This document shows positions 1 through 61,146 of a DNA stretch of 61,146 bases, piece by piece. The position numbers were made by a program, and so were the translations under genes. Position 1 is the first letter of the stretch. Each line of letters begins with the position of its first letter. Below the pieces are notes generated by a model. The model saw only the letters and a list, made by a program, of their open reading frames with translations, was not told the origin of the DNA and ran no database searches. Source of the stretch: Flavobacteriales bacterium (GTDB lineage: Bacteria > Bacteroidota > Bacteroidia > Flavobacteriales_D > UBA2798); contig JBKBUQ010000002.1 of NCBI GenBank assembly GCA_046289975.1, positions 1-61,146 of the forward strand, in the 5' to 3' direction.

Positions 1-2
1 GG

Positions 3-275
3 ATGGGAAAAGAAGGTTCAATAATGCTTGCAATATTTGAACTAAATGGGCAAAAATTTATGTGTAGCGATAGCCCACCTGTACATAATTGGGACTTTAC
101 GCCTGCAGTTTCCAATTACGTGGAATGTGTGAATGCAGAAGAAATAAAAACGCTTTTTTCTAAACTTTCAGAAGGTGGTATAGTGACAATGCCGTTAGAC
201 AGTTATGGCTTCAGTCAAAAATTTGCCTGGGTAATTGACAAATTCGGAGTCTCGTGGCAACTGAACCTAAAATAG
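3..275 (+). CDS. VOC/PhnB-like family protein, C-terminal part; the N-terminus is probably upstream of the window
   Basis: The ORF abuts the window edge. The tail ...PLDSYGFSQKFAWVIDKFGVSWQLN resembles the conserved C-terminus of PhnB/YjdN-type VOC proteins. Confidence 0.6.
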   Translation: MGKEGSIMLAIFELNGQKFMCSDSPPVHNWDFTPAVSNYVECVNAEEIKTLFSKLSEGGIVTMPLDSYGFSQKFAWVIDKFGVSWQLNLK

Positions 276-310
276 CAAGAAGTGAAGACTTGAATGGAAC
301 AAGAACAACG

Positions 311-455
311 ACCCGCTAACAGCGGTTTGGCGTAATGGCGGGTTCGGTGCTTCGTATAACAGTTTTTGTTGTAGGTTCAAGTGCAGTTCTTCGATTAAAC
401 TTTTGTGCTGAAAATCCGCCACTACGCCAAGCCGCCAAACGTTGGCAGTAATGCT
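311..455 (+). repeat. Structured intergenic repeat, copy A (long imperfect hairpin)
   Basis: The 5' arm GGTTTGGCGTAATGGCGG pairs with the 3' arm CCGCCACTACGCCAAGCC. It is homologous along its length to the element at 2241-2390. Confidence 0.7.
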
Positions 456-485
456 AAAAAACTACCCCGTAAACAGACAAAAAAC

Positions 486-830
486 CTACTTGGACGACTT
501 CTTCAAATCCTTCAAACCCCAATCGGACATATTATCAATTATAGGTAAAAGTGTTTGACCGTATTTTGATATTTTGTATTCCACTCTTGGCGGAATTTCT
601 GCATAAATAATCCGTTCCAAAATAGTATCTTCTTCCATTTCACGAAGTTGGTTAACCAACATTTGCTTACTAATATCAGGAATAGCCTTTTGCAACATTG
701 AAAAGCGGTTGCAATCTTTTCGTATTAAATGAATAATGACAGGTTTCCATTTACCACCAATCTTATTCAGACAATGGGTAACAGGACAATTATTCGGATT
801 AAATTCTTTTGTTTTTCTTTTATTCTCCAT
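486..830 (-). CDS. HxlR family transcriptional regulator
   Basis: A 114-aa protein with CPVTHCLNKIGGKWKPVIIHLI...FSMLQKAIPDISKQMLVNQLREMEEDTILER..YAEIPPRVEYKISKYG, the typical HxlR winged-helix signature. Confidence 0.85.
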   Translation of the reverse strand: MENKRKTKEFNPNNCPVTHCLNKIGGKWKPVIIHLIRKDCNRFSMLQKAIPDISKQMLVNQLREMEEDTILERIIYAEIPPRVEYKISKYGQTLLPIIDNMSDWGLKDLKKSSK

Positions 831-930
831 TGGTCTGTATTTTTATACTATTCCAATTATTATTGACTACACTTTATTTTTGGACAAAGGTAATAATTTT
901 GTGCCATTATTAACAAATAAATTTTAAAAT

Positions 931-1245
931 ATGGTCACAAAGAAAATCCTAATTGGAGCATTGCTGATAATTGTTTCAGCAATTGGCGTAAAGGCGTTTG
1001 CACATTCTCGTCTTTCAAAAAAAGAAAAGGTAAAACACATTACCGAAAAAATGGCAAAGAAACTTTCGCTTACAGATGAGCAAAAAGCTAAAGTATTTCA
1101 AATTAACCTTGACAGAGCCAACGGACACGAAGACGCTTACAAACAAGGCAGAAAAAAAGAAGTAATCCAAAATGCCGTTGCAAAATGGAGAACTGATTTA
1201 AAGCAAGTTTTAACCTCTGAACAAGCACAAAAATTGAAAATCTAA
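931..1245 (+). CDS. Hypothetical secreted/periplasmic protein (Lys-rich, helical)
   Basis: It has an N-terminal signal-like segment ILIGALLIIVSAIGVKAFA. Its stop overlaps the start of the next gene (TAATG), and it is divergent from HxlR. Confidence 0.5.
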   Translation: MVTKKILIGALLIIVSAIGVKAFAHSRLSKKEKVKHITEKMAKKLSLTDEQKAKVFQINLDRANGHEDAYKQGRKKEVIQNAVAKWRTDLKQVLTSEQAQKLKI

Positions 1246-2225
1246 TGAAAGCTGTTATTCGTCAAAAAGCAGGCAAAGAATTTTCAACAATGAAAGTTCA
1301 AAGTATAGAAAGCCCAAAAGCACAATCGGGAGAATTGAAAATAAAAATGGTCTCAAGCCGAATAAATCCTGTAGATATGGATTTAATGAAAGGTTTTCCT
1401 TCATTAAAGTACAAAAATCCGCAAATTGGTGGAATAGATGGTGCTGGTGTTGTATTAGAAGTTGGAGAAAATGTAAAAGATTTCTCTGTGGGTGACAATG
1501 TTATTTTTTACCGATTGTTCAGTGACATTGGAACTTGGGCAGAAGAAATTACCATTCCTGCAAACTACTGTGCCAAAATTCCGATTAACATAGAAGTTAA
1601 GGAAGCTGGAACAATAGCATTGCCATTACTTACAGCCTATGACAGTTTGATGCAACTGAGTGTAGAGAAAGGGGAAAAAATCCTTATACACGGAGTTGGT
1701 GGTGGTGTGGGTTTTCAGGCATTGCAAATAGCCAAACAAATGGGACTTTTTGTAATTGGCACAGGCAGTCAATCGGACAAAGCTGTTTTGGACAAAGCAG
1801 GTCTTGACCAATTTATCGACTACAAAACACAGGACTTTTCGCAAGTATTGAAAGTCAAAGAAGTTGATTGTGTTTTTGACGTGCTAGGTGACGATATTCT
1901 AAAAAAGTCAATCGCATTACAACCTAAAAAAGTAATTTCTGTAAAGTTTGTTGATACTTCATCTATGCACAAAGCTGGTGTAAATTTGCCAGGAATTATG
2001 AAATGGTTGATGAAAATGATGATGAGTAAATTTGTGAAATTGGCAAAGAAAAACAATGTAGAAATCATTGGACAAGTGACAGGAGCAAACGGAAAAATGT
2101 TGCAAAAAGCAGTTGACTTAATAAGTATAAACTATATTTCAAGAAACTTTAGAACACTATCATTAACGGACATTTCAACAAACGGACTGACTAAAAATGA
2201 TGTTGGGAAAGTGATTGTTTTCTGA
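1245..2225 (+). CDS. Zinc-type alcohol dehydrogenase / NADPH:quinone oxidoreductase family (MDR) protein
   Basis: A 326-aa protein with the GVVLEVGENVKDFSVGDNV GroES-like part and the ILIHGVGGGVGFQALQIAKQMG Rossmann motif. Confidence 0.8.
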   Translation: MKAVIRQKAGKEFSTMKVQSIESPKAQSGELKIKMVSSRINPVDMDLMKGFPSLKYKNPQIGGIDGAGVVLEVGENVKDFSVGDNVIFYRLFSDIGTWAEEITIPANYCAKIPINIEVKEAGTIALPLLTAYDSLMQLSVEKGEKILIHGVGGGVGFQALQIAKQMGLFVIGTGSQSDKAVLDKAGLDQFIDYKTQDFSQVLKVKEVDCVFDVLGDDILKKSIALQPKKVISVKFVDTSSMHKAGVNLPGIMKWLMKMMMSKFVKLAKKNNVEIIGQVTGANGKMLQKAVDLISINYISRNFRTLSLTDISTNGLTKNDVGKVIVF

Positions 2226-2240
2226 TAAAATAAATAAGCA

Positions 2241-2390
2241 CTACTGCCAACAGCGGTTTTGCGTCAGGCGGGGTTTCGTGCTTCGTTTGACGCTTTTTGC
2301 TATATTTGAACCGTGGTTCTTCTTATCAAGTTCAGTGCTAAAAATCCCGCACGAACGCCAAGCGCAAAAACGTTAGGTGCAACCATAATG
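2241..2390 (+). repeat. Structured intergenic repeat, copy B
   Basis: It aligns with 311-455 in the same orientation (..AACAGCGGTTTTGCGTCAGGCGGGGTTTCGTGCTTCG...GCTAAAAATCCCGCACGAACGCCAAGCGCAAAAACGTTAGG). Confidence 0.7.
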
Positions 2391-2472
2391 AGACGACAGC
2401 ACAACAATCTACCGAGACTTTTGGAGACACTGAATGACTGTCTCTGTACCCCCCCCTTAATTAGTACAGGGT

Positions 2473-2643
2473 CTAATTTAACTTGTTTTCTTCATTAAAA
2501 GCAAATGTTCCCTCTTTCCCTCTTTGGCCCCCCCCCAAAGAGGGAAAAATTGAATTTGTTATTCGGTATTGTACAATTGATTTTCCTCCTAACGCCTCAT
2601 GGGGCCGTGAGTGATTGTAGTCGTTCATCCAATCTTCCTGTAC
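2473..2643 (-). pseudogene. IS3-family transposase (OrfB) C-terminal remnant
   Basis: My hand translation of the minus strand gives VQEDWMNDYNHSRPHEALGGKSIVQY...* preceded by a stop. This is the conserved rve-domain tail (YNxxRPHxxLGG). There is no upstream catalytic region. Confidence 0.55.
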
Positions 2644-2684
2644 CTACCCCATAATTCCAACAGTATAAAAATATAAATTCTTTT

Positions 2685-3017
2685 TCATTTTATTAATGTA
2701 TCGTTGTCAATCGTTGTAAACTGGTGTGTGCTCTGTGCAGTTAGTTTTCCACAATTCACAGGGTTTAAAAACTCAATTGGCGATTTATCACCAAGGCTTT
2801 CATGTGGATGTTCGTTATTGTATTCAACCATGAATATTTCAGTTGCCTTTCGTACTTGATTTAGGTCTTCAAATATGTAAGTATCTAATACGTCTTCACG
2901 GTAACTGCGATTGAATCGTTCGATGTAACCGTTTTGTGTTGGTTTGCCTATCTTTATTTTGATGTGCTCAATCTTTTCTCTGATGTAAAAATGTGTGAAC
3001 ACATGTGCAATGAACAC
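2685..3017 (-). pseudogene. IS3-family (IS2/IS407-like) transposase OrfB 3' fragment
   Basis: GKPTQNGYIERFNRSYREDVLDTYIF..L.QVR....F..EYNNEHPHESLGDKSPIEF contains only the last acidic residue of the DDE triad and the C-terminal tail. The N-terminal two thirds are absent. Confidence 0.7.
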
Positions 3018-3107
3018 AGTATACCGTTTACTTTAACCTAATCGTAGGCTTTGGCATCACTTTTTATGTTTTCATAAAAGCTTTGCACAGGAAGCTGAAT
3101 AAGCTAT

Positions 3108-3692
3108 TTACAAATAAAACAAACGCAACGTTACGAACGCTGCCAGAAGTAGAATATTCAATACCGCCATACTCGTGAGAGATTCTGTTTTAAGCCGACG
3201 AAATAATGCGAGCAGAGAGAAAATGGATAGACAAACCGGAATAAACAATAGCCACGAATAAAAATCCATGAAGGGATAGATTGTTTTGTTTTCTTCGATC
3301 ATCAACGAAGTGGTTGTGTCAAACAGAAGCGTTTTTCTTATTGTAATGGTATCTCCCGGCGAAATTTGGTCGGCATCGTTTTTCTGAACTGCGATTGTTG
3401 TCGATGCGGTGCTGATGCGGTAGTCGAGCGGCTCAATTTCGTGTAATGCTTCAATACGTTTATCGCCCTTTGCGAGGTCGGCGTATTGCGATTGTGCTCT
3501 CCAGTTGGTAACGACTTCCTGTTGTGTTTTGCGCGGTAAAAAATAATCAATGAAAATGATAGACGAGAACAGCAGACAAAAAAGAAAAAAGGCTCTTAGT
3601 GTTTTTTGAAAATCGGAAGGTTCTGCATTCCAGATTTCAAATGAATTTTCTTTTCTTCCTGCTTGTTCATGGTACTGTTGGAGTTTTTTCAT
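3108..3692 (-). CDS. Hypothetical membrane protein
   Basis: A 194-aa protein with hydrophobic segments near residues 35-52 and 140-194. It lies directly downstream of the LTD adhesin gene, 2 nt away. Confidence 0.5.
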   Translation of the reverse strand: MKKLQQYHEQAGRKENSFEIWNAEPSDFQKTLRAFFLFCLLFSSIIFIDYFLPRKTQQEVVTNWRAQSQYADLAKGDKRIEALHEIEPLDYRISTASTTIAVQKNDADQISPGDTITIRKTLLFDTTTSLMIEENKTIYPFMDFYSWLLFIPVCLSIFSLLALFRRLKTESLTSMAVLNILLLAAFVTLRLFYL

Positions 3693-3694
3693 TC

Positions 3695-6600
3695 TCAGAA
3701 TCGCATGGCAAGTACTACAGCTGTTTTGTAATGTTTGCTGTTTCCACTCAGGTCGAACACCTCCATATACACCACATAAACACCGGAATTAGCCTTTTCC
3801 CTACGCTCGTTGATGCCGTCCCAGCTAATGGTACCTTCGGAGGACAACAGATCATTGCGCATCAGTAAACGAACGATTCTACCCTGTGCATCGAATATGG
3901 TGATATTTCCGGTATACCCTGCCTGGTCGAATTTGTAACTGATGTTCACCACATCGTTGTAGCCATCGTTATCGGGAGAAAATGTTTTTGGAGCTATGCT
4001 TAATGTGTTGTCAACTTCTCCGGGTTGCAGTTGAGAATTTTTGTATCCCGGTGTTGCAAAGCCAACGGTTTCTGCTGCCGAATGCCAATTGGTGTTATCC
4101 GATGTCGGACGATAAAAATCTACCCGCTCCAGCGATACACCATCGTCTGAATTCAACAAAGGGAAATGCATATCGTCGGTATAGGAGAAATCATCACTAA
4201 TGCTGTTTAAGGGTGTAATGAGATAAACTCTTCCTGCATCGTTATTGTAGGAGGGCATGCTGGCAACGGTAAACAAGCGATCGGCTGCGGATAGCGGATA
4301 TTCGCTTATAATGTTGGCCGGGTTTGTGGTAAGCGCAAAATATTCGCCGGGATAGATGAGGGTGTTTGTTGTTGCGATCGTTTTAATGTTTGACACCGTA
4401 TCATTCTGAGCATTCGCAATTTTCCAGTCTTTGAGTGTGATGAAGCGATCGGAACGATTATAGATTTCTACAAAATCAACGCCACTTCCTCTTGGATTAA
4501 AAAGCACTTCATTAATGATAAGATCTCCTGCTTGCGGAAAATCAGGAATTGCAAATTTTACCGGAGTGGAAGCCACTGTATTTCCTGAGCAATCGGTACT
4601 TAATCCTGCTGTGAGGTAATAAATGGTTTGTGGAATAAGCGATGGTGCAACGGTTAATATTACATTACGGTCTCCGTTTACACTTTGGGCAATAACGTTG
4701 ATTCCGTTTGTAATGGTAAAATTACCGGTTAGCATACTCAGGGAATCCATTCGCTCGCAAAAAGTAACAGCAATTGTTGTTGGCGAAAGTACTTCCACCA
4801 GTGAAGGCACAGGAGCAATAAGATCCGGATTGGCAGCGTGTACTGAATTTTCTCTACCGGGGGTTCCTCCACTCGGATCATAGGAAGCTCTCCAGTTGTT
4901 GTTCTCGTTGCAGGGATTCAAAGGATCGATCATTTCAAGTGTCCAGCCTCCGTTCTTTTTTGTATCGTCTCCATACCAGGTATCGAAATAGGCAATTGTG
5001 TGTATAATGGTTCCGTCTGCTTTTTTTAGCGTTAAAACGTCGGAAGAATTGTTAAGCGAAGGCAGTGATGATAAACCGATCGTTCTGCCCAGCGCACTGA
5101 ATTGTGCAACGTTCGCATTGGCCACGAGTATTACTTTTTCCTGAGGGAAAAGAACTAGGGAGGGTAGAGTTACTGTAGATGTGGCATCAGAAAATTTGTA
5201 TCCTGTAATGCGCAAAACACTATTGGTGACATTCCTCAACTCTACAAATTCATATTCGGGTAACTGTGAACTTCCGTTGGGATTTGCATAGATCTCATGA
5301 ATCACCACTTCAAAAACCTGTGCCGGACGTCCAATCGCAAATTGCAAGGTGTCATTCCCCATACTGTTTCCGGAGCAATCCTGCGCTCCTGAAACAATAA
5401 GTGTATAAGCTGTGGTTGAGTCGATGGCCGGAGTAAGCAACAAACGCACATTCATGAATTCGGGAGCAATGGGTTCAATATCCGCAATGATTAATCCGCT
5501 AATTGTCCAGGTGGCATTTACAAGCGAAAGACTGTCCATGTTTTCGTTGAACCCGATGAGCAGTTCTCCGGAAGAGACAATCGTTATAGAAACGGCATCC
5601 GGCGCTGTAATATCCGGCGCATTGCTAAATACATTGTTTTGTGTTCCCGGTGTTCCTCCACTGTTGTCGTTCGATGCGATCCAGTTGCTGCTTCCGCTGC
5701 ATGCGAGTGTGGGATTGATCAGCTCAAGTGTCCAACCGCCTTGTGCTTTTACACTGTTTTGGTACCAGGTGTCGGAATAATTTACCTGATCGATCAACGC
5801 TCCGCTGCCATTGAGAAGAAAGAGATTATCGCCGGTATTATTGAGTGAGGGAAAATTGCTTAAACCGATACTTGTTCCAAATGTAGAGAATGAAGCAAGG
5901 GCTCCGCTTGGACAAAGAATTACAAATTCACCCGGCAAAAGAGTGTGCGAAGGCAGTGTTGCAGATGAACTTCCATCACTGAAGGCCCACCCTGCCAGAT
6001 TAAAGACAGCAGTACTTCTGTTGTGAATCTCTATAAATTCAAACGCAGGCAATCCCACCGAAGGCGAAGGATCAGCAAAAATTTCGTTGATCACTACATC
6101 CCTCCATCCTGCAGTGCTGAAAACGACATAGGTAAAATTGGATTGTGCATTATTAATCGCATTACTGAAAAGATCTTCAACATTGTTGATGGTGATGGTG
6201 TTTTGAAGCAGAGGTGTAAATGTGCTGCCAAAGGTTAAATGAACTACTGAAAGATCGCTCCCGTCGCGGATGGCTGTTGCCGGATTGCCGATACCGTTAT
6301 TGACAGTATAATTACTTAAGTTCTGCGATGAGTTCAACTCTACGTTTTCGTTGAAGTCAACGTCTATGCTGTTGTTTCCTGTAACTGTAATAGCGGTAAT
6401 TACAGGCGGGGTAACATCCACAATAATTGGTCCTGCATACAGATCATCAAAAAAATATTTTTGGTTATTGGTAGCAGAATAAGTTGCCTGCACACCAAAA
6501 AAAGAAGAGCTTGTGTAGGTATTATCGGTTACTGTACCCTCAAGGAAGTAATTGCTTCCTGTTCCGGTATTATCACGTTCGAGCGACCATGTTCCGGCAA

Positions 6601-7078
6601 GTGTGCGAATTGCTTTTATCCGGAAGGGGTTATTGGATGAAGATGCTACACTTCCGTTTGCACCATCAATGATCATTGTTGCACTTGCCCCATCCTTGCG
6701 GTAAAGACTGATTTCATCAGCCGTGTTTCCGATCATTACATAGTAACCATTATAACTACCGGTAATGTTGGCTTGATCACTCATTAAAGCCACAATCATA
6801 AAATTACCATTGGAAGTTGCACAGGTGGGATTCACATAAAATTCCCATTGTGCACCCATAGCGGCTGTGCTGGGAGTGCTGAGGTAAATGGTGGTAGTAG
6901 TAACTGCAGGGCCATTGGAACGCAATTGACCGGATACAACTGTCCAGTCGGCATCATTCCCGCTCCAGACCACTCCATTGGTGAAATCGCCATCGCTGAA
7001 ATTATCGATTAACTGTGCTTGTGCCAGAACAGGCAACAACAACAAAAGCAGCGTATAAAATTTTAACAGATTCTTCAT
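3695..7078 (-). CDS. Large secreted surface protein with three lamin-tail (LTD) domains and a T9SS type-B (CHU_C/gliding) C-terminal sorting domain
   Basis: The signal peptide MKNLLKFYTLLLLLLPVLAQAQ starts at the internal Met (7078). An LTD-like INE(I/V).A(D/N)P......E(F/Y)(I/V)E(I/L).N motif occurs three times. The C-terminus reads FSPDNDGYNDVVNISYKF...ITIFDAQGRIV...ISWDG...GVYVVYMEV. Confidence 0.8.
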   Translation of the reverse strand: MKNLLKFYTLLLLLLPVLAQAQLIDNFSDGDFTNGVVWSGNDADWTVVSGQLRSNGPAVTTTTIYLSTPSTAAMGAQWEFYVNPTCATSNGNFMIVALMSDQANITGSYNGYYVMIGNTADEISLYRKDGASATMIIDGANGSVASSSNNPFRIKAIRTLAGTWSLERDNTGTGSNYFLEGTVTDNTYTSSSFFGVQATYSATNNQKYFFDDLYAGPIIVDVTPPVITAITVTGNNSIDVDFNENVELNSSQNLSNYTVNNGIGNPATAIRDGSDLSVVHLTFGSTFTPLLQNTITINNVEDLFSNAINNAQSNFTYVVFSTAGWRDVVINEIFADPSPSVGLPAFEFIEIHNRSTAVFNLAGWAFSDGSSSATLPSHTLLPGEFVILCPSGALASFSTFGTSIGLSNFPSLNNTGDNLFLLNGSGALIDQVNYSDTWYQNSVKAQGGWTLELINPTLACSGSSNWIASNDNSGGTPGTQNNVFSNAPDITAPDAVSITIVSSGELLIGFNENMDSLSLVNATWTISGLIIADIEPIAPEFMNVRLLLTPAIDSTTAYTLIVSGAQDCSGNSMGNDTLQFAIGRPAQVFEVVIHEIYANPNGSSQLPEYEFVELRNVTNSVLRITGYKFSDATSTVTLPSLVLFPQEKVILVANANVAQFSALGRTIGLSSLPSLNNSSDVLTLKKADGTIIHTIAYFDTWYGDDTKKNGGWTLEMIDPLNPCNENNNWRASYDPSGGTPGRENSVHAANPDLIAPVPSLVEVLSPTTIAVTFCERMDSLSMLTGNFTITNGINVIAQSVNGDRNVILTVAPSLIPQTIYYLTAGLSTDCSGNTVASTPVKFAIPDFPQAGDLIINEVLFNPRGSGVDFVEIYNRSDRFITLKDWKIANAQNDTVSNIKTIATTNTLIYPGEYFALTTNPANIISEYPLSAADRLFTVASMPSYNNDAGRVYLITPLNSISDDFSYTDDMHFPLLNSDDGVSLERVDFYRPTSDNTNWHSAAETVGFATPGYKNSQLQPGEVDNTLSIAPKTFSPDNDGYNDVVNISYKFDQAGYTGNITIFDAQGRIVRLLMRNDLLSSEGTISWDGINERREKANSGVYVVYMEVFDLSGNSKHYKTAVVLAMRF

Positions 7079-7153
7079 CGGATGGAAAATCGTCCATGTG
7101 TAAATATAGTACATTTGCCCTCTCAATAAAGGTTATTTAATTCTTAAGATTTT

Positions 7154-8158
7154 ATGCGAGTTGCTGTTGTAGGTGCTACCGGTTTGGTTGGCACAAAAAT
7201 GATGCAGGTATTACAGGAAAGAAATTTCCCTGTAACGGAATTCTATGCTGTTGCTTCGGAGCGCAGTGTTGGGAAAGAAGTGGTATTTAAGGGGAAGACC
7301 TACAAGGTAATCGGAATGCAGGAAGCGGTAAATCTGCGTCCCGACATCGCACTTTTTTCAGCCGGAGGAAGCACTTCGCTCGAATGGGCCCCGCGTTTTG
7401 CTGAAGCAGGCACTACCGTAATCGATAATTCTTCGGCCTGGAGAATGGATCCCTCAAAGAAGCTGATCGTTCCGGAAATAAATGCTGATGCATTGACGGC
7501 TGATGATAAAATTATTGCCAATCCGAATTGTTCTACCATACAAATGGTGGTTGCACTTGCTCCATTGCATAAAAAGTATGGGATCAAACGCATTGTTGTT
7601 TCAACATACCAATCCGTTACCGGAACCGGAAAACTTGCTGTAGACCAGTTGATGAACGAGCGCAAAGGCATCAAAGGTGAAATGGCGTATAAATACCCCA
7701 TCGACCTGAATGTTATTCCACAGATCGATGTTTTCCTTGATAACGGATACACCAAAGAGGAGATGAAAATGGTAAACGAAACTAAAAAAATTCTTCGCGA
7801 CGAGAGTGTGCGTTTAACCGCAACAGCTGTACGTATCCCTGTAATGGGCGGACACAGTGAGAGTGTGAATGTGGAGTTTGCCAAAGATTTTGATATTGAT
7901 GAGGTTCGCAAAATGTTAGCTGCTTCAGCCGGCATTATCGTGTCGGATGATTTGTCCACACAGCATTATCCAATGCCACAGGATGCTCATGAAAAGGATG
8001 AGGTTTTCGTTGGACGCATTCGTCGCGATGAAACGCAGCCAAATACCCTGAACATGTGGATTGTTTCGGACAATCTCCGCAAAGGGGCTGCTACCAATGC
8101 GGTTCAAATTGCTGAATACCTCGTGAAAAGCAAGGTATTAACTCCGCTGGCCGTCTGA
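7154..8158 (+). CDS. asd: Aspartate-semialdehyde dehydrogenase
   Basis: MRVAVVGATGLVG..., active-site region IANPNCSTIQMV, and a 334-aa length typical of Asd. Confidence 0.95.
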   Translation: MRVAVVGATGLVGTKMMQVLQERNFPVTEFYAVASERSVGKEVVFKGKTYKVIGMQEAVNLRPDIALFSAGGSTSLEWAPRFAEAGTTVIDNSSAWRMDPSKKLIVPEINADALTADDKIIANPNCSTIQMVVALAPLHKKYGIKRIVVSTYQSVTGTGKLAVDQLMNERKGIKGEMAYKYPIDLNVIPQIDVFLDNGYTKEEMKMVNETKKILRDESVRLTATAVRIPVMGGHSESVNVEFAKDFDIDEVRKMLAASAGIIVSDDLSTQHYPMPQDAHEKDEVFVGRIRRDETQPNTLNMWIVSDNLRKGAATNAVQIAEYLVKSKVLTPLAV

Positions 8159-8437
8159 TTTCGTCCTTGTTTTACCGCTTTTCCTCAGATTCCTTCTTCT
8201 GCTTGTCATACATTCGGTTCAGGGCGTAACTTTTAGGGTGCAAAATTGTTTCAATTGTACACTACTGCGTGATTCTTTCACCACCGGCCCGGAATTTGCC
8301 GTTCCCTTAGTGGAACTGGCATTTTACCGGTGTCTGGACTCGTTTTGTGTTAAATTGTGTAAAAAACACTAAACAAAATTTAGCAAATCCTTGTTATTGT
8401 GTCGTCTGCAGGAATAGTTTTGCAGCAATTCCAAACC

Positions 8438-10135
8438 ATGACACCACTACGACGGTTCTTTCTTCTTGTTAAGCCTGAGCGACGCGACATCTTTCAGATC
8501 TATCTCTACGCGTTGTTTTCCGGTATGATCTACCTTACCCTGCCATTAGGTATTCAGGCCATCACGTCTTTTATCATGACCGGACAGCTGAGTACATCCT
8601 GGACTGTTTTGGTAGTGATGGTTATTCTGGGGATTGTTCTTTCGGGAATCATTCAGGTGTTTCAATTGAGTTTGACTGAGAGCCTCCAACAAAAGATATT
8701 TGTCCGAGCAGCATTCGAATTTGCTTATCGGGTTATTCGCTTCAGGAAGGAGTCGCTCCGGGGTTATTACCCGCCGGAACTCATGAATCGCTTTTTTGAC
8801 GTCATTCAAATCCAGAAGGGCTTGTCGAAAATCCTCATCGATCTGTCTTCCTCATCCCTTCAGATTGTATTCGGATTATTACTTCTCTCCTTCTACCACC
8901 CTCTTTTTATCGCGCTTGGTTTTGTGCTCATCCTTGTGCTTTACGGAATCTTTAAGATATTAAGTCCGCGCGGATTGTCCACCTCATTGAGGGAATCCAC
9001 ACACAAGTACGCAGTAGTTCAATGGCTTCAGGAACTCGCCCGCGTAAATGACACCTTCAAACTTGCAGGTCGTACCGATCTTCCGTATGATCGTATGGAC
9101 ACCCATGTGAAGCAATATGTGCAATCGCGCAAGGAGCACTTTAGAGTGCTGGTGTGGCAGTATTTTACCATTATCCTTTTTAAAACCGTTATTACCGGTG
9201 GACTCTTGATTCTGGGGAGTATTCTTGTGGTGAACAATCAATTGAATCTTGGTCAGTTCATCGCTGCTGAAATTCTTATCGTAATGGTGATGCAAAGTGC
9301 AGAAAAACTGGTTGTGTCGCTAGAGTCGGTATATGATGTAATCACTGCGGTTGAGAAGATTGGTTTGGTCACTGATTTGGAAATGGAATCGCTCGATGGA
9401 GTAGATTTTAAAACCGCTGAAGATCCTGATGGAATTCAAATCGAATTGCGCAACCTTACATACGGATACCATGCGGAAGAAGCCGTTGTGTTAAATGACC
9501 TCAATTTAACCATAAATGCAGGGGAGTTTGTTTGTATTTCCGGAGTTCACCATGCCGGAAAATCAACTCTCGTTCAGTTAATGGCCGGTTTGTTTCAGGA
9601 TTTTCATGGCAATGTTTTGTATAACGGATTGCCATTGCGGAGCATTCATCTGGAATCTTTGCGTTGTTACATCAGCGATTCTCTTTCGCAGGAGGAGTTG
9701 TTCATAGGAACCGTTTATGAGAACATCTGCATGGGCAAAACAAACATAAGCGAACGACGTGTAATGGAAGTTGCGTATGCAATCGGTTTGGGTGATTTTT
9801 TGAAAGATCTGCGTGAAGGAATTCAAACCAAAATTTTACCGGGAGGAAAGAAGTTTCCAAAGAGTGTAGTGCGAAAAATAATTCTCTGTCGTAGTCTTGT
9901 GGATGAAACCCGCTTATTGCTGCTTGAAGATATTCTGCTGCATGTTGATCCCTCCGAGCGAGACAGATTATTTGCGCTTGTTTTTGACAAGACCAGAAAA
10001 CGAACCGTTGTTGTTGTTTCTAATGATAACCGTGTTGCTGAATTGTGCGACAGGGTAGTAATAATGGAAAAAGGCCGGATCATTGATCAGGGACCGTTTT
10101 CATCGTTGAAAAAGTACAATTCTATATTTGGATAA
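8438..10135 (+). CDS. ABC exporter (fused TMD-NBD, HlyB-like without C39 peptidase), with non-canonical NBD motifs
   Basis: The N-terminal six-helix TMD begins MTPLRRFFLLVKPERRDIFQIYLYALF. The NBD has GVHHAGKST (Walker A) and SQEELF (Q-loop), but LPGGKKF in place of LSGGQ and LLLLED in place of hhhhDE. The track ORF starts at GTG 8399; ATG 8438 is preferred. Confidence 0.8.
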   Translation: MTPLRRFFLLVKPERRDIFQIYLYALFSGMIYLTLPLGIQAITSFIMTGQLSTSWTVLVVMVILGIVLSGIIQVFQLSLTESLQQKIFVRAAFEFAYRVIRFRKESLRGYYPPELMNRFFDVIQIQKGLSKILIDLSSSSLQIVFGLLLLSFYHPLFIALGFVLILVLYGIFKILSPRGLSTSLRESTHKYAVVQWLQELARVNDTFKLAGRTDLPYDRMDTHVKQYVQSRKEHFRVLVWQYFTIILFKTVITGGLLILGSILVVNNQLNLGQFIAAEILIVMVMQSAEKLVVSLESVYDVITAVEKIGLVTDLEMESLDGVDFKTAEDPDGIQIELRNLTYGYHAEEAVVLNDLNLTINAGEFVCISGVHHAGKSTLVQLMAGLFQDFHGNVLYNGLPLRSIHLESLRCYISDSLSQEELFIGTVYENICMGKTNISERRVMEVAYAIGLGDFLKDLREGIQTKILPGGKKFPKSVVRKIILCRSLVDETRLLLLEDILLHVDPSERDRLFALVFDKTRKRTVVVVSNDNRVAELCDRVVIMEKGRIIDQGPFSSLKKYNSIFG

Positions 10136-10138
10136 GTC

Positions 10139-11500
10139 ATGCTGAATATCTCTCCAAAATCCATATCAGGCAAGATCGATCCGTCGAAATTTAAATCCTT
10201 CGCAGCCATCGGACAATATCCTTTGGCGCGCCGTATTTTATTGTGGCTTACTATCATTTTCGGAGTGTTTTTGTTGTTTCTGTTTTTACCCTGGACACAA
10301 AACATATTGGCTACAGGACAAATCACCACCCTGCGTCCGGAACAACGTCCGCATACCATTCACTCCACTATTCCCGGTCGTATTGAGAAGTGGTACGTAC
10401 AGGAAGGTCAGCATGTAGACCGAGGTGATACCATTGCATTCATTTCGGAAATAAAAGACGACTATTTCGATCCGAAACTATTACAAAACACCGAAGATCA
10501 ACTGAAGGCGAAAGAACAGAGCATTGATTCCTATCAATCGAAAGTGAATGCCTTGAACAAGCAAATTGATGCGCTAAATGAAACCCTGATCCTGAAACTG
10601 GAACAAACACGAAATAAAATTAAGCAGGCAGAACTGAAGCTGAAAAGCGATAGTATCGATTACGAGGCGTCCATCACCAACTTCACGATAGCAGAGCAGC
10701 AATACAATCGCTACATCGATTTGAAGGAGAAAGATGTGATTTCTCAAACTGATCTGGAAGGACGTAAGTTAAAATTTCAGGAAGCCATGGCGAAAAAGAT
10801 TTCAGCCGAAAATAAGGTCCTGGCTTCGCGCAATGAATTGCTGAATTCCAAAATCGAGTTGAATACCATCGAAACAGAATACAACGACAAACTGATGAAA
10901 GCAGAGTCGGATAAGTATTCGGCCATCTCTACGGTTTTTGATACGGAAGCAGCTGTTGCAAAATTACAGAGTCAGTTTTCGGGTTATGCCATTCGCAGCG
11001 GGTATTATTTTATCACCGCACCACAAGATGGATATGTTACCAAAGCACTTACTACCGGAATTGGTGAAACCATTAAGGAGGGAACGCCTATTGTAAGTAT
11101 TATGCCTTCCAAATATGAACTTGCCGTGGAAGTTTTTGTTGAACCTATGGATTTACCGTTGCTCGTATTAGGTCAGCCGGTACGACTGGTCTTTGACGGT
11201 TGGCCTTCCTATGTATTCAGCGGTTGGCCTGGAGCTTCCTTTGGTACTTTCGGCGGAAAGATTGTTGCAGTAGATAATCTCATGAGCGATAATGGAAAAT
11301 ACCGCGTGCTGGTTAGTCCCGACAATAACGATGAACCCTGGCCGGTTGCCTTGCGTGTGGGAACAGGTGCACGTGGAATGATGTTGCTACAGGATGTACC
11401 TGTCTGGTATGAATTATGGCGGAAGCTGAATGGTTTTCCGCCGGAGTTTTATCAGCTTTCAAATCCTGCAAATGCAAAGAATAATGAGAAGAAGAAATAA
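10139..11500 (+). CDS. HlyD-family membrane fusion (periplasmic adaptor) protein
   Basis: It has a single N-terminal TM, a long coiled-coil region and a beta-barrel C-terminus. It starts 3 nt after the ABC gene stop. Confidence 0.85.
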   Translation: MLNISPKSISGKIDPSKFKSFAAIGQYPLARRILLWLTIIFGVFLLFLFLPWTQNILATGQITTLRPEQRPHTIHSTIPGRIEKWYVQEGQHVDRGDTIAFISEIKDDYFDPKLLQNTEDQLKAKEQSIDSYQSKVNALNKQIDALNETLILKLEQTRNKIKQAELKLKSDSIDYEASITNFTIAEQQYNRYIDLKEKDVISQTDLEGRKLKFQEAMAKKISAENKVLASRNELLNSKIELNTIETEYNDKLMKAESDKYSAISTVFDTEAAVAKLQSQFSGYAIRSGYYFITAPQDGYVTKALTTGIGETIKEGTPIVSIMPSKYELAVEVFVEPMDLPLLVLGQPVRLVFDGWPSYVFSGWPGASFGTFGGKIVAVDNLMSDNGKYRVLVSPDNNDEPWPVALRVGTGARGMMLLQDVPVWYELWRKLNGFPPEFYQLSNPANAKNNEKKK

Positions 11501-12902
11501 TCTTTTCGTTGGTATTCTTCTGCTTCTTTTCTCTACGGATCTGAAGGCGAACGACTCATTGAAACTTAGCTTTAATGATTACATGGGAATGGTGGTACGC
11601 TTTCATCCCGTTGCACGTCAGGCCACATTACTCAGCGATCAGTCGCGCTACAACCTCATGATGGCGCGTGGAAATTTTGATCCCACTCTCGGTGCAGATT
11701 TCAGTAACAAATTTTATTCCGGTACTCAGTATTACGCTTTACTGAATACACTCGCTACAGTTCCCATTTGGTTTGGTCCGGAAATTAAAATGGGATTCGA
11801 TCAATCGCAGGGAGCTTATGTAAATGCAATGGATCAAATGCCGGCAAGTGGGTTGCTTTATGCGGGAATAAAAGTGCCCCTCGCTCAGGGTTTACTCATC
11901 GATCACCGAAGAGCAGCTGTGATGCAGGCACGGATTTTTGAACGTGCAAACGAACAGCAACAGCAGCTTATTCTCAATGAATTGTTTTATGAAGCATCCA
12001 AGTGTTATTACGATTGGATGCTATATGATCAGAATGTGCTTGTGTATCGAAACGGTGTTGACCTCGCACGGCAACGGTTGAATTTTGTGCGGTCGCTTCA
12101 CGCTGTAGGAGAGCGCCCCGGTGTTGATACACTGGAAGCATTTATTCAGTTGCAAAGCCGTCAGATGTTGCTGAACGAAGCCGAATTGGTTTCTAAAAAT
12201 CAGAAACTTGTTTTGTCTGTTTTTCTCTGGGGAGAAGATATGCTTCCGATGGATTTGCGTGATGATGTTCGTCCGGACCGTATTGATCTTTCATTGATAA
12301 AATCCGTTTCCCCTGCAGAGGATCAACGAGGAATGGACACCTTGAACACTTCGCATCCTGCCATGATGTTATACGGTTATAAGCTGCAGGATCTTGAAAT
12401 TGAGCGCAGGTATAAAACCGACAAACTCAAACCTAAACTTTCAGCTCAATACAACTTTTTGGGATACCCCGTTTCCGGTAATGATTTTCCGGTTTTTTCC
12501 ACCGAGAATTATAAATGGGGACTCCAGTTTTCCTTCCCTGTATTCCTTCGCCAGGAACGCGGTGCAATAGGCTTGACCAAAGTAAAAATTCAGCAAGCAC
12601 AACTCGATCGTGATCTTAAGAGTATGGAACTTATGGTAAAATGGAGATCGGCCTATAATGAGCTGTTGTTTTTACGTGAGCAGATGCAGGTGGCCGAATC
12701 CAACCTGGTGAATTATCGTCGCCTGCTCGATGCAGAGCGCATGAAGTTTGTTCAGGGAGAAAGCAGTCTGTTCATGATCAATGCACGGGAGGTAATGGTT
12801 ATTGAAACGGAAGTGAAATTCAATGAGATCCGCGCCAAGTATTTCAAGAGTTATGCTGCTTATCGTTTTGCTTCCGGATTTGCCAATCGAATGAATCCAT
12901 AA
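11484..12902 (+). CDS. TolC-family outer membrane efflux protein
   Basis: The signal peptide MRRRNNLFVGILLLLFSTDLKA starts at an internal Met, overlapping the hlyD-like stop. The body has the two-repeat alpha/beta TolC-like composition. Confidence 0.8.
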   Translation: MRRRNNLFVGILLLLFSTDLKANDSLKLSFNDYMGMVVRFHPVARQATLLSDQSRYNLMMARGNFDPTLGADFSNKFYSGTQYYALLNTLATVPIWFGPEIKMGFDQSQGAYVNAMDQMPASGLLYAGIKVPLAQGLLIDHRRAAVMQARIFERANEQQQQLILNELFYEASKCYYDWMLYDQNVLVYRNGVDLARQRLNFVRSLHAVGERPGVDTLEAFIQLQSRQMLLNEAELVSKNQKLVLSVFLWGEDMLPMDLRDDVRPDRIDLSLIKSVSPAEDQRGMDTLNTSHPAMMLYGYKLQDLEIERRYKTDKLKPKLSAQYNFLGYPVSGNDFPVFSTENYKWGLQFSFPVFLRQERGAIGLTKVKIQQAQLDRDLKSMELMVKWRSAYNELLFLREQMQVAESNLVNYRRLLDAERMKFVQGESSLFMINAREVMVIETEVKFNEIRAKYFKSYAAYRFASGFANRMNP

Positions 12903-12912
12903 AACAAACACC

Positions 12913-13227
12913 ATGATTCAGTTTAACATGATTACCAAAGACAAGCACGTGAGCGAAGGAATTGCGGATATGATGCTCAGAGGGAAATACACTACGGATC
13001 TTCGTTTGGAAGAGATGGTTCAGCTGGAATGGGATGATGCATCACAAAGCAAAAAGGAAGTGGTTTTTTTTCGTGTTACCTGCATAATGCGCTCTTTGTT
13101 GTTTGCCACATTGGTGCATGAGGTAACAGAAGTTTACGGGCCTGAACCCCGCATGTTTTCATTTCCGGTAATACAAATCGAAGAGGACTGGGCCAATGAA
13201 GTCCGTCAGAAGACGCGTAAAAACTAA
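12913..13227 (+). CDS. Hypothetical protein
   Basis: A 104-aa ORF directly after the TolC gene on the same strand. No motif was recognised. Confidence 0.35.
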   Translation: MIQFNMITKDKHVSEGIADMMLRGKYTTDLRLEEMVQLEWDDASQSKKEVVFFRVTCIMRSLLFATLVHEVTEVYGPEPRMFSFPVIQIEEDWANEVRQKTRKN

Positions 13228-13664
13228 ACTTCTTCTTTCATCCAGGTGTGGTCGGCGAGTAAGCGCACTTTCGCAAGGAAGGCTTTGAATTTACGAGAGC
13301 GCCCCCATTCGTTCGGACCGATCATGGAAAGGATGTGTCCTCCATCTTCCGTCTCGTACAGATAATACGCATCCCCGATGAGTGGAGCAAAGTTCATTTT
13401 AGCCTGATAAATTTTCAGGGATAGTTCTTTGCGCTCCTTGATTACCTGTGCTTGTTGAGCCAGTAATTCGATCTGTCGCCGGATTTGCTGCAGTTGCATT
13501 TCAGTCTGATCTTCCATCGCCGATAGCGAGCGGCTTTTGATCACACTTTCTTTTGAGGTTTTTATTACAGCGCTCCCTCTGTGATGCGCATAGGGAAGCG
13601 ATCCCGGTGTTTCCGTGATGTTATCCTTATCAATCGGGTTTTGAAACTCTTCAGGGTCCTGCAT
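13224..13664 (-). CDS. Hypothetical protein (possibly DUF2452-like)
   Basis: A 146-aa ORF convergent with the previous gene, with a coiled-coil central region. The family assignment is from memory only. Confidence 0.4.
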   Translation of the reverse strand: MQDPEEFQNPIDKDNITETPGSLPYAHHRGSAVIKTSKESVIKSRSLSAMEDQTEMQLQQIRRQIELLAQQAQVIKERKELSLKIYQAKMNFAPLIGDAYYLYETEDGGHILSMIGPNEWGRSRKFKAFLAKVRLLADHTWMKEEV

Positions 13665-13752
13665 AAAGCAAATTTACGGTCAAATGCCTTAATGGCAATG
13701 CTTGTAGGGAGAACAATAATTCGGTTGACTTGTTGTAACTCCTACTGCCTTT

Positions 13753-14016
13753 ATGCAAGCACAAACCGACCGTATCATCGAAATGGCATGGGAAGATCGA
13801 ACACCGTTTGAAGCTATTGCTTTTCAGTTCGGTATATCCGAAAAGGATGTGATCACTCTCATGCGAAAGCATTTGTTGCCCTCATCGTTTCGCATGTGGA
13901 GAAAGCGTGTTGCAGGTCGAACAACCAAGCATGCCAAATTGCGCTCCTTTACCGGAGGGCGATTTCGTTGCAGCAGGCAGCGAGCTATTAGTTCCAACTT
14001 AATTTCGAAACGCTAA
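13753..14016 (+). CDS. TIGR03643 (DUF2805) family protein
   Basis: DRIIEMAWEDRTPFEAIAFQFGISEKDVITLMRKHL...FRMWRKRVAGRTTKH matches the conserved core of this small family. Confidence 0.7.
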   Translation: MQAQTDRIIEMAWEDRTPFEAIAFQFGISEKDVITLMRKHLLPSSFRMWRKRVAGRTTKHAKLRSFTGGRFRCSRQRAISSNLISKR

Positions 14017-14288
14017 TGCCCAAGGTGCGAATACAGCAGCATGAACTGGAATGCAGAACCGGAGAAAACCTCCGCGAACTTCTGGTTCGTTTTGATTTGG
14101 TTCCTGAAGCCGGGTCGCAATGGGGCACTTGCAAGGGTGCTATTGGTTGCGGCACATGTAAACTCAAGGTAAAGGGAATCATAGCTGCCTATGAAAAAGA
14201 GCAGGGATTGGTAGTAAAGGAACTGAATAACGAACAAATCTATTCCTGTAAAGCTCGTGTGATAAGCGATATAGAGATTTGCGGATGA
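14016..14288 (+). CDS. (2Fe-2S) ferredoxin-like protein
   Basis: The Cys pattern is C-x5-C-x2-C (CKGAIGCGTC) plus a distal SCKARV, as in adrenodoxin-type 2Fe-2S domains. Its start overlaps the upstream stop (TAATG). Confidence 0.55.
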   Translation: MPKVRIQQHELECRTGENLRELLVRFDLVPEAGSQWGTCKGAIGCGTCKLKVKGIIAAYEKEQGLVVKELNNEQIYSCKARVISDIEICG

Positions 14289-14376
14289 AACTTCCTTCCA
14301 TTGATTAACGCAGTTCGCACACTTAATAAATCCTTCACATTGTATCTGTCCGATTTCTTGCGTACTTTGTAGAGTA

Positions 14377-14796
14377 ATGGGCAAAATAAAGCTGGAAATG
14401 GAATATGATTACGATTTCGATCTTGTCGGAATCAGTTGTCATGCTCCGGATTACAGATTGTGCTGGGCAATTAATCAAAAGCTGGGAATCGGATTGCACA
14501 AGCGTGATGCACTGCATGTGTTGAGCGACAGGAAAAAATCAACCGAAGATCATTTTTCAATCTACGAGTATTTCATTGAGGAAGATCATATCGAGTACTA
14601 TCTTCTTCCCAATAAAAGCAATTCTGCTTACCTGATTCCTGAACAGAAAGCAGCCGACTATTTTTTAATCCTTCGCAACAATTTTGCGGTGGATCTGCCC
14701 GAGCTTATTGTGCAGCTAAAATCAATTGAAATGGTGATTGCCGCCTTCAGTATACAGGCCGAAACTTTGAAATCACGCGAGAACCTGCTATTTTAG
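14377..14796 (+). CDS. IPExxxVDY family protein
   Basis: It has the DFDLVGISCHAPDYRLCWAINQ N-terminus and an IPEQKAADYFLIL motif. This is a Bacteroidota-specific family. Confidence 0.7.
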   Translation: MGKIKLEMEYDYDFDLVGISCHAPDYRLCWAINQKLGIGLHKRDALHVLSDRKKSTEDHFSIYEYFIEEDHIEYYLLPNKSNSAYLIPEQKAADYFLILRNNFAVDLPELIVQLKSIEMVIAAFSIQAETLKSRENLLF

Positions 14797-14815
14797 AACT
14801 TAAATACGATAAACA

Positions 14816-16264
14816 TTGAAAACATTACACCCTTTTATCCTCGAAAAAAAGACCAAAATTGTTGCTACGCTCGGACCTGCATCTTCTTCAAAGGAAGTAT
14901 TGCTGGAGATGATGTACAATGGAGCAAATGTGTTCCGGATTAACTTTTCACACGGGGAATACGAAAAGCACGAAGCCGTTATTGCCACCATTCGTGAATT
15001 GATGACCGAGACCGGTATTCATGTTGCCATTCTTGCCGATTTGCAAGGACCCAAACTACGCTGTGGTGAAATGGAAAACAACGGTGTGTTACTGGAAACA
15101 GGACAGGATTATATTCTCAGCACCCAAAAAGTTGTAGGGAACAAAGAAAGAACTTACATCACTTATAAGGAATTTCCGTTCGACGTAAAACCCGGTGAAA
15201 GGGTGTTGATGGACGACGGTAAACTGGTGTTTGAAGTAACAGGCACCAACGGTAAAGACGAAGTATATACCAAGGTGATTCAAGGCGGTGTACTTGGGTC
15301 CAAAAAAGGATTGAACTTACCCAATACCAAAGTTTCATTGCCTTCGCTTACCGAAAAAGATAAAGCAGATCTTGAGTTTGCCCTTGAGAAGGATGTGGAC
15401 TGGATCGGACTTTCATTTGTTCGTGAAGCGCGCGATATTATTGAGTTGAAACACATCATTGCCTCGAAGCAGAAAAAGGCAAAAGTGATCGCAAAAATTG
15501 AAAAACCCGAAGCTCTTGAGGAAATAGACGATATCATTCATGAGTCGGACGGTCTAATGGTTGCTCGCGGAGATTTGGGAGTGGAGATTCCATTGCAGAA
15601 TGTTCCGCTCATTCAGAAAATGATCATTCGTAAATCACTGTCTCAGGGCAAGCCGGTAATTGTGGCAACCCAGATGATGGAAAGTATGATCACTGCAATG
15701 ACACCATCACGTGCTGAGGTGAACGATGTTGCCAACGCTGTTTTTGATGGTGCGGATGCAGTAATGCTTAGCGGTGAAACTTCAGTTGGAAAACATCCGG
15801 CAAAAGTGATTGAAACGATGAGCAAAATTGTAATGGAGGCTGAAACATTTGAGGGAATTTACCACAAAGAGTCTATTCCTAACGATCCAACAAATGAGCG
15901 TTTTATTACCGACAGTATTTGCTTTAACGCAACACGTCTCGGACAACGGGTTGGTGCTTCGGCAATTATTACCATGACACATTCCGGGTACACTGCATTC
16001 AAAATTTCGAGTCAGCGCCCCAAAGCAAAAATTGTTGTATTTACCGGAAACCGAAAAATGCTCGAAACACTTTCATTAGTTTGGGGTGTTACGGGAATTT
16101 ATTACGACAAAATGGTGAGCACCGATCATACTATTGCTGATGCAAAATACATGCTCAAAAAACTCAAGCTTGTAAACGAAGGTGAATTGGTGATTAACAT
16201 CGCCTCGATGCCAATTGAAGACAACGGGAAATCGAACATGCTTAAGTTAAGCAGGGTAGAGTAA
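14816..16264 (+). CDS. pyk: Pyruvate kinase (apparent TTG start)
   Basis: KTKIVATLGPAS, FRINFSHG, MVARGDLGVEIP and ATQMMESM motifs, 482 aa. Its 3' end overlaps the convergent phhA by 23 nt. Confidence 0.95.
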   Translation: MKTLHPFILEKKTKIVATLGPASSSKEVLLEMMYNGANVFRINFSHGEYEKHEAVIATIRELMTETGIHVAILADLQGPKLRCGEMENNGVLLETGQDYILSTQKVVGNKERTYITYKEFPFDVKPGERVLMDDGKLVFEVTGTNGKDEVYTKVIQGGVLGSKKGLNLPNTKVSLPSLTEKDKADLEFALEKDVDWIGLSFVREARDIIELKHIIASKQKKAKVIAKIEKPEALEEIDDIIHESDGLMVARGDLGVEIPLQNVPLIQKMIIRKSLSQGKPVIVATQMMESMITAMTPSRAEVNDVANAVFDGADAVMLSGETSVGKHPAKVIETMSKIVMEAETFEGIYHKESIPNDPTNERFITDSICFNATRLGQRVGASAIITMTHSGYTAFKISSQRPKAKIVVFTGNRKMLETLSLVWGVTGIYYDKMVSTDHTIADAKYMLKKLKLVNEGELVINIASMPIEDNGKSNMLKLSRVE

Positions 16265-16955
16265 CCCGGTATTCTGCAAATGCATTGAACAATTGCTGAG
16301 GTTCTTTCAGTATGAAATAAAAATCCTGATGGCGGTCGGTAAAGAATCCGGTCGCCATTATTTTTTCAAGCGAAAACGTCCAAAGATCTCCTTCATCACA
16401 TTGTAGTGCAGCTTTACTTTCTCCAAACGAAGAAGCGAGTCCGGCGCCGAAGATTTTTTGCTTTCCACCTTCCCGTACAAGACCGAACTCTACCGTGAAC
16501 CAATACAGTCGTTGTAACGAGATCACCTGATCGGGATTGTTCATTCCTGCCTTACCGAATTGTTCCATAAAATCGGCATACTCCTTTACCGCCAGCATAG
16601 GAATATGTCCGAAAACATCATGAAACATATCGGGTTCTTCAAGATAATCGAGCTGATTTTTCTTCCGCAACCAGGTGGAAGAGGGGAATCTTCGCCGGGA
16701 GAGCAGGCTGAAAAAATTATTTACGCTGATCAGTCCGGGCACAACTTCTATGCTCCATCCGCAGAGGTTGTACAACAAAGTATTCAGCCGATCAAAATCG
16801 GGAATAGCAGCGGCATTTAATTCGCTACGCAAGCGATGTAGCCCCTCACGAAAATCCGTACAAGCATTCTCCTCCAGGTGTGCAATCTGTCGGCTGAACA
16901 AAATCGACCATACTTCCTGGTCTTCTTTGCTGTAATTACTGTAATTCTGTTTCAT
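16242..16955 (-). CDS. phhA: Phenylalanine 4-hydroxylase (aromatic amino acid hydroxylase)
   Basis: It has the iron-binding PDMFHDVFGHIPML motif and YWFTVEFGL, with the length of the bacterial single-domain enzyme. Confidence 0.9.
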   Translation of the reverse strand: MKQNYSNYSKEDQEVWSILFSRQIAHLEENACTDFREGLHRLRSELNAAAIPDFDRLNTLLYNLCGWSIEVVPGLISVNNFFSLLSRRRFPSSTWLRKKNQLDYLEEPDMFHDVFGHIPMLAVKEYADFMEQFGKAGMNNPDQVISLQRLYWFTVEFGLVREGGKQKIFGAGLASSFGESKAALQCDEGDLWTFSLEKIMATGFFTDRHQDFYFILKEPQQLFNAFAEYRVTLPCLT

Positions 16956-17175
16956 AGGTTTAGTTTAAAAACAAAAAACCCCGACACGCTGGCCGGGGTT
17001 GGTTGGTTATGAATGAAAATGGATCACGCAACCTGACTCCGGTAGGGATAGGTAGAATAATACAAGGATGAAAGCAGGTGATTCATATGGATGCAAACAT
17101 CGTTCATCGGAATTTTACCTCCAAAAGTTGTAAAGGAATTTATTACGCATATATTTGGGAAAAGTCCTACGCGAT

Positions 17176-18225
17176 ATGATCATCAATGTAAAATTACTTA
17201 AGCAAATCTGCGAAGTTCCGGGCGCTCCCGGTCGTGAACAATTGGTTCGCGAACTCGTCATGAAACAGGTCAAAGGCCATGTTGATTCCATCGATATTGA
17301 CAACATGGGAAATATAACTGTAGTAAAGAAGGGAAAGAAAAGTGATCGTAAGGTGATGATTGCGGCGCATATGGATGAGATCGGATTTATGGTGAACCAT
17401 ATTGATGAAAAAGGATTTTTGCGCTTTGTTCCACTTGGAGGATTTGATCCTAAAACGCTTACCGCCCAGCGCGTGATCGTACACGGGAAAAAGGATCTCA
17501 TTGGGGTGATGGGTTGCAAGCCTATTCATGTAATGAGCGCATCCGAACGCGAGAAGGTGGTTCCTCTTACCGATTATTTTATCGATATGGGAATGACCAA
17601 AAAAGAAGTAGAGAAGTACATTTCTGTTGGCGATGTGGTTACCCGCGAGCGTGAGCTTATTGAAATGGGGAATTGCGTAAACTGTAAGTCACTCGATAAC
17701 CGTCTTTCTGTTTTTATTTTGCTGGAGACTTTGCGCGAATTAAAAAATCCTGCGTATGATGTTTACGGCGTATTTACGGTTCAGGAGGAAGTAGGTATAC
17801 GTGGAGCTAGCGTTGCAGCACTTGCTATTCAACCTGATTTTGGATTCGGACTGGACATCACCATTGCCTACGATGTGCCGGGGGCAAAGGCGCATGAAAT
17901 GATCACTGAACTCGGCAAGGGAACAGCCATAAAGATTATGGATTCAAGCGTAATCAGCGATTACCGCATGGTGGAATTCATGAAAAAAACAGCCGACAAA
18001 CACAAAATAAAATGGCAACCTGAAATTCTTCCTGCCGGAGGAACAGATACTGCAGGCATACAGCGAATGACAGCAGGTGGAGCAATCTCCGGCTGTATTT
18101 CCATTCCGTGCCGACATGTCCATCAGGTGATTGAGATGAGCGATAAGGATGATATTCGCGGTAGTATTGATTTGCTGAAAGGATGTCTAACCGATCTCGA
18201 CAAACACGATTGGAGTTTTAAATAA
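17176..18225 (+). CDS. M42 family metallopeptidase (FrvX/aminopeptidase-endoglucanase-like)
   Basis: LLKQICEVPGAPGRE, AHMDEIGFMV and VQEEVGIRGA motifs. ATG 17176 is preferred over the TTG at 17155. Confidence 0.85.
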   Translation: MIINVKLLKQICEVPGAPGREQLVRELVMKQVKGHVDSIDIDNMGNITVVKKGKKSDRKVMIAAHMDEIGFMVNHIDEKGFLRFVPLGGFDPKTLTAQRVIVHGKKDLIGVMGCKPIHVMSASEREKVVPLTDYFIDMGMTKKEVEKYISVGDVVTRERELIEMGNCVNCKSLDNRLSVFILLETLRELKNPAYDVYGVFTVQEEVGIRGASVAALAIQPDFGFGLDITIAYDVPGAKAHEMITELGKGTAIKIMDSSVISDYRMVEFMKKTADKHKIKWQPEILPAGGTDTAGIQRMTAGGAISGCISIPCRHVHQVIEMSDKDDIRGSIDLLKGCLTDLDKHDWSFK

Positions 18226-18240
18226 ACGAACCACACACAA

Positions 18241-18270
18241 AACCCGGTAGCGATGAATGTACCGGGGTTT
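18241..18270. terminator. Hairpin between convergent genes (possible bidirectional terminator)
   Basis: AACCCGGTAgcgatgaatgTACCGGGGTTT is followed by ATTTTT and preceded by an A-rich run. Confidence 0.5.
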
Positions 18271-18775
18271 ATTTTTCCCCGAAAAGTGAACGAAGTTTGA
18301 TACGCTCCATTTGTCCCTTATCAACCGCCAGCTGTAATCGGGCAAGAAACTCTTCATAGGGATTGGTATGCAGCAACTGTTTCTCAGGAATTTTATTCAG
18401 GTTAACTCCTTCAAGGTTTAAAGGACAAACATCGCGTAACTCGTTCCCTTTTTGATTGATGATTTTTAAGGGCAAGCCCTGAGTGCGGCAAACAAAAGGA
18501 CGAACATTATAGATTCTGCATGCGCCTTCCTTATTCAGAAAAGCGCATTTACCTTTCGGGTGTGGCTTTTCGTTTTGAACTAATGCAGAATAGTGCTTAA
18601 TAATGTTAGCCGCCTCTACCCCAAATACAACAAGGTCGTCGATACAACAGGCATGGCACCCTTTTTTGCATTGCATTTTTGATGCATGAGCAGTTTCAAG
18701 CCGATCAATATCCGGTTGCAAGGCCTGATAAAAACGATTAAGTGTTTTTAAACTTTCTTCGGAATAGTCAATCAT
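18269..18775 (-). CDS. YkgJ-family (UPF0153) cysteine-cluster protein
   Basis: CKKGCHACC...CAFLNKEGACRIYNVRPFVCRTQG. The start is placed at MIDYSEE; the track ORF extends to 18811. Confidence 0.75.
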   Translation of the reverse strand: MIDYSEESLKTLNRFYQALQPDIDRLETAHASKMQCKKGCHACCIDDLVVFGVEAANIIKHYSALVQNEKPHPKGKCAFLNKEGACRIYNVRPFVCRTQGLPLKIINQKGNELRDVCPLNLEGVNLNKIPEKQLLHTNPYEEFLARLQLAVDKGQMERIKLRSLFGEK

Positions 18776-18866
18776 ATATTCAAATAAAAGTAATACTACA
18801 AATATCATCAATACTGACGCTTTTTAGTTCGGGCACCATTGTGATATTTAGTGTAATTGCAACACG

Positions 18867-20801
18867 CTAAACGCGAATTCCAATTACACAAATATCATCA
18901 ACTTGCTCCAGGTCTCCTCTCCATTTTTCGATGGTGCTTTTGAGAATTGCACGCTGTTCGGTCATGGAGCGGTGGGCGATTTCTTTCAGGAGGTCATACA
19001 GCTGACGGTACTTGAATTTTTTTCCTCTTGGTCCGCCAAATTGATCCGGATATCCGTCGGTGAAGAGATAAAACATATCTCCTTTTTGCAGTTCCGGAAT
19101 AACCGTGGTAAAGGGATCGTTGCGATCAGATTGCCCTATTGGCATTTTGTCTGCTGCTAACTCAATTTCTTCTCCGTTCCGGATAATGAGCGGAGGATTG
19201 TTGGCTGCTGCGAAACTTACTTTTCCTTCGGAGAAACGAACCAGTATTCCATCCATGCCGTCCTTTTGCCCTTGCTGCGAAATATTCTCAATGAGTCGGC
19301 GTCGAGTATGATCGAGGATTTTGCCGGGTTCTTCGATCGTTTTTTCGTTGATGGCTTCGTTAAGGAATGAAATATTGAGCAAAGACATAAACGCTCCGGG
19401 TACACCATGTCCTGTGCTGTCGCAAACGGCCAGATAGAAATCGTTGATATTTCCCCTGGGGTGCAGACAAGCCCAATAAAAATCACCGCTTACAATATCT
19501 TTAGGCATAAACAGCACAAAATGCTCAGGAAGATTTTCTTGCAGCATATCATCATGCGCAAGCAGTGCATACTGAATTCTTCGCGCATAGTTGATGGAGT
19601 CGGTGATCTCCTTGTTTTTTTCTTCTACCAGTTCTTTCTGGTGATTGAGTTCGTGGGTGCGTTCCTTTACCTTTTTTTCCAGGTTCACATACATGCTTTC
19701 CAAATCGTCGATCATGGTATTGAAACTCTGCGACAAATCGGTGATCTCATTGTTCCCTTTTACAGGAACACGTTCGTCCAGTTTTCCTCCTGCAATTACC
19801 CGGGCCTTGTCGGTAAGCACGCGTATGGGTAGAGCGATGGATCGTGACCGGTAATAGATTACCAGACTAAGTAGTGAGATGGTTACAAGAAACAATACAC
19901 TGAAGCGAATGACTTCAGCTCGTATCAATGCTTTTTCGCGGGAGTTATCCGATTCGATTAGGAGTAGATAACCGGTGTAGATGGAGGACGATTGTATGTC
20001 GAGAAAGAAATAGTCGTAATAATGATCAATGCCGTTTTCATTTTCGCTTACCCTCACAGGAACTTTTTCTTTCATGGCTCGCTGGTAATGTTCATAATGA
20101 TGATCCGGAAGATGAACGTTTTTTACATTGGCTACCGTTGCAAAGGAAGCGATGTTGCGTATCTCAGGGAAGTTTGCGCTGATTTCGCTCACATTCTTAA
20201 ATGCCTTGTCCCGCAACTCATCTGCCATTGCAGAATAAATTCCCATCTCAATAATGTTCCTGCCGTCGGGTGTTGGTAAAAAGGAGTACTTCTTTATTTT
20301 ACCTGTAATCATTTCCTCTCCAAAGCGGTCGATAACGAGCTTTCCTTCCCTGCGCATCTTGGTAAAAGAATTGACAAATGAAGTGTCGATTTTGGAGAAA
20401 TCAAGTCCGAGGTCTTTTGCAAAAGTGGTATTGGTAATTACTGATGACTCATTAATAACATATAAATGCTCAATGGCAGTATCCATTCCGAGTTCAGCAG
20501 AAATACGAAACAAATCTGCCGTGTGCAGGGAGTCCGGCTTTGCAAAATACTCAGTCAGTAAACGTTCAGACAGCATTTTGATCCGGTCGTTAAGATCCTC
20601 TTCCAGAATATGGAGCGCTTCGTCGTGAATGCTCAGTATGGATTTTGTTTGCGCAACAATTTGTTCTCTCAGGCGCTTATTACTTTCCTCCAGTTGCTGC
20701 CGGTTGATGCGGTAACTGATTACTCCAACGGCAAGCAATACCAATACCACAGGAACAAGGGTATTGATGAGTAGCTGACGAAGTATACTGCTGCGGCGCA
20801 T
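18867..20801 (-). CDS. Membrane sensor with HAMP domain and a PP2C/SpoIIE-type serine phosphatase domain
   Basis: It has two TM segments flanking a roughly 270-aa extracytoplasmic region, a HAMP-like IALPIRVLTDKARVIAGGKLDERV segment, and phosphatase motifs VCDSTGHGVPGAFMS and FTDGYPDQFGG. Confidence 0.85.
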   Translation of the reverse strand: MRRSSILRQLLINTLVPVVLVLLAVGVISYRINRQQLEESNKRLREQIVAQTKSILSIHDEALHILEEDLNDRIKMLSERLLTEYFAKPDSLHTADLFRISAELGMDTAIEHLYVINESSVITNTTFAKDLGLDFSKIDTSFVNSFTKMRREGKLVIDRFGEEMITGKIKKYSFLPTPDGRNIIEMGIYSAMADELRDKAFKNVSEISANFPEIRNIASFATVANVKNVHLPDHHYEHYQRAMKEKVPVRVSENENGIDHYYDYFFLDIQSSSIYTGYLLLIESDNSREKALIRAEVIRFSVLFLVTISLLSLVIYYRSRSIALPIRVLTDKARVIAGGKLDERVPVKGNNEITDLSQSFNTMIDDLESMYVNLEKKVKERTHELNHQKELVEEKNKEITDSINYARRIQYALLAHDDMLQENLPEHFVLFMPKDIVSGDFYWACLHPRGNINDFYLAVCDSTGHGVPGAFMSLLNISFLNEAINEKTIEEPGKILDHTRRRLIENISQQGQKDGMDGILVRFSEGKVSFAAANNPPLIIRNGEEIELAADKMPIGQSDRNDPFTTVIPELQKGDMFYLFTDGYPDQFGGPRGKKFKYRQLYDLLKEIAHRSMTEQRAILKSTIEKWRGDLEQVDDICVIGIRV

Positions 20802-20855
20802 ACAGGCAAGATATACAAAATCCTTATTTCAGCAGAGGATTGGTATATTGGTACT

Positions 20856-21545
20856 ATGAAACGTTTTGTGCTTTTGTCGTTTTTTCTGGGTTTGCTAATA
20901 ACCGGAATCGTTTTGGTCTTTGCCTTACCTGCAAGCAGCAGGAAAAAAGAAACAATACAATCGCCGGAAAGACCCGACACCCTCAATTGGTCGCGTGAAT
21001 GTCCGCCGGAGGGATCTGCAAAAACAGAACGCATTCGTGAGTTGAACCGTTTGAAGAACCGAATCTCATTTCCGCAAGCACAGGATTTTGACACATTGGC
21101 GACCATGAAGGCATTGTTGTTGCCGGGCAATGATGAGGCGCGGTGGAATGAAAAAAAGGCTGCACGGGTAAGAGCGTATGTAGTTGATGTAAAACCCGGC
21201 GGCAAGGAGACATGTAACTGCGGTGCAAAGGAGGTAGATGATCGGGACACGCATATCGATCTGGTTATGGATCCTATGAACGAGGTCAAGAGTAAACGTT
21301 TTATTGCTGAAGTCACCCCTCCAATGCGATCTATTATGAAGTTGCGTGGAGAAAACTGGACAACACGCGGACTGAGAGATCAGTTTTTGGGACGATGGGT
21401 GGAGGTGGAGGGGTGGTTGTTTTTGGATGAAGAACATCTTAACACGAGCGAAAACACCCGTCCTCTTCGTGAGAACAACTGGAGAGCGACCGCCTGGGAG
21501 ATACATCCTGTGACTTCCATTAAGGTAATAAACCGTCCCCGCTAG
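20856..21545 (+). CDS. Hypothetical membrane-anchored/secreted protein
   Basis: The N-terminal hydrophobic segment is FVLLSFFLGLLITGIVLVFAL. Motifs CNCG...DTHIDL and WRATAWEIHPV are present. No family was recognised. Confidence 0.5.
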   Translation: MKRFVLLSFFLGLLITGIVLVFALPASSRKKETIQSPERPDTLNWSRECPPEGSAKTERIRELNRLKNRISFPQAQDFDTLATMKALLLPGNDEARWNEKKAARVRAYVVDVKPGGKETCNCGAKEVDDRDTHIDLVMDPMNEVKSKRFIAEVTPPMRSIMKLRGENWTTRGLRDQFLGRWVEVEGWLFLDEEHLNTSENTRPLRENNWRATAWEIHPVTSIKVINRPR

Positions 21546-21578
21546 GCTGTGCGCCAAAGATCGGGTATTTTGGTAGAA

Positions 21579-21694
21579 GGGTTTTTCACATAGGGGTAAA
21601 AGTGAGTTTTCATTGGGGGATCACTGTAAAAATCGGGTTTTTCCGAGGGGAAATGGTGAATAAAGTAGTGTTTTTCCCTATGGGGAAATTGTTG
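21579..21694 (+). promoter_or_regulatory. Four imperfect direct repeats upstream of the H1/SWIB gene
   Basis: The units are GTTTTTCACATAGGGGTAAAAGTG, GTTTTCATTGGGGGATCACTG, GTTTTTCCGAGGGGAAATGGTG and GTTTTTCCCTATGGGGAAATTGTTG. The TTTTC cores lie at about 21582, 21607, 21638 and 21671. Confidence 0.45.
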
Positions 21695-21777
21695 ATTACC
21701 CTGTTAAAAATATTTTTACTTACCCCATTGCCATGTCAATAAAGATCTTCAATTTGCGCATACAAATCCAAACAATC

Positions 21778-22260
21778 ATGGCAAAGAAAACTGCACCAAA
21801 GAAAAAGGCCGCTCCTAAGAAGGCTGCTGCCAAGAAAGCTGCCCCTAAGAAGGCTGCTAAGAAACCAGCTGCTAAGAAAGCTGCTGCAAAGAAGCCGGCT
21901 AAGAAAGCTGTTGCTAAAAAGGCTGCTCCTAAGAAAGCTGCTGCTAAGAAAGCTGCTCCTAAGAAGAAGGTTGCTGCTAAGAAAGCTGCTCCTAAGAAGA
22001 AGACGGCTCGTAAACCAAACGCGGCTTTCATGGCTCCGCTTACTCCAAGCACAGTTCTTGCTGACGTAATCGGTAACAAGCCAGTTCCACGTACTGAGAT
22101 CGTTAAAAAGATCTGGGATTACATCAAGAAGAACGGTCTTCAAGACAAGAAGAACAAACGTATGATCAATGCTGATGCTAAGTTGAAGGCTCTCTTCGCT
22201 GGTAAGGCTCAGATCAGCATGTTCGACCTTGCTAAGATCGTTTCTAAGAACGTGAAGTAA
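21778..22260 (+). CDS. Histone H1-like Lys/Ala-rich tail fused to a SWIB/MDM2 domain
   Basis: About 80 aa of (A/P)KK(A/K)A repeats are followed by LTPSTVLADVIGNKPVPRTEIVKKIWDYIKKNGLQDKKNKRMINADAKLKALF (SWIB fold signature). The start is placed at MAKKTAPKK. Confidence 0.8.
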   Translation: MAKKTAPKKKAAPKKAAAKKAAPKKAAKKPAAKKAAAKKPAKKAVAKKAAPKKAAAKKAAPKKKVAAKKAAPKKKTARKPNAAFMAPLTPSTVLADVIGNKPVPRTEIVKKIWDYIKKNGLQDKKNKRMINADAKLKALFAGKAQISMFDLAKIVSKNVK

Positions 22261-22278
22261 TTCCGTCTTAAAGACAAT

Positions 22279-22312
22279 GAGAAAGGGGACCGATGGTCCC
22301 CTTTCTCTTTTT
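22279..22312 (+). terminator. Rho-independent terminator
   Basis: GAGAAAGGGGACcgatGGTCCCCTTTCTC forms a perfect 12-bp stem and is followed by TTTTT. Confidence 0.85.
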
Positions 22313-22355
22313 ATATACTGATCAGATTCTTTATCAATTCAACGTCTGATTCCCC

Positions 22356-23402
22356 TCAATCGTAAATCGCCTTGCGCGAACGCATCTCTTTGTTTACTGC
22401 GTAATAAATGAAACTGATCTCGGTGCCTCCACGGTGATTCAGTGCTTTTCCGTAAGCGGAAATACTGATGTCGTACGATAATCCAATTCGGTACGATTCT
22501 GTTTTCCATCCGGCAAGTAATCCAACAGCATCACCATGTCTGTACATGCCTCCTGCCTCGAAACCGGTTTTGTGACGGTATCCTGTAACCTGAGAAGTGC
22601 CTTCTGCCGACCAAAATACGGTTGCTCCTGCCTGAATCTCCATATGTACTCCCTGCATTCCAACCAAGGCGCGGGGAATGATAAATACGGGCATGGTATT
22701 TTTTAGATCCAGTTGTATCTCCGAACGGAAATGCGCAACAATGCGGGGATCGATTTTTCCGTTAAGCAGGGGTTCGTTTTTTAGTTTGGGATTGTTGGCA
22801 TGCAGGTAGGCTATTCCAAAATTGGTGGTTGCTCCTGTGCGCCCATTCACCGAAAGAAAATTTAGTCCGGCTGAAAGATCAAAAAAACGTGCTTTCAATC
22901 TTCCTTCATAAGCTTCTCCTGTAGGAAGTGATTCGTCCAGTTTGTATCCGTTGTATTGTGCATCCCAGGTTGCATTGGATAAATCGCTGCGCATTCCTCC
23001 TTTACCGGCGGAGACACCAACACCAAGGTATTTGCGTGTTCCAATTGTTGTCATTCCGCTTAAGGCCAGAGCGAGATTGGTCATGCGGGTGCGCGAATCC
23101 CCCATGGTTGCGAAACCGTAACTTAAACCTATACCGAGATTGCTTTTACTCCGCGATCCTCCCTGATAACGTAATAAGGGAGCATCTGCCGAAACGAGTG
23201 TTTGATTGGTTGGCCGCACCAGTTTTCTCCATTGATTTCTGGTGATCAGAGATCCACGAAAATCACTTTGCTCAATCATTCCCGCTGCAGCAGGATTGGT
23301 GAAAAAGGGAGAGTTTTCGAATTGTGTAAAATGCGCATCCTGTGCACGGGAAACTCCCAAACAAAATATCCAGAGAGCTACAGATAAATAAACTTTTCTC
23401 AT
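22356..23402 (-). CDS. PorP/SprF family T9SS membrane protein
   Basis: It has a signal peptide followed by AQDAHFTQFENSPFFTNPAAAG, the hallmark PorP/SprF N-terminus. It shows beta-barrel composition and an ATGA overlap with the upstream type-B cargo gene. Confidence 0.85.
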   Translation of the reverse strand: MRKVYLSVALWIFCLGVSRAQDAHFTQFENSPFFTNPAAAGMIEQSDFRGSLITRNQWRKLVRPTNQTLVSADAPLLRYQGGSRSKSNLGIGLSYGFATMGDSRTRMTNLALALSGMTTIGTRKYLGVGVSAGKGGMRSDLSNATWDAQYNGYKLDESLPTGEAYEGRLKARFFDLSAGLNFLSVNGRTGATTNFGIAYLHANNPKLKNEPLLNGKIDPRIVAHFRSEIQLDLKNTMPVFIIPRALVGMQGVHMEIQAGATVFWSAEGTSQVTGYRHKTGFEAGGMYRHGDAVGLLAGWKTESYRIGLSYDISISAYGKALNHRGGTEISFIYYAVNKEMRSRKAIYD

Positions 23403-25537
23403 CGCACTAAATTGAACTCACCGGAAAATGTTGCTGTTCCTTTTCCCTGAATAAATACTACTTCTAACGTATATACATACAAGCCAATATTGGCAGGCAC
23501 ACCATTCACCGTGCCGTCCCATCCCCAATCAGGGTGCGTATTTTCATAAAGCAACTGTCCCCAGGTGTCGTAAATTTTCAGGTTCATCCTTTCAATCGTA
23601 TAACTCCTCACAATTAGCAAATCATTCACCCCGTCGTTGTTCGGAGAAAAGGCAGTGGGAACAAATACGTCCATCGGAATCTCCACTTCAACAACTACTT
23701 CCTGACTCGAAACGCAACCGTTTCCGGAGGTGATATACAAAGTATAAGTGGTAGTGGTATATGGAGAAGCCTCCGGTGTGAAACAATTTGTGCAACTCAA
23801 TCCATCCGGCGGATACCAAGAGGGCGCTCCTCCTCCTGAACCAATAAGTGTGGTGGTGGTTTGCAAATAAGTGATGCTTTGATCCGGACCGGCATTTACT
23901 GTTGGTGATGGAAGTACAGTTACAACAAGCTGGTCGGTTCCTGTGCAACCTGCTGCAGTAACAACTCCCACTGTAAATGTTTGGGTGGTTTGCGGATTCA
24001 TTGTGGGATAAGGAAGGTTTCCTGAATTCAGCTGACTGGCCGGCATCCAGTTGTACGTTGCGCCCGGACCACCTTCAATTTGTAAACCGAGTTGCTGAGG
24101 CTGACCGGAACAAATCGTAATATCCGGACCGGCATTTACGATTGGACTCGGATTATGATCGACAGTAAAACTACCGGTCCAATAACAACCTGCCAAATCG
24201 TAAACCTCTGCGACATAAGTGATGTCTTGTATCGGTGTAACATTAAAATTGTTTTGCAGCATTCCGTTCCAGGAAATTAAATACGAAGGAAAACCGCCAC
24301 TAACATTTACATTCAATAATACCGACTGACCATTACAGATGCTGGTGTTTTGAGGAAGACCGGTTACAACAAGCGGACTTTCATCGCGTATGTAAAAGGT
24401 TTTGTTTACAAAAACGGTATCTCCACAGGGGTTGAGGTAGAAGTAGGATACGATCACCGATTCAAATCCTTCCACTACTCCATCTGCAATCGGATTGAAT
24501 ACAATTGTTAAAAGACTGTCGCCGGAATTCATTGTATAAGTAGAAGGCACAAAATTATAGTCGGTGCCATTGATAGCAGTTCCGCCTATGTTAACCTGAA
24601 ATGTTTGTCCTCCTGCAAAACCGATCGGATTGTAAATAACCATATAAAATGGTTTACACCCTTCAACAATTACTGAGTCGAGATACGCGCCTTCATCGAA
24701 GTTACCGGTGCTGTTGGAATAGAGTCCGCGCTCTTTCAGAAAGAGTCCGGAATCAAAACCGTTATTGCCAATATCAGCGAGAACAATTCGAACATGATAC
24801 AACTGATTACATTCCACATCTGCTTTAGCCTGAAGCACAGTTGTGAATCCATCGTATTCAAATAAATTTTGTGTGTTGTTGAGATAGTAAGGAGAGAAAA
24901 AGGAATTTGAACAACCACCTGGTGCTCCGAAGGTGCCGGGCGTTCCGTTGTTAATTGAATTGATGCCAACGGGAATTGTACTTGATGTTGGAATAAGTGA
25001 AATGAGCTTTCCATTATTGCTGAATGTTCCGGTAATTCCCGGACCGCTGATGATGATGGCAAAAATATCTGCTTCCTGCGAGCACACATATTCCGTGTAT
25101 TCTTCAGATGCAAGAATGTATTCGAGCGTTAGCTCATTGCCATCGGGACGCACATCGAACTCATAAATGAGTGCATCAAAAATAGCTTGTCCGTTGGCAA
25201 GGCTTATCACATCAGGATCTGTTGAACCGCTTGAACCCAATGCACCGGAAGTGTTGGTGCTGTCGTTGGTTCCAGCGGCATTCATGGCTTTTCCTGTGGA
25301 AAGGATTAGGCCTGATGAAAGTCCGATTGCGGAAGATCCATTGGTGAAATAACCAATTTGCTGACTGCTTATTCCGGAGAAGGAAACGTTGCTTATTGCC
25401 ACACTGCCACCGCGAAGAATATTTTGAGCCAAATAATTCGGGTTGCTGAAATTACCGGCATTGTCAACGACCAATTGTTGTGTCCATCCTGTGAGGGAAA
25501 CACAAAGCAATAATGCGAGGAGGAATTTTTGTAACAT
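23399..25537 (-). CDS. T9SS type-B (CHU_C) sorting-domain surface protein with a choice-of-anchor-L-like N-terminal domain
   Basis: It has a signal peptide and the N-terminal segment LAQNILRGGSVAISNVSFSG..QQIGYFTNG. The C-terminus reads FSPNNDGVNDLLIV...LKIYDTWGQLLYE...WDGTVNG...GLYVYTLEV. Confidence 0.8.
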   Translation of the reverse strand: MLQKFLLALLLCVSLTGWTQQLVVDNAGNFSNPNYLAQNILRGGSVAISNVSFSGISSQQIGYFTNGSSAIGLSSGLILSTGKAMNAAGTNDSTNTSGALGSSGSTDPDVISLANGQAIFDALIYEFDVRPDGNELTLEYILASEEYTEYVCSQEADIFAIIISGPGITGTFSNNGKLISLIPTSSTIPVGINSINNGTPGTFGAPGGCSNSFFSPYYLNNTQNLFEYDGFTTVLQAKADVECNQLYHVRIVLADIGNNGFDSGLFLKERGLYSNSTGNFDEGAYLDSVIVEGCKPFYMVIYNPIGFAGGQTFQVNIGGTAINGTDYNFVPSTYTMNSGDSLLTIVFNPIADGVVEGFESVIVSYFYLNPCGDTVFVNKTFYIRDESPLVVTGLPQNTSICNGQSVLLNVNVSGGFPSYLISWNGMLQNNFNVTPIQDITYVAEVYDLAGCYWTGSFTVDHNPSPIVNAGPDITICSGQPQQLGLQIEGGPGATYNWMPASQLNSGNLPYPTMNPQTTQTFTVGVVTAAGCTGTDQLVVTVLPSPTVNAGPDQSITYLQTTTTLIGSGGGAPSWYPPDGLSCTNCFTPEASPYTTTTYTLYITSGNGCVSSQEVVVEVEIPMDVFVPTAFSPNNDGVNDLLIVRSYTIERMNLKIYDTWGQLLYENTHPDWGWDGTVNGVPANIGLYVYTLEVVFIQGKGTATFSGEFNLVR

Positions 25538-25719
25538 AGAGAGAATAGAGCCACAAGGTAAGTTGTTTTTTTTCAGCTTTACATGAAAATGACCATGTGT
25601 TGTACTTGATTATTGAACGGCAGGATTCCAATAGGAAAGGTTGCTTTGGGCTTGTGGGGGATTTTGAGTAACTTGCAGCCTCCTGTTCCGAATGGGCAGG
25701 GTTTACTAATACATGTACT

Positions 25720-26955
25720 TTGGATTTTTATGATTTAGGACTGGTCGACGAATTGCTCGACGCCCTTGATGCGATGAACATTCGCAAACCAACACCCATT
25801 CAGCAACAAGCTATTCCTATAGCATTAGGAGGTCACGATCTCATTGCCTGCGCACAAACAGGAACCGGTAAAACCGCTGCGTTTGTTCTCCCTGTAATGA
25901 ATAAATTGTTTGAAAGCAACAGCTCAGGAACACGTGCGCTCATACTCGCTCCAACACGCGAACTTGCCATGCAGATCGATCAACAGATCGAGGGGCTTTC
26001 CTACTTTGTCAGTCAAAGTTCCATAGCAGTTTATGGTGGTGGGGTTGGAGAAGTTTTCGATCGCCAGCGTAAGGCTTTCGCCAGCGGTGTAGATATTATT
26101 GTGGCCACACCGGGCAGACTGCTTTCGTTTTTAAGTTCGGGTATGCTCAAGCTGGATCAGGTAAAATTTTTGATTCTTGATGAAGCCGACCGAATGTTGG
26201 ACATGGGGTTTTACGAAGACATCATGCGCATCATTTCCTATTTACCAAAAGAGCGGCAGAACCTGATGTTTTCGGCAACAATGTCGCCTCGCATACGTCA
26301 GCTTGCGCAATCCATTCTTAAAGACCCGAAAGAAGTTAGTGTGGCCATTGCCAAACCGGCAGCTGGCATTGATCAACAGGTTTATCTCCTGAAGGAAGAT
26401 CAGAAAATGCCTATGCTCGAACGTATTCTTTCTGAGGAAAAATACCAAAGCGGAATTATATTCTCATCACGCAAGGAACTGGTAAAGCAATTGTTTCATT
26501 CGTTGCGTAAGAAGGGATTTGCATGTCAGTCCTTTCACTCCGACCTTGAACAAAACGAACGGGAAGAGATCATGCGCGATTTTCGCAACAGGAAATTGCG
26601 TTACCTGATTGGAACGGATGTTCTCTCCAGGGGAATCGACGTTGAAGGCATTGATCTCGTTGTAAACTACGATGCTCCGCCGGATGCGGAAGATTATGTG
26701 CACAGGATAGGTCGTACTGCCCGCGCTTCAAGTACCGGAACAGCCATTACGTTTATCGATGCAAAAGATATTCGCCGTTTCCAGCGCATTGAGCAATTGA
26801 TTGCAATGAAAGTGAAACGAATGCCTATCCCTGAAGAGTTGGGTCCGGGTATCGACGAAAATGCACCGGTAGATCCTTCTGCTAAGAAAAAAAGACCATT
26901 CAAGGGCAAGAAAAAACGTCCGAATGGCGGGGCTCCCCGCACTAATCCGGCATAA
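25720..26955 (+). CDS. DEAD-box ATP-dependent RNA helicase with a basic C-terminal tail (apparent TTG start)
   Basis: PTPIQQQAIP (Q motif), AQTGTGKT, ILDEADRMLDMGF, SAT and HRIGRTARA. Confidence 0.9.
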   Translation: MDFYDLGLVDELLDALDAMNIRKPTPIQQQAIPIALGGHDLIACAQTGTGKTAAFVLPVMNKLFESNSSGTRALILAPTRELAMQIDQQIEGLSYFVSQSSIAVYGGGVGEVFDRQRKAFASGVDIIVATPGRLLSFLSSGMLKLDQVKFLILDEADRMLDMGFYEDIMRIISYLPKERQNLMFSATMSPRIRQLAQSILKDPKEVSVAIAKPAAGIDQQVYLLKEDQKMPMLERILSEEKYQSGIIFSSRKELVKQLFHSLRKKGFACQSFHSDLEQNEREEIMRDFRNRKLRYLIGTDVLSRGIDVEGIDLVVNYDAPPDAEDYVHRIGRTARASSTGTAITFIDAKDIRRFQRIEQLIAMKVKRMPIPEELGPGIDENAPVDPSAKKKRPFKGKKKRPNGGAPRTNPA

Positions 26956-27043
26956 GGATTCATAGAATCGTTCATAATTTTTTCGACTCCTTTTCAGGGG
27001 GCGTTTTGCTTTTGGTTACATTTAAAGGAAATCCACTACCACT

Positions 27044-30000
27044 ATGAGAAGACTGTTTTTTCTAACGGGCATGCTGTTTTTATTAGCGCCATCTGTTTAT
27101 GCCAATTGGTTTCGTTATCCTGTTATTTCCCCCGATGGAAAAGAAATTGTTTTTTCCTGCAAAGGTGACCTCTGGAAGGTTTCCTCTCAGGGCGGGAGAG
27201 CAATGCAGCTGACTTCTCATTCTGCTTACGATTTTATGCCGGTATGGAGTCCCGACGGAAAACAAATCGCATTTGCATCCAATCGCTTCGGAAATTTTGA
27301 TGTTTATGTGATGTCTTCCGAAGGCGGATTTCCAAAACGTCTCACCTTCCATTCCGCAGGGGATTTTCCCTATACATTCAATCCCGAAGGAACAGCAGTC
27401 TGGTTTGGATCTGCGCGTTTGGATGATCATCGCAATGCTATGTTTCCCTCTAAAGTTTTGCATGAAGTGTATGCGGTTGCATTAAACGGAGGCAAGGAGA
27501 AAATGAAACTTACTGTTCCGGCTGAAGCATTGCAATTTTCGGGAGATGGAAAGAGAATTTTAATGCACGACCGAAAGGGGTATGAAGATCCCTGGAGAAA
27601 ACACCATACCAGCAGTGTAACCCGCGATATCGTATTGTACGATGTTGCAACTTCAACATTTACCCGTCAGGCCTCCTGGAAAGGCGAAGACCGCAATCCT
27701 GTTTGGGCAGGCGAAAAGGAATATTTTTTCCTCAGTGAAAAATCCGGTTCATTCAATATCTGGAAGGGGACCATCGGTGGAGAATCGCATCAGCAACAAT
27801 TAACTCAACACGATAAACATCCTGTTCGCTTTTTAAGCGCTTCTCAAAACGGCTTGCTTTGTTACGGATACGATGGGGAAATTTATTTGTTCGAAAATGG
27901 AAATTCAAAAAAAGTGAACATCTCGGTTCTAGCCGATCATTCCGAAAACAATGTTTCACCAATGTCGGTAAACGGGAATGTTTCTGAATACAGCCTTTCA
28001 CCCAACGGTAAGGAAATTGCATTTGTTTACCGCGGAGAAATTTATGTATCCGCTTTGGCACATTCCACAACGCGACGCATCACCAATACCCCGCAACAGG
28101 AACGCAGCGTTTCTTTTTCTCCCGACGGAAGAAAATTGGTATATGCCGCAGAACGTGCACAGAGCTGGGATATTTATGAAAGTAGTATTACCAATTCCGG
28201 TGAAAAATATTTTTACAACTGCACACATATCACCGAAAAGGCATTAAGCACGCGTCCTGAAGAAGAATTCCAGCCGGCGTATTCTCCCGATGGAAAATCG
28301 GTAGCCTTTTTGGAAGAGCGCACTACACTCAGGGTAATGGATCTTGCCACCGGCAAAATTGTTACTGCGATGGAAGGCAGTTATAATTATTCTTATTCCG
28401 ACGGCGATCAGTATTACACTTGGTCGCCCGACAGCAAGTGGTTATTGGTTGAATTTTTTGAATACGATCGCTGGGTAAGCAATGTAGGATTGGTAAGCGC
28501 ACAGGGAGGAAAAAAACCGATCAACTTAAGCAAGAGTGGCTATGGAAACGGTTCGCCAAAGTTTGCCATGGGTGGAGAAATAGTGTGCTGGACAACCGAT
28601 AAGTTTGGTTACCGTTCTCATGGTAGTTGGGGTGCAGAAGGCGATGTGGAAGCGATTTTTCTGACACGTGAAGCATGGAGAAAATATAAAGCATCGAAGT
28701 CAGAATCGGAATACGAATCGGAATTGGAAAAGGAAAAACAAAAACCCGAGGAAAAATCCGCTGAAACTTCCGCAAAAGATAAAAAGGCAGCGGAAAGCAA
28801 GGATAAAAAAGAAGAAGTAAAATCCCTGGTAATCGACGAAGAAGGTTTGCAGGATCGTCGCGCACGGTTAACGGTTCACTCTTCTCATCTTGGCGATTAT
28901 CTGCTGAATAAAGACGCGTCTCAGCTTTTTTACATGACCAGTTACGAAAAGGGGTTTGATATCTGGACTACCAAGTTTAAAGACGGAGAAACAAAACTGC
29001 TTGCAAAAGTTGGTGGCTCGCCTTCCGCAATGACATTCGATAAAGAGGAGAAATTTATTTTCTTCACAAAAAATGGTCAGCTGATGAAAGTTGAAATCAG
29101 CAACGGGACAATAACTCCTATTACTGTAGAGAGCCAATTTGAACACCGTCCTGCCGATGAGCGTGCATATATGTTTGAACACGCCTGGAGACAAACCAAA
29201 AAGAAATTTTATCTGGCAGATTTACATGGAGTGGACTGGGATTTTTACAAAAAGGAATACGGAAAGCATTTGTACCACATCAATAACGGATATGATTTTG
29301 CAGAATTGCTTGCAGAATTGTTGGGAGAAATCAACGCATCGCATACCGGGGCAACCTACAGGTATTACGATCCCAATGGCGATCAGACAGCGTCGTTAGG
29401 TTGTTTTTACGACGAAGAATACCTAGGGGAAGGGTATCGTATTGCCGAAATACTTCCGCGCAGTCCGTTACTCTCCAGCGGAAAGATTGTTCCGGGAACA
29501 CTGATCACTGAAATCGATGGAGAGCTGGTTGGCCAGGCAACGAATATTTATGCCTTACTGAATCGTAAGGTTGGCAAACCGGTTGTGGTAAGGTTTCGTT
29601 CCGGACAAAATTCCTGGACAGAAACCATTAAAGCGATTTCGCAGGGAGAGGAAAATGATCTTGCTTATCATCGCTACATTCAGCAATGCGAAAAAGAAGT
29701 GGAGAAATTATCGGGAGGAACAATCGGATATGTACATGTTCGCGGAATGGATAGTCCAAGTTTCAGAGATGTTTACGACAAAGCACTTGGGGTTATGCAT
29801 ACTAAAAAAGCACTGATTGTAGATACGCGCTTTAATGGTGGCGGATGGTTGCACGATGATTTGGCAACCTTACTTACCGGAAAAAATTATATGAATTTCG
29901 AACCGCGTGGTCAGAAAAATATGGGAGGAGAACCCATTTGGAAATGGCAAAAACCATCTTGCGTTTTAATGGGAGAAGGAAATTATTCAGACGCTCACTT

Positions 30001-30268
30001 ATTCCCGGTCACCTATCGTGCGTTGAACATCGGAAAATTAATCGGTATGCCGGTGCCCGGAACTGGAACTGCTGTTTGGTGGGAGTTTATGATTGATGGT
30101 TATACGCGTTTCGGAATACCACAGGTGGGCATGCGTAGTGTAAAGGACAATCATCTGGTAGAGAATCAGGATCTCTTACCCGATATTCAGGTGGAGAATG
30201 ATTGGAATAAAGTTACAAAAGGAATCGATGAACAGTTAGCCGCAGGCGTAAGGGAGTTGATGAAATAA
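27044..30268 (+). CDS. Tricorn-like protease homologue (TolB-type beta-propeller repeats, PDZ and S41 peptidase domains)
   Basis: It has a signal peptide and repeated SPDGK..(A/V)F propeller blades. A PDZ-like segment reads YRIAEILPRSPLLSSGKIVPGTLITEIDG. The S41 C-terminus reads ALIVDTRFNGGG...SDAHLFP. Confidence 0.8.
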   Translation: MRRLFFLTGMLFLLAPSVYANWFRYPVISPDGKEIVFSCKGDLWKVSSQGGRAMQLTSHSAYDFMPVWSPDGKQIAFASNRFGNFDVYVMSSEGGFPKRLTFHSAGDFPYTFNPEGTAVWFGSARLDDHRNAMFPSKVLHEVYAVALNGGKEKMKLTVPAEALQFSGDGKRILMHDRKGYEDPWRKHHTSSVTRDIVLYDVATSTFTRQASWKGEDRNPVWAGEKEYFFLSEKSGSFNIWKGTIGGESHQQQLTQHDKHPVRFLSASQNGLLCYGYDGEIYLFENGNSKKVNISVLADHSENNVSPMSVNGNVSEYSLSPNGKEIAFVYRGEIYVSALAHSTTRRITNTPQQERSVSFSPDGRKLVYAAERAQSWDIYESSITNSGEKYFYNCTHITEKALSTRPEEEFQPAYSPDGKSVAFLEERTTLRVMDLATGKIVTAMEGSYNYSYSDGDQYYTWSPDSKWLLVEFFEYDRWVSNVGLVSAQGGKKPINLSKSGYGNGSPKFAMGGEIVCWTTDKFGYRSHGSWGAEGDVEAIFLTREAWRKYKASKSESEYESELEKEKQKPEEKSAETSAKDKKAAESKDKKEEVKSLVIDEEGLQDRRARLTVHSSHLGDYLLNKDASQLFYMTSYEKGFDIWTTKFKDGETKLLAKVGGSPSAMTFDKEEKFIFFTKNGQLMKVEISNGTITPITVESQFEHRPADERAYMFEHAWRQTKKKFYLADLHGVDWDFYKKEYGKHLYHINNGYDFAELLAELLGEINASHTGATYRYYDPNGDQTASLGCFYDEEYLGEGYRIAEILPRSPLLSSGKIVPGTLITEIDGELVGQATNIYALLNRKVGKPVVVRFRSGQNSWTETIKAISQGEENDLAYHRYIQQCEKEVEKLSGGTIGYVHVRGMDSPSFRDVYDKALGVMHTKKALIVDTRFNGGGWLHDDLATLLTGKNYMNFEPRGQKNMGGEPIWKWQKPSCVLMGEGNYSDAHLFPVTYRALNIGKLIGMPVPGTGTAVWWEFMIDGYTRFGIPQVGMRSVKDNHLVENQDLLPDIQVENDWNKVTKGIDEQLAAGVRELMK

Positions 30269-30282
30269 CTACCGATAAAAAG

Positions 30283-30313
30283 AAAACCCCGAAGGATAGC
30301 TTCGGGGTTTTTT
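30283..30313. terminator. Hairpin terminator between convergent genes
   Basis: AAAACCCCGAAggatagcTTCGGGGTTTTTTATT, with A-rich and T-rich flanks on the two sides. Confidence 0.75.
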
Positions 30314-30341
30314 ATTGAGGAGTAATAATCCGCGGTTCAAG

Positions 30342-32060
30342 TTATTCTTTCACAATTTTCACTGTAGAACCGTTTTCTGTTCTCAGGAAATAAATACCGG
30401 AAGTAAGTGAACTGATGTCGATTTGTGTTTGCAACACCACTCCGGTTTGCAACACCACTTCTCCCATCAGATTCAGTAATACAATTGCAGATGGTGATTG
30501 AAGCACAACATTGATCTGTGCCATCGCGGGATTAGGAAAAACAGCAATGCGTTCCTGTGCAGCAATTTCATTTACACTTACAGGAACATTTACAATGCCG
30601 GAAGTGTAGCTGCATCCAAAGGAATTGGTAAGTACCAGAGTGTAGTTTCCATTTACAATAGCCGTATAAGATGATGATGTAGCACCCGGTATATTGATCC
30701 CGTTGAATTGCCATTGGTAACTGTCGCCTGCATTTTGTGGTGTAGATAAAACAACTCCATTCAGATTAACAGCCGGAACAAAAGTGTTTCCGCAATAAAC
30801 AGCGGTGAGGGAAGCCGACATGGTCTGACAACCTCCCGGAGAGATTGCTGCCACCTGGTAATTTCCGGATTGTGGAACCAGATAAGTTGCAGCATTCGCA
30901 CCCGGAATCAGCGTTCCTTCGAAATACCATTGCAATGCATATTGAACAGAGTCGGTGCTCAAGGTGTGTGCAAGTGAATCGTAAACGATATTGGGCACAC
31001 CGGGGTATGGAAAAACACGGACGGTATCGGTGGATTGTACACTTGGAATTGGTGGAATCAATATGTTATTTACTATATAACTTACGGTGGAATTGGATCC
31101 CGCCGCACATCCTGTACAACCGGAAAGGCTCATGGTGTGAGATCCAATCAGATCATCTCCGCCGTAAATGATTTCGTAATCATCTTCATCAAAAACTTCG
31201 AGCACATAGGTTTTGGCAGGATCCATCTGAATACTCACCGGCCAGGTATGGGGAGGAAAGGCATCCTGAATGTAATTCGACTGATGAATCACAACGCCAT
31301 TCTCCTTGATTTTGAAATAGGGGTCAGGATTCAATTCCGTTGGCCATCCCCAGGAGAATGCAGTTGAAATGGAATTGATGGTGACTTGTGTAAGATTATA
31401 AACCTGTACGGTGGTGTTGTCGGCATAACCCGCATACTGCACAACATAATTTCCCGGCTGATTGTAGATTTGCGGACCAGGATTTTCCAATGTGCTGGTG
31501 TTGCCATTTCCGAAGTTCCAACTGTAAGTTGCAAGTCCGGGATTGTTATTGGTAAAATTCACTGTTATCGGCACACAGCCGGTGCTGTTTGTCATGCTGA
31601 AACCGTTGTTGTTGGAAGATGTGTTGGGAGGAAGAATTTCGATGTAGGATTCAAAAGATACCGGATATCCGCTTACGATATTCAGGTCGGCAATAACGGT
31701 TACGGTAATCGGGTACTGTCCTGCAAGCAGAGGGGTTCCATACACATTTACACAACCGTGTACGCTAACTGCAGGATTGTAATTACACCCGTTGGCCTGG
31801 TTGCTGCATTGCCAGTTTAATCCAATTGGAAGAGAAATGGAAACTATATGGAAATTCAGGAAGGTATATCCCATAGTGTCTGTAGGAAGAACAAACTGAA
31901 TGTCTTCGCTGTAAGGCTGACCCACATAACCGGAGGGTAGCGTATCAGGATAAATTCCCGGAGCGGTTAAGGAGTAATCGACGGTGCAGGTTTGAGCAAA
32001 TGCATTTGTTGCTCCAAGCGCAATTGACAGCACGGAAAAAATGCGTAGAAGTGTTTTCAT
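30342..32060 (-). CDS. T9SS type-A sorting-domain protein with a PKD-like domain
   Basis: It has a signal peptide and a PKD-like segment CVPITVNFTNNNPGLATYSWNFGNGNTS. The C-terminus FPNPAMAQINVVL...LTSGIYFLRTENGSTVKIVKE is a Por secretion tail. Confidence 0.75.
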   Translation of the reverse strand: MKTLLRIFSVLSIALGATNAFAQTCTVDYSLTAPGIYPDTLPSGYVGQPYSEDIQFVLPTDTMGYTFLNFHIVSISLPIGLNWQCSNQANGCNYNPAVSVHGCVNVYGTPLLAGQYPITVTVIADLNIVSGYPVSFESYIEILPPNTSSNNNGFSMTNSTGCVPITVNFTNNNPGLATYSWNFGNGNTSTLENPGPQIYNQPGNYVVQYAGYADNTTVQVYNLTQVTINSISTAFSWGWPTELNPDPYFKIKENGVVIHQSNYIQDAFPPHTWPVSIQMDPAKTYVLEVFDEDDYEIIYGGDDLIGSHTMSLSGCTGCAAGSNSTVSYIVNNILIPPIPSVQSTDTVRVFPYPGVPNIVYDSLAHTLSTDSVQYALQWYFEGTLIPGANAATYLVPQSGNYQVAAISPGGCQTMSASLTAVYCGNTFVPAVNLNGVVLSTPQNAGDSYQWQFNGINIPGATSSSYTAIVNGNYTLVLTNSFGCSYTSGIVNVPVSVNEIAAQERIAVFPNPAMAQINVVLQSPSAIVLLNLMGEVVLQTGVVLQTQIDISSLTSGIYFLRTENGSTVKIVKE

Positions 32061-32178
32061 CTTCGGTTTGATTGGAAAAGTAATTTACAAAATTTCCGTT
32101 ATGAAAAAAGAAAGGATGGGGAAAATCTGACGAAAGGAGAATGTAGTTTGGTAAAACGCTGAATTTCACAAGCGATGT

Positions 32179-32784
32179 TTACTCATAAAAATGCATTTCC
32201 TCAATATAACGCTGTACAGGATCGGTGAGGAGGTAGCGGATATCTTTTTTGTCCTTGATCGCTTTTCGGATAAATGAACTTGAGACTTTCATTACCGGAG
32301 CATCGCACATAATAACATGCGGATGTTTTTTATAGGGACTTTCAAGATGATAGTCACGCAGTTCATCAAGTTCCTGCTCGGTGAGTACGCGCGGATACAC
32401 ATACAGTTTGTGGTGCTGAAGAATCTGCTCATGGTTTTTCCATTTGTGCAGGGTTCGCAAATTGTCTTCTCCCATAATGAGAGAAAATTGATGCTGCGGA
32501 TATTTTTCACGCAAATAGGCAAGTGTATGAACCGTGTATGAAGGTTTGGGTAGATTGAATTCAATATCCGAAACGGAAAGGTTCTCGTTATCCTCAATCG
32601 CAATTTTCACCAATGCCAAACGGTGAATATCGGCAAGCAAGGTGTTTTTTTCCTTCATTGGATTTTGAGGCGATACGATGAGCCAAACTTTATCCAGATC
32701 AGTGTAATCGGCCATGTAGTTGGCAATGATGAGATGCCCTACATGAATAGGATTAAACGTTCCGAAATACAAACCAATTTCCAT
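32179..32784 (-). CDS. nadD: Nicotinate-nucleotide adenylyltransferase
   Basis: GLYFGTFNPIHVGHL (the HxGH motif) and VSSSFIRKAI (ISSTxxR-type). Confidence 0.9.
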   Translation of the reverse strand: MEIGLYFGTFNPIHVGHLIIANYMADYTDLDKVWLIVSPQNPMKEKNTLLADIHRLALVKIAIEDNENLSVSDIEFNLPKPSYTVHTLAYLREKYPQHQFSLIMGEDNLRTLHKWKNHEQILQHHKLYVYPRVLTEQELDELRDYHLESPYKKHPHVIMCDAPVMKVSSSFIRKAIKDKKDIRYLLTDPVQRYIEEMHFYE

Positions 32785-32786
32785 AA

Positions 32787-33368
32787 TCAGGAATTCAGGA
32801 ATTGTTTCACGACTTGTTCCGCTTCGGCAATGGCGCGTTGCAAATCGTCATTTAGCAGGATATGATCAAATTTTTCGGCATAACCCATTTCATTTTCTGC
32901 TTTGGCCATTCTGCGTGCAATGCTTTCCGGGGTTTCAGTCGAACGTGTTTTCAGTCGCGCTTCCAAATGGGCAATGCTGGGCGCTTTTACAAAAACGGAT
33001 AATGCGTTTGGACCAAAAATCTTTTTCAGATTGATTCCCCCAACTACGTCTACATCAAAAATAACGTGATGACCTTTTTTCCAAATGCGCTCAATTTCCG
33101 ATTGCAGCGTGCCGTAGAAATGATCCGTGTACACTTCTTCCCACTCCAGGAATTCATTGTTGGCAATCTTTTTTCTGAATTCTTCCACACTCAGAAAATA
33201 ATAATCAACGCCGTTCGCTTCTCCCTTTCTCATCGCTCTGCTGCATGCCGATACCGAGAATTCGAGTCCGAGATTACAGCTTAACAAATGATGTACAATA
33301 GTTGTTTTTCCTGCACCGGATGGAGCAGAAAAAATGACCGCTTTTCCTTGTGTTTTATCAGAGTACAT
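32787..33368 (-). CDS. gmk: Guanylate kinase
   Basis: FSAPSGAGKTT P-loop, SCTSR-like SACSRAMRKGE, and VDYYFLSVEEF. Confidence 0.95.
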   Translation of the reverse strand: MYSDKTQGKAVIFSAPSGAGKTTIVHHLLSCNLGLEFSVSACSRAMRKGEANGVDYYFLSVEEFRKKIANNEFLEWEEVYTDHFYGTLQSEIERIWKKGHHVIFDVDVVGGINLKKIFGPNALSVFVKAPSIAHLEARLKTRSTETPESIARRMAKAENEMGYAEKFDHILLNDDLQRAIAEAEQVVKQFLNS

Positions 33369-34230
33369 TTAATACCTGCTCCTTAATTTTTTCCAGTTCA
33401 TCTTTCATCAGTACGACAATCTTCTGCATGGATGCATGATTGCTTTTCGATCCGAGTGTATTGATCTCTCTCCCCATTTCCTGAGCAATGAATCCGAGTT
33501 TTCTTCCGGATTGATCATCTGCGTTCATGGTTTCGGTGAAATAGGTACAATGGGTATGTAAGCGCATTTTTTCTTCGCTCACATCCAATCGCTCAAGGTA
33601 ATAGATCAGCTCTTGTTCAAAGCGGTTTTTGTCAACGATTTCCGGATTGACATTTTCCTCCAGTGTTTTGCGCAGTTTTGTTTTTACTGTTTCCATGCGC
33701 TCTTTTTCGAAAGGCTCCACCAAAACGAGTTGCTCCAGAATGATGGCGACACGTTTGTTAAGTTCTTCCTGTAATTTTGATCCTTCTGCAAGGCGAAAAG
33801 ATTTGAAATTCTTTAACGCTTCGTCTGCAATTGAAAGAATGGTTTTCCACTCGTTTTCATCGACCTCTTTCTTTTCTGTTGTAACAACATCGGGCAAACG
33901 CAGAATGTGACCAAGAATTTCTCCCTCCGGAAGATCCAGTTCGCTGCACAATTTTTTGAGGTCGGAGTAATAGGCTGCTGCAAGCTGATGATTGATGGAA
34001 TGCAGCTTTTCTTCACCCATGTCCTCGTAATACACTGCCACATCCACTTTTCCGCGTTCAACTACTGCAGCGATGCGCGATTTCAATTCCATTTCCTTCT
34101 CCTTGTATTTCGAAGGCATGCGAAGATTCAAATCCAGCTGTTTGCTGTTTAAGGAACGTACTTCTACATTGATTTTTTTGGAACCGTAAGCTCCGGTGGC
34201 TTTACCGAAACCGGTCATGGATAGGATCAT
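33358..34230 (-). CDS. yicC: YicC-family stress-induced protein
   Basis: MILSMTGFGKA...VEVRSLNSKQLDL... and the C-terminal EMGREINTLGSKSN...MKDELEKIKEQVLNV. Confidence 0.9.
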   Translation of the reverse strand: MILSMTGFGKATGAYGSKKINVEVRSLNSKQLDLNLRMPSKYKEKEMELKSRIAAVVERGKVDVAVYYEDMGEEKLHSINHQLAAAYYSDLKKLCSELDLPEGEILGHILRLPDVVTTEKKEVDENEWKTILSIADEALKNFKSFRLAEGSKLQEELNKRVAIILEQLVLVEPFEKERMETVKTKLRKTLEENVNPEIVDKNRFEQELIYYLERLDVSEEKMRLHTHCTYFTETMNADDQSGRKLGFIAQEMGREINTLGSKSNHASMQKIVVLMKDELEKIKEQVLNVL

Positions 34231-34278
34231 AGAGAGAATGATTTGTTCAAAGAAACGAAATTTTATTGCAGAATGAAT

Positions 34279-35178
34279 TTATTGGGTCTTCGTCGAAAGA
34301 GCCGCAGATGTGTTCACAAGATACACTCCAATAAAAATCAAAGCCGTGGAGCCGATTTTTACGGCGTCAAGCTGATCTTTTCCGAGCACAACGGCCACCA
34401 TTGCTGCCAATGCAGGTTGCAGGTAAATATAGGCGCTTACAACACCCGGACTCAAGGTCACAAGTCCATAAGTGTTTAACAAATAAGCCAGGAAGGTTGT
34501 TCCTGCTACTACAAATACAACGGCCCAAACCGCATTGCTGGTGAAGCTAGACCACTCAATGGCAAAAAACTGCTCTGTTCCAAATGGTAGTACTGGAATC
34601 AAACCGTATAGAAAAACCCATTTCATTACTGTAACAGGCTTGTATTTTTTCATCAGTGGTTTTACCAGTACAAGATAAACAGCATACGAACAGGCATTCA
34701 GAAATGTAATGAAATCGCCAAAGAGATCGCCGCTTACGGAATTGTTTACCGGCTTTACCACAAGAAGAATCACGGCTCCTGCTAATCCGATGAATAATCC
34801 TGCACCACGCTTCGTGCTTATGCCTTCCTTAAGAAGTATTCCGGCGATTATGGTCACCAGCAAGGGGGTGGTCACCATAATGATGGAGGAGTTGATGGGA
34901 GAAGTCAATGATAACCCCCAGAAGAACAACATCTGGTTGATGCCAACACCTGTGAGTCCGCACAACAATAGCCGACGGTGATCTTCTTTTGCTACTTTTT
35001 CATTGACAAAAAGAAGAGCGGTTGTCCAAACCAGTGCAATGGTTCCGGCAACACGCAGAAGAATGAATCCGAAGGGTTGAATGTAAGTCCCCATTACCTC
35101 TTTTGCAACGGTATAATTGATACCGTATATGAGATTGGCAATTAAGATGGCGAAATGACCCAGTAGTGAACGCGACAT
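34279..35178 (-). CDS. EamA/DMT-family transporter
   Basis: It is about ten TM helices long, with duplicated EamA halves and a typical YGINYTVAKEV start. Confidence 0.85.
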   Translation of the reverse strand: MSRSLLGHFAILIANLIYGINYTVAKEVMGTYIQPFGFILLRVAGTIALVWTTALLFVNEKVAKEDHRRLLLCGLTGVGINQMLFFWGLSLTSPINSSIIMVTTPLLVTIIAGILLKEGISTKRGAGLFIGLAGAVILLVVKPVNNSVSGDLFGDFITFLNACSYAVYLVLVKPLMKKYKPVTVMKWVFLYGLIPVLPFGTEQFFAIEWSSFTSNAVWAVVFVVAGTTFLAYLLNTYGLVTLSPGVVSAYIYLQPALAAMVAVVLGKDQLDAVKIGSTALIFIGVYLVNTSAALSTKTQ

Positions 35179-35180
35179 AT

Positions 35181-35534
35181 TCAGCCGCGAAGATAATCTT
35201 TTGCGTCCTCAATTACTTTTCTGGAATTACCGATGAAAATTTTGTCGTTACATATAATCACAGGCCTACGTAAAAAAGTATATTCAGAGAGAATGTAATA
35301 TTTACGTTGTTCATCATTTAGTTCAATTTTATCTAAACCTAGAGCCCTGTATTTCATTGCAATTCTACTAAAAATCGCCTCATACGATCCGGCCAGCTTC
35401 GCCATTTCATCAACTTGCGTTTCCGTAAGGGTTTCCGATTTGATGTCCTGTAATACCACGTCAGCCCCCGGTTTTAGTTCAGAAAGGATGCGTTTACAGG
35501 TACTGCAGGTGGATAAGTGGTAGATTTTTTTCAT
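35181..35534 (-). CDS. ArsC/Spx-family (YffB-like) protein
   Basis: MKKIYHLSTCSTCKRI...TFLRRPVI. The start is placed at the internal Met. Confidence 0.8.
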   Translation of the reverse strand: MKKIYHLSTCSTCKRILSELKPGADVVLQDIKSETLTETQVDEMAKLAGSYEAIFSRIAMKYRALGLDKIELNDEQRKYYILSEYTFLRRPVIICNDKIFIGNSRKVIEDAKDYLRG

Positions 35535-35584
35535 CTTTCGAAAGAATAGTCTACTTCTGAACAAACAAGATAGCGAAAAGGTTC

Positions 35585-36784
35585 ATGGCATCCGCTCCAA
35601 GCATCAAAAAAACATTTTCCCGCTGGCGTATTATGCTGCCTTTGCTGCTGGGCCTTGCGGTTGCTTTTTGGATGGTGCGTAATGCAGTAGCAGAAGAGAA
35701 ATTTGTTGAAAGCCAAACGGGGAATTATATCTGGACCGATACCAATCGTAACGGAATCGTTGATTTCAGCAATGCCGCCGATTTTTCGCAGGTTGCCGAG
35801 GGAGGAAATTTCCGAAGAATTTCGTTCGCCGAAAGTTGGCGATCGATACATTGGACATGGTATTCTTCCTTGTGTATTCTTCTTGCCTGCTTAATGATGG
35901 TGGTGCGCGATGCTGCATACATGTGGCGTATTCGAATCCTTACCGATAAGGAATTATCCTGGAGGCAATCGTTCAGGGTAATTATGGTTTGGGAATTTGC
36001 TTCGGCCATGACACCCGGTGTTGTTGGCGGTGCGGCTGTGGCGATGTTTATCCTGAACAGGGAAAAGATCAATATAGGGCGTTCAACAGCACTGGTCCTG
36101 ATCACGGCATTACTGGATGAGCTTTTTTACATTCTTATCGTGCCTGTTTTAATTCTCATTGCCGGAAGTGCATCCTTATTTCCGGTAGAATTCACCGGTA
36201 ATTTTTTGGGAATGGAATTTGGTGTGTTGGAAGTGTTCTGGATTGCGTTTGGAATTATCGCTGTCATAACCTTATTACTCTTTGCCGGAATTTTTATTAT
36301 CCCACAGGGATTGCGATCGCTCTTGTTGTTTTTTTGCAGGCTTCCTTTTTTGCGTCGTTTGAAAAAAAAAGCAGAACGCACAGGAAACGATATCGTCATT
36401 GCTTCTTCTGATTTAAGAGGCAAATCCCGATCCTTTTGGTTACAGGCATTTTTGGCCACGGTAATTTCGTGGACAGGTCGTTTTCTGGTCATCAACTTTT
36501 TGATCATGGCCTTCGCTCCTATGGCCGATCAGTTTATTGTTTTTGCCCGACAACTCAGCATGTGGGTGTTGTTGATGGTGAGTCCCACCCCCGGAGGCAG
36601 TGGTATTGCGGAGTTCGCATTCTCAGGATTTCTTGCGGAGTTTGTGCCCTTTGGTCTGGCCGGAATGCTTGCAGTGTTATGGCGCTTAATCAGTTATTAT
36701 CCGTATCTGCTTATTGGCGCTATGGTTATTCCGGGTTGGTTGTCGCATACCAGCGATACCCTTGCTCCGCCCCGTAAGCCCTAA
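35585..36784 (+). CDS. Flippase-like (UPF0104 / lysyl-phosphatidylglycerol-synthase TM-region family) membrane protein
   Basis: It is polytopic, with a conserved PTPGGSGIAEFAF segment near the C-terminus. Confidence 0.7.
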   Translation: MASAPSIKKTFSRWRIMLPLLLGLAVAFWMVRNAVAEEKFVESQTGNYIWTDTNRNGIVDFSNAADFSQVAEGGNFRRISFAESWRSIHWTWYSSLCILLACLMMVVRDAAYMWRIRILTDKELSWRQSFRVIMVWEFASAMTPGVVGGAAVAMFILNREKINIGRSTALVLITALLDELFYILIVPVLILIAGSASLFPVEFTGNFLGMEFGVLEVFWIAFGIIAVITLLLFAGIFIIPQGLRSLLLFFCRLPFLRRLKKKAERTGNDIVIASSDLRGKSRSFWLQAFLATVISWTGRFLVINFLIMAFAPMADQFIVFARQLSMWVLLMVSPTPGGSGIAEFAFSGFLAEFVPFGLAGMLAVLWRLISYYPYLLIGAMVIPGWLSHTSDTLAPPRKP

Positions 36785-36870
36785 AGGAATACACGCCGCT
36801 CTTTTTCAGTTTCTGCCACTTTACTTTCGGAAAACAGGTAATAGTCGAACGAATTCTATAATTTCGCCAT

Positions 36871-38025
36871 ATGAAAGACACCAGTAAACTCGGCTTTGGA
36901 ACACGCGCCATTCATGCAGGAATGGAACCTGATCCTTCTACCGGCGCTATTATGACGCCTATTTTCCAGACCTCTACTTTTGTTCAGGAATCTCCCGGAA
37001 AACATCAGGGATATGCATATGCGCGTGGAAAAAATCCAACACGTGCTGCACTCGAAAAAAATATTGCAGCATTGGAAAAAGCGAAACACGGATTGTGTTT
37101 TTCAAGCGGAATGGGCGCAATGGATGCGGTAATCAAATTGTTGCAGCCTGGTGATGAAGTGATAACAGGTGATGATTTGTACGGTGGTTCGTACCGCATG
37201 TTCACCAAGGTTTTCGCGCCATTCGGAATCAAGTTTCATTTTGTTGCCATGAACAATGCGGAGAACATCCGCAATTACATCAATGCAAATACAAAAATGA
37301 TCTGGCTGGAAACACCAACCAATCCAACCATGCAGATTATTGATATCGCCGCTTGTGCAACAATTGCGAAAGAGAAGAATTTACTGTTGGCTGTAGATAA
37401 TACGTTTGCTTCTCCCTATTTGCAAAATCCACTTGATTTGGGAGCTCATATTGTGATGCATTCGGTTACCAAATACCTGGGCGGACACAGCGACGTGGTG
37501 ATGGGTGCACTGGTGATGAACGATGATAAACTATTCGAGCGACTGGCTTTCATTCATAATTCCTGCGGTGCAACTCCCGGACCAATGGATTCTTTTTTGG
37601 TAATACGCGGAATAAAAACACTGCACCTGCGCATGGAACGTCATTGTTCCAACGGAGAGAAGATCGCTCATTTTTTACGTGTGCATCCGAAAATTGAAAA
37701 AGTGTACTGGCCCGGATTTGAAGACCATCCCAATCATGCCATTGCCAAAAAGCAAATGCGCGGATTTGGCGGAATGATTTCCTTCGTTTATAAGGGAAAC
37801 ATCGAAGAAACATTTAAGCTGGCATCTTCTTTCAACATCTTCTCATTGGCAGAATCGCTTGGAGGTGTTGAGTCGCTCATCAATCATCCGGCAACCATGA
37901 CTCATGCCTCCATTCCCAAGGAAGAGCGCGAAAAGGCCGGAGTGGTAGATTCATTGTTGCGTTTAAGCGTTGGTGTTGAAGATTGCGATGATTTACTTGC
38001 CGATCTTAAACAAGCATTGGGTTAA
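36871..38025 (+). CDS. Cys/Met-metabolism PLP-dependent enzyme (cystathionine gamma-synthase / gamma- or beta-lyase family)
   Basis: GYAYARGKNPTR, a DNTFASPYLQNPL motif, and the PLP-lysine motif HSVTKYLGGHSD. Confidence 0.9.
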   Translation: MKDTSKLGFGTRAIHAGMEPDPSTGAIMTPIFQTSTFVQESPGKHQGYAYARGKNPTRAALEKNIAALEKAKHGLCFSSGMGAMDAVIKLLQPGDEVITGDDLYGGSYRMFTKVFAPFGIKFHFVAMNNAENIRNYINANTKMIWLETPTNPTMQIIDIAACATIAKEKNLLLAVDNTFASPYLQNPLDLGAHIVMHSVTKYLGGHSDVVMGALVMNDDKLFERLAFIHNSCGATPGPMDSFLVIRGIKTLHLRMERHCSNGEKIAHFLRVHPKIEKVYWPGFEDHPNHAIAKKQMRGFGGMISFVYKGNIEETFKLASSFNIFSLAESLGGVESLINHPATMTHASIPKEEREKAGVVDSLLRLSVGVEDCDDLLADLKQALG

Positions 38026-38062
38026 TTCGCTTTTCGTATTTTATCATTTAACTTTTTAGATC

Positions 38063-38764
38063 ATGCCTTTACACGGAAATAAATTTGCAGTAATCGGAGT
38101 CGGACGGTACGGCTCCTCTATTGCGCGTCGACTAGCTCAAAAAGGAGCTGAAGTGTATTGTTTTGATCAGGACGAAGAAAAAATTGACAACGTAAAAGAC
38201 GATGTTGCCTACGCAGCAACGCTCGACTCGACCGACGATAAAGTTTTGGTTTCGCAAAACATTTCGGATGTGGATGGTGTTGTTGTTGCCATCGGAGAAA
38301 ATTTTGAGGCCACTATTCTTACTTGCGCACACCTGATCGATTTGGGAATTAAGCGCGTAATTGCAAGGGCACATGGTCCGCAACAAAAAATGATTCTTGA
38401 AAAAATCGGTGTGAAAGAAATTCTCTTACCCGAAGAAGAAGTTGCATTCGTGGTAGCAGAGCGTTTGCTGAATCCAAGTATTTTGTCTTTTCTTCAACTA
38501 CCTGATGATTACGAAATCGCCGAGATACGCGCCCCAAAAAACATTGTGAACCGCACCTTAAACGATATCGGATTGCGTGATAAATACCGCCTCACGCTTA
38601 TTACGATTAAGCGTAGTTTCGATGGAAAAGACGGAGCGGATGTGGTAAAAGAAGATCACATTCTCGGCGTTCCCAAATCAGAAAGTGTGGTGTACGATAC
38701 CGATACACTGATCATCTTCGGGACATCACACGATGTTGCGCGTTTTATTGATATCAATCAGTAA
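38063..38764 (+). CDS. TrkA/KtrA-type K+ transport regulatory protein (RCK N and C domains)
   Basis: KFAVIGVGRYGSSIARRL Rossmann motif and a C-terminal TrkA_C-like segment. Confidence 0.85.
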   Translation: MPLHGNKFAVIGVGRYGSSIARRLAQKGAEVYCFDQDEEKIDNVKDDVAYAATLDSTDDKVLVSQNISDVDGVVVAIGENFEATILTCAHLIDLGIKRVIARAHGPQQKMILEKIGVKEILLPEEEVAFVVAERLLNPSILSFLQLPDDYEIAEIRAPKNIVNRTLNDIGLRDKYRLTLITIKRSFDGKDGADVVKEDHILGVPKSESVVYDTDTLIIFGTSHDVARFIDINQ

Positions 38765-38767
38765 ACA

Positions 38768-39487
38768 TTGGACCATTACTTCATCACTGGAACCGGAAGA
38801 GGAATTGGAAAATCCCTTGTGGAAGAATTGTTGGGCAAGGCAAAAGTTACTGGATACAGTCGCAGCAATCAAATTCATCATCCCGACTACACACATTATT
38901 CCATCGATCTTTCCCATCCGGGAGCAGTTGCAGAAATGCCGCTTGAACTTCCTGATGATGCAGATCGCGTTGTATTCATTAACAATGCAGGAACAATTGG
39001 TGAAATAAACCGCACCGGCGATCTATCACAGGAGCATTATCAGCAGGTTTTTCAGCTGAATCTGGTGTCACTCACCCAAATATGCGACCGTTTCCTAAAT
39101 CAGGCAAGGACTAAAAATTATCCCTGTTTATTGCTAAACATCAGTTCAGGAGCTGCAATTAATCCTATTCCATCCTGGGCTGCCTATTGTGCAAGCAAGG
39201 CTGGTGTAGATATGTTTACCCGGGTGTTAAATGCAGAATTACAAGAACTTAAGCTTGATCATATCCGTGTGTTTTCCGTTTATCCCGGAGTAGTGGATAC
39301 TGGTATGCAAGCCTACATTCGGTCTTCTGATCCCGGAAATTTTTCATCGCTTCTCAGATTTCAGGAGTACAAGGATGAGGGAAAGCTGTATAGACCTGAG
39401 CAGGTCACTGCAGCAATATTGAGTATATTTAAGGACCTTAGTGCACTCACAGACCCCGTGGTGAATCTCAGGGACTATATTCAATAA
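38768..39487 (+). CDS. Short-chain dehydrogenase/reductase (sepiapterin-reductase-like; apparent TTG start)
   Basis: ITGTGRGIGKSL, NNAG, and the catalytic YCASKAG (YxxxK) motif. Confidence 0.8.
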   Translation: MDHYFITGTGRGIGKSLVEELLGKAKVTGYSRSNQIHHPDYTHYSIDLSHPGAVAEMPLELPDDADRVVFINNAGTIGEINRTGDLSQEHYQQVFQLNLVSLTQICDRFLNQARTKNYPCLLLNISSGAAINPIPSWAAYCASKAGVDMFTRVLNAELQELKLDHIRVFSVYPGVVDTGMQAYIRSSDPGNFSSLLRFQEYKDEGKLYRPEQVTAAILSIFKDLSALTDPVVNLRDYIQ

Positions 39488-39502
39488 CTCTCTCTTTGAA
39501 CA

Positions 39503-41605
39503 ATGAAAAAGACAATGCTTTTATTGGGTGCCGTATTTGCGAGCACGCTATTATCCGCTCAACTCAGGGAACAACAGGTTGAACCTTGTGGTCAGCATCG
39601 TTTTACTGAAAAGGTAAAGCAGGAAGTTGGTTATAACGCCGTTCATCAACTTGCTGAAGATGCTTATGAAGCAGAAATTCAACAGATCATTGCTAACCAA
39701 ACTCCGGAAATACGTGGGGGGTCTGTTGTTTATGTTATCCCTATAGTATTCCATATCGTTCACGAGGGAGGTACAGAAAACATTTCGGATGCGCAGATAC
39801 AGGATGCGGTATTTATTCTTAACCGCGATTACAATAAGCAAAACGCAGATACTTCAGCAGTTGTTTCTGCATTTGCAAACAACATCGCAAATGTGGGCAT
39901 CGAATTCCGACTTGCGCAATACGATGAGCTGGGCGCTTGTGTGAGTGGTATTACGCGTACCTATTCCACTAAAACCAACGACGGAGATCGTCCAATGGTG
40001 GATGATGTTAACCGTAACCTGAACAACAGTACAACCAATACTAACAACGTTCGTTTTCCACGGAATCACTATCTCAATATTTGGGTATGTAAAAACGCTG
40101 ACGGTGCTGCCGGTTATACCATGACACCAAACGGATTTACGCCTGCGAAATACGATGGTATTTGGGTGAATCACAATTATGTTGGTTCAATCGGTACCGG
40201 TGCAGTACAGCGCAGCAGAACCCTTACGCACGAAGTTGGTCACTGGCTTAATTTGTCGCATGTATGGGGAAGCACCAATAATCCCGGTGTTTCCTGCGGT
40301 GATGATAATGTAACCGATACTCCACAGACCATGGGATGGAATACATGTAACATTAATGGTGCTACCTGTGGTAATACCATCGATAACGTACAGAACTATA
40401 TGGAGTATTCGTATTGCTCACGTATGTTCACCAACGGACAAAAAGCGCGTATGATTGCTGCGTTGAATTCTTCAACCGGACAGCGCAATCAGCTTTGGCA
40501 GGCACAGAATATTATCGATGCGGGTGTTACGGGTGTGGATAATCTTTGTGCTGCGGATTTTTCAACCTTTAATCAAGTAGTTTGTGTGGGTCAGTCAGTT
40601 AATTTCACAGACAATTCATTCCATGGCCCTACCACCTGGAGCTGGTCCTTCAACGGCGCATCTCCGTCAACAAGTTCAGATCAGAATCCGACCGGAATTG
40701 TGTACAGTGCACCAGGAACCTATGCGGTATCCTTAACTGTTGGCAACGGAAGCGTAACACAAACAGCCACAAAAAATTCTTACATCACTGTTCTTCCCTA
40801 TAACGGTTTGGGTACTCCATTTTCCGAAGGGTTTGAAAGCGCAACCACCGTTCCGAATGCCAATTGGTTCATCAATAATTTTGATGGCGGACAGGCATGG
40901 CAGGTAAGTAATCTTGCAGCGGCAACAGGAACAAATTGCATCCGTTTAAACAACAGCGCCCAATCTGCAGGTGCGGTTGATGAGATTCAGTCGGTTACTT
41001 ACGACATGAGTATGTACGGTTCAATTCAGTTAAGTTTCAAATATGCATTCGCTTATAAGAATTCATCTACCAATACGGATAAAATCAAAGTTTACGCTTC
41101 TTCAGATTGTGGTGAAACATGGCAGTTGCGCCGTAACATTGCCAGTACATCGCTTCCTACTGCACCTAACACAACAACAGCTTTTACGCCAAATTCTAGT
41201 CAGTGGGTGCAGGTAGATGTAACCAATCTTACGGCTTATCTGGTTCCTAATTTCATGTTCAAGATCTCCTTCGAAGCAGGTGGTGGAAACAACGTTTATA
41301 TCGACGATATCAATCTTTCCGGAGCGGTTGCCGTGGAAGAGGCCGACAATGATTTTGCGTTCAGTATTTTCCCCAATCCTTCAAGTGATCTGGCTAATCT
41401 GGTTTTCGTTCTTAACAGCAATGAAACAGTTAGCATCGAATTGTTCGATATGCTTGGCAAAGTGGTAGTGGGACGTAACCTGGGGAATCTTTCTTCAGGC
41501 GAACACAATCTTTCTGTTCCACGTGGCGATCTTGCATCAGGAGTTTACTATGTTCGTTTGAATGTAGGAGGACAATCCGTTGTGAAGAAATTGATCCTCG
41601 AGTAA
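39503..41605 (+). CDS. M43 (pappalysin/cytophagalysin-type) zinc metalloprotease with a PKD-like domain and a T9SS type-A tail
   Basis: It has a signal peptide, the zinc site LTHEVGHWLNLSHVWG, and a PKD-like segment VNFTDNS..GPTTWSWSFNGASPS. The C-terminus reads FPNPSSDLANLVF...GVYYVRLNVGGQSVVKKLILE. Confidence 0.8.
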   Translation: MKKTMLLLGAVFASTLLSAQLREQQVEPCGQHRFTEKVKQEVGYNAVHQLAEDAYEAEIQQIIANQTPEIRGGSVVYVIPIVFHIVHEGGTENISDAQIQDAVFILNRDYNKQNADTSAVVSAFANNIANVGIEFRLAQYDELGACVSGITRTYSTKTNDGDRPMVDDVNRNLNNSTTNTNNVRFPRNHYLNIWVCKNADGAAGYTMTPNGFTPAKYDGIWVNHNYVGSIGTGAVQRSRTLTHEVGHWLNLSHVWGSTNNPGVSCGDDNVTDTPQTMGWNTCNINGATCGNTIDNVQNYMEYSYCSRMFTNGQKARMIAALNSSTGQRNQLWQAQNIIDAGVTGVDNLCAADFSTFNQVVCVGQSVNFTDNSFHGPTTWSWSFNGASPSTSSDQNPTGIVYSAPGTYAVSLTVGNGSVTQTATKNSYITVLPYNGLGTPFSEGFESATTVPNANWFINNFDGGQAWQVSNLAAATGTNCIRLNNSAQSAGAVDEIQSVTYDMSMYGSIQLSFKYAFAYKNSSTNTDKIKVYASSDCGETWQLRRNIASTSLPTAPNTTTAFTPNSSQWVQVDVTNLTAYLVPNFMFKISFEAGGGNNVYIDDINLSGAVAVEEADNDFAFSIFPNPSSDLANLVFVLNSNETVSIELFDMLGKVVVGRNLGNLSSGEHNLSVPRGDLASGVYYVRLNVGGQSVVKKLILE

Positions 41606-41626
41606 CAGAGCTATAATAATCCTAAA

Positions 41627-41658
41627 AAGACCGTCTCCATTAGAGACGGTCTTTTTTT
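41627..41658 (+). terminator. Rho-independent terminator
   Basis: AAGACCGTCTCcattaGAGACGGTCTT is followed by TTTTT. Confidence 0.85.
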
Positions 41659-41804
41659 GTGCTTATGGTTAAGGCACAAAGTAAGAAGGGCAGTTCTGCT
41701 TTCGGGCTGCAATACGGTTTTGTGTATTAGCAAGTCTGCGAATGCAATTTCGAATTACCGATTGCAGGGACTCTTTGTTCGACAGCCTTCAACAGGCTAT
41801 ACGA

Positions 41805-41831
41805 AACAAAAAAAGCGCCTTGGAGGGCGCT
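41805..41831 (-). terminator. Rho-independent terminator (minus strand)
   Basis: Read on the minus strand, AGCGCCctccaaGGCGCT is followed by TTTTTTT, about 20 nt after the stop of the 41851-42297 gene. Confidence 0.7.
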
Positions 41832-41850
41832 TAAAAAGAAGTGGGATGTA

Positions 41851-42297
41851 TTATTTTTTAATAAATCCTATCAATATCGAAACACAACCTTCGGGAACAA
41901 TATCATTATTGTTTTTTGCTTCCGGTACGTTAATTTCTACAATAAGCTGTTGGGTGGAGGCTACTTTAAAATCGAAGTAGTTCTGACTCGGATTCTTTTT
42001 CGATTCGTAAATGGGATTGCGGTCGGAATCCAACACACGGAAACTTACTGCACCAAGTACAGGCATGGAGCAGATCATTAAACGATATTCCTGACCGGCG
42101 AAAAAAGTAAGCAGCAATTCTGCTTTGTCGCCCGGAACGAGGATCGCATTATTGACCTGACCGTTGTGGAGGTAGGGAGTTAATTCCGGACGGCAGTTGC
42201 GTTTTACGTAGCTTTTGCATTGTGCATCTGCTTCTTGTGTCATGCCAAGAAAAGCAAAAAGAGCAAGAAAGAGGATATGGCGGAATTTCATGATCAC
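41851..42297 (-). CDS. Hypothetical secreted protein
   Basis: It has the signal peptide FRHILFLALFAFLGMTQEADA. It is Cys-containing and beta-rich, and it overlaps the upstream lipoprotein gene by 4 nt. Confidence 0.5.
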   Translation of the reverse strand: MIMKFRHILFLALFAFLGMTQEADAQCKSYVKRNCRPELTPYLHNGQVNNAILVPGDKAELLLTFFAGQEYRLMICSMPVLGAVSFRVLDSDRNPIYESKKNPSQNYFDFKVASTQQLIVEINVPEAKNNNDIVPEGCVSILIGFIKK

Positions 42298-43247
42298 TTG
42301 ATTTTAGTATAACTGTCGCGGATTTCCTTAACGACTTTACGAAGTTCTTTGAATTGTTCTGTTGACATTTCCACTTTGGTGGTTCCTCCAATAACGGTTT
42401 TTCCGTCGCTGTCGGTGCTCACTTTGGTGTCTTGTTTTTCCACTACAATTCCCTCGTAAATTTTTGAGATGCGGGTAAGATCACCATAAAGTGATTTTAC
42501 ATCTTCATCGGCGATATACTGTTCAATAAACTTCATCAGGTTGCCCAGCGAAAGTTTTTGTTCAGCAATCCGGCTCATGATGTCCTGGTTTGGTTTTTTT
42601 TCGTTTACGGTTTGTGTAGCCAAGTACAATCCTTCAACCCATCCTGCGCCAATAATCAAGGCCGAAAGCTCATCTTTGTCGTTTTCTGCAAGGTATTCTT
42701 CCAGTTCATAAAACATGTCGGAAATGATTGTGAGCATGGAGTCGCGGTTGTCGATGTTCTCTTCGGCGCGGGTTACGGTTTCGTCGGTAATTGCATTTTC
42801 AATTCCCAATTTTTCCGCAAGAGAGCGTGTGCATTCCATGTAGAACATGGTTTCGTTGGTGCGCTCGTAAACGGAGCAGTAGTTGAGGTCGGCTCCGTAA
42901 ATACCAAGGTTGAGCGCCTGCTTACGTGGAGTAGTGTATTTATCTACAAAATTGATATCGTTCACCAGCTTCATGTTATACTCCGCTCCGGCTGTGGTTA
43001 ACAGCGATGCCATTTCTGAAGTAGAGGGAATACTATAGTAAACCTTCTGAGCCTGTTCGATCTTGCTCTTGGTGTCGTCGATGGTATCACCGGCAATTTT
43101 GGTGCTGTCCACTTTAATGAGTGAACTGTCGGCTTCTCCGCCACCACAGGCGAAAAATACTCCTGCAGCTATCACCGCAATACCGCCCAGCAGAATGTTC
43201 TTGTTCATGTCGCGTTTTATTTGGTAATCAAATATAAAAGAATTCAA
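42294..43247 (-). CDS. Hypothetical lipoprotein (all-helical)
   Basis: The internal Met gives MNKNILLGGIAVIAAGVFFAC, a lipobox-like signal with Cys. Track ORF coordinates are used. Confidence 0.5.
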   Translation of the reverse strand: MNSFIFDYQIKRDMNKNILLGGIAVIAAGVFFACGGGEADSSLIKVDSTKIAGDTIDDTKSKIEQAQKVYYSIPSTSEMASLLTTAGAEYNMKLVNDINFVDKYTTPRKQALNLGIYGADLNYCSVYERTNETMFYMECTRSLAEKLGIENAITDETVTRAEENIDNRDSMLTIISDMFYELEEYLAENDKDELSALIIGAGWVEGLYLATQTVNEKKPNQDIMSRIAEQKLSLGNLMKFIEQYIADEDVKSLYGDLTRISKIYEGIVVEKQDTKVSTDSDGKTVIGGTTKVEMSTEQFKELRKVVKEIRDSYTKIK

Positions 43248-43573
43248 ACACTCCCCATGAGGGGCCGGGCCTGCAGATAGGTTATTTTATCAACAGGCTT
43301 TTGTAGGTTGACGTGTTTCCATATTCCGCTTAATTAATTAAGGTAATAACTCAATTGCCTTCCTTTTAAATCTGAATACGTTTATGTGGTGATTCACTTT
43401 TTCTATTTAAGTTCCTGTTCAGTCGCCTTTAGATCAAACCGGGTCTTTACCACAAACCGAATTCATTTTTTTCAAAGCAATCCTTGCTTTACAAACTCAT
43501 TTGATCAGTTCACAAAACGGATTTTTATCTTTTGGAAATTCAAGCGACATTTGGATACATAATTTAAGAACTT

Positions 43574-44578
43574 ATGAAAAAATCACTACTTCTTGCATTT
43601 GGACTATTTAGTCAGACCTTTTCTTTTGCCGGCGGATTAAACCCCCTCGGGCTTAATTTTGATGGCATCGACGATGCCATAAACACAAACTATTACAATA
43701 ATGACGGGGTTTTTACCTACGAATGTTGGGTGAGAAGCAGTAATGCGCCGATAGGTGTAAGTTATAAAGGACCGATGTATAGCGACAATGCTGCCATTAT
43801 CTGGGATCATGCTCAATCCGGTTTTTCCGGATCTGCGTCGGTCCGTGATGCTGCCGGGATTTATTATGCTGCCTCTTTTGGCGCCTTAAATGCCAACCAG
43901 TGGTATCATTTAGCAGCAACGTATGATGGTTCTGAATTAAGGGCTTATAAAAACGGAGAATTGATTTCAGTTGAAACAACTACCGGTGGATTGTATCCGG
44001 GTACAAGTGAGCTTGTGATAGGAAAGCACCCTACAATTGCTTATTACTGGCAAGGCGAACTTGATGAGGTAAGAGTCTGGAATTATGCACGTAGCTGTGA
44101 TGAGATTAATGCAGACATGAATGGCTCCGTTTCCGGAAATCCGGGGAGCAGTTTGGTATTGCATTACAATTTTGATTCCAACGCATCTGCCAATGGGAAC
44201 AATGTTTCGGTAACTACAATTCCAAATCTTGCTACCAGCGGAACAATTTATGATGGTGTGCTTTCAGGCTTTGCAATGACCGGATCAACATCAAATCTGG
44301 TACAAGGTGCGCCATTCGGGCTTACAGTTGTATGTTCTCCTTCTGCTGTTAGTGAAATTCAAGCACACGCTATTTCTATTTTTCCAAATCCTGTGAATGA
44401 TATTCTAACTATAAACACATCCAATTCCGGTATGGTATATCTGGTGAATACGCTTGGAGCAATTGTTCATCAAGTTTTTGTTCAGGAAAAAGCAAGCGTT
44501 AACGTTAGTGCTCTCACTCCTGGTGTTTATTTTATCCGAATGGAAAATGGAACCACAAAGCGGTTTATTAAGCAGTGA
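43574..44578 (+). CDS. LamG (concanavalin-A-like lectin) domain protein with a T9SS type-A tail
   Basis: WYHLAATYDGSELRAYKNGEL...GELDEVRVWNYARS is the Laminin_G_3 signature. The C-terminus reads FPNPVNDILTINT...PGVYFIRMENGTTKRFIKQ. Confidence 0.8.
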   Translation: MKKSLLLAFGLFSQTFSFAGGLNPLGLNFDGIDDAINTNYYNNDGVFTYECWVRSSNAPIGVSYKGPMYSDNAAIIWDHAQSGFSGSASVRDAAGIYYAASFGALNANQWYHLAATYDGSELRAYKNGELISVETTTGGLYPGTSELVIGKHPTIAYYWQGELDEVRVWNYARSCDEINADMNGSVSGNPGSSLVLHYNFDSNASANGNNVSVTTIPNLATSGTIYDGVLSGFAMTGSTSNLVQGAPFGLTVVCSPSAVSEIQAHAISIFPNPVNDILTINTSNSGMVYLVNTLGAIVHQVFVQEKASVNVSALTPGVYFIRMENGTTKRFIKQ

Positions 44579-44597
44579 TAAAAACACTATAAGCATA

Positions 44598-44629
44598 AAA
44601 GGCATCTCCATGAGATGCCTTTATTTTTT
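44598..44629. terminator. Hairpin terminator between convergent genes
   Basis: AAAGGCATCTCcatGAGATGCCTTT is followed by ATTTTTT. Confidence 0.8.
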
Positions 44630-44641
44630 CCCTTAAACCAA

Positions 44642-47446
44642 TCAATGTGCTTCCAGCCAGTCTTTACCCTGTTGGATTTCCACAATGAGCGGGACTGATA
44701 ATTCAACTGCTTTTTCCATTTTTTCCTTCACCATCGGCATGAGTTCTGCAACTTCACTTATATGTGCATCGAAAACCAATTCATCATGCACCTGCAACAC
44801 CATTTTGCTTTTCATGTTCCGGCGACGCATTTCATTGTGAATGTTGATCATCGCAATTTTTATGATATCCGCTGCCGAACCTTGCAAAGGTGTGTTAATG
44901 GCGTTTCGTTCTGCAAATCCTCTGTCGGTATTGTTGCTGGCTTTGATGTTAGGCAAATACCGTCTGCGACCAAGTAGTGTTTCAACAAATCCTATCTCCT
45001 GTGCTTTGCGGATGCAGTCCTCCATGTATTTTTTTACTCCGGGATAGGTTGTGAAATACTGATCAATGATCTCTTTTGCTTCTTTCTGCGGAATAGAGAG
45101 CGATTGCGATAAACCGTATGCGCTTTGTCCGTAGATGATTCCAAAATTCACTGCCTTGGCGCGGCTTCGCATATCTTTGGTGATTTCCTCCTGCGGTACG
45201 CCAAATACGCGTGCTGCTGTGGCGGTGTGGATGTCGAGATTGTTGCGAAAAGCTTCCGTCATATGCTCATCTCCGCTCAAAGCAGCCATCAGCCGAAGTT
45301 CAACTTGCGAATAGTCGGCAGATACCAGCACATGATCCTTATCGCGGGGAATAAATGCTTTACGGATCTTTCTTCCGCGCTCTGTACGGATGGGGATATT
45401 CTGCAGGTTGGGCTGATTCGAAGAGAGTCGCCCGGTAGCAGTTACTGCCTGCATAAAACTGGTATGTACTCTTCCGGTCGACGGGTGCACCATTTCGGGC
45501 AGTGCATCTACATAGGTCGATTTCAATTTACCCAATTCCCGGAAATCGAGAATCATGTTGATGATGGGGTGTTTGTCGGCAAGCTTTTGCAAAACGTCTT
45601 CGGAAGTGGCGTACTGACCGGTCTTTGTCTTTTTTGCTTTGTCATCGATCTTCAGTACCTCAAAAAGAATTTGTCCGAGTTGCTTGGGCGAATTCAGATT
45701 GAAAGCGGTTCCTGCAGCTTTGCTGATTTCCTTTTCCAAATCTTCCATTTCCTTTCCAAGCTGAGCAGAATACGTATTGAGGAAAGCACCATCCAGATTC
45801 ACTCCTTCGAGCTCCATATGCGCCAGTACTTTTAGCAGCGGACATTCAATGCCATGAAAAAGATTTTCTGCTTCGCGTTCTTTCAGTTTAGGTTCAAACA
45901 CTGTTTTCAGTTGCAGTGTAATATCTGCATCTTCTGCTGCGTATTCGGTAATCAACTCCACCGGAACATCGCGCATGCTGCCTTGCTCTTTCCCTTTTCT
46001 ACCAATGAGTTCGGTGATGGAAACCGGAGTGTAATCCAGGTAATTTTCTGCCAGCTCATCCATCCCGTGTTTTTGTTCGGGCTCCAACAGATAATGAGCA
46101 AGCATGGTATCAAATAATTCGCCTTTTACTTCGAGTCCCTGTACCAACAACACCATGTAATCGTATTTGATGTTTTGTCCAATCTTGCGGATGTTTTCGT
46201 TTTCGAATACTTTTCTGAATTTTTCAAGTAAGGATTTACTTGCATTCGGATCGGTGGGAAAAGGAACATACCAGGCCTCCTGTTTTTTCCAGGCAAAAGA
46301 CAAGCCCACAATTTCTGCATCAAGCGGCTCAAGCGAAGTGGTTTCACTGTCGAAACAAAATTCGCTGAGGGCTGAAAGTTCCTTAATGAGTTGATCCACT
46401 TTTTCGGGAGTATCGGCTGCATGATAGTGATGCGTGATATCCTTGATGGTTTTGTGTTGACGCGTTTCGCCTTCGGTAATTTCTGTTTCAGTGTTGGGTG
46501 CTGCACCTTCGCTGAAGAGATCGATCTGATCACCATTGCGTGCAGGAGTTTTTATTTCTGTGTTGAGAATGCGTTTACTGAGTGTGCGGAATTCCAACTC
46601 ACTGAACAGTTCAAGCAGTTTGTCTTTGTCGGGTTCTTCCAGAATAAGATCATTCTCGTTGAACTCAACAGGAGAATCGAGCAATATGGTGGCCAGTTTT
46701 TTGGAAAGCAAAGCTTGTTCGCGGTACGTTTCAAGATTTTCTTTCAGTTTGCCCTTCAGTTTGTCGGTATTTGCAAGTACGTTCTCTACACTGCCATAAT
46801 CCTTGATGAGTTGCGCAGCGGTTTTTGGTCCAACACCGGGCACACCGGGAATGTTATCGACTTTATCGCCCATAAGACCGAGCACATCGATCACTTGAGT
46901 GGTGCGTTCAATGCCGAATTTTTCACACACTTCACGGGCTCCAACCACCTCTGCTTCATTGCCGAAACGGCCGGGTTTGTAAATGAGGATGTTTTCGTTT
47001 ACGAGCTGACCAAAATCTTTGTCGGGGGTCATCATGTAGGTAGTGAATCCCTTTTCCTCCGCTTTTTTAGCCAGTGTACCAATTACATCGTCCGCTTCAT
47101 AACCGTCGGTTTCCAAAACGGGAATACGAAATGCTTTAATGATTTCCTTGATGTAAGGTACCCCCACAATGATGGCCTCGGGGGTTTCATCGCGGTTGGC
47201 TTTGTAAGCTGCGAATTCTTCATGACGCACAGTTGGGGCTGCGGTATCGAATACAACAGCAATGTGAGTTGGTTTTTCTTTTTTGAGCAGTTCAACCAGT
47301 GTGTTGGTAAATCCCAATACTGCGGAGGTATCCACCCCTTTTGAGTTTACCGGATTGAATTTAGCATTCGCTGCCAGTGCAAAATAGCCCCGGAAAATGA
47401 GCGCAAAGGCATCCAGCAGAAAGAGTTTTTTATCGTTTTCGGCCAT
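44642..47446 (-). CDS. polA: DNA polymerase I
   Basis: A 934-aa protein with a 5'-3' exonuclease N-terminus (LLDAFALIFRGYFA) and a 3'-5' exonuclease region. Pol A motifs are DYSQVELRLMA, RSRAKAVNFGIIYG and QVHDELVF. Confidence 0.97.
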   Translation of the reverse strand: MAENDKKLFLLDAFALIFRGYFALAANAKFNPVNSKGVDTSAVLGFTNTLVELLKKEKPTHIAVVFDTAAPTVRHEEFAAYKANRDETPEAIIVGVPYIKEIIKAFRIPVLETDGYEADDVIGTLAKKAEEKGFTTYMMTPDKDFGQLVNENILIYKPGRFGNEAEVVGAREVCEKFGIERTTQVIDVLGLMGDKVDNIPGVPGVGPKTAAQLIKDYGSVENVLANTDKLKGKLKENLETYREQALLSKKLATILLDSPVEFNENDLILEEPDKDKLLELFSELEFRTLSKRILNTEIKTPARNGDQIDLFSEGAAPNTETEITEGETRQHKTIKDITHHYHAADTPEKVDQLIKELSALSEFCFDSETTSLEPLDAEIVGLSFAWKKQEAWYVPFPTDPNASKSLLEKFRKVFENENIRKIGQNIKYDYMVLLVQGLEVKGELFDTMLAHYLLEPEQKHGMDELAENYLDYTPVSITELIGRKGKEQGSMRDVPVELITEYAAEDADITLQLKTVFEPKLKEREAENLFHGIECPLLKVLAHMELEGVNLDGAFLNTYSAQLGKEMEDLEKEISKAAGTAFNLNSPKQLGQILFEVLKIDDKAKKTKTGQYATSEDVLQKLADKHPIINMILDFRELGKLKSTYVDALPEMVHPSTGRVHTSFMQAVTATGRLSSNQPNLQNIPIRTERGRKIRKAFIPRDKDHVLVSADYSQVELRLMAALSGDEHMTEAFRNNLDIHTATAARVFGVPQEEITKDMRSRAKAVNFGIIYGQSAYGLSQSLSIPQKEAKEIIDQYFTTYPGVKKYMEDCIRKAQEIGFVETLLGRRRYLPNIKASNNTDRGFAERNAINTPLQGSAADIIKIAMINIHNEMRRRNMKSKMVLQVHDELVFDAHISEVAELMPMVKEKMEKAVELSVPLIVEIQQGKDWLEAH

Positions 47447-47497
47447 GTTTTCAGTTTCAGAGGCAAGATAAGGAGAGTTTTTTCATAAATTGCTTTC

Positions 47498-48100
47498 ATG
47501 TTACGAAGGCTGTTCCTTTTGCTGATTGTTTGCTGCACCATGCAGACTGCACGTGCGCAGTATTTTGGCTTTGGTCAGCTTTTCATTCAAATGATTTTTT
47601 CCTGGGAAGAAGGCGGTTACGAAGCAAAACATACCTGGTTCAATGATGAGCCCGCTTACCTGCACGGTTTACGTGGCGGATGGTACGTTAATCAGGAAAA
47701 TACCCTGCTGCTTGGGTTTTCCATGTATGCAGGATCAACAACCATCAACGAGCAGTTTTCGCTTTATAGCAGGCAACGGTTTACCACCTTTTATTCTACC
47801 TTGTTTATGAGCAAGACCTACCGCGCCGATCAACCCATTCAGATTGAAGTGCTGGGTCATATAGGCTACGGATTTGCACAATTGGAAGCATTAGGTTTTG
47901 GCGCACCTCCAACGTCCTATTCGGGATATCTGTTGCTTGAGCCCAACGTAAATGCCTCCTTTGCTCTGGGAAATGTTTGTCGAATCGGTGCAGGCATCGG
48001 TTATCGTCAGCTGGGTAAGATTCGCCTCAATGGTGCAGACACCTATTCGCTTAGCGGACCATCACTCAATGCCTTTATCAAGTTTGGCCGATTCCGGTAA
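47498..48100 (+). CDS. Hypothetical outer-membrane beta-barrel-like protein
   Basis: It has the signal peptide LFLLLIVCCTMQTARAQ, alternating aromatic/Gly pattern, and a C-terminal ...FIKFGRFR. Confidence 0.5.
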   Translation: MLRRLFLLLIVCCTMQTARAQYFGFGQLFIQMIFSWEEGGYEAKHTWFNDEPAYLHGLRGGWYVNQENTLLLGFSMYAGSTTINEQFSLYSRQRFTTFYSTLFMSKTYRADQPIQIEVLGHIGYGFAQLEALGFGAPPTSYSGYLLLEPNVNASFALGNVCRIGAGIGYRQLGKIRLNGADTYSLSGPSLNAFIKFGRFR

Positions 48101-48185
48101 TTGTTTTTCCTTTTTCCTTTTTCCTTAACGCGTTTGTTGCTCCAATTGCAATTGATCCACTGATTTTGCGACCTTCGTGCTGATT

Positions 48186-48671
48186 ATGGCTGAAGAATTA
48201 CATATCGATACAACTGCAGGTAAAGAAGCAATTTACCAATCCTTACTTCCGCAACTCGACGCATTGGTAGAGGGAGAAGACGATCTTATTGCAAATCTTT
48301 CCAATCTGATGGCGGCATTGCGTTCGGCATTCGGTTTTTTCTGGGTGGGGGTGTATCGTGTAAGCGGCAACGAACTTGTACTCGGACCATTCCAGGGCAG
48401 TATTGCCTGCACACGTATTGCGAAAGGAAAGGGTGTTTGCGGTGCTTGCTGGGAAAAAGAGGTCAGTATCATTGTGCCCGATGTGGATGCCTTTCCCGGG
48501 CATATTGCCTGCAGCTCGCTTTCACGTTCTGAGATCGTGATTCCTGTTAAAAATGCAAAAAATGAGTTGGTAATGATACTCGATGTAGACAGCGACCGTT
48601 TAAATGATTTTGATGAAACCGATCGAATTTATCTTGAAAAAGTTGCTGCTTTAATCGGAAAGATGTGCTGA
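48186..48671 (+). CDS. msrC: GAF-domain free methionine-(R)-sulfoxide reductase-like protein
   Basis: FWVGVYRV.GNELVLGPFQGSIACTRIAKGKGVCGACW...VPDVDAFPGHIACSSLSRSEIVIPV matches the YebR/MsrC family core. Confidence 0.8.
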   Translation: MAEELHIDTTAGKEAIYQSLLPQLDALVEGEDDLIANLSNLMAALRSAFGFFWVGVYRVSGNELVLGPFQGSIACTRIAKGKGVCGACWEKEVSIIVPDVDAFPGHIACSSLSRSEIVIPVKNAKNELVMILDVDSDRLNDFDETDRIYLEKVAALIGKMC

Positions 48672-50281
48672 TGAAATTGCCTGTCTTTTATATCCTCCTG
48701 CTTTTGGTTGTGCTTCAATCCTGCGCGCAAATGGCTGTTCCTACAGGTGGAGAAAAAGATAGAACGCCACCCGCCTTGGTGGAAGAACAATGTGTTCCGC
48801 GTAATGGAAGTACGATGTTCAACGGAAAAAAAATCCGTTTGGAGTTTGACGAATACATCAAGTTGAATAATCCGCAGCAACAGGTTCTTATTTCACCATC
48901 GCTCAATGGTACCGTAAAATATGTGCAGAAAGGAAAAACCCTCGAACTGGAGTTGCCCGGAGAGCTTTTGCCGAATACAACCTATACCCTTTTTTTTGGT
49001 CAGGCGGTAGCTGATATCACCGAAGGAAACATCGCAGCAGAATTGCAGTTTGTGTTTTCTACCGGACCGATTCTCGATTCGCTGATGGTTACAGGTAAAG
49101 TTCAAAATGCCTTTACTTCTGGTCCGGAAAAGGGAGTGCTGGTGGGATTGTATGCCGACGATGATTCTGCTTTTTACAATCAGAAACCAAGGTATTTGGC
49201 TATTACCGATCCAGCCGGTGTATTCAGAATAAAAAATGTTTCCGGCGGAACGTTTCGATTGTATGCCTTGCGTGATCTCAACGGAAATCTGATGTACGAT
49301 CTCCCCGGAGAGGAAGCAGCGTTTTTTCCGGGCACTATTGATCCTTCAAACCAAAAGGAAGAATTGGTTTTGCCATTGATCAAAGAACAAAAAGAAAAAT
49401 GGTTTTTACGCAAACGCGAATTTAACGAACCGGGCAGGGGGATGCTTGTGCTTAGCCGTATCCCCGAAAAAATTCCGCAATTGTATTCCGGAAAAAGCGA
49501 AGGGGAGTTTTCTGCAGTGGAAAATATTCGGTTGAGTAACGATACCTTGTTGTATTGGATCACCAATCCTGAACACAATGAGCTTCGAGTGGAAATTAAA
49601 GATGCCAATGATCAGCTTTTGTTAAACGACACCATTCGCCTGTCACGCGATGCAAAACGACGCGAACGGGAATTGGCATTGCCGCTAAAACCCGATATGA
49701 ATTTTTCTGGTAATGCCGATCGCTTCTCCAAAATGAGTTTTTCATTGCGCGATCCGATTGCTTCACAACAAGAAGTTTCTCTCCCTTTTTTTAATGATTC
49801 ACTGTCCTCAGTGCTGGCATTTACACGTGCCGATGAGCGTCGGTATATTAGTGCGCACTCCTTTTTACGTGCAGCGCAGGAAAACTATATGCTCATTTTT
49901 CCGGAGGGAAGCATAAGCGATGTGTTCGGTAGAAAAAATGTACAGGACACTGTTCGCTTTAAAGTGCACAAGGAAGAGTTTTACGGAAAACTCCTTCTGC
50001 AATTTTCTCCGGGGAGCTATTCCGGACTTATTTTACAGTTGGTGAACGACCGAAATGTGGTGTTAACCGAAAAAAGTATAAGTACTGCAGGTGTTATTGA
50101 ATTTCCGAATCTTCGTCCGGGAAATTACCGTTTGCGGATCATTGTGGATAGCAACAAAGATGGCAAATGGTCGACGGGAGAATTGTTTGCACGTATTCCG
50201 CCTGAAACGGTATTGGTGTATCCATCGATAATTACAATCCGCTCCAATTGGGATTTTGAAGTGGAGTGGAAATTGGATTGA
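48671..50281 (+). CDS. Ig-like (SbsA/Big_5-type) domain lipoprotein
   Basis: MKLPVFYILLLLVVLQSC lipobox followed by PTGGEKDRTPP. The ATG overlaps the upstream TGA by 1 nt. Confidence 0.65.
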   Translation: MKLPVFYILLLLVVLQSCAQMAVPTGGEKDRTPPALVEEQCVPRNGSTMFNGKKIRLEFDEYIKLNNPQQQVLISPSLNGTVKYVQKGKTLELELPGELLPNTTYTLFFGQAVADITEGNIAAELQFVFSTGPILDSLMVTGKVQNAFTSGPEKGVLVGLYADDDSAFYNQKPRYLAITDPAGVFRIKNVSGGTFRLYALRDLNGNLMYDLPGEEAAFFPGTIDPSNQKEELVLPLIKEQKEKWFLRKREFNEPGRGMLVLSRIPEKIPQLYSGKSEGEFSAVENIRLSNDTLLYWITNPEHNELRVEIKDANDQLLLNDTIRLSRDAKRRERELALPLKPDMNFSGNADRFSKMSFSLRDPIASQQEVSLPFFNDSLSSVLAFTRADERRYISAHSFLRAAQENYMLIFPEGSISDVFGRKNVQDTVRFKVHKEEFYGKLLLQFSPGSYSGLILQLVNDRNVVLTEKSISTAGVIEFPNLRPGNYRLRIIVDSNKDGKWSTGELFARIPPETVLVYPSIITIRSNWDFEVEWKLD

Positions 50282-50296
50282 ATCATCCGAAAAGCA

Positions 50297-50752
50297 TCAG
50301 CACTCTCCGAATAGCTCGATCAGTTTTTTTCTACGGTAGGCAAAAATGCTTTCAACTTTTTTGCGGACAAACAAACCATTGGCCAGCTTACCAAGCACTC
50401 CCAACGGAACGCGGTAATCGATGATATCGGTCATTTCTACTCCGCCTTCTACTTCGCGGAAATGATGTTGGTGGTGCCAAACGGCATAAGGGCCCTGACG
50501 TTGTTCATCGACAAAAAAATGCGGTTCGTTTACATGCGTAATTTCCGTAACCCATTTTGTTGGAATACCCATTAGTGGTTTTACAGTGTAATGAATGAAC
50601 AATCCCGAATACATTTTTTCAGGGATTTCGGAACGAATGAAAAACCCCATTTCGGAGGGTGTTATTGCAGCGAGATTTTTTGGGGAAGAGAAAAAATCCC
50701 AAGCTTCCTGCATTGAGAGCGGGAGGCGCTGAACGGTTTTAAGTGTGTGCAT
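50297..50752 (-). CDS. SRPBCC-superfamily protein (COG4276-like)
   Basis: A 151-aa protein with a ...FVDEQRQGPYAVWHHQHHF... core. Confidence 0.7.
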   Translation of the reverse strand: MHTLKTVQRLPLSMQEAWDFFSSPKNLAAITPSEMGFFIRSEIPEKMYSGLFIHYTVKPLMGIPTKWVTEITHVNEPHFFVDEQRQGPYAVWHHQHHFREVEGGVEMTDIIDYRVPLGVLGKLANGLFVRKKVESIFAYRRKKLIELFGEC

Positions 50753-50806
50753 AGGAGAATAACTTCCAATAGGGGAAATTGTTCAGTGCAAGAAAAGTAA
50801 TGAGGG

Positions 50807-51604
50807 TTATTTCTGCAAATGAGGAAGCACATGTTTTTCCAGCAAAGTGCGGAATTCGCTCAGAGGAATCATGTTCGGGCCATCAGAAAGGGCTTTGTCC
50901 GGATCGCGGTGTACTTCAAAAAAGAATCCGTTGGCACCAACCGCTGCTGCTGCCGATGCAAGTAAAGGTGCATACTCGCGATTACCACCACTTTTGCCCC
51001 CTGCGCCGCCGGGTTTTTGTGTGCTGTGTGTGACATCCATACACACCGGGTAACCAAAGGATTTCATATCGGCGATATTGCGGAAATCCACAACCAGATT
51101 ATTGTAGCCAAACATTGTTCCGCGCTCCGTTAGCATTATTTTTTCGTTACCCGTACTTTTTACTTTGTTCACAGGAAATTGCATTTCTGCTCCCGAAAGA
51201 AATTGTGCTTTTTTGATGTTCACAACCCTGCCTGTTGTTGCAGAGGCAAGTAATAAATCTGTTTGTCGGCACAAAAATGCCGGAATCTGCAAAATGTCAG
51301 CTACCTCTGCAATGGCAGTAGCCTGGTTGCTCTCGTGGATATCTGTGGTTACTGCAAGTCCAAGTTCTTTTTTTACTTTTTCCAGGATGCGTAATCCTTC
51401 TTCCATTCCTCCTCCGCGGTACGAATCAACACTGGTGCGATTGGCTTTGTCAAATGAGGCTTTGAACACATAGGTAAATCCCAGATCGTTTGCTATGGCA
51501 CTCAGCTGTTCTGCAAGATCCATCACCATGGATTCACCTTCAATTACGCAAGGACCGGCAATAAGGAAGGGTCCTTTGCAAATACGGGAATAGAGATCAG
51601 TCAT
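50807..51604 (-). CDS. kdsA: 3-deoxy-8-phosphooctulonate (KDO-8-P) synthase
   Basis: [36 protein letters not shown] and DVTHS motifs. The start is placed at MTDLYS, overlapping the kdsD stop by 8 nt. Confidence 0.92.
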
Positions 51605-52568
51605 TATTGATGCTGTAAAGTTGTACGATTCCTGCAAGCTTGTTTTTTTCGACAACCAGCAGGGATGCGATTTTCAGTTTGCTCATCATTTCTTCTGCTT
51701 CGGCAAGCTTCATGCTTTTGGCAATCGCTCTTGGTTTGGCAGTCATGATATCGCTCGCTTTTTTGCTGAATAATTTTTCCTTGTGTTTGTCCATCGCCCT
51801 GCGCAAATCGCCATCGGTAATAATTCCTTTTACTGTTTTATCCACCTGCACAACGGCCAGTCCAAGCCGACCTTTGGTCATTATGGCAATAACATCACTC
51901 AAGGTAGTTGATGGTGTTACCAGCGGTAAATGCTCACGAAACATCACTTGTTCTACAGTGGTTAACAGTTTTCTGCCCAGACTCCCACCGGGATGGAATT
52001 GTGCAAAATCTTCGGAGCGGAATTTTCTTGCTTTCATCAGCGCAACAGCCATTGCATCTCCCATTGCGAGCGTGGCAGTGGTGGAAGAAGTGGGAGCCAG
52101 TTCGAGCGGACAAGCTTCCTTATGTACTTTCACGTTGAGGTGAGCGGTAGAGTTGCGTGCCAATGTGCTTTTCGGGTTACCGGTGATGGAGAGCAATGCA
52201 ATTTTGCGATCGCGGATAAAAGGAACGATGCGCAATAATTCTTCTGTTTCTCCGGAGTAGGAGATCGCCAGAAACACATCTTCTTTTTTGAGCATACCCA
52301 AATCGCCGTGAAAGGCCTCAACAGGGTGCATAAACAGCGAAGGCGTTCCTGTGCTTGCCATGGTTGCGGCAATCTTGCGCGCTATGATTCCTGATTTCCC
52401 AACACCCGAAATCACCAACCGGCCTTTGTTGCGCAGAATGGTTTCGATGGCGAGATCGAAGGAAGCATCCAGCAATGCAGACAGATCGGCAATAGCTTTG
52501 GCTTCAATGCGAAAAACCTCGCGGGCATGAGTTCGGTGTGGTGCGGCCATAGACAAGAATTCCGCCAA
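51597..52568 (-). CDS. kdsD: Arabinose-5-phosphate isomerase (KpsF/GutQ family; SIS domain plus two CBS domains)
   Basis: [29 protein letters not shown] in the SIS domain, and a C-terminal CBS pair. Confidence 0.92.
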
Positions 52569-52589
52569 AGATAAGCAAGGCAGATCAGA

Positions 52590-53258
52590 TCAGCACTCTA
52601 AACACTGAAAAGCGAGGTGCTCCAGCCATTCTTTCAGTGTGGACGCGCTTTTTCGGATGCTGGTGAGGCTTTTGAGGTGTTCGGAGAGGAATTGCTGCTG
52701 GTGTGCCGATTCGATAAGCGTAGTACTCAAACTTGCGGCGTAAGGATAGTCCGGACGATTAAGCTGAATGATCTCCGTAAGTGTTTTGCACAGGGATTTA
52801 TAATTCCCGAAAAATCCTTCAGTGTTTTCCTGATCCACATCCATGGTTTGAAACACCTTGGCCGATTCGCGGATTACTATGCGGTGCAGACGACTCTCGT
52901 CAACGTGAGCAATGGTTAAGTCTTCCTGATCCGATTGGGTGAGCTGCTCAATGGCTAGCGACAATTGCGTTTTCGGATTGGAAATATTGTGAATGGAAAA
53001 CTGAATGCGGCATTCCACCCAGGCCCAATACCAGTTGAAAAGATAGACCAGCAGTTTGTGTTTGTTTTCGAAATAGCGATAAATGGAAGCTTCTCCAGAT
53101 TCAATATGCTCGGCCAGTTTCCGAAAGGTGAATTTTTCGAAACCAATTTCCTCCAGCAAAACAATACTCTCTTTGATAATGCGTTTTCCCAATTCGGTTT
53201 CAAGCGGATCACGCAAAAAGAGTTTGTTGCAAACCTCTACATGCAGGGTGATGGTCAT
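52590..53258 (-). CDS. TetR/AcrR-family transcriptional regulator
   Basis: N-terminal [35 protein letters not shown]. Confidence 0.8.
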
Positions 53259-53899
53259 TGGTTTTCGTTATCGAATTTAAATGTGTAAAGCGGATCTATG
53301 GGAGCATTGGGTTCTACAACAGTAATTTCTTTAATTATTCCATTGTTCAATCCGTAAATCCAACCGTGCAGCATCGGACGTTTATGTGTTTTCCACGCGC
53401 GCTGAATTATGGAAGTTTCTGCAAGGTGATTCACCTGCTCCATTACATTCAGTTCGCACAAACGATCAACTCTGCTGTTTTCATCTTTGATGGTTTCCAT
53501 TTCTGAACGGTTCGCACGGTACACATCTTTGATATTGCGCAACCATTTGTTAATCAGTCCAAGATGATTTTGTGTCATCGCCGCACGCACGCCACCACAA
53601 CCGTAATGACCACAAACGATAATGTGTTTTACTTCCAGTACTTCAACGGCGTATTGCAACACGCTTAACAGATTAAGGTCGGTATGCACTACCAGGTTGG
53701 CAATGTTGCGGTGCACAAACATTTCGCCTGGTTCGGTATTGGTAATTTCATTGGCAGGAACACGGCTGTCTGAACATCCTATCCAAAGAAATTCAGGTTT
53801 CTGGTCGCGCGCCATCCTTGGGAAATACGAAGGATCATTCGCTGTTTTTAGACCAGCCCATGCTTTGTTTTCTAGAAGAAGTTTTTCGTAGGATTTCAT
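53255..53899 (-). CDS. can: Beta-class carbonic anhydrase
   Basis: Zinc ligand context: [22 protein letters not shown] and [10 protein letters not shown]. Confidence 0.92.
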
Positions 53900-55419
53900 T
53901 GGATGATGATGTTTTTTAATTCGACTTTAATGTTTTTGTTCTGCGCCTTCTCCATGAAGGTGAGGATCTCTTCCTGCACGTCGCGATCAATAAACGTAGC
54001 ATTTGTTCCGTCGATAAGCAGCAGCTCAGCATCGTTTACCTCGTTCAGTTTTTTTCTGATCTCCGGTTTGTTCAAAAAGGAAACGTCTTTGTTTAATTTG
54101 ATCAGCACATTGTTTCCGGAACGGAAAAGGTGAACGGCGGATTTAAAATTAGCCTTGATTACAAAATAGATTCCTGCTACAAGTCCGATCAGAATTCCAA
54201 TCAGCAAATCGCTCAATAAAATGGCAACAATGGTAATGGCAAAAGGAATAAATTGAGACATCCCCTTTTTAATTTGCTTGCTGATAATTTTAAAACTGGT
54301 CAGTTTGTATCCCACCATCAGTAAAATCGCCGCAAGCGCACTTTTGGGAATGAGATTGAGGAGCGAAGGAATGGCCATGATGCTCACCAGCAAAAAGAAA
54401 CCGTGGGTTACTGCTGCAACTTTTGTTCGTGCTCCTGCAGTGATATTGGCAGAGCTTCTAACTACAACAGCAGTAACAGGCAATCCACCCAACATTCCGG
54501 AAAAAATATTTCCAACACCTTGCGCAACGAGTTCCCGGTTGGGTGGAGTGGTGCGGTTCCATGGATCAAGACGGTCTGCTGCTTCAATACTCAGCAAGGT
54601 TTCGATAGAGGCTACCAGCGCAAGAGTAATTGCAGTTACCCATACAATTGGTAAATTGATCGCAGTGTGAAAATCCGGTATGCGAATTTCAGCAACGAGA
54701 CTGTCCACGCTGTTGATTTTTGGCAGAGTCACCAAATGATCGCCTTTCATTTCCCACTCAGAAAAACTGCCTGCGAAAAGCATATTAAGACCAACTCCCG
54801 CAAACACTACAAGCAACGCAGATGGAATCAGTGAGAGAATACGATTGGATTTAAAAAACCTGGTATCCCACAACAGAAGAATTCCAATTCCAATCAAACA
54901 AATTATCACTGCGCCAAAATTGGGATTGGTAAATGCGTAATACAATTCGGAGAAGGTGTTGTGACCATCAGCCTGCAAAAAACTTTCGTCGCCTTCAAAA
55001 TCCTTATCGAACCCAACGGCATGCGGAATTTGTTTCATAATTAATATCAATCCGATGGCTGCAAGCATTCCCATAATCACTGAAGAGGGAATAAATCCCG
55101 CAAAAAGACCAAGTCGGAGTGCACCGAACAGCAACTGTATCAGTCCTGCAATAACAACCGCTGCAAGAAACACTTCAAAGCTGGGTAATACACCCAAAGC
55201 TGTAATGATGATGGAGGTGAGTCCTGCAGCCGGCCCACTAACGCTCAAGGGCGAGCCACTAATAGTACCTACTATAATTCCGCCAACTATACCCGCAATA
55301 ATACCCGAAAATGCCGGAGCTCCAGAGGCCAGGGCAATGCCCAGACAGAGCGGAATAGCCACTAGAAATACAACAAGGCCGGCTTTAATGTCTTGAGGAT
55401 GAAAACGTTTTGGTGTCAT
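53896..55419 (-). CDS. SulP-family anion (bicarbonate/sulfate) transporter with a C-terminal STAS domain
   Basis: A 507-aa polytopic protein with [21 protein letters not shown]. Its 4-nt overlap with the carbonic anhydrase gene indicates an operon. Confidence 0.88.
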
Positions 55420-55763
55420 TGAAGGCTTGCTGTTTGGTTTGGAAGTAATGCTTTCAAAGATAGTATTATTAATTAATGAACGGCTGTACTACTCCAAGGA
55501 TACAAAGGGTATTTAAAGGGATTTCCGAGGCTTACGGTCGGGACAGGTGGGAGGGGAACGAGAACGAGAATCCCGACGCTCCTATGCAGGTCGGTCGGGA
55601 CAGGTGGGAACGAAGACGAATTTCAATTCACCAATTTCCGATAAGCCAATTTCCAACAAGGAGGGTTTAGTTTGGTTGGTGATACCAATCTGATTTAGTT
55701 TTTAGAGGAACCGCAAAGGGAAAGAGGGAGGAAGTAACAGTGGAAGGACACGAATTGCCTGCT

Positions 55764-55847
55764 ATGTCACCGTTCACCGTTCACTGTTCACCGTTTACTG
55801 TTCACCGTTCACCGTTTACTGTTCACCTTTCACCATTTACTGTTCCC
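55764..55847. repeat. Heptamer tandem array (12 units of YGTTYAC-like) with 21-nt higher-order periodicity
   Basis: atgtcac cgttcac cgttcac tgttcac cgtttac tgttcac cgttcac cgtttac tgttcac ctttcac catttac tgttccc. Confidence 0.9.
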
Positions 55848-55913
55848 ACATTAACCCAACTAATTCTTTGATGTTAAGGATATAAATAAGAAGTTTGCGC
55901 AAAAATTATTGCG

Positions 55914-56885
55914 ATGATCAAACACATTTTATTATTTGCTACTGTATTGTTTTCCGGATTGGTTCTTGGTCAGGAGGATGAGCTGAAGAAAAACGCACAG
56001 AAACTTACTCCGGGTAAAACGGATACCATTCAGGGTTGGAAAAAAGGAGGCTCAAGCTCGCTTACGTTTTCGCAGGTTTCACTTACCAATTGGGCAGCGG
56101 GCGGACAAAATTCCATCGCCTTTAACGGGGCGCTTAATGTTTATGCCAATTACAAAAAAGGACACAACACCTGGGACAACAACCTCGATCTCGGATTTGG
56201 TTTAGTGCGTCAGGGATTGGCGGATGTGCGCAAGAGCGACGACCGTATCGATTTTTCCAGCAAGTTTGGTAAGCAGGCATTCGGAAAACAGAATTTGTAT
56301 TATGCAACACTCTTTAACTTTCGTAGTCAGTTTGCGCCGGGATACAATTACCCTAACGACTCAGTGGTGATCTCGCGCTTTCTGGCACCGGGGTATTTTA
56401 CGCTGGCACTTGGTCTCGACTACAAACCTGTAAAAAACATGGCCATTTTCGTTGCGCCACTCACCGGCAGGATCACCGTAGTGAATGATCAACTGCTTGC
56501 CGATAACGGCGCATTCGGAGTGGAGAAAGCAACTTACGATACGGCAGGTGTAAAAATTACCAATGGAAAACGGACTTTTTCAGAGTTTGGTGGTTACCTC
56601 AAATTCACTTATAAATTTGACATTGGTAAATCAACAACCTACAGTACACGTCTCGATATTTTCTCCAATTACCTGCGCAATCCGCAAAATCTCGATATTA
56701 TGTGGGATAATAATCTTGTGATTAAAGTGAGCAAATACATTGGTGTAACATTTTCTGCTTTGATGATTTACGACGACGATACCAATATTGCAGTAGATAC
56801 CAATAGCGATGGAGTAGTAGATGGTGAAGGTCCTCGCTTGCAGTTTCGTCAGATTTTCGGAGTAGGTTTCTCATACAAATTTTGA
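55914..56885 (+). CDS. DUF3078-family outer-membrane beta-barrel protein
   Basis: It has a signal peptide and SLTFSQVSLTNWAAGGQNSIAFNGALNVYANY, and it ends in ...GVGFSYKF. Confidence 0.75.
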   Translation: MIKHILLFATVLFSGLVLGQEDELKKNAQKLTPGKTDTIQGWKKGGSSSLTFSQVSLTNWAAGGQNSIAFNGALNVYANYKKGHNTWDNNLDLGFGLVRQGLADVRKSDDRIDFSSKFGKQAFGKQNLYYATLFNFRSQFAPGYNYPNDSVVISRFLAPGYFTLALGLDYKPVKNMAIFVAPLTGRITVVNDQLLADNGAFGVEKATYDTAGVKITNGKRTFSEFGGYLKFTYKFDIGKSTTYSTRLDIFSNYLRNPQNLDIMWDNNLVIKVSKYIGVTFSALMIYDDDTNIAVDTNSDGVVDGEGPRLQFRQIFGVGFSYKF

Positions 56886-57577
56886 TGAAAAAAAACTGGC
56901 TGTTACCTGTTATTGCATTATTGCTCATCACCGGTGTGGGAATAGCCATTGCCGCATACATGAACAGTAAGGCCTACGAAGAGGCAGATGTGTTGCCGGT
57001 CTATAATCCATCCCAGGTGAATGATTCGCTGGTAGATCCATCCATGCACAATGTGGGAATGGGACACCGTGTGGGAGATTTTTCATTGTACGATCAGCGA
57101 GGTAGAACCATCACGCAAAAAGACCTGGAAGGAAAAATTTATGTCGCTGATTTTTTCTTTACCACCTGCAAAAGTATTTGTCCGAAAATGACATCACAAC
57201 TGCAGCGCATACAAGAAAAATACAAGAACAATGCACAGGTGATGATCCTTTCGCATACCGTTTTGCCCGAGGTCGACAGTGTTGAGACGATGATGAACTA
57301 CGCCATGCAGTACGGAGCGGATAACGACAAATGGTTATTTCTTACCGGAGAGAAAACGATGATTTATACCATGGCGCGGAAAAATTATTTCATCGTTAAA
57401 GAAGCCGAACAAGGTGGTGGCGACGGTGATGGCGATTTTATTCACACCGAAAATTTTGTACTCATCGATACCAAAAAACGCATCCGCGGATATTACGATG
57501 GCACCTCCAAAGAAGATGTAGATCGCTTGTTGGTGGATATGGATAAATTGTTGCGGGAGGAGGGCTTTCTTCGCTGA
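56882..57577 (+). CDS. SCO1/SenC-family thiol-disulfide/copper chaperone protein
   Basis: It has an N-terminal TM, the motif ADFFFTTCKSICPKM (CxxxC), and a downstream His context LSHTV. Confidence 0.85.
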   Translation: MMKKNWLLPVIALLLITGVGIAIAAYMNSKAYEEADVLPVYNPSQVNDSLVDPSMHNVGMGHRVGDFSLYDQRGRTITQKDLEGKIYVADFFFTTCKSICPKMTSQLQRIQEKYKNNAQVMILSHTVLPEVDSVETMMNYAMQYGADNDKWLFLTGEKTMIYTMARKNYFIVKEAEQGGGDGDGDFIHTENFVLIDTKKRIRGYYDGTSKEDVDRLLVDMDKLLREEGFLR

Positions 57578-57621
57578 AGCTTCCACCTTCGTTTCACTAC
57601 GGCGGACAAGAAGTCGGACAA

Positions 57622-57673
57622 GTGTGTAAGTGTGTTAATGTGCGAGTGTGCGAATGTGCGAATGTGCGAATGC
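57622..57673. repeat. Octamer tandem array (TGTGCGAA-like, about 6 units)
   Basis: gtgtgtaa gtgtgttaa tgtgcgag tgtgcgaa tgtgcgaa tgtgcgaa tgc. It is preceded by a duplicated CGGACAAG. Confidence 0.9.
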
Positions 57674-57909
57674 TGAAGACGGTAGTCTTATTCCTCACTT
57701 TTAGCTATGGCTGCTAAGGCTTAATTTTACCTCTAACCAAGACCTTCTGGTTGACACAGATGGACACTTCGACAGGGCATTACGGGTGGGGAAGGATGGA
57801 AGAGGAATATAACGAACTATAGGCTGTTAATATTAGATTTATCTGCTTTACACAAGGGAAATTTCTGATAGAATTTTGATTTTTGGTGGGCTTGAGGTAT
57901 CTTAATCCC

Positions 57910-58230
57910 ATGAAGGAAATTACAGAAGCGTTAGTAAAATTTCGTAATGAAAGAGATTGGGAACAATTCCACAATCCGAAAGATCTGGCAGTTGCTTTAA
58001 ATATTGAATCTGCTGAGCTTCTAGAGCTGTTTCTTTGGAAAAAACCGGAAGAAGCCAATTCAGAAAAAATCAAAGAGGAACTTGCTGATGTATTCGCTTA
58101 TGCTTTTTTGCTTGCGGAGAAATACAAACTTGATGTGAAAGATATTGTGTTGGAGAAAATAAAAAAGAATGGAGAGAAATACCCTGTTGATAAAGCAAAG
58201 GGAACTGCTAAAAAGTATGATGAGTTATGA
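57910..58230 (+). CDS. MazG-like nucleotide pyrophosphohydrolase (small all-alpha NTP-PPase, dCTPase-like)
   Basis: FRNERDWEQFHNPKDLAVALNIESAELLELFLWK...EELADVFAYAFLLAEKYKLD...KNGEKYP is the typical EExxE/ExxD MazG-like core. Its stop overlaps the next start (ATGA). Confidence 0.8.
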   Translation: MKEITEALVKFRNERDWEQFHNPKDLAVALNIESAELLELFLWKKPEEANSEKIKEELADVFAYAFLLAEKYKLDVKDIVLEKIKKNGEKYPVDKAKGTAKKYDEL

Positions 58231-60275
58231 GTATGAATTTCGATCTTTCAATTGAGATTTCGGAGGAATATGATTTTAGCAGTGGTGGATTGTCGAAAAT
58301 AGAACAAAATCCATGGGTTAAAAATCAATGGCCTTTGGTTTATTTTATTCAGAATCGCAGTGAAAAACTAGCATATGTTGGTGAGTCTACCAATGCATCA
58401 AGTCGATTTAAGAATCACCTTTCAAATCCACAGCGATTAAAACTTAATAAGATCTCGATTATAGGATCAGATAAATTCAACAAGTCTGCAACACTAGATC
58501 TTGAGGCAAATTTGATTCAGTATTTAACCGCTGAGGGAAGTTATAGTTTGCAAAATGGTAATCATGGCTTAATTAACCATAATTATTATCAGCAGGATTT
58601 ATATAAAAATTTGTTTCATGAAGTGTGGAAAAAGCTTCTGGAAAAAAAGATTGTTACAAAGACATTGTCTGAGATCGAAAACTCGGAGCTTTTCAAATAT
58701 TCTCCTTACAAAACATTAAATGAAGATCAGTTCAATTCTGTTCTTGAGATTTTGAATGGTCTTGTTGGAAAAAAGTCAAATCAGATATTTGTGAGAGGTT
58801 CTGCAGGAACTGGAAAAACAATTTTGGCCACTTATTTAATCAAGTTGTTAAACACCAATTTCGATGACAACCTTGATGATATTAATGAAAACGAATTAAC
58901 GGAGTTGAATTATGTCAGGAAATTTAGATCAAAATACCCAAATCCAAAAATTGGATTGGTTGTTGCAATGTCTTCGCTGAGAACTACACTGGAGAATGTA
59001 TTTAAAAACATGCCCGGTTTAAAGGCCACAATGGTAATTAGTCCGTCAGACACCTTTAAGTTAAAGGAGAAATATGACTTATTAATTGTTGACGAGTCCC
59101 ATAGGCTAAGGCAGTATAAGAACATTTCATGGCGAGGGGCGTTTAAAGCGAACAACAAAAAGTTGGGGTTGGGGGATGAGGGAAATGAACTCGATTGGAT
59201 TTTGGCAAACAGCAAAAATCAAATTTTCTTTTACGATTCAGCCCAAAGCGTTAAGCCTTCTGATATTTCTGAAAAGCATTTTAAAAAACTATTGGATAGC
59301 GATAAAAGCGTAAAGCTTGAGTTGAAATCACAAATGAGGGTTAAAGGTGAAGACAACAACAATTACATAAGCTTTGTGGATGATTTGTTGCATGTTAAAG
59401 CCGAAGAACAGGTTTTTTCTCCCAGAGGATATGATCTTTTGTTCTTTGATTCGTTTGAACAGATGTACCAAGAGCTTGCGAAAAAGGAAGATCAATTTGG
59501 TCTTTGCAGAATGGTTGCCGGTTATGCCTGGGAGTGGTTGTCAGATCCAAAAAGAAAGCCAAAGCCCAATGCAAATGTTACCGATTTTGATTTCGATGGA
59601 TTAAAATTCAAATGGAATTCAACACACATAGACTGGGTTAACTCTCCAAAAGCATTTAACGAGATTGGATGTATTCATACCACTCAAGGATATGATTTGA
59701 ATTTTACTGGGGTGATTTTTGGATGGGAAATTGATTACAATCCCCAAACGAATAGTATAGAAATTGATGCAACAAAGTATTTTGATAAATACGGTCGAAT
59801 AGGAGCAGATGAAACAGAACTCAGGAATTATATAATTAATATTTACAAGACAATTATGTTCAGGGGCGTCAGGGGGACATATGTTTATGCCTGCAATCCC
59901 AACATGAAAGAATATCTCAAAAGGCACATTGAAAAATTTGTACCCAGTATTGGAATAAGGTTTTTGGATTATGATAAAGTAAAACCATATGTTAATTCTG
60001 TTCCTTTTTTGGATATAAAAGCAGCAGCAGGAGGTTTCAGTGGTTTCCAGAACTACAAAGAGTTAAAATGGGTCGAGCTCCCTGATAATATCGCAGCCCG
60101 AATGGGCTACTTTGTTTGCCAGGTTGTTGGCGATTCGATGAACAAGGAAATTCCAAACGGCTCTCTTTGTCTCTTTAAACAGGACGAAGGTGGAAGCAGG
60201 AATGGAAAAATTGTACTTGTTGAATGTTTTGATATCCAAGATCCGGACACAGGCGCTTCCTTTACAGTAAAATAG
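58227..60275 (+). CDS. GIY-YIG nuclease / DUF2075 (Schlafen group-3-type helicase P-loop) / LexA-like S24 peptidase fusion protein, terminated by an in-frame TAG inside the S24 domain
   Basis: The N-terminus LVYFIQN-x7-AYVGEST..SRFKNH..LEANLIQ is GIY-YIG-like, as in the COG3410 family. The centre has FVRGSAGTGKTILATYL (Walker A), LLIVDESHRL (Walker B), IHTTQGYDLNFTGVIFG and MFRGVRGTYVYA. The C-terminus has KAAAGGF, QVVGDSMNKEIPNGSLCLF and FTVK (S24 cleavage-site, Ser and Lys motifs). Confidence 0.75.
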   Translation: MSMNFDLSIEISEEYDFSSGGLSKIEQNPWVKNQWPLVYFIQNRSEKLAYVGESTNASSRFKNHLSNPQRLKLNKISIIGSDKFNKSATLDLEANLIQYLTAEGSYSLQNGNHGLINHNYYQQDLYKNLFHEVWKKLLEKKIVTKTLSEIENSELFKYSPYKTLNEDQFNSVLEILNGLVGKKSNQIFVRGSAGTGKTILATYLIKLLNTNFDDNLDDINENELTELNYVRKFRSKYPNPKIGLVVAMSSLRTTLENVFKNMPGLKATMVISPSDTFKLKEKYDLLIVDESHRLRQYKNISWRGAFKANNKKLGLGDEGNELDWILANSKNQIFFYDSAQSVKPSDISEKHFKKLLDSDKSVKLELKSQMRVKGEDNNNYISFVDDLLHVKAEEQVFSPRGYDLLFFDSFEQMYQELAKKEDQFGLCRMVAGYAWEWLSDPKRKPKPNANVTDFDFDGLKFKWNSTHIDWVNSPKAFNEIGCIHTTQGYDLNFTGVIFGWEIDYNPQTNSIEIDATKYFDKYGRIGADETELRNYIINIYKTIMFRGVRGTYVYACNPNMKEYLKRHIEKFVPSIGIRFLDYDKVKPYVNSVPFLDIKAAAGGFSGFQNYKELKWVELPDNIAARMGYFVCQVVGDSMNKEIPNGSLCLFKQDEGGSRNGKIVLVECFDIQDPDTGASFTVK

Positions 60276-60434
60276 TATGCTAGTGTTAAGAGCCAAGACA
60301 AAGATGGATGGGCGCATGAAAAAATTGTGTTAAAACCACGTTCAACATATTCTACTTATAAAGATATAGTCTTAACTAAGGAAGATGTGTCATCATTTAA
60401 AGTAATTGGTTTGTTTGATCGTGTAATTTTATAA
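60276..60434 (+). other. In-frame continuation of the S24 peptidase domain beyond the TAG stop (52 codons)
   Basis: My hand translation in the same frame gives YASVKSQDKDGWAHEKIVLKPRSTYSTYKDIVLTKEDVSSFKVIGLFDRVIL*. This matches the usual LexA/UmuD C-terminal strands (..v.L.P.n..y..i.l......i.G.v..vi). Confidence 0.65.
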
Positions 60435-60436
60435 TT

Positions 60437-61017
60437 GTGCCGGTTCGGGTTATCATATTAATTTTCATTTTACCTTTCAGTGTATCCGCCCAATCCCAAC
60501 GGAACGGAGGAATAGAATCGCGGGTACATTTCAGTAAATCCTTCGGGTATGAATACGCTAATTTATTAACCGGAGCACTTGCTTTTGTACGATACAAAGA
60601 ATTAGAAATCTATTTCGGCTACAACACCACACCGCAAGGTCAATTCAAGTTTGATTTTTCTAATTCAGGCAGTTCGGTTGTTGGTCTTGATTTCGGTGGG
60701 AAATATCATCTTTTATCCAAAACAAGTAAAAGTCATTTTTTTGGAGAACTCAACACCCATCATCATCGTTTTGTAAACAATCGCTGCAGATATCCCTGTG
60801 GAATACATTCCAATCCTATTTATTACTCCCACGGTGTTGATAAAAAATGCAGCACCTCCAACATCCACCTCGCTGTCGGTACGAAACCTTCTTTACCAAA
60901 CGCATTTCATTACCGATCTCTATTGGTGGCGGAATTAGTCGCATCAACACCACTTCACTCAATAATCCCCACTCTCCGGTAACAAGTGGAATTTCATGGA
61001 TCTTTTCTCCCTTTTGA
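60437..61017 (+). pseudogene. Probable frameshifted outer-membrane beta-barrel protein gene
   Basis: The N-terminus (GTG start, signal VIILIFILPFSVSAQ, then beta-strand-like YFGYNTTPQGQFKFDF..GLDFGGKYHLL) degrades into implausible sequence (HHHRFVNNRCRYPCG). Another frame ends ...ISIGGGISRINTTSL..SGISWIFSPF*, which has an OMP-type terminal Phe. Confidence 0.4.
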
Positions 61018-61096
61018 AAGTCGCCTTAGGATTTATTTTGGAATGAATTAGGCTGGTGATCAGTTATTGGTAAACAGTGAACAATCAATATTGAAC

Positions 61097-61146
61097 GATA
61101 ACTAAATAACACTTAACTAATAACTAATAACTAATAACTAATAACT
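61097..61146. repeat. Heptamer tandem array (TAACTAA) running into the window edge
   Basis: ...ataacta aataaca cttaactaa taactaa taactaa taactaa taact; it is truncated by the window end. Confidence 0.85.

Follow-up and report, generated by a model that had tools for sequence, protein, structure and literature searches.

A horizontally acquired two-gene module predicted to encode a dCTP-pyrophosphatase-like enzyme and a nuclease-helicase that ends in a LexA-type self-cleaving domain

The window, i.e., the whole stretch of 61,146 nucleotides that was analysed, carries a two-gene cassette that, judged by its sequence, is a horizontally acquired accessory module encoding a predicted dCTP-pyrophosphatase-like enzyme and a putative nuclease-helicase with a LexA-type self-cleaving tail (Table 1). 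The pair is a conserved module and probably a relative of known anti-phage nuclease-helicases. Its most likely role, held with moderate confidence, is in defence against phages or mobile DNA, as a system akin to the Nhi-like nuclease-helicases, and we infer both this defence function and a sensing of RecA by the tail.

The first gene was initially read as a 106-aa MazG-like open reading frame that runs into the next gene through an ATGA overlap to form one operon, and it proved to be real. The protein matches PF12643 at 71.5 bits (Pfam cut-off 27), and residues 4-106, almost end to end, align with the DCTPP1/RS21-C6 (XTP3TPA) structures 6sqw and 2a3q (E 1.3e-17). An EExxE...ExxD metal-binding motif is present, and E33, E36, E57, D60, W17, W43, and Y64 are aligned to identical DCTPP1 residues. 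Following the RS21-C6 structure papers, we take W17, W43, and Y64 to have roles bearing on specificity for dCTP or 5-modified dCTPs. The small protein is a homologue of dCTP pyrophosphatase 1, and its activity may be directed at dCTP or 5-modified dCTPs. Unlike DCTPP1, it is bacterial, 106 aa long, and bound in an operon to a nuclease-helicase. A comparison with PADLOC 2.0 returned no match for this protein.

The full frame of the second gene, 58227-60434, comprises 735 codons (start ATG 58227, TAA 60432-60434), and intact homologues of the fusion protein measure 729-746 aa. The proposed architecture of GIY-YIG, DUF2075, and S24 domains held up, as every domain scored above its Pfam curated cut-off; the GIY-YIG and S24 calls were marginal but are strengthened by conserved GIY-YIG residues and by a C-terminal profile matching LexA and UmuD. 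PF01541 (GIY-YIG) reached 23.7 bits over aa 37-98, just over the cut-off of 22.6, yet Y39, Y50, G52, R60, H64, E93, and N110 vary hardly or not at all in alignments of 14 and 77 homologues, and the AF2 model displays a beta-beta-alpha-beta-alpha core with a pLDDT of ~90. The helicase domain is recognised by PF09848 (SLFN-g3_helicase) at 195.8 bits (E 1.6e-57, aa 187-556), with the Walker A motif GSAGTGKT (K197) and the Walker B motif LLIVDES (D289, E290). Foldseek with the AF2 model (pLDDT 88.8) matched RecD2 (2.6e-10) and human SLFN11 (2.2e-9), then Upf1, Dda, and Dna2, and SLFN14 stood beside SLFN11 among the top structural matches. Nevertheless, describing the protein as Schlafen-type was too generous: it has only the PF09848 helicase domain family in common with the group III Schlafens (SLFN11, SLFN5, SLFN14), its nuclease is GIY-YIG, and the Pfam scan of the fusion protein found no Schlafen-core family, i.e., no Schlafen ribonuclease core, so a group III Schlafen identity was rejected. 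The recent literature on Schlafen-based defence in bacteria deals with the ribonuclease domain; one of these papers makes no mention of PF09848, S24, LexA, or MazG.

At the C-terminus, PF00717 (Peptidase_S24) scored 26.8 bits over aa 598-685 (cut-off 23.3). A profile built from 22 C-termini matched LexA (3k2z, 4e-11), E. coli LexA (2e-8), and UmuD (2e-8) in the PDB with Ala-Gly, Ser, and Lys aligned, and lambda cI was also among the solved structures matched. Like these proteins, the module protein combines an S24 fold with a Ser-Lys dyad, here in the context G-x-S-M ... T-V/I-K, and an Ala-Gly (in some members Cys-Gly) loop site N-terminal to the core. Across the 22 C-termini the Gly of the cleavage site is invariant and the preceding Ala (or Cys) conserved, and one divergent member has Arg instead of the catalytic Lys. 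What precedes the cleavage site differs, being a ~590-aa nuclease-helicase in the module, an HTH in LexA and cI, and a short arm in UmuD. In the AF2 model, the beta-domain of S24 has a pLDDT of 86-93, except for residues 600-608 and a dip near 671-680. Values below 50 occur only at residues 1-4 and 600-608, the latter enclosing Ala601-Gly602, and the model thus suggests that this loop is flexible, as in LexA.

Table 1 Features of the module in the window.
Feature	Position	Strand	Basis or remark
Promoter-like site TTTACA-16 nt-TAGAAT, second hexamer preceded by TG, ending 36 nt before the MazG-like ATG	57847..57874	+	weak; number of such sites in the region equals shuffle expectation, and the sigma-70 consensus differs from Bacteroidota promoters
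MazG-like / dCTP-pyrophosphatase-1-like all-alpha NTP pyrophosphohydrolase gene (putative), 106 aa	57910..58230	+	ATG 57910, TGA 58228-58230; PF12643
ATGA start/stop overlap coupling the two genes	58227..58230	+	ORF calls
Nuclease-helicase-S24 gene as in the window, 682 codons to premature TAG	58227..60275	+	ORF calls; homologue comparison
GIY-YIG nuclease domain, aa 37-118	58335..58580	+	PF01541, conserved residues, AF2 model
DUF2075 / SLFN-group-3-type SF1B helicase domain, aa 187-556	58785..59894	+	PF09848, Foldseek
S24 (LexA/UmuD-type) peptidase domain, aa 591-735, interrupted by TAG	59997..60431	+	PF00717, PDB profile, AF2
Predicted self-cleavage site Ala601-Gly602, motif KAAAG	60027..60032	+	aligns with LexA Ala84-Gly85 (VAAGEP)
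Codon of predicted catalytic Ser637 (GDSM)	60135..60137	+	invariant; aligns with LexA GMSM, UmuD GDSM
Codon of predicted catalytic Lys682 (TVK)	60270..60272	+	nearly invariant; aligns with LexA TVKRL
Premature TAG at Glu683 codon (GAG in close relatives)	60273..60275	+	P0001 has E there
Orphaned 3' part of S24 frame, 52 codons + TAA	60276..60434	+	in frame; 49/52 residues as in P0001

The sequence-only reading, which put the protein at about 735 aa if read through, had described its S24 module as complete. In the window, a TAG at codon 683 interrupts this module, while relatives are intact. This stop sits one residue after the catalytic Lys682, removes the last 53 residues of S24, and represents a single G>T change relative to GAG in a contig 96-97% identical: locus L001 reads ...GTAAAAGAGTATGC, and the window reads ...GTAAAATAGTATGC. 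With these residues lost to a nonsense mutation, the S24 switch of the window copy is almost certainly disabled, which makes this copy either a recent pseudogene or a truncated variant with a defective S24 domain. Recoding of TAG is unlikely, since TAG ends two of the 43 other ORFs in the window. It is also conceivable, though on balance we doubt it, that the TAG arose from faulty sequencing or assembly, or reflects a minority allele, in an organism that really has an intact 735-aa gene. Such an explanation demands one base change, the downstream frame is fully open with 49 of its 52 residues matching a 97% relative, and the fetched loci hold 137 intact, full-length copies and only one other with an in-frame stop. 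Yet, real decay of the nuclease-helicase gene is documented at other loci, and polished assemblies seldom contain substitution errors that introduce a stop codon.

Among relatives, the MazG-like gene lies directly upstream of the helicase gene in all 79 genome loci with upstream sequence and adjoins it in 77 of 80 metagenome loci, bearing out the predicted linkage of MazG and DUF2075 among homologues. In nearly all of the 79 genome loci, only 0-3 nt separate the end of the MazG-like match from the start of the helicase match. When a collection spanning 185,579 species was searched with sequence patterns, relatives turned up in only 329 genomes. The carriers are hundreds of Bacteroidota species, and relatives range over Flavobacteriales, Chitinophagales, Sphingobacteriales, Cytophagales, and Balneola with identity staying at 59-69%. 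The same trio is found in Halomonas, with a different N-terminal domain (apparently PD-(D/E)xK-type) and reversed gene order, and a B. thuringiensis plasmid carries a pair of MazG and GIY-YIG-DUF2075 genes. The viral contigs searched yielded no relatives, and phage records gave weak matches only, all of them S24-less, an outcome that speaks neither for nor against a defence role. Across the loci compared, only the two module genes are conserved and no other neighbour is kept, i.e., the module shows no conserved synteny around it. Its GC content is below that of the flanks in 72 of 73 loci (mean difference 6.5 points), and in the window it is 35.4% against 43.5% in the rest, ~8 points lower. 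Finally, tandem paralogues and decayed copies of the module exist among relatives.

The suggestion that the window represents a defence-island setting was not supported: the module is AT-rich, but its flanks are housekeeping genes, and the repeats nearby are simple microsatellites (8-nt units at 57620-57672 and 7-nt units at 61098-61146), with no direct repeats bracketing the module in the window. The upstream genes encode KDO8P synthase, a KpsF-like isomerase, TetR, carbonic anhydrase, SulP, DUF3078, and SCO1, the other ORFs of the window gave only generic helicase or polymerase cross-matches against PADLOC, and the two closest relatives of the module are also placed among housekeeping genes. 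In the window, the module is a stretch of low GC inserted among housekeeping genes rather than part of a defence island. At other loci, the neighbours include type IV restriction enzymes, Lamassu LmuB, PbeA, and SoFic, with strong PADLOC matches (mREase_IV 1.5e-239, LmuB 6.8e-46, PbeA, SoFic, PDC-S05/S26/S41, and mad3). Decayed copies are found in clear defence islands, near a PLD-helicase-DUF3427 enzyme, HNH, and AbiEi, or near a PIN gene pair and ThiF/JAB/E2 genes. Together, the conservation of two genes only, the GC content below the flanks, the strong PADLOC neighbours elsewhere, and the decayed copies in islands support the view that members of the family behave as mobile accessory or defence genes do.

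Among validated systems, those nearest to the module in architecture are Nhi (S. epidermidis SERP2475) and Nhi-like (B. cereus SG141), experimentally validated single-protein anti-phage defences. Like the module protein, they fuse an N-terminal nuclease to a DUF2075 (PF09848) SF1B helicase, and they share its patchy, horizontally spread distribution near defence genes. In PADLOC 2.0, the Nhi (3e-12) and AbiO (9e-12) profiles matched the helicase core of the module protein in part, and the similarity to Nhi is limited to aa 271-417, the best stretch. The module differs from Nhi in having a GIY-YIG rather than a PD-(D/E)xK nuclease, in its LexA-type S24 C-terminus, and in its almost obligatory DCTPP1-like operon partner, whereas Nhi works alone. 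Pairing of a pyrophosphatase with DUF2075 has also been listed before, as the candidate family 'Pyrophosphatase' of Millman et al. 2022, represented by SG192 from Bacillus firmus and SG193 from B. thuringiensis. There, a small MazG-like pyrophosphatase and a DUF2075 protein together make up a single candidate system, and the pyrophosphatase of SG192 is 48% identical to the MazG-like protein of the module; unlike the module protein, the DUF2075 protein of SG192 has an apparently PD-(D/E)xK-type N-terminus and no S24. In that screen, SG192 was marked 'x', which we take to mean that it did not protect, and cloning of SG193 failed; the family is therefore a candidate and not a validated system. 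The module is consequently less novel than first claimed, as Nhi and Nhi-like are validated and the pyrophosphatase-DUF2075 pair has been screened. For the fusion of S24 to GIY-YIG-DUF2075, no description was found in the literature.

As a possible mechanism, the DCTPP1-like enzyme would hydrolyse dCTP or 5-modified dCTPs, while the translationally coupled GIY-YIG/SF1B protein would translocate on and cut foreign or replicating DNA. RecA-ssDNA filaments arising from phage replication or DNA damage may then stimulate self-cleavage at Ala601-Gly602, which would detach the dimerising or autoinhibitory S24 domain and switch the state of the nuclease-helicase. The pyrophosphatase would meanwhile target the dCTP pool, e.g., by breaking down the modified dCTPs with which phages evade nucleases. 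In its boldest form, which we regard as speculative and rather improbable, the S24 autoprotease has been recruited as an infection or DNA-damage sensor whose RecA-triggered cleavage licenses the nuclease-helicase, and the obligate DCTPP1-like partner removes modified dCTPs, thereby denying hypermodifying phages an escape from the nuclease. The defence reading draws support from the validation of Nhi and Nhi-like and from the choice of the pyrophosphatase-DUF2075 pair as a candidate defence family, whereas the 'x' recorded for SG192, the one related construct screened, the merely partial PADLOC matches to Nhi and AbiO, and the housekeeping surroundings in the window and in the two closest relatives speak against it.

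The S24 domain was at first treated as integral to the system, which does not fit the ~13 relatives that lack S24 and still have a MazG partner. Some of these are closer to the query than S24-bearing ones, e.g., P0128 without S24 at 53% identity compared to P0125 with S24 at 44%. The core therefore seems to work without S24, and the domain looks like an optional regulatory add-on. S24 may not sense RecA at all but serve constitutive dimerisation or as a scaffold, or cleave itself independently of RecA, with the helicase doing the sensing, as has been suggested for Nhi. The S24 domain mediates dimerisation in LexA and UmuD, and the divergent member with Arg in place of the catalytic Lys would agree with such a role. 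We consider it a somewhat unlikely alternative, as Ala/Cys-Gly, Ser, and Lys are kept almost without exception across 22 diverse C-termini and the cleavage site lies in a flexible loop, conservation that would be unexpected for a purely structural role.

Another reading places the module in DNA damage or replication stress, where an SOS-type, RecA-triggered helicase-nuclease would process stalled or damaged forks, as in the activation of UmuD, and the dCTPase would sanitise the pool, as does DCTPP1. LexA, UmuD, and lambda cI, the matches of the S24 domain among solved structures, are tied to RecA and DNA damage, and DCTPP1, to which the small protein shows clear homology, is a pool-sanitising enzyme. 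SLFN11, whose structure is close to that of the helicase, reportedly acts on cells in which replication is defective; no protection against phages was seen with the related SG192 pair; and the flanks in the window are housekeeping genes. Still, this role is unlikely given the patchy phyletic spread with ~60-69% identity across orders, GC consistently below the flanks, the missing synteny, the tandem paralogues and decayed copies, and the frequent position of copies beside restriction, Lamassu, PbeA, SoFic, and Abi genes. Moreover, the validated proteins that come nearest in architecture serve in defence.

A selfish toxin-antitoxin-like cassette, with a nuclease-helicase toxin, a MazG-like neutraliser, and addiction on mobile DNA, would fit the small upstream gene with its 4-nt overlap in nearly all loci, the homologous pair SG193 that could not be cloned, the frequent gene decay, and the mobile-DNA composition, but is very doubtful, as the MazG-like protein retains the DCTPP1 metal-binding and aromatic residues of an enzyme rather than a mere binder, the gene order is reversed in Halomonas, two S24-bearing copies (L143 and L147) lack a detectable MazG-like gene in their loci, in one locus (L110) a 790-aa S24-bearing ORF separates the MazG-like gene from a second full copy, and no DNA-binding autoregulator is present.

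If the defence reading with RecA sensing holds, the effector would be switched by the same RecA-triggered self-cleavage chemistry as the SOS response and prophage induction, providing a direct mechanistic link between DNA-damage sensing and bacterial innate immunity. It would also account, in a way that can be tested, for the association across phyla of a dCTP-pyrophosphatase-like enzyme with DUF2075 nuclease-helicases, a pairing shortlisted by Millman et al. 2022 and never explained. With hundreds of Bacteroidota species carrying the family, among them cultured strains of Flavobacterium (e.g., Flavobacterium hydrophilum), Pedobacter (e.g., Pedobacter suwonensis DSM 18130), and Aquirufa, experiments are feasible. 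The window copy itself carries a more modest message, that of a low-GC insertion among housekeeping genes with its S24 domain cut by a nonsense codon. Finally, the same S24 subtype is also present in protein fragments carrying DUF3427, a domain described in modification-dependent restriction enzymes, a hint that defence proteins may draw on a portable regulatory module for 'RecA-sensing'.

By sequence comparison, the two-gene module on the forward strand of the window (57910-60434) is an S24-bearing, GIY-YIG-type, MazG-partnered variant of the nuclease-DUF2075 helicases, and it is widespread in Bacteroidota. The sequence-only reading, which had proposed a novel defence module here, described the open reading frames (ORFs) and domains accurately, including the ATGA overlap joining the two genes, and all four Pfam domains score above cut-off.

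Features of the module and of a neighbouring gene found at other loci (L-numbers denote loci fetched around relatives)
Feature	Position	Strand	Basis or remark
MazG-like ORF	ATG 57910, TGA 58228-58230	+	106 codons
ATGA overlap, end of MazG-like ORF and start of second ORF	ATG 58227	+	ORF reading
Second ORF (fusion protein)	ATG 58227 to TAG 60273-60275	+	682 codons; ORF reading
Same frame past TAG	open 52 more codons to TAA 60432-60434	+	735 codons in total
GIY-YIG	aa 37-98		Pfam PF01541, 23.7 bits (cut-off 22.6)
SLFN-g3_helicase/DUF2075	aa 187-556		Pfam PF09848, E 1.6e-57
Peptidase_S24	aa 598-685		Pfam PF00717, 26.8 bits (cut-off 23.3)
TPR-HExxH protein	L003:1697-3670; also L006, L009, L013, L017, L028, L029, L052, L054		up to ~660 aa, N-terminal TPR

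The GIY-YIG and S24 domains of the fusion protein are marginal by Pfam, and both hold up on profile, residue and model evidence. Residues Y39, Y50, G52, R60, H64, E93 and N110 of the GIY-YIG domain show no variation in 14 close homologues and almost none in 77 diverse ones. As a single sequence, the S24 tail found nothing relevant in the PDB; matches needed a profile of 22 diverse C-termini, which retrieved LexA of T. maritima (4e-11) and E. coli (2e-8) as well as UmuD (2e-8). Here, KAAAG of the tail aligns over the VAAG cleavage motif of LexA, GDSM over GMSM with the catalytic serine, and TVK over TVK with the catalytic lysine. The cleavage-site glycine and the serine are invariant among the 22 C-termini, and the lysine is nearly invariant. 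AlphaFold2 predictions based on the 77-sequence alignment (mean pLDDT 88.8, pTM 0.76) place a beta-beta-alpha-beta-alpha fold at the N-terminus, then a helicase of two RecA-like lobes, and at the C-terminus a beta-rich domain modelled with confidence; pLDDT drops below 50 only at residues 1-4 and at 600-608, the loop containing Ala601-Gly602. An earlier model built on 14 close homologues reached a pLDDT of 64, with S24 below 50, and its Foldseek matches were uninformative. The nearest Foldseek neighbours of the helicase are RecD2 (2.6e-10), human SLFN11 (2.2e-9), Upf1, Dda and Dna2, which makes it SF1B-like.

The small protein belongs to PF12643 (MazG-like, 71.5 bits), and its residues 4-106 align to the dCTP pyrophosphatase 1 / RS21-C6 structures 6sqw and 2a3q (E 1.3e-17), where E33, E36, E57, D60, W17, W43 and Y64 correspond to identical residues. 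NCBIfam gave no meaningful family for either protein of the module.

Through its TAG, the window copy loses the 53 C-terminal residues of the S24 fold, while nuclease and helicase stay whole. The relative P0001, 97% identical, is intact with 735 aa and Glu at position 683, its contig having GAG in place of the window's TAG. Full-length, intact copies number 137 among the fetched loci, and a single further copy there is interrupted by a stop in frame. Recoding of TAG was rejected as unlikely, since TAG also terminates two of the 43 other window ORFs and relatives carry Glu at 683. The window copy is thus regarded as a recent nonsense allele, a base-call error being judged less likely. More extensively decayed copies, with the fusion gene split into three to four ORFs, are found in Pedobacter sp. 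CG_S7 (L165:4059-6579) and on a bioreactor contig (L167:4052-6456). Public-record "S24 family peptidase / LexA" annotations of 150-190 aa are fragments of the broken fusion genes at these two loci, and a separate family of stand-alone S24 proteins of this size was rejected, as both examples checked on long contigs are such pieces.

Searched against 5.8 billion proteins, the fusion had more than 6,000 matches, of which the best 120 are all 724-746 aa long, share 65-97% identity over 98-100% of the query, and carry no annotation beyond "DUF2075 domain-containing protein". With one genome per species, relatives are encoded in 329 stretches, and the genome-locus counts rest on 80 loci fetched from these, spanning Flavobacteriales, Chitinophagales, Sphingobacteriales, Cytophagales and Balneola (identity 59-69%); the closest relative among them (97%) is from Flavobacteriales bacterium UBA2798. 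The predicted linkage of MazG and DUF2075 was confirmed: a MazG-like gene lies directly upstream in all 79 genome loci with upstream sequence, and it is adjacent in 77 of 80 metagenome loci seeded from S24-less relatives. As in the window, the two genes adjoin end to start in nearly all of the 79; the sole exception (L010) has a 619-nt repeat-rich insertion between the genes (7386-8000). In translation, the repeated unit of this insertion gives the peptide MDIMSMR again and again, in spurious ORFs of either strand, and the insertion could represent a small repeat element. Clustering of flanking ORFs across the 80 genome loci identified only the MazG-like and fusion genes as common. The next commonest neighbour, in 16 of 80 loci, is a protein combining TPR repeats with an HExxH motif (HELVH), encoded on the same strand immediately upstream of the MazG-like gene, which may be the third component of a sub-variant. 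This protein is fragmented in some loci, and Pfam matches its TPR part only. Two S24-bearing copies from metagenome loci (L143 and L147) have no detectable MazG-like gene, and L143 indicates that the fusion also exists without its partner. There, a 728-aa GIY-YIG-DUF2075-S24 protein (L143:4971-7157) is encoded on a visibly higher-GC contig beside MFS transporter-like and aldo-keto-reductase-like ORFs. Tandem second copies occur at L110 and L121; L110:2220-7226 comprises a MazG-like gene, a 790-aa ORF ending in S24 and then a second full copy of 741 aa, while at L121 a complete MazG-like and fusion pair has an S24 match on its upstream side.

The S24 tail appears to be an optional add-on to the MazG-like/nuclease-helicase pair. 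Of the 80 metagenome loci, ~60 have S24, whereas ~13 stop at about residue 570, lacking S24 but retaining the MazG-like partner. The library, clustered at 50% identity, contains 436 representatives matching at E <= 1e-30, and among the best 150 about a dozen have S24; most are GIY-YIG-DUF2075 proteins of ~550-620 aa that match the query only up to ~570 and do not include the S24 region. Both forms are interleaved by similarity, as P0128 (53% identity) is without S24 and P0125 (44%) with it. On a B. thuringiensis plasmid, a gene for a "nucleotide pyrophosphohydrolase" closely precedes a DUF2075 gene without S24. Searching with the S24-tail profile also revealed the same S24 subtype in protein fragments with PF11907 (DUF3427) on short metagenome contigs (P0361, P0382). 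DUF3427 has been described in restriction enzymes that depend on modification, and the fragments suggest that the tail has been joined to at least two kinds of defence-type protein. The trio is also seen in a gammaproteobacterium, Halomonas sp. PA16-9 (NZ_CP040452.1, L082:4266-7199), with another N-terminal domain and gene order: a DUF2075 protein, whose N-terminus differs from that of the window and is apparently of PD-(D/E)xK type, precedes an S24 ORF that lies out of frame with it, reflecting either a frameshift or an error, and a MazG-like ORF downstream, in a stretch that the record leaves unannotated.

Among characterized systems, the nearest is Nhi, a single protein combining a PD-(D/E)xK nuclease with a DUF2075 helicase that protects staphylococci and limits phage DNA accumulation. 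The window module shares this kind of nuclease-helicase and differs from Nhi in its GIY-YIG type, S24 tail and MazG partner. Millman et al. 2022 verified a single "Nhi-like" protein, organised as Nhi, and their supplementary candidate list includes a family "Pyrophosphatase". Here, SG192 from Bacillus firmus (98-aa pyrophosphatase and 643-aa DUF2075 protein) is marked "x" and SG193 from B. thuringiensis "Cloning failed". Since the MazG-like protein of the window is 48% identical to the SG192 pyrophosphatase, the pairing had already been noticed and tried once without success. No paper was found pairing DUF2075 with MazG, and no S24 fusion is described in literature containing both DUF2075 and "S24", on S24/anti-phage/RecA, on Schlafen with LexA/MazG, or in all DUF2075 papers since 2022. 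The 2025-26 work on "bacterial Schlafen" concerns a ribonuclease domain, and the paper checked contains no PF09848, S24, LexA or MazG. The module is less novel than claimed, the MazG-DUF2075 pair having been a candidate since 2022.

Its domains, its residues for catalysis and cleavage, the operon coupling and the mobility are established for the module. In the most likely mechanism, the nuclease-helicase would, like Nhi, act on DNA that is foreign or in replication. Accumulating RecA-ssDNA filaments would then induce self-cleavage of the S24 tail at Ala601-Gly602, altering the oligomeric or autoinhibited state of the nuclease-helicase, while the DCTPP1-like partner may act on dCTP or 5-modified dCTPs. 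Cleavage could either activate the enzyme or mark its N-terminal fragment for degradation; in LexA, the cleaved N-terminal fragment is marked for degradation. Alternatively, the module may be an SOS-type repair module or a toxin-antitoxin-like cassette, or the S24 may be a structural domain that does not sense. The proposed RecA-type self-cleaving switch on an immune-type effector would be unusual and is directly testable. Interest is tempered by the related pair SG192 being negative in its one test, and by the function here being a prediction.

In behaviour, the module resembles accessory or defence genes: its GC content is 35.4% vs 43.5% for the window, and module GC is below that of the flanks in 72 of 73 genome loci (mean gap 6.5 points). 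Elsewhere, immediate and second neighbours gave strong raw PADLOC matches, among them a type IV mREase (1.5e-239), SoFic (2.4e-112), mad3 (3e-58), LmuB (6.8e-46), PbeA (1.1e-33), PDC-S05, S23, S26 and S41, and Pfam matches including IS200 transposase, Fic and HTH_3. The decayed copies at L165 and L167 lie beside PLD-helicase-DUF3427, HNH, AbiEi_2 and integrase remnants, or a PIN gene pair with ThiF/JAB/E2 genes. The setting in the window itself had been read as fitting a defence island, which was not supported: upstream of the module lie housekeeping genes (by Pfam, KDO8P synthase, SIS/CBS isomerase, TetR, carbonic anhydrase, SulP, DUF3078 and SCO1), and the 43 other ORFs gave helicase- and polymerase-type PADLOC matches only, taken to be cross-hits of normal replication and repair proteins. 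Overall, the observation was borne out and its interpretation supported in part, the window carrying a truncated allele among housekeeping genes. A phage origin is unsupported, as viral contigs held no relatives and phage records just four weak S24-less matches. No tRNA and no direct repeats bracket the module, leaving its boundaries undefined. The DUF3078-SCO1-module synteny is common to the window and its two closest contigs, and homology stops at 60521, inside a 181-aa ORF; close relatives thus differ in what follows the module. This ORF (60437-60982) has a signal-peptide-like N-terminus and no Pfam match, and may be the "neighbouring pseudogene" of the sequence-only reading. Between SCO1 and the module, an 8-nt tandem repeat (AATGTGCG / AAGTGTGT, ~4-6 copies, 57620-57672) is found where similarity to the closest contigs breaks (57561-57645). 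Further tandem repeats are a 21-nt repeat with a 7-nt sub-period between SulP and DUF3078 (55767-55845, 3.7 copies, 91% match) and the 7-nt repeat ATAACTA (61098-61146, ~7 copies), which reaches the very end of the window.
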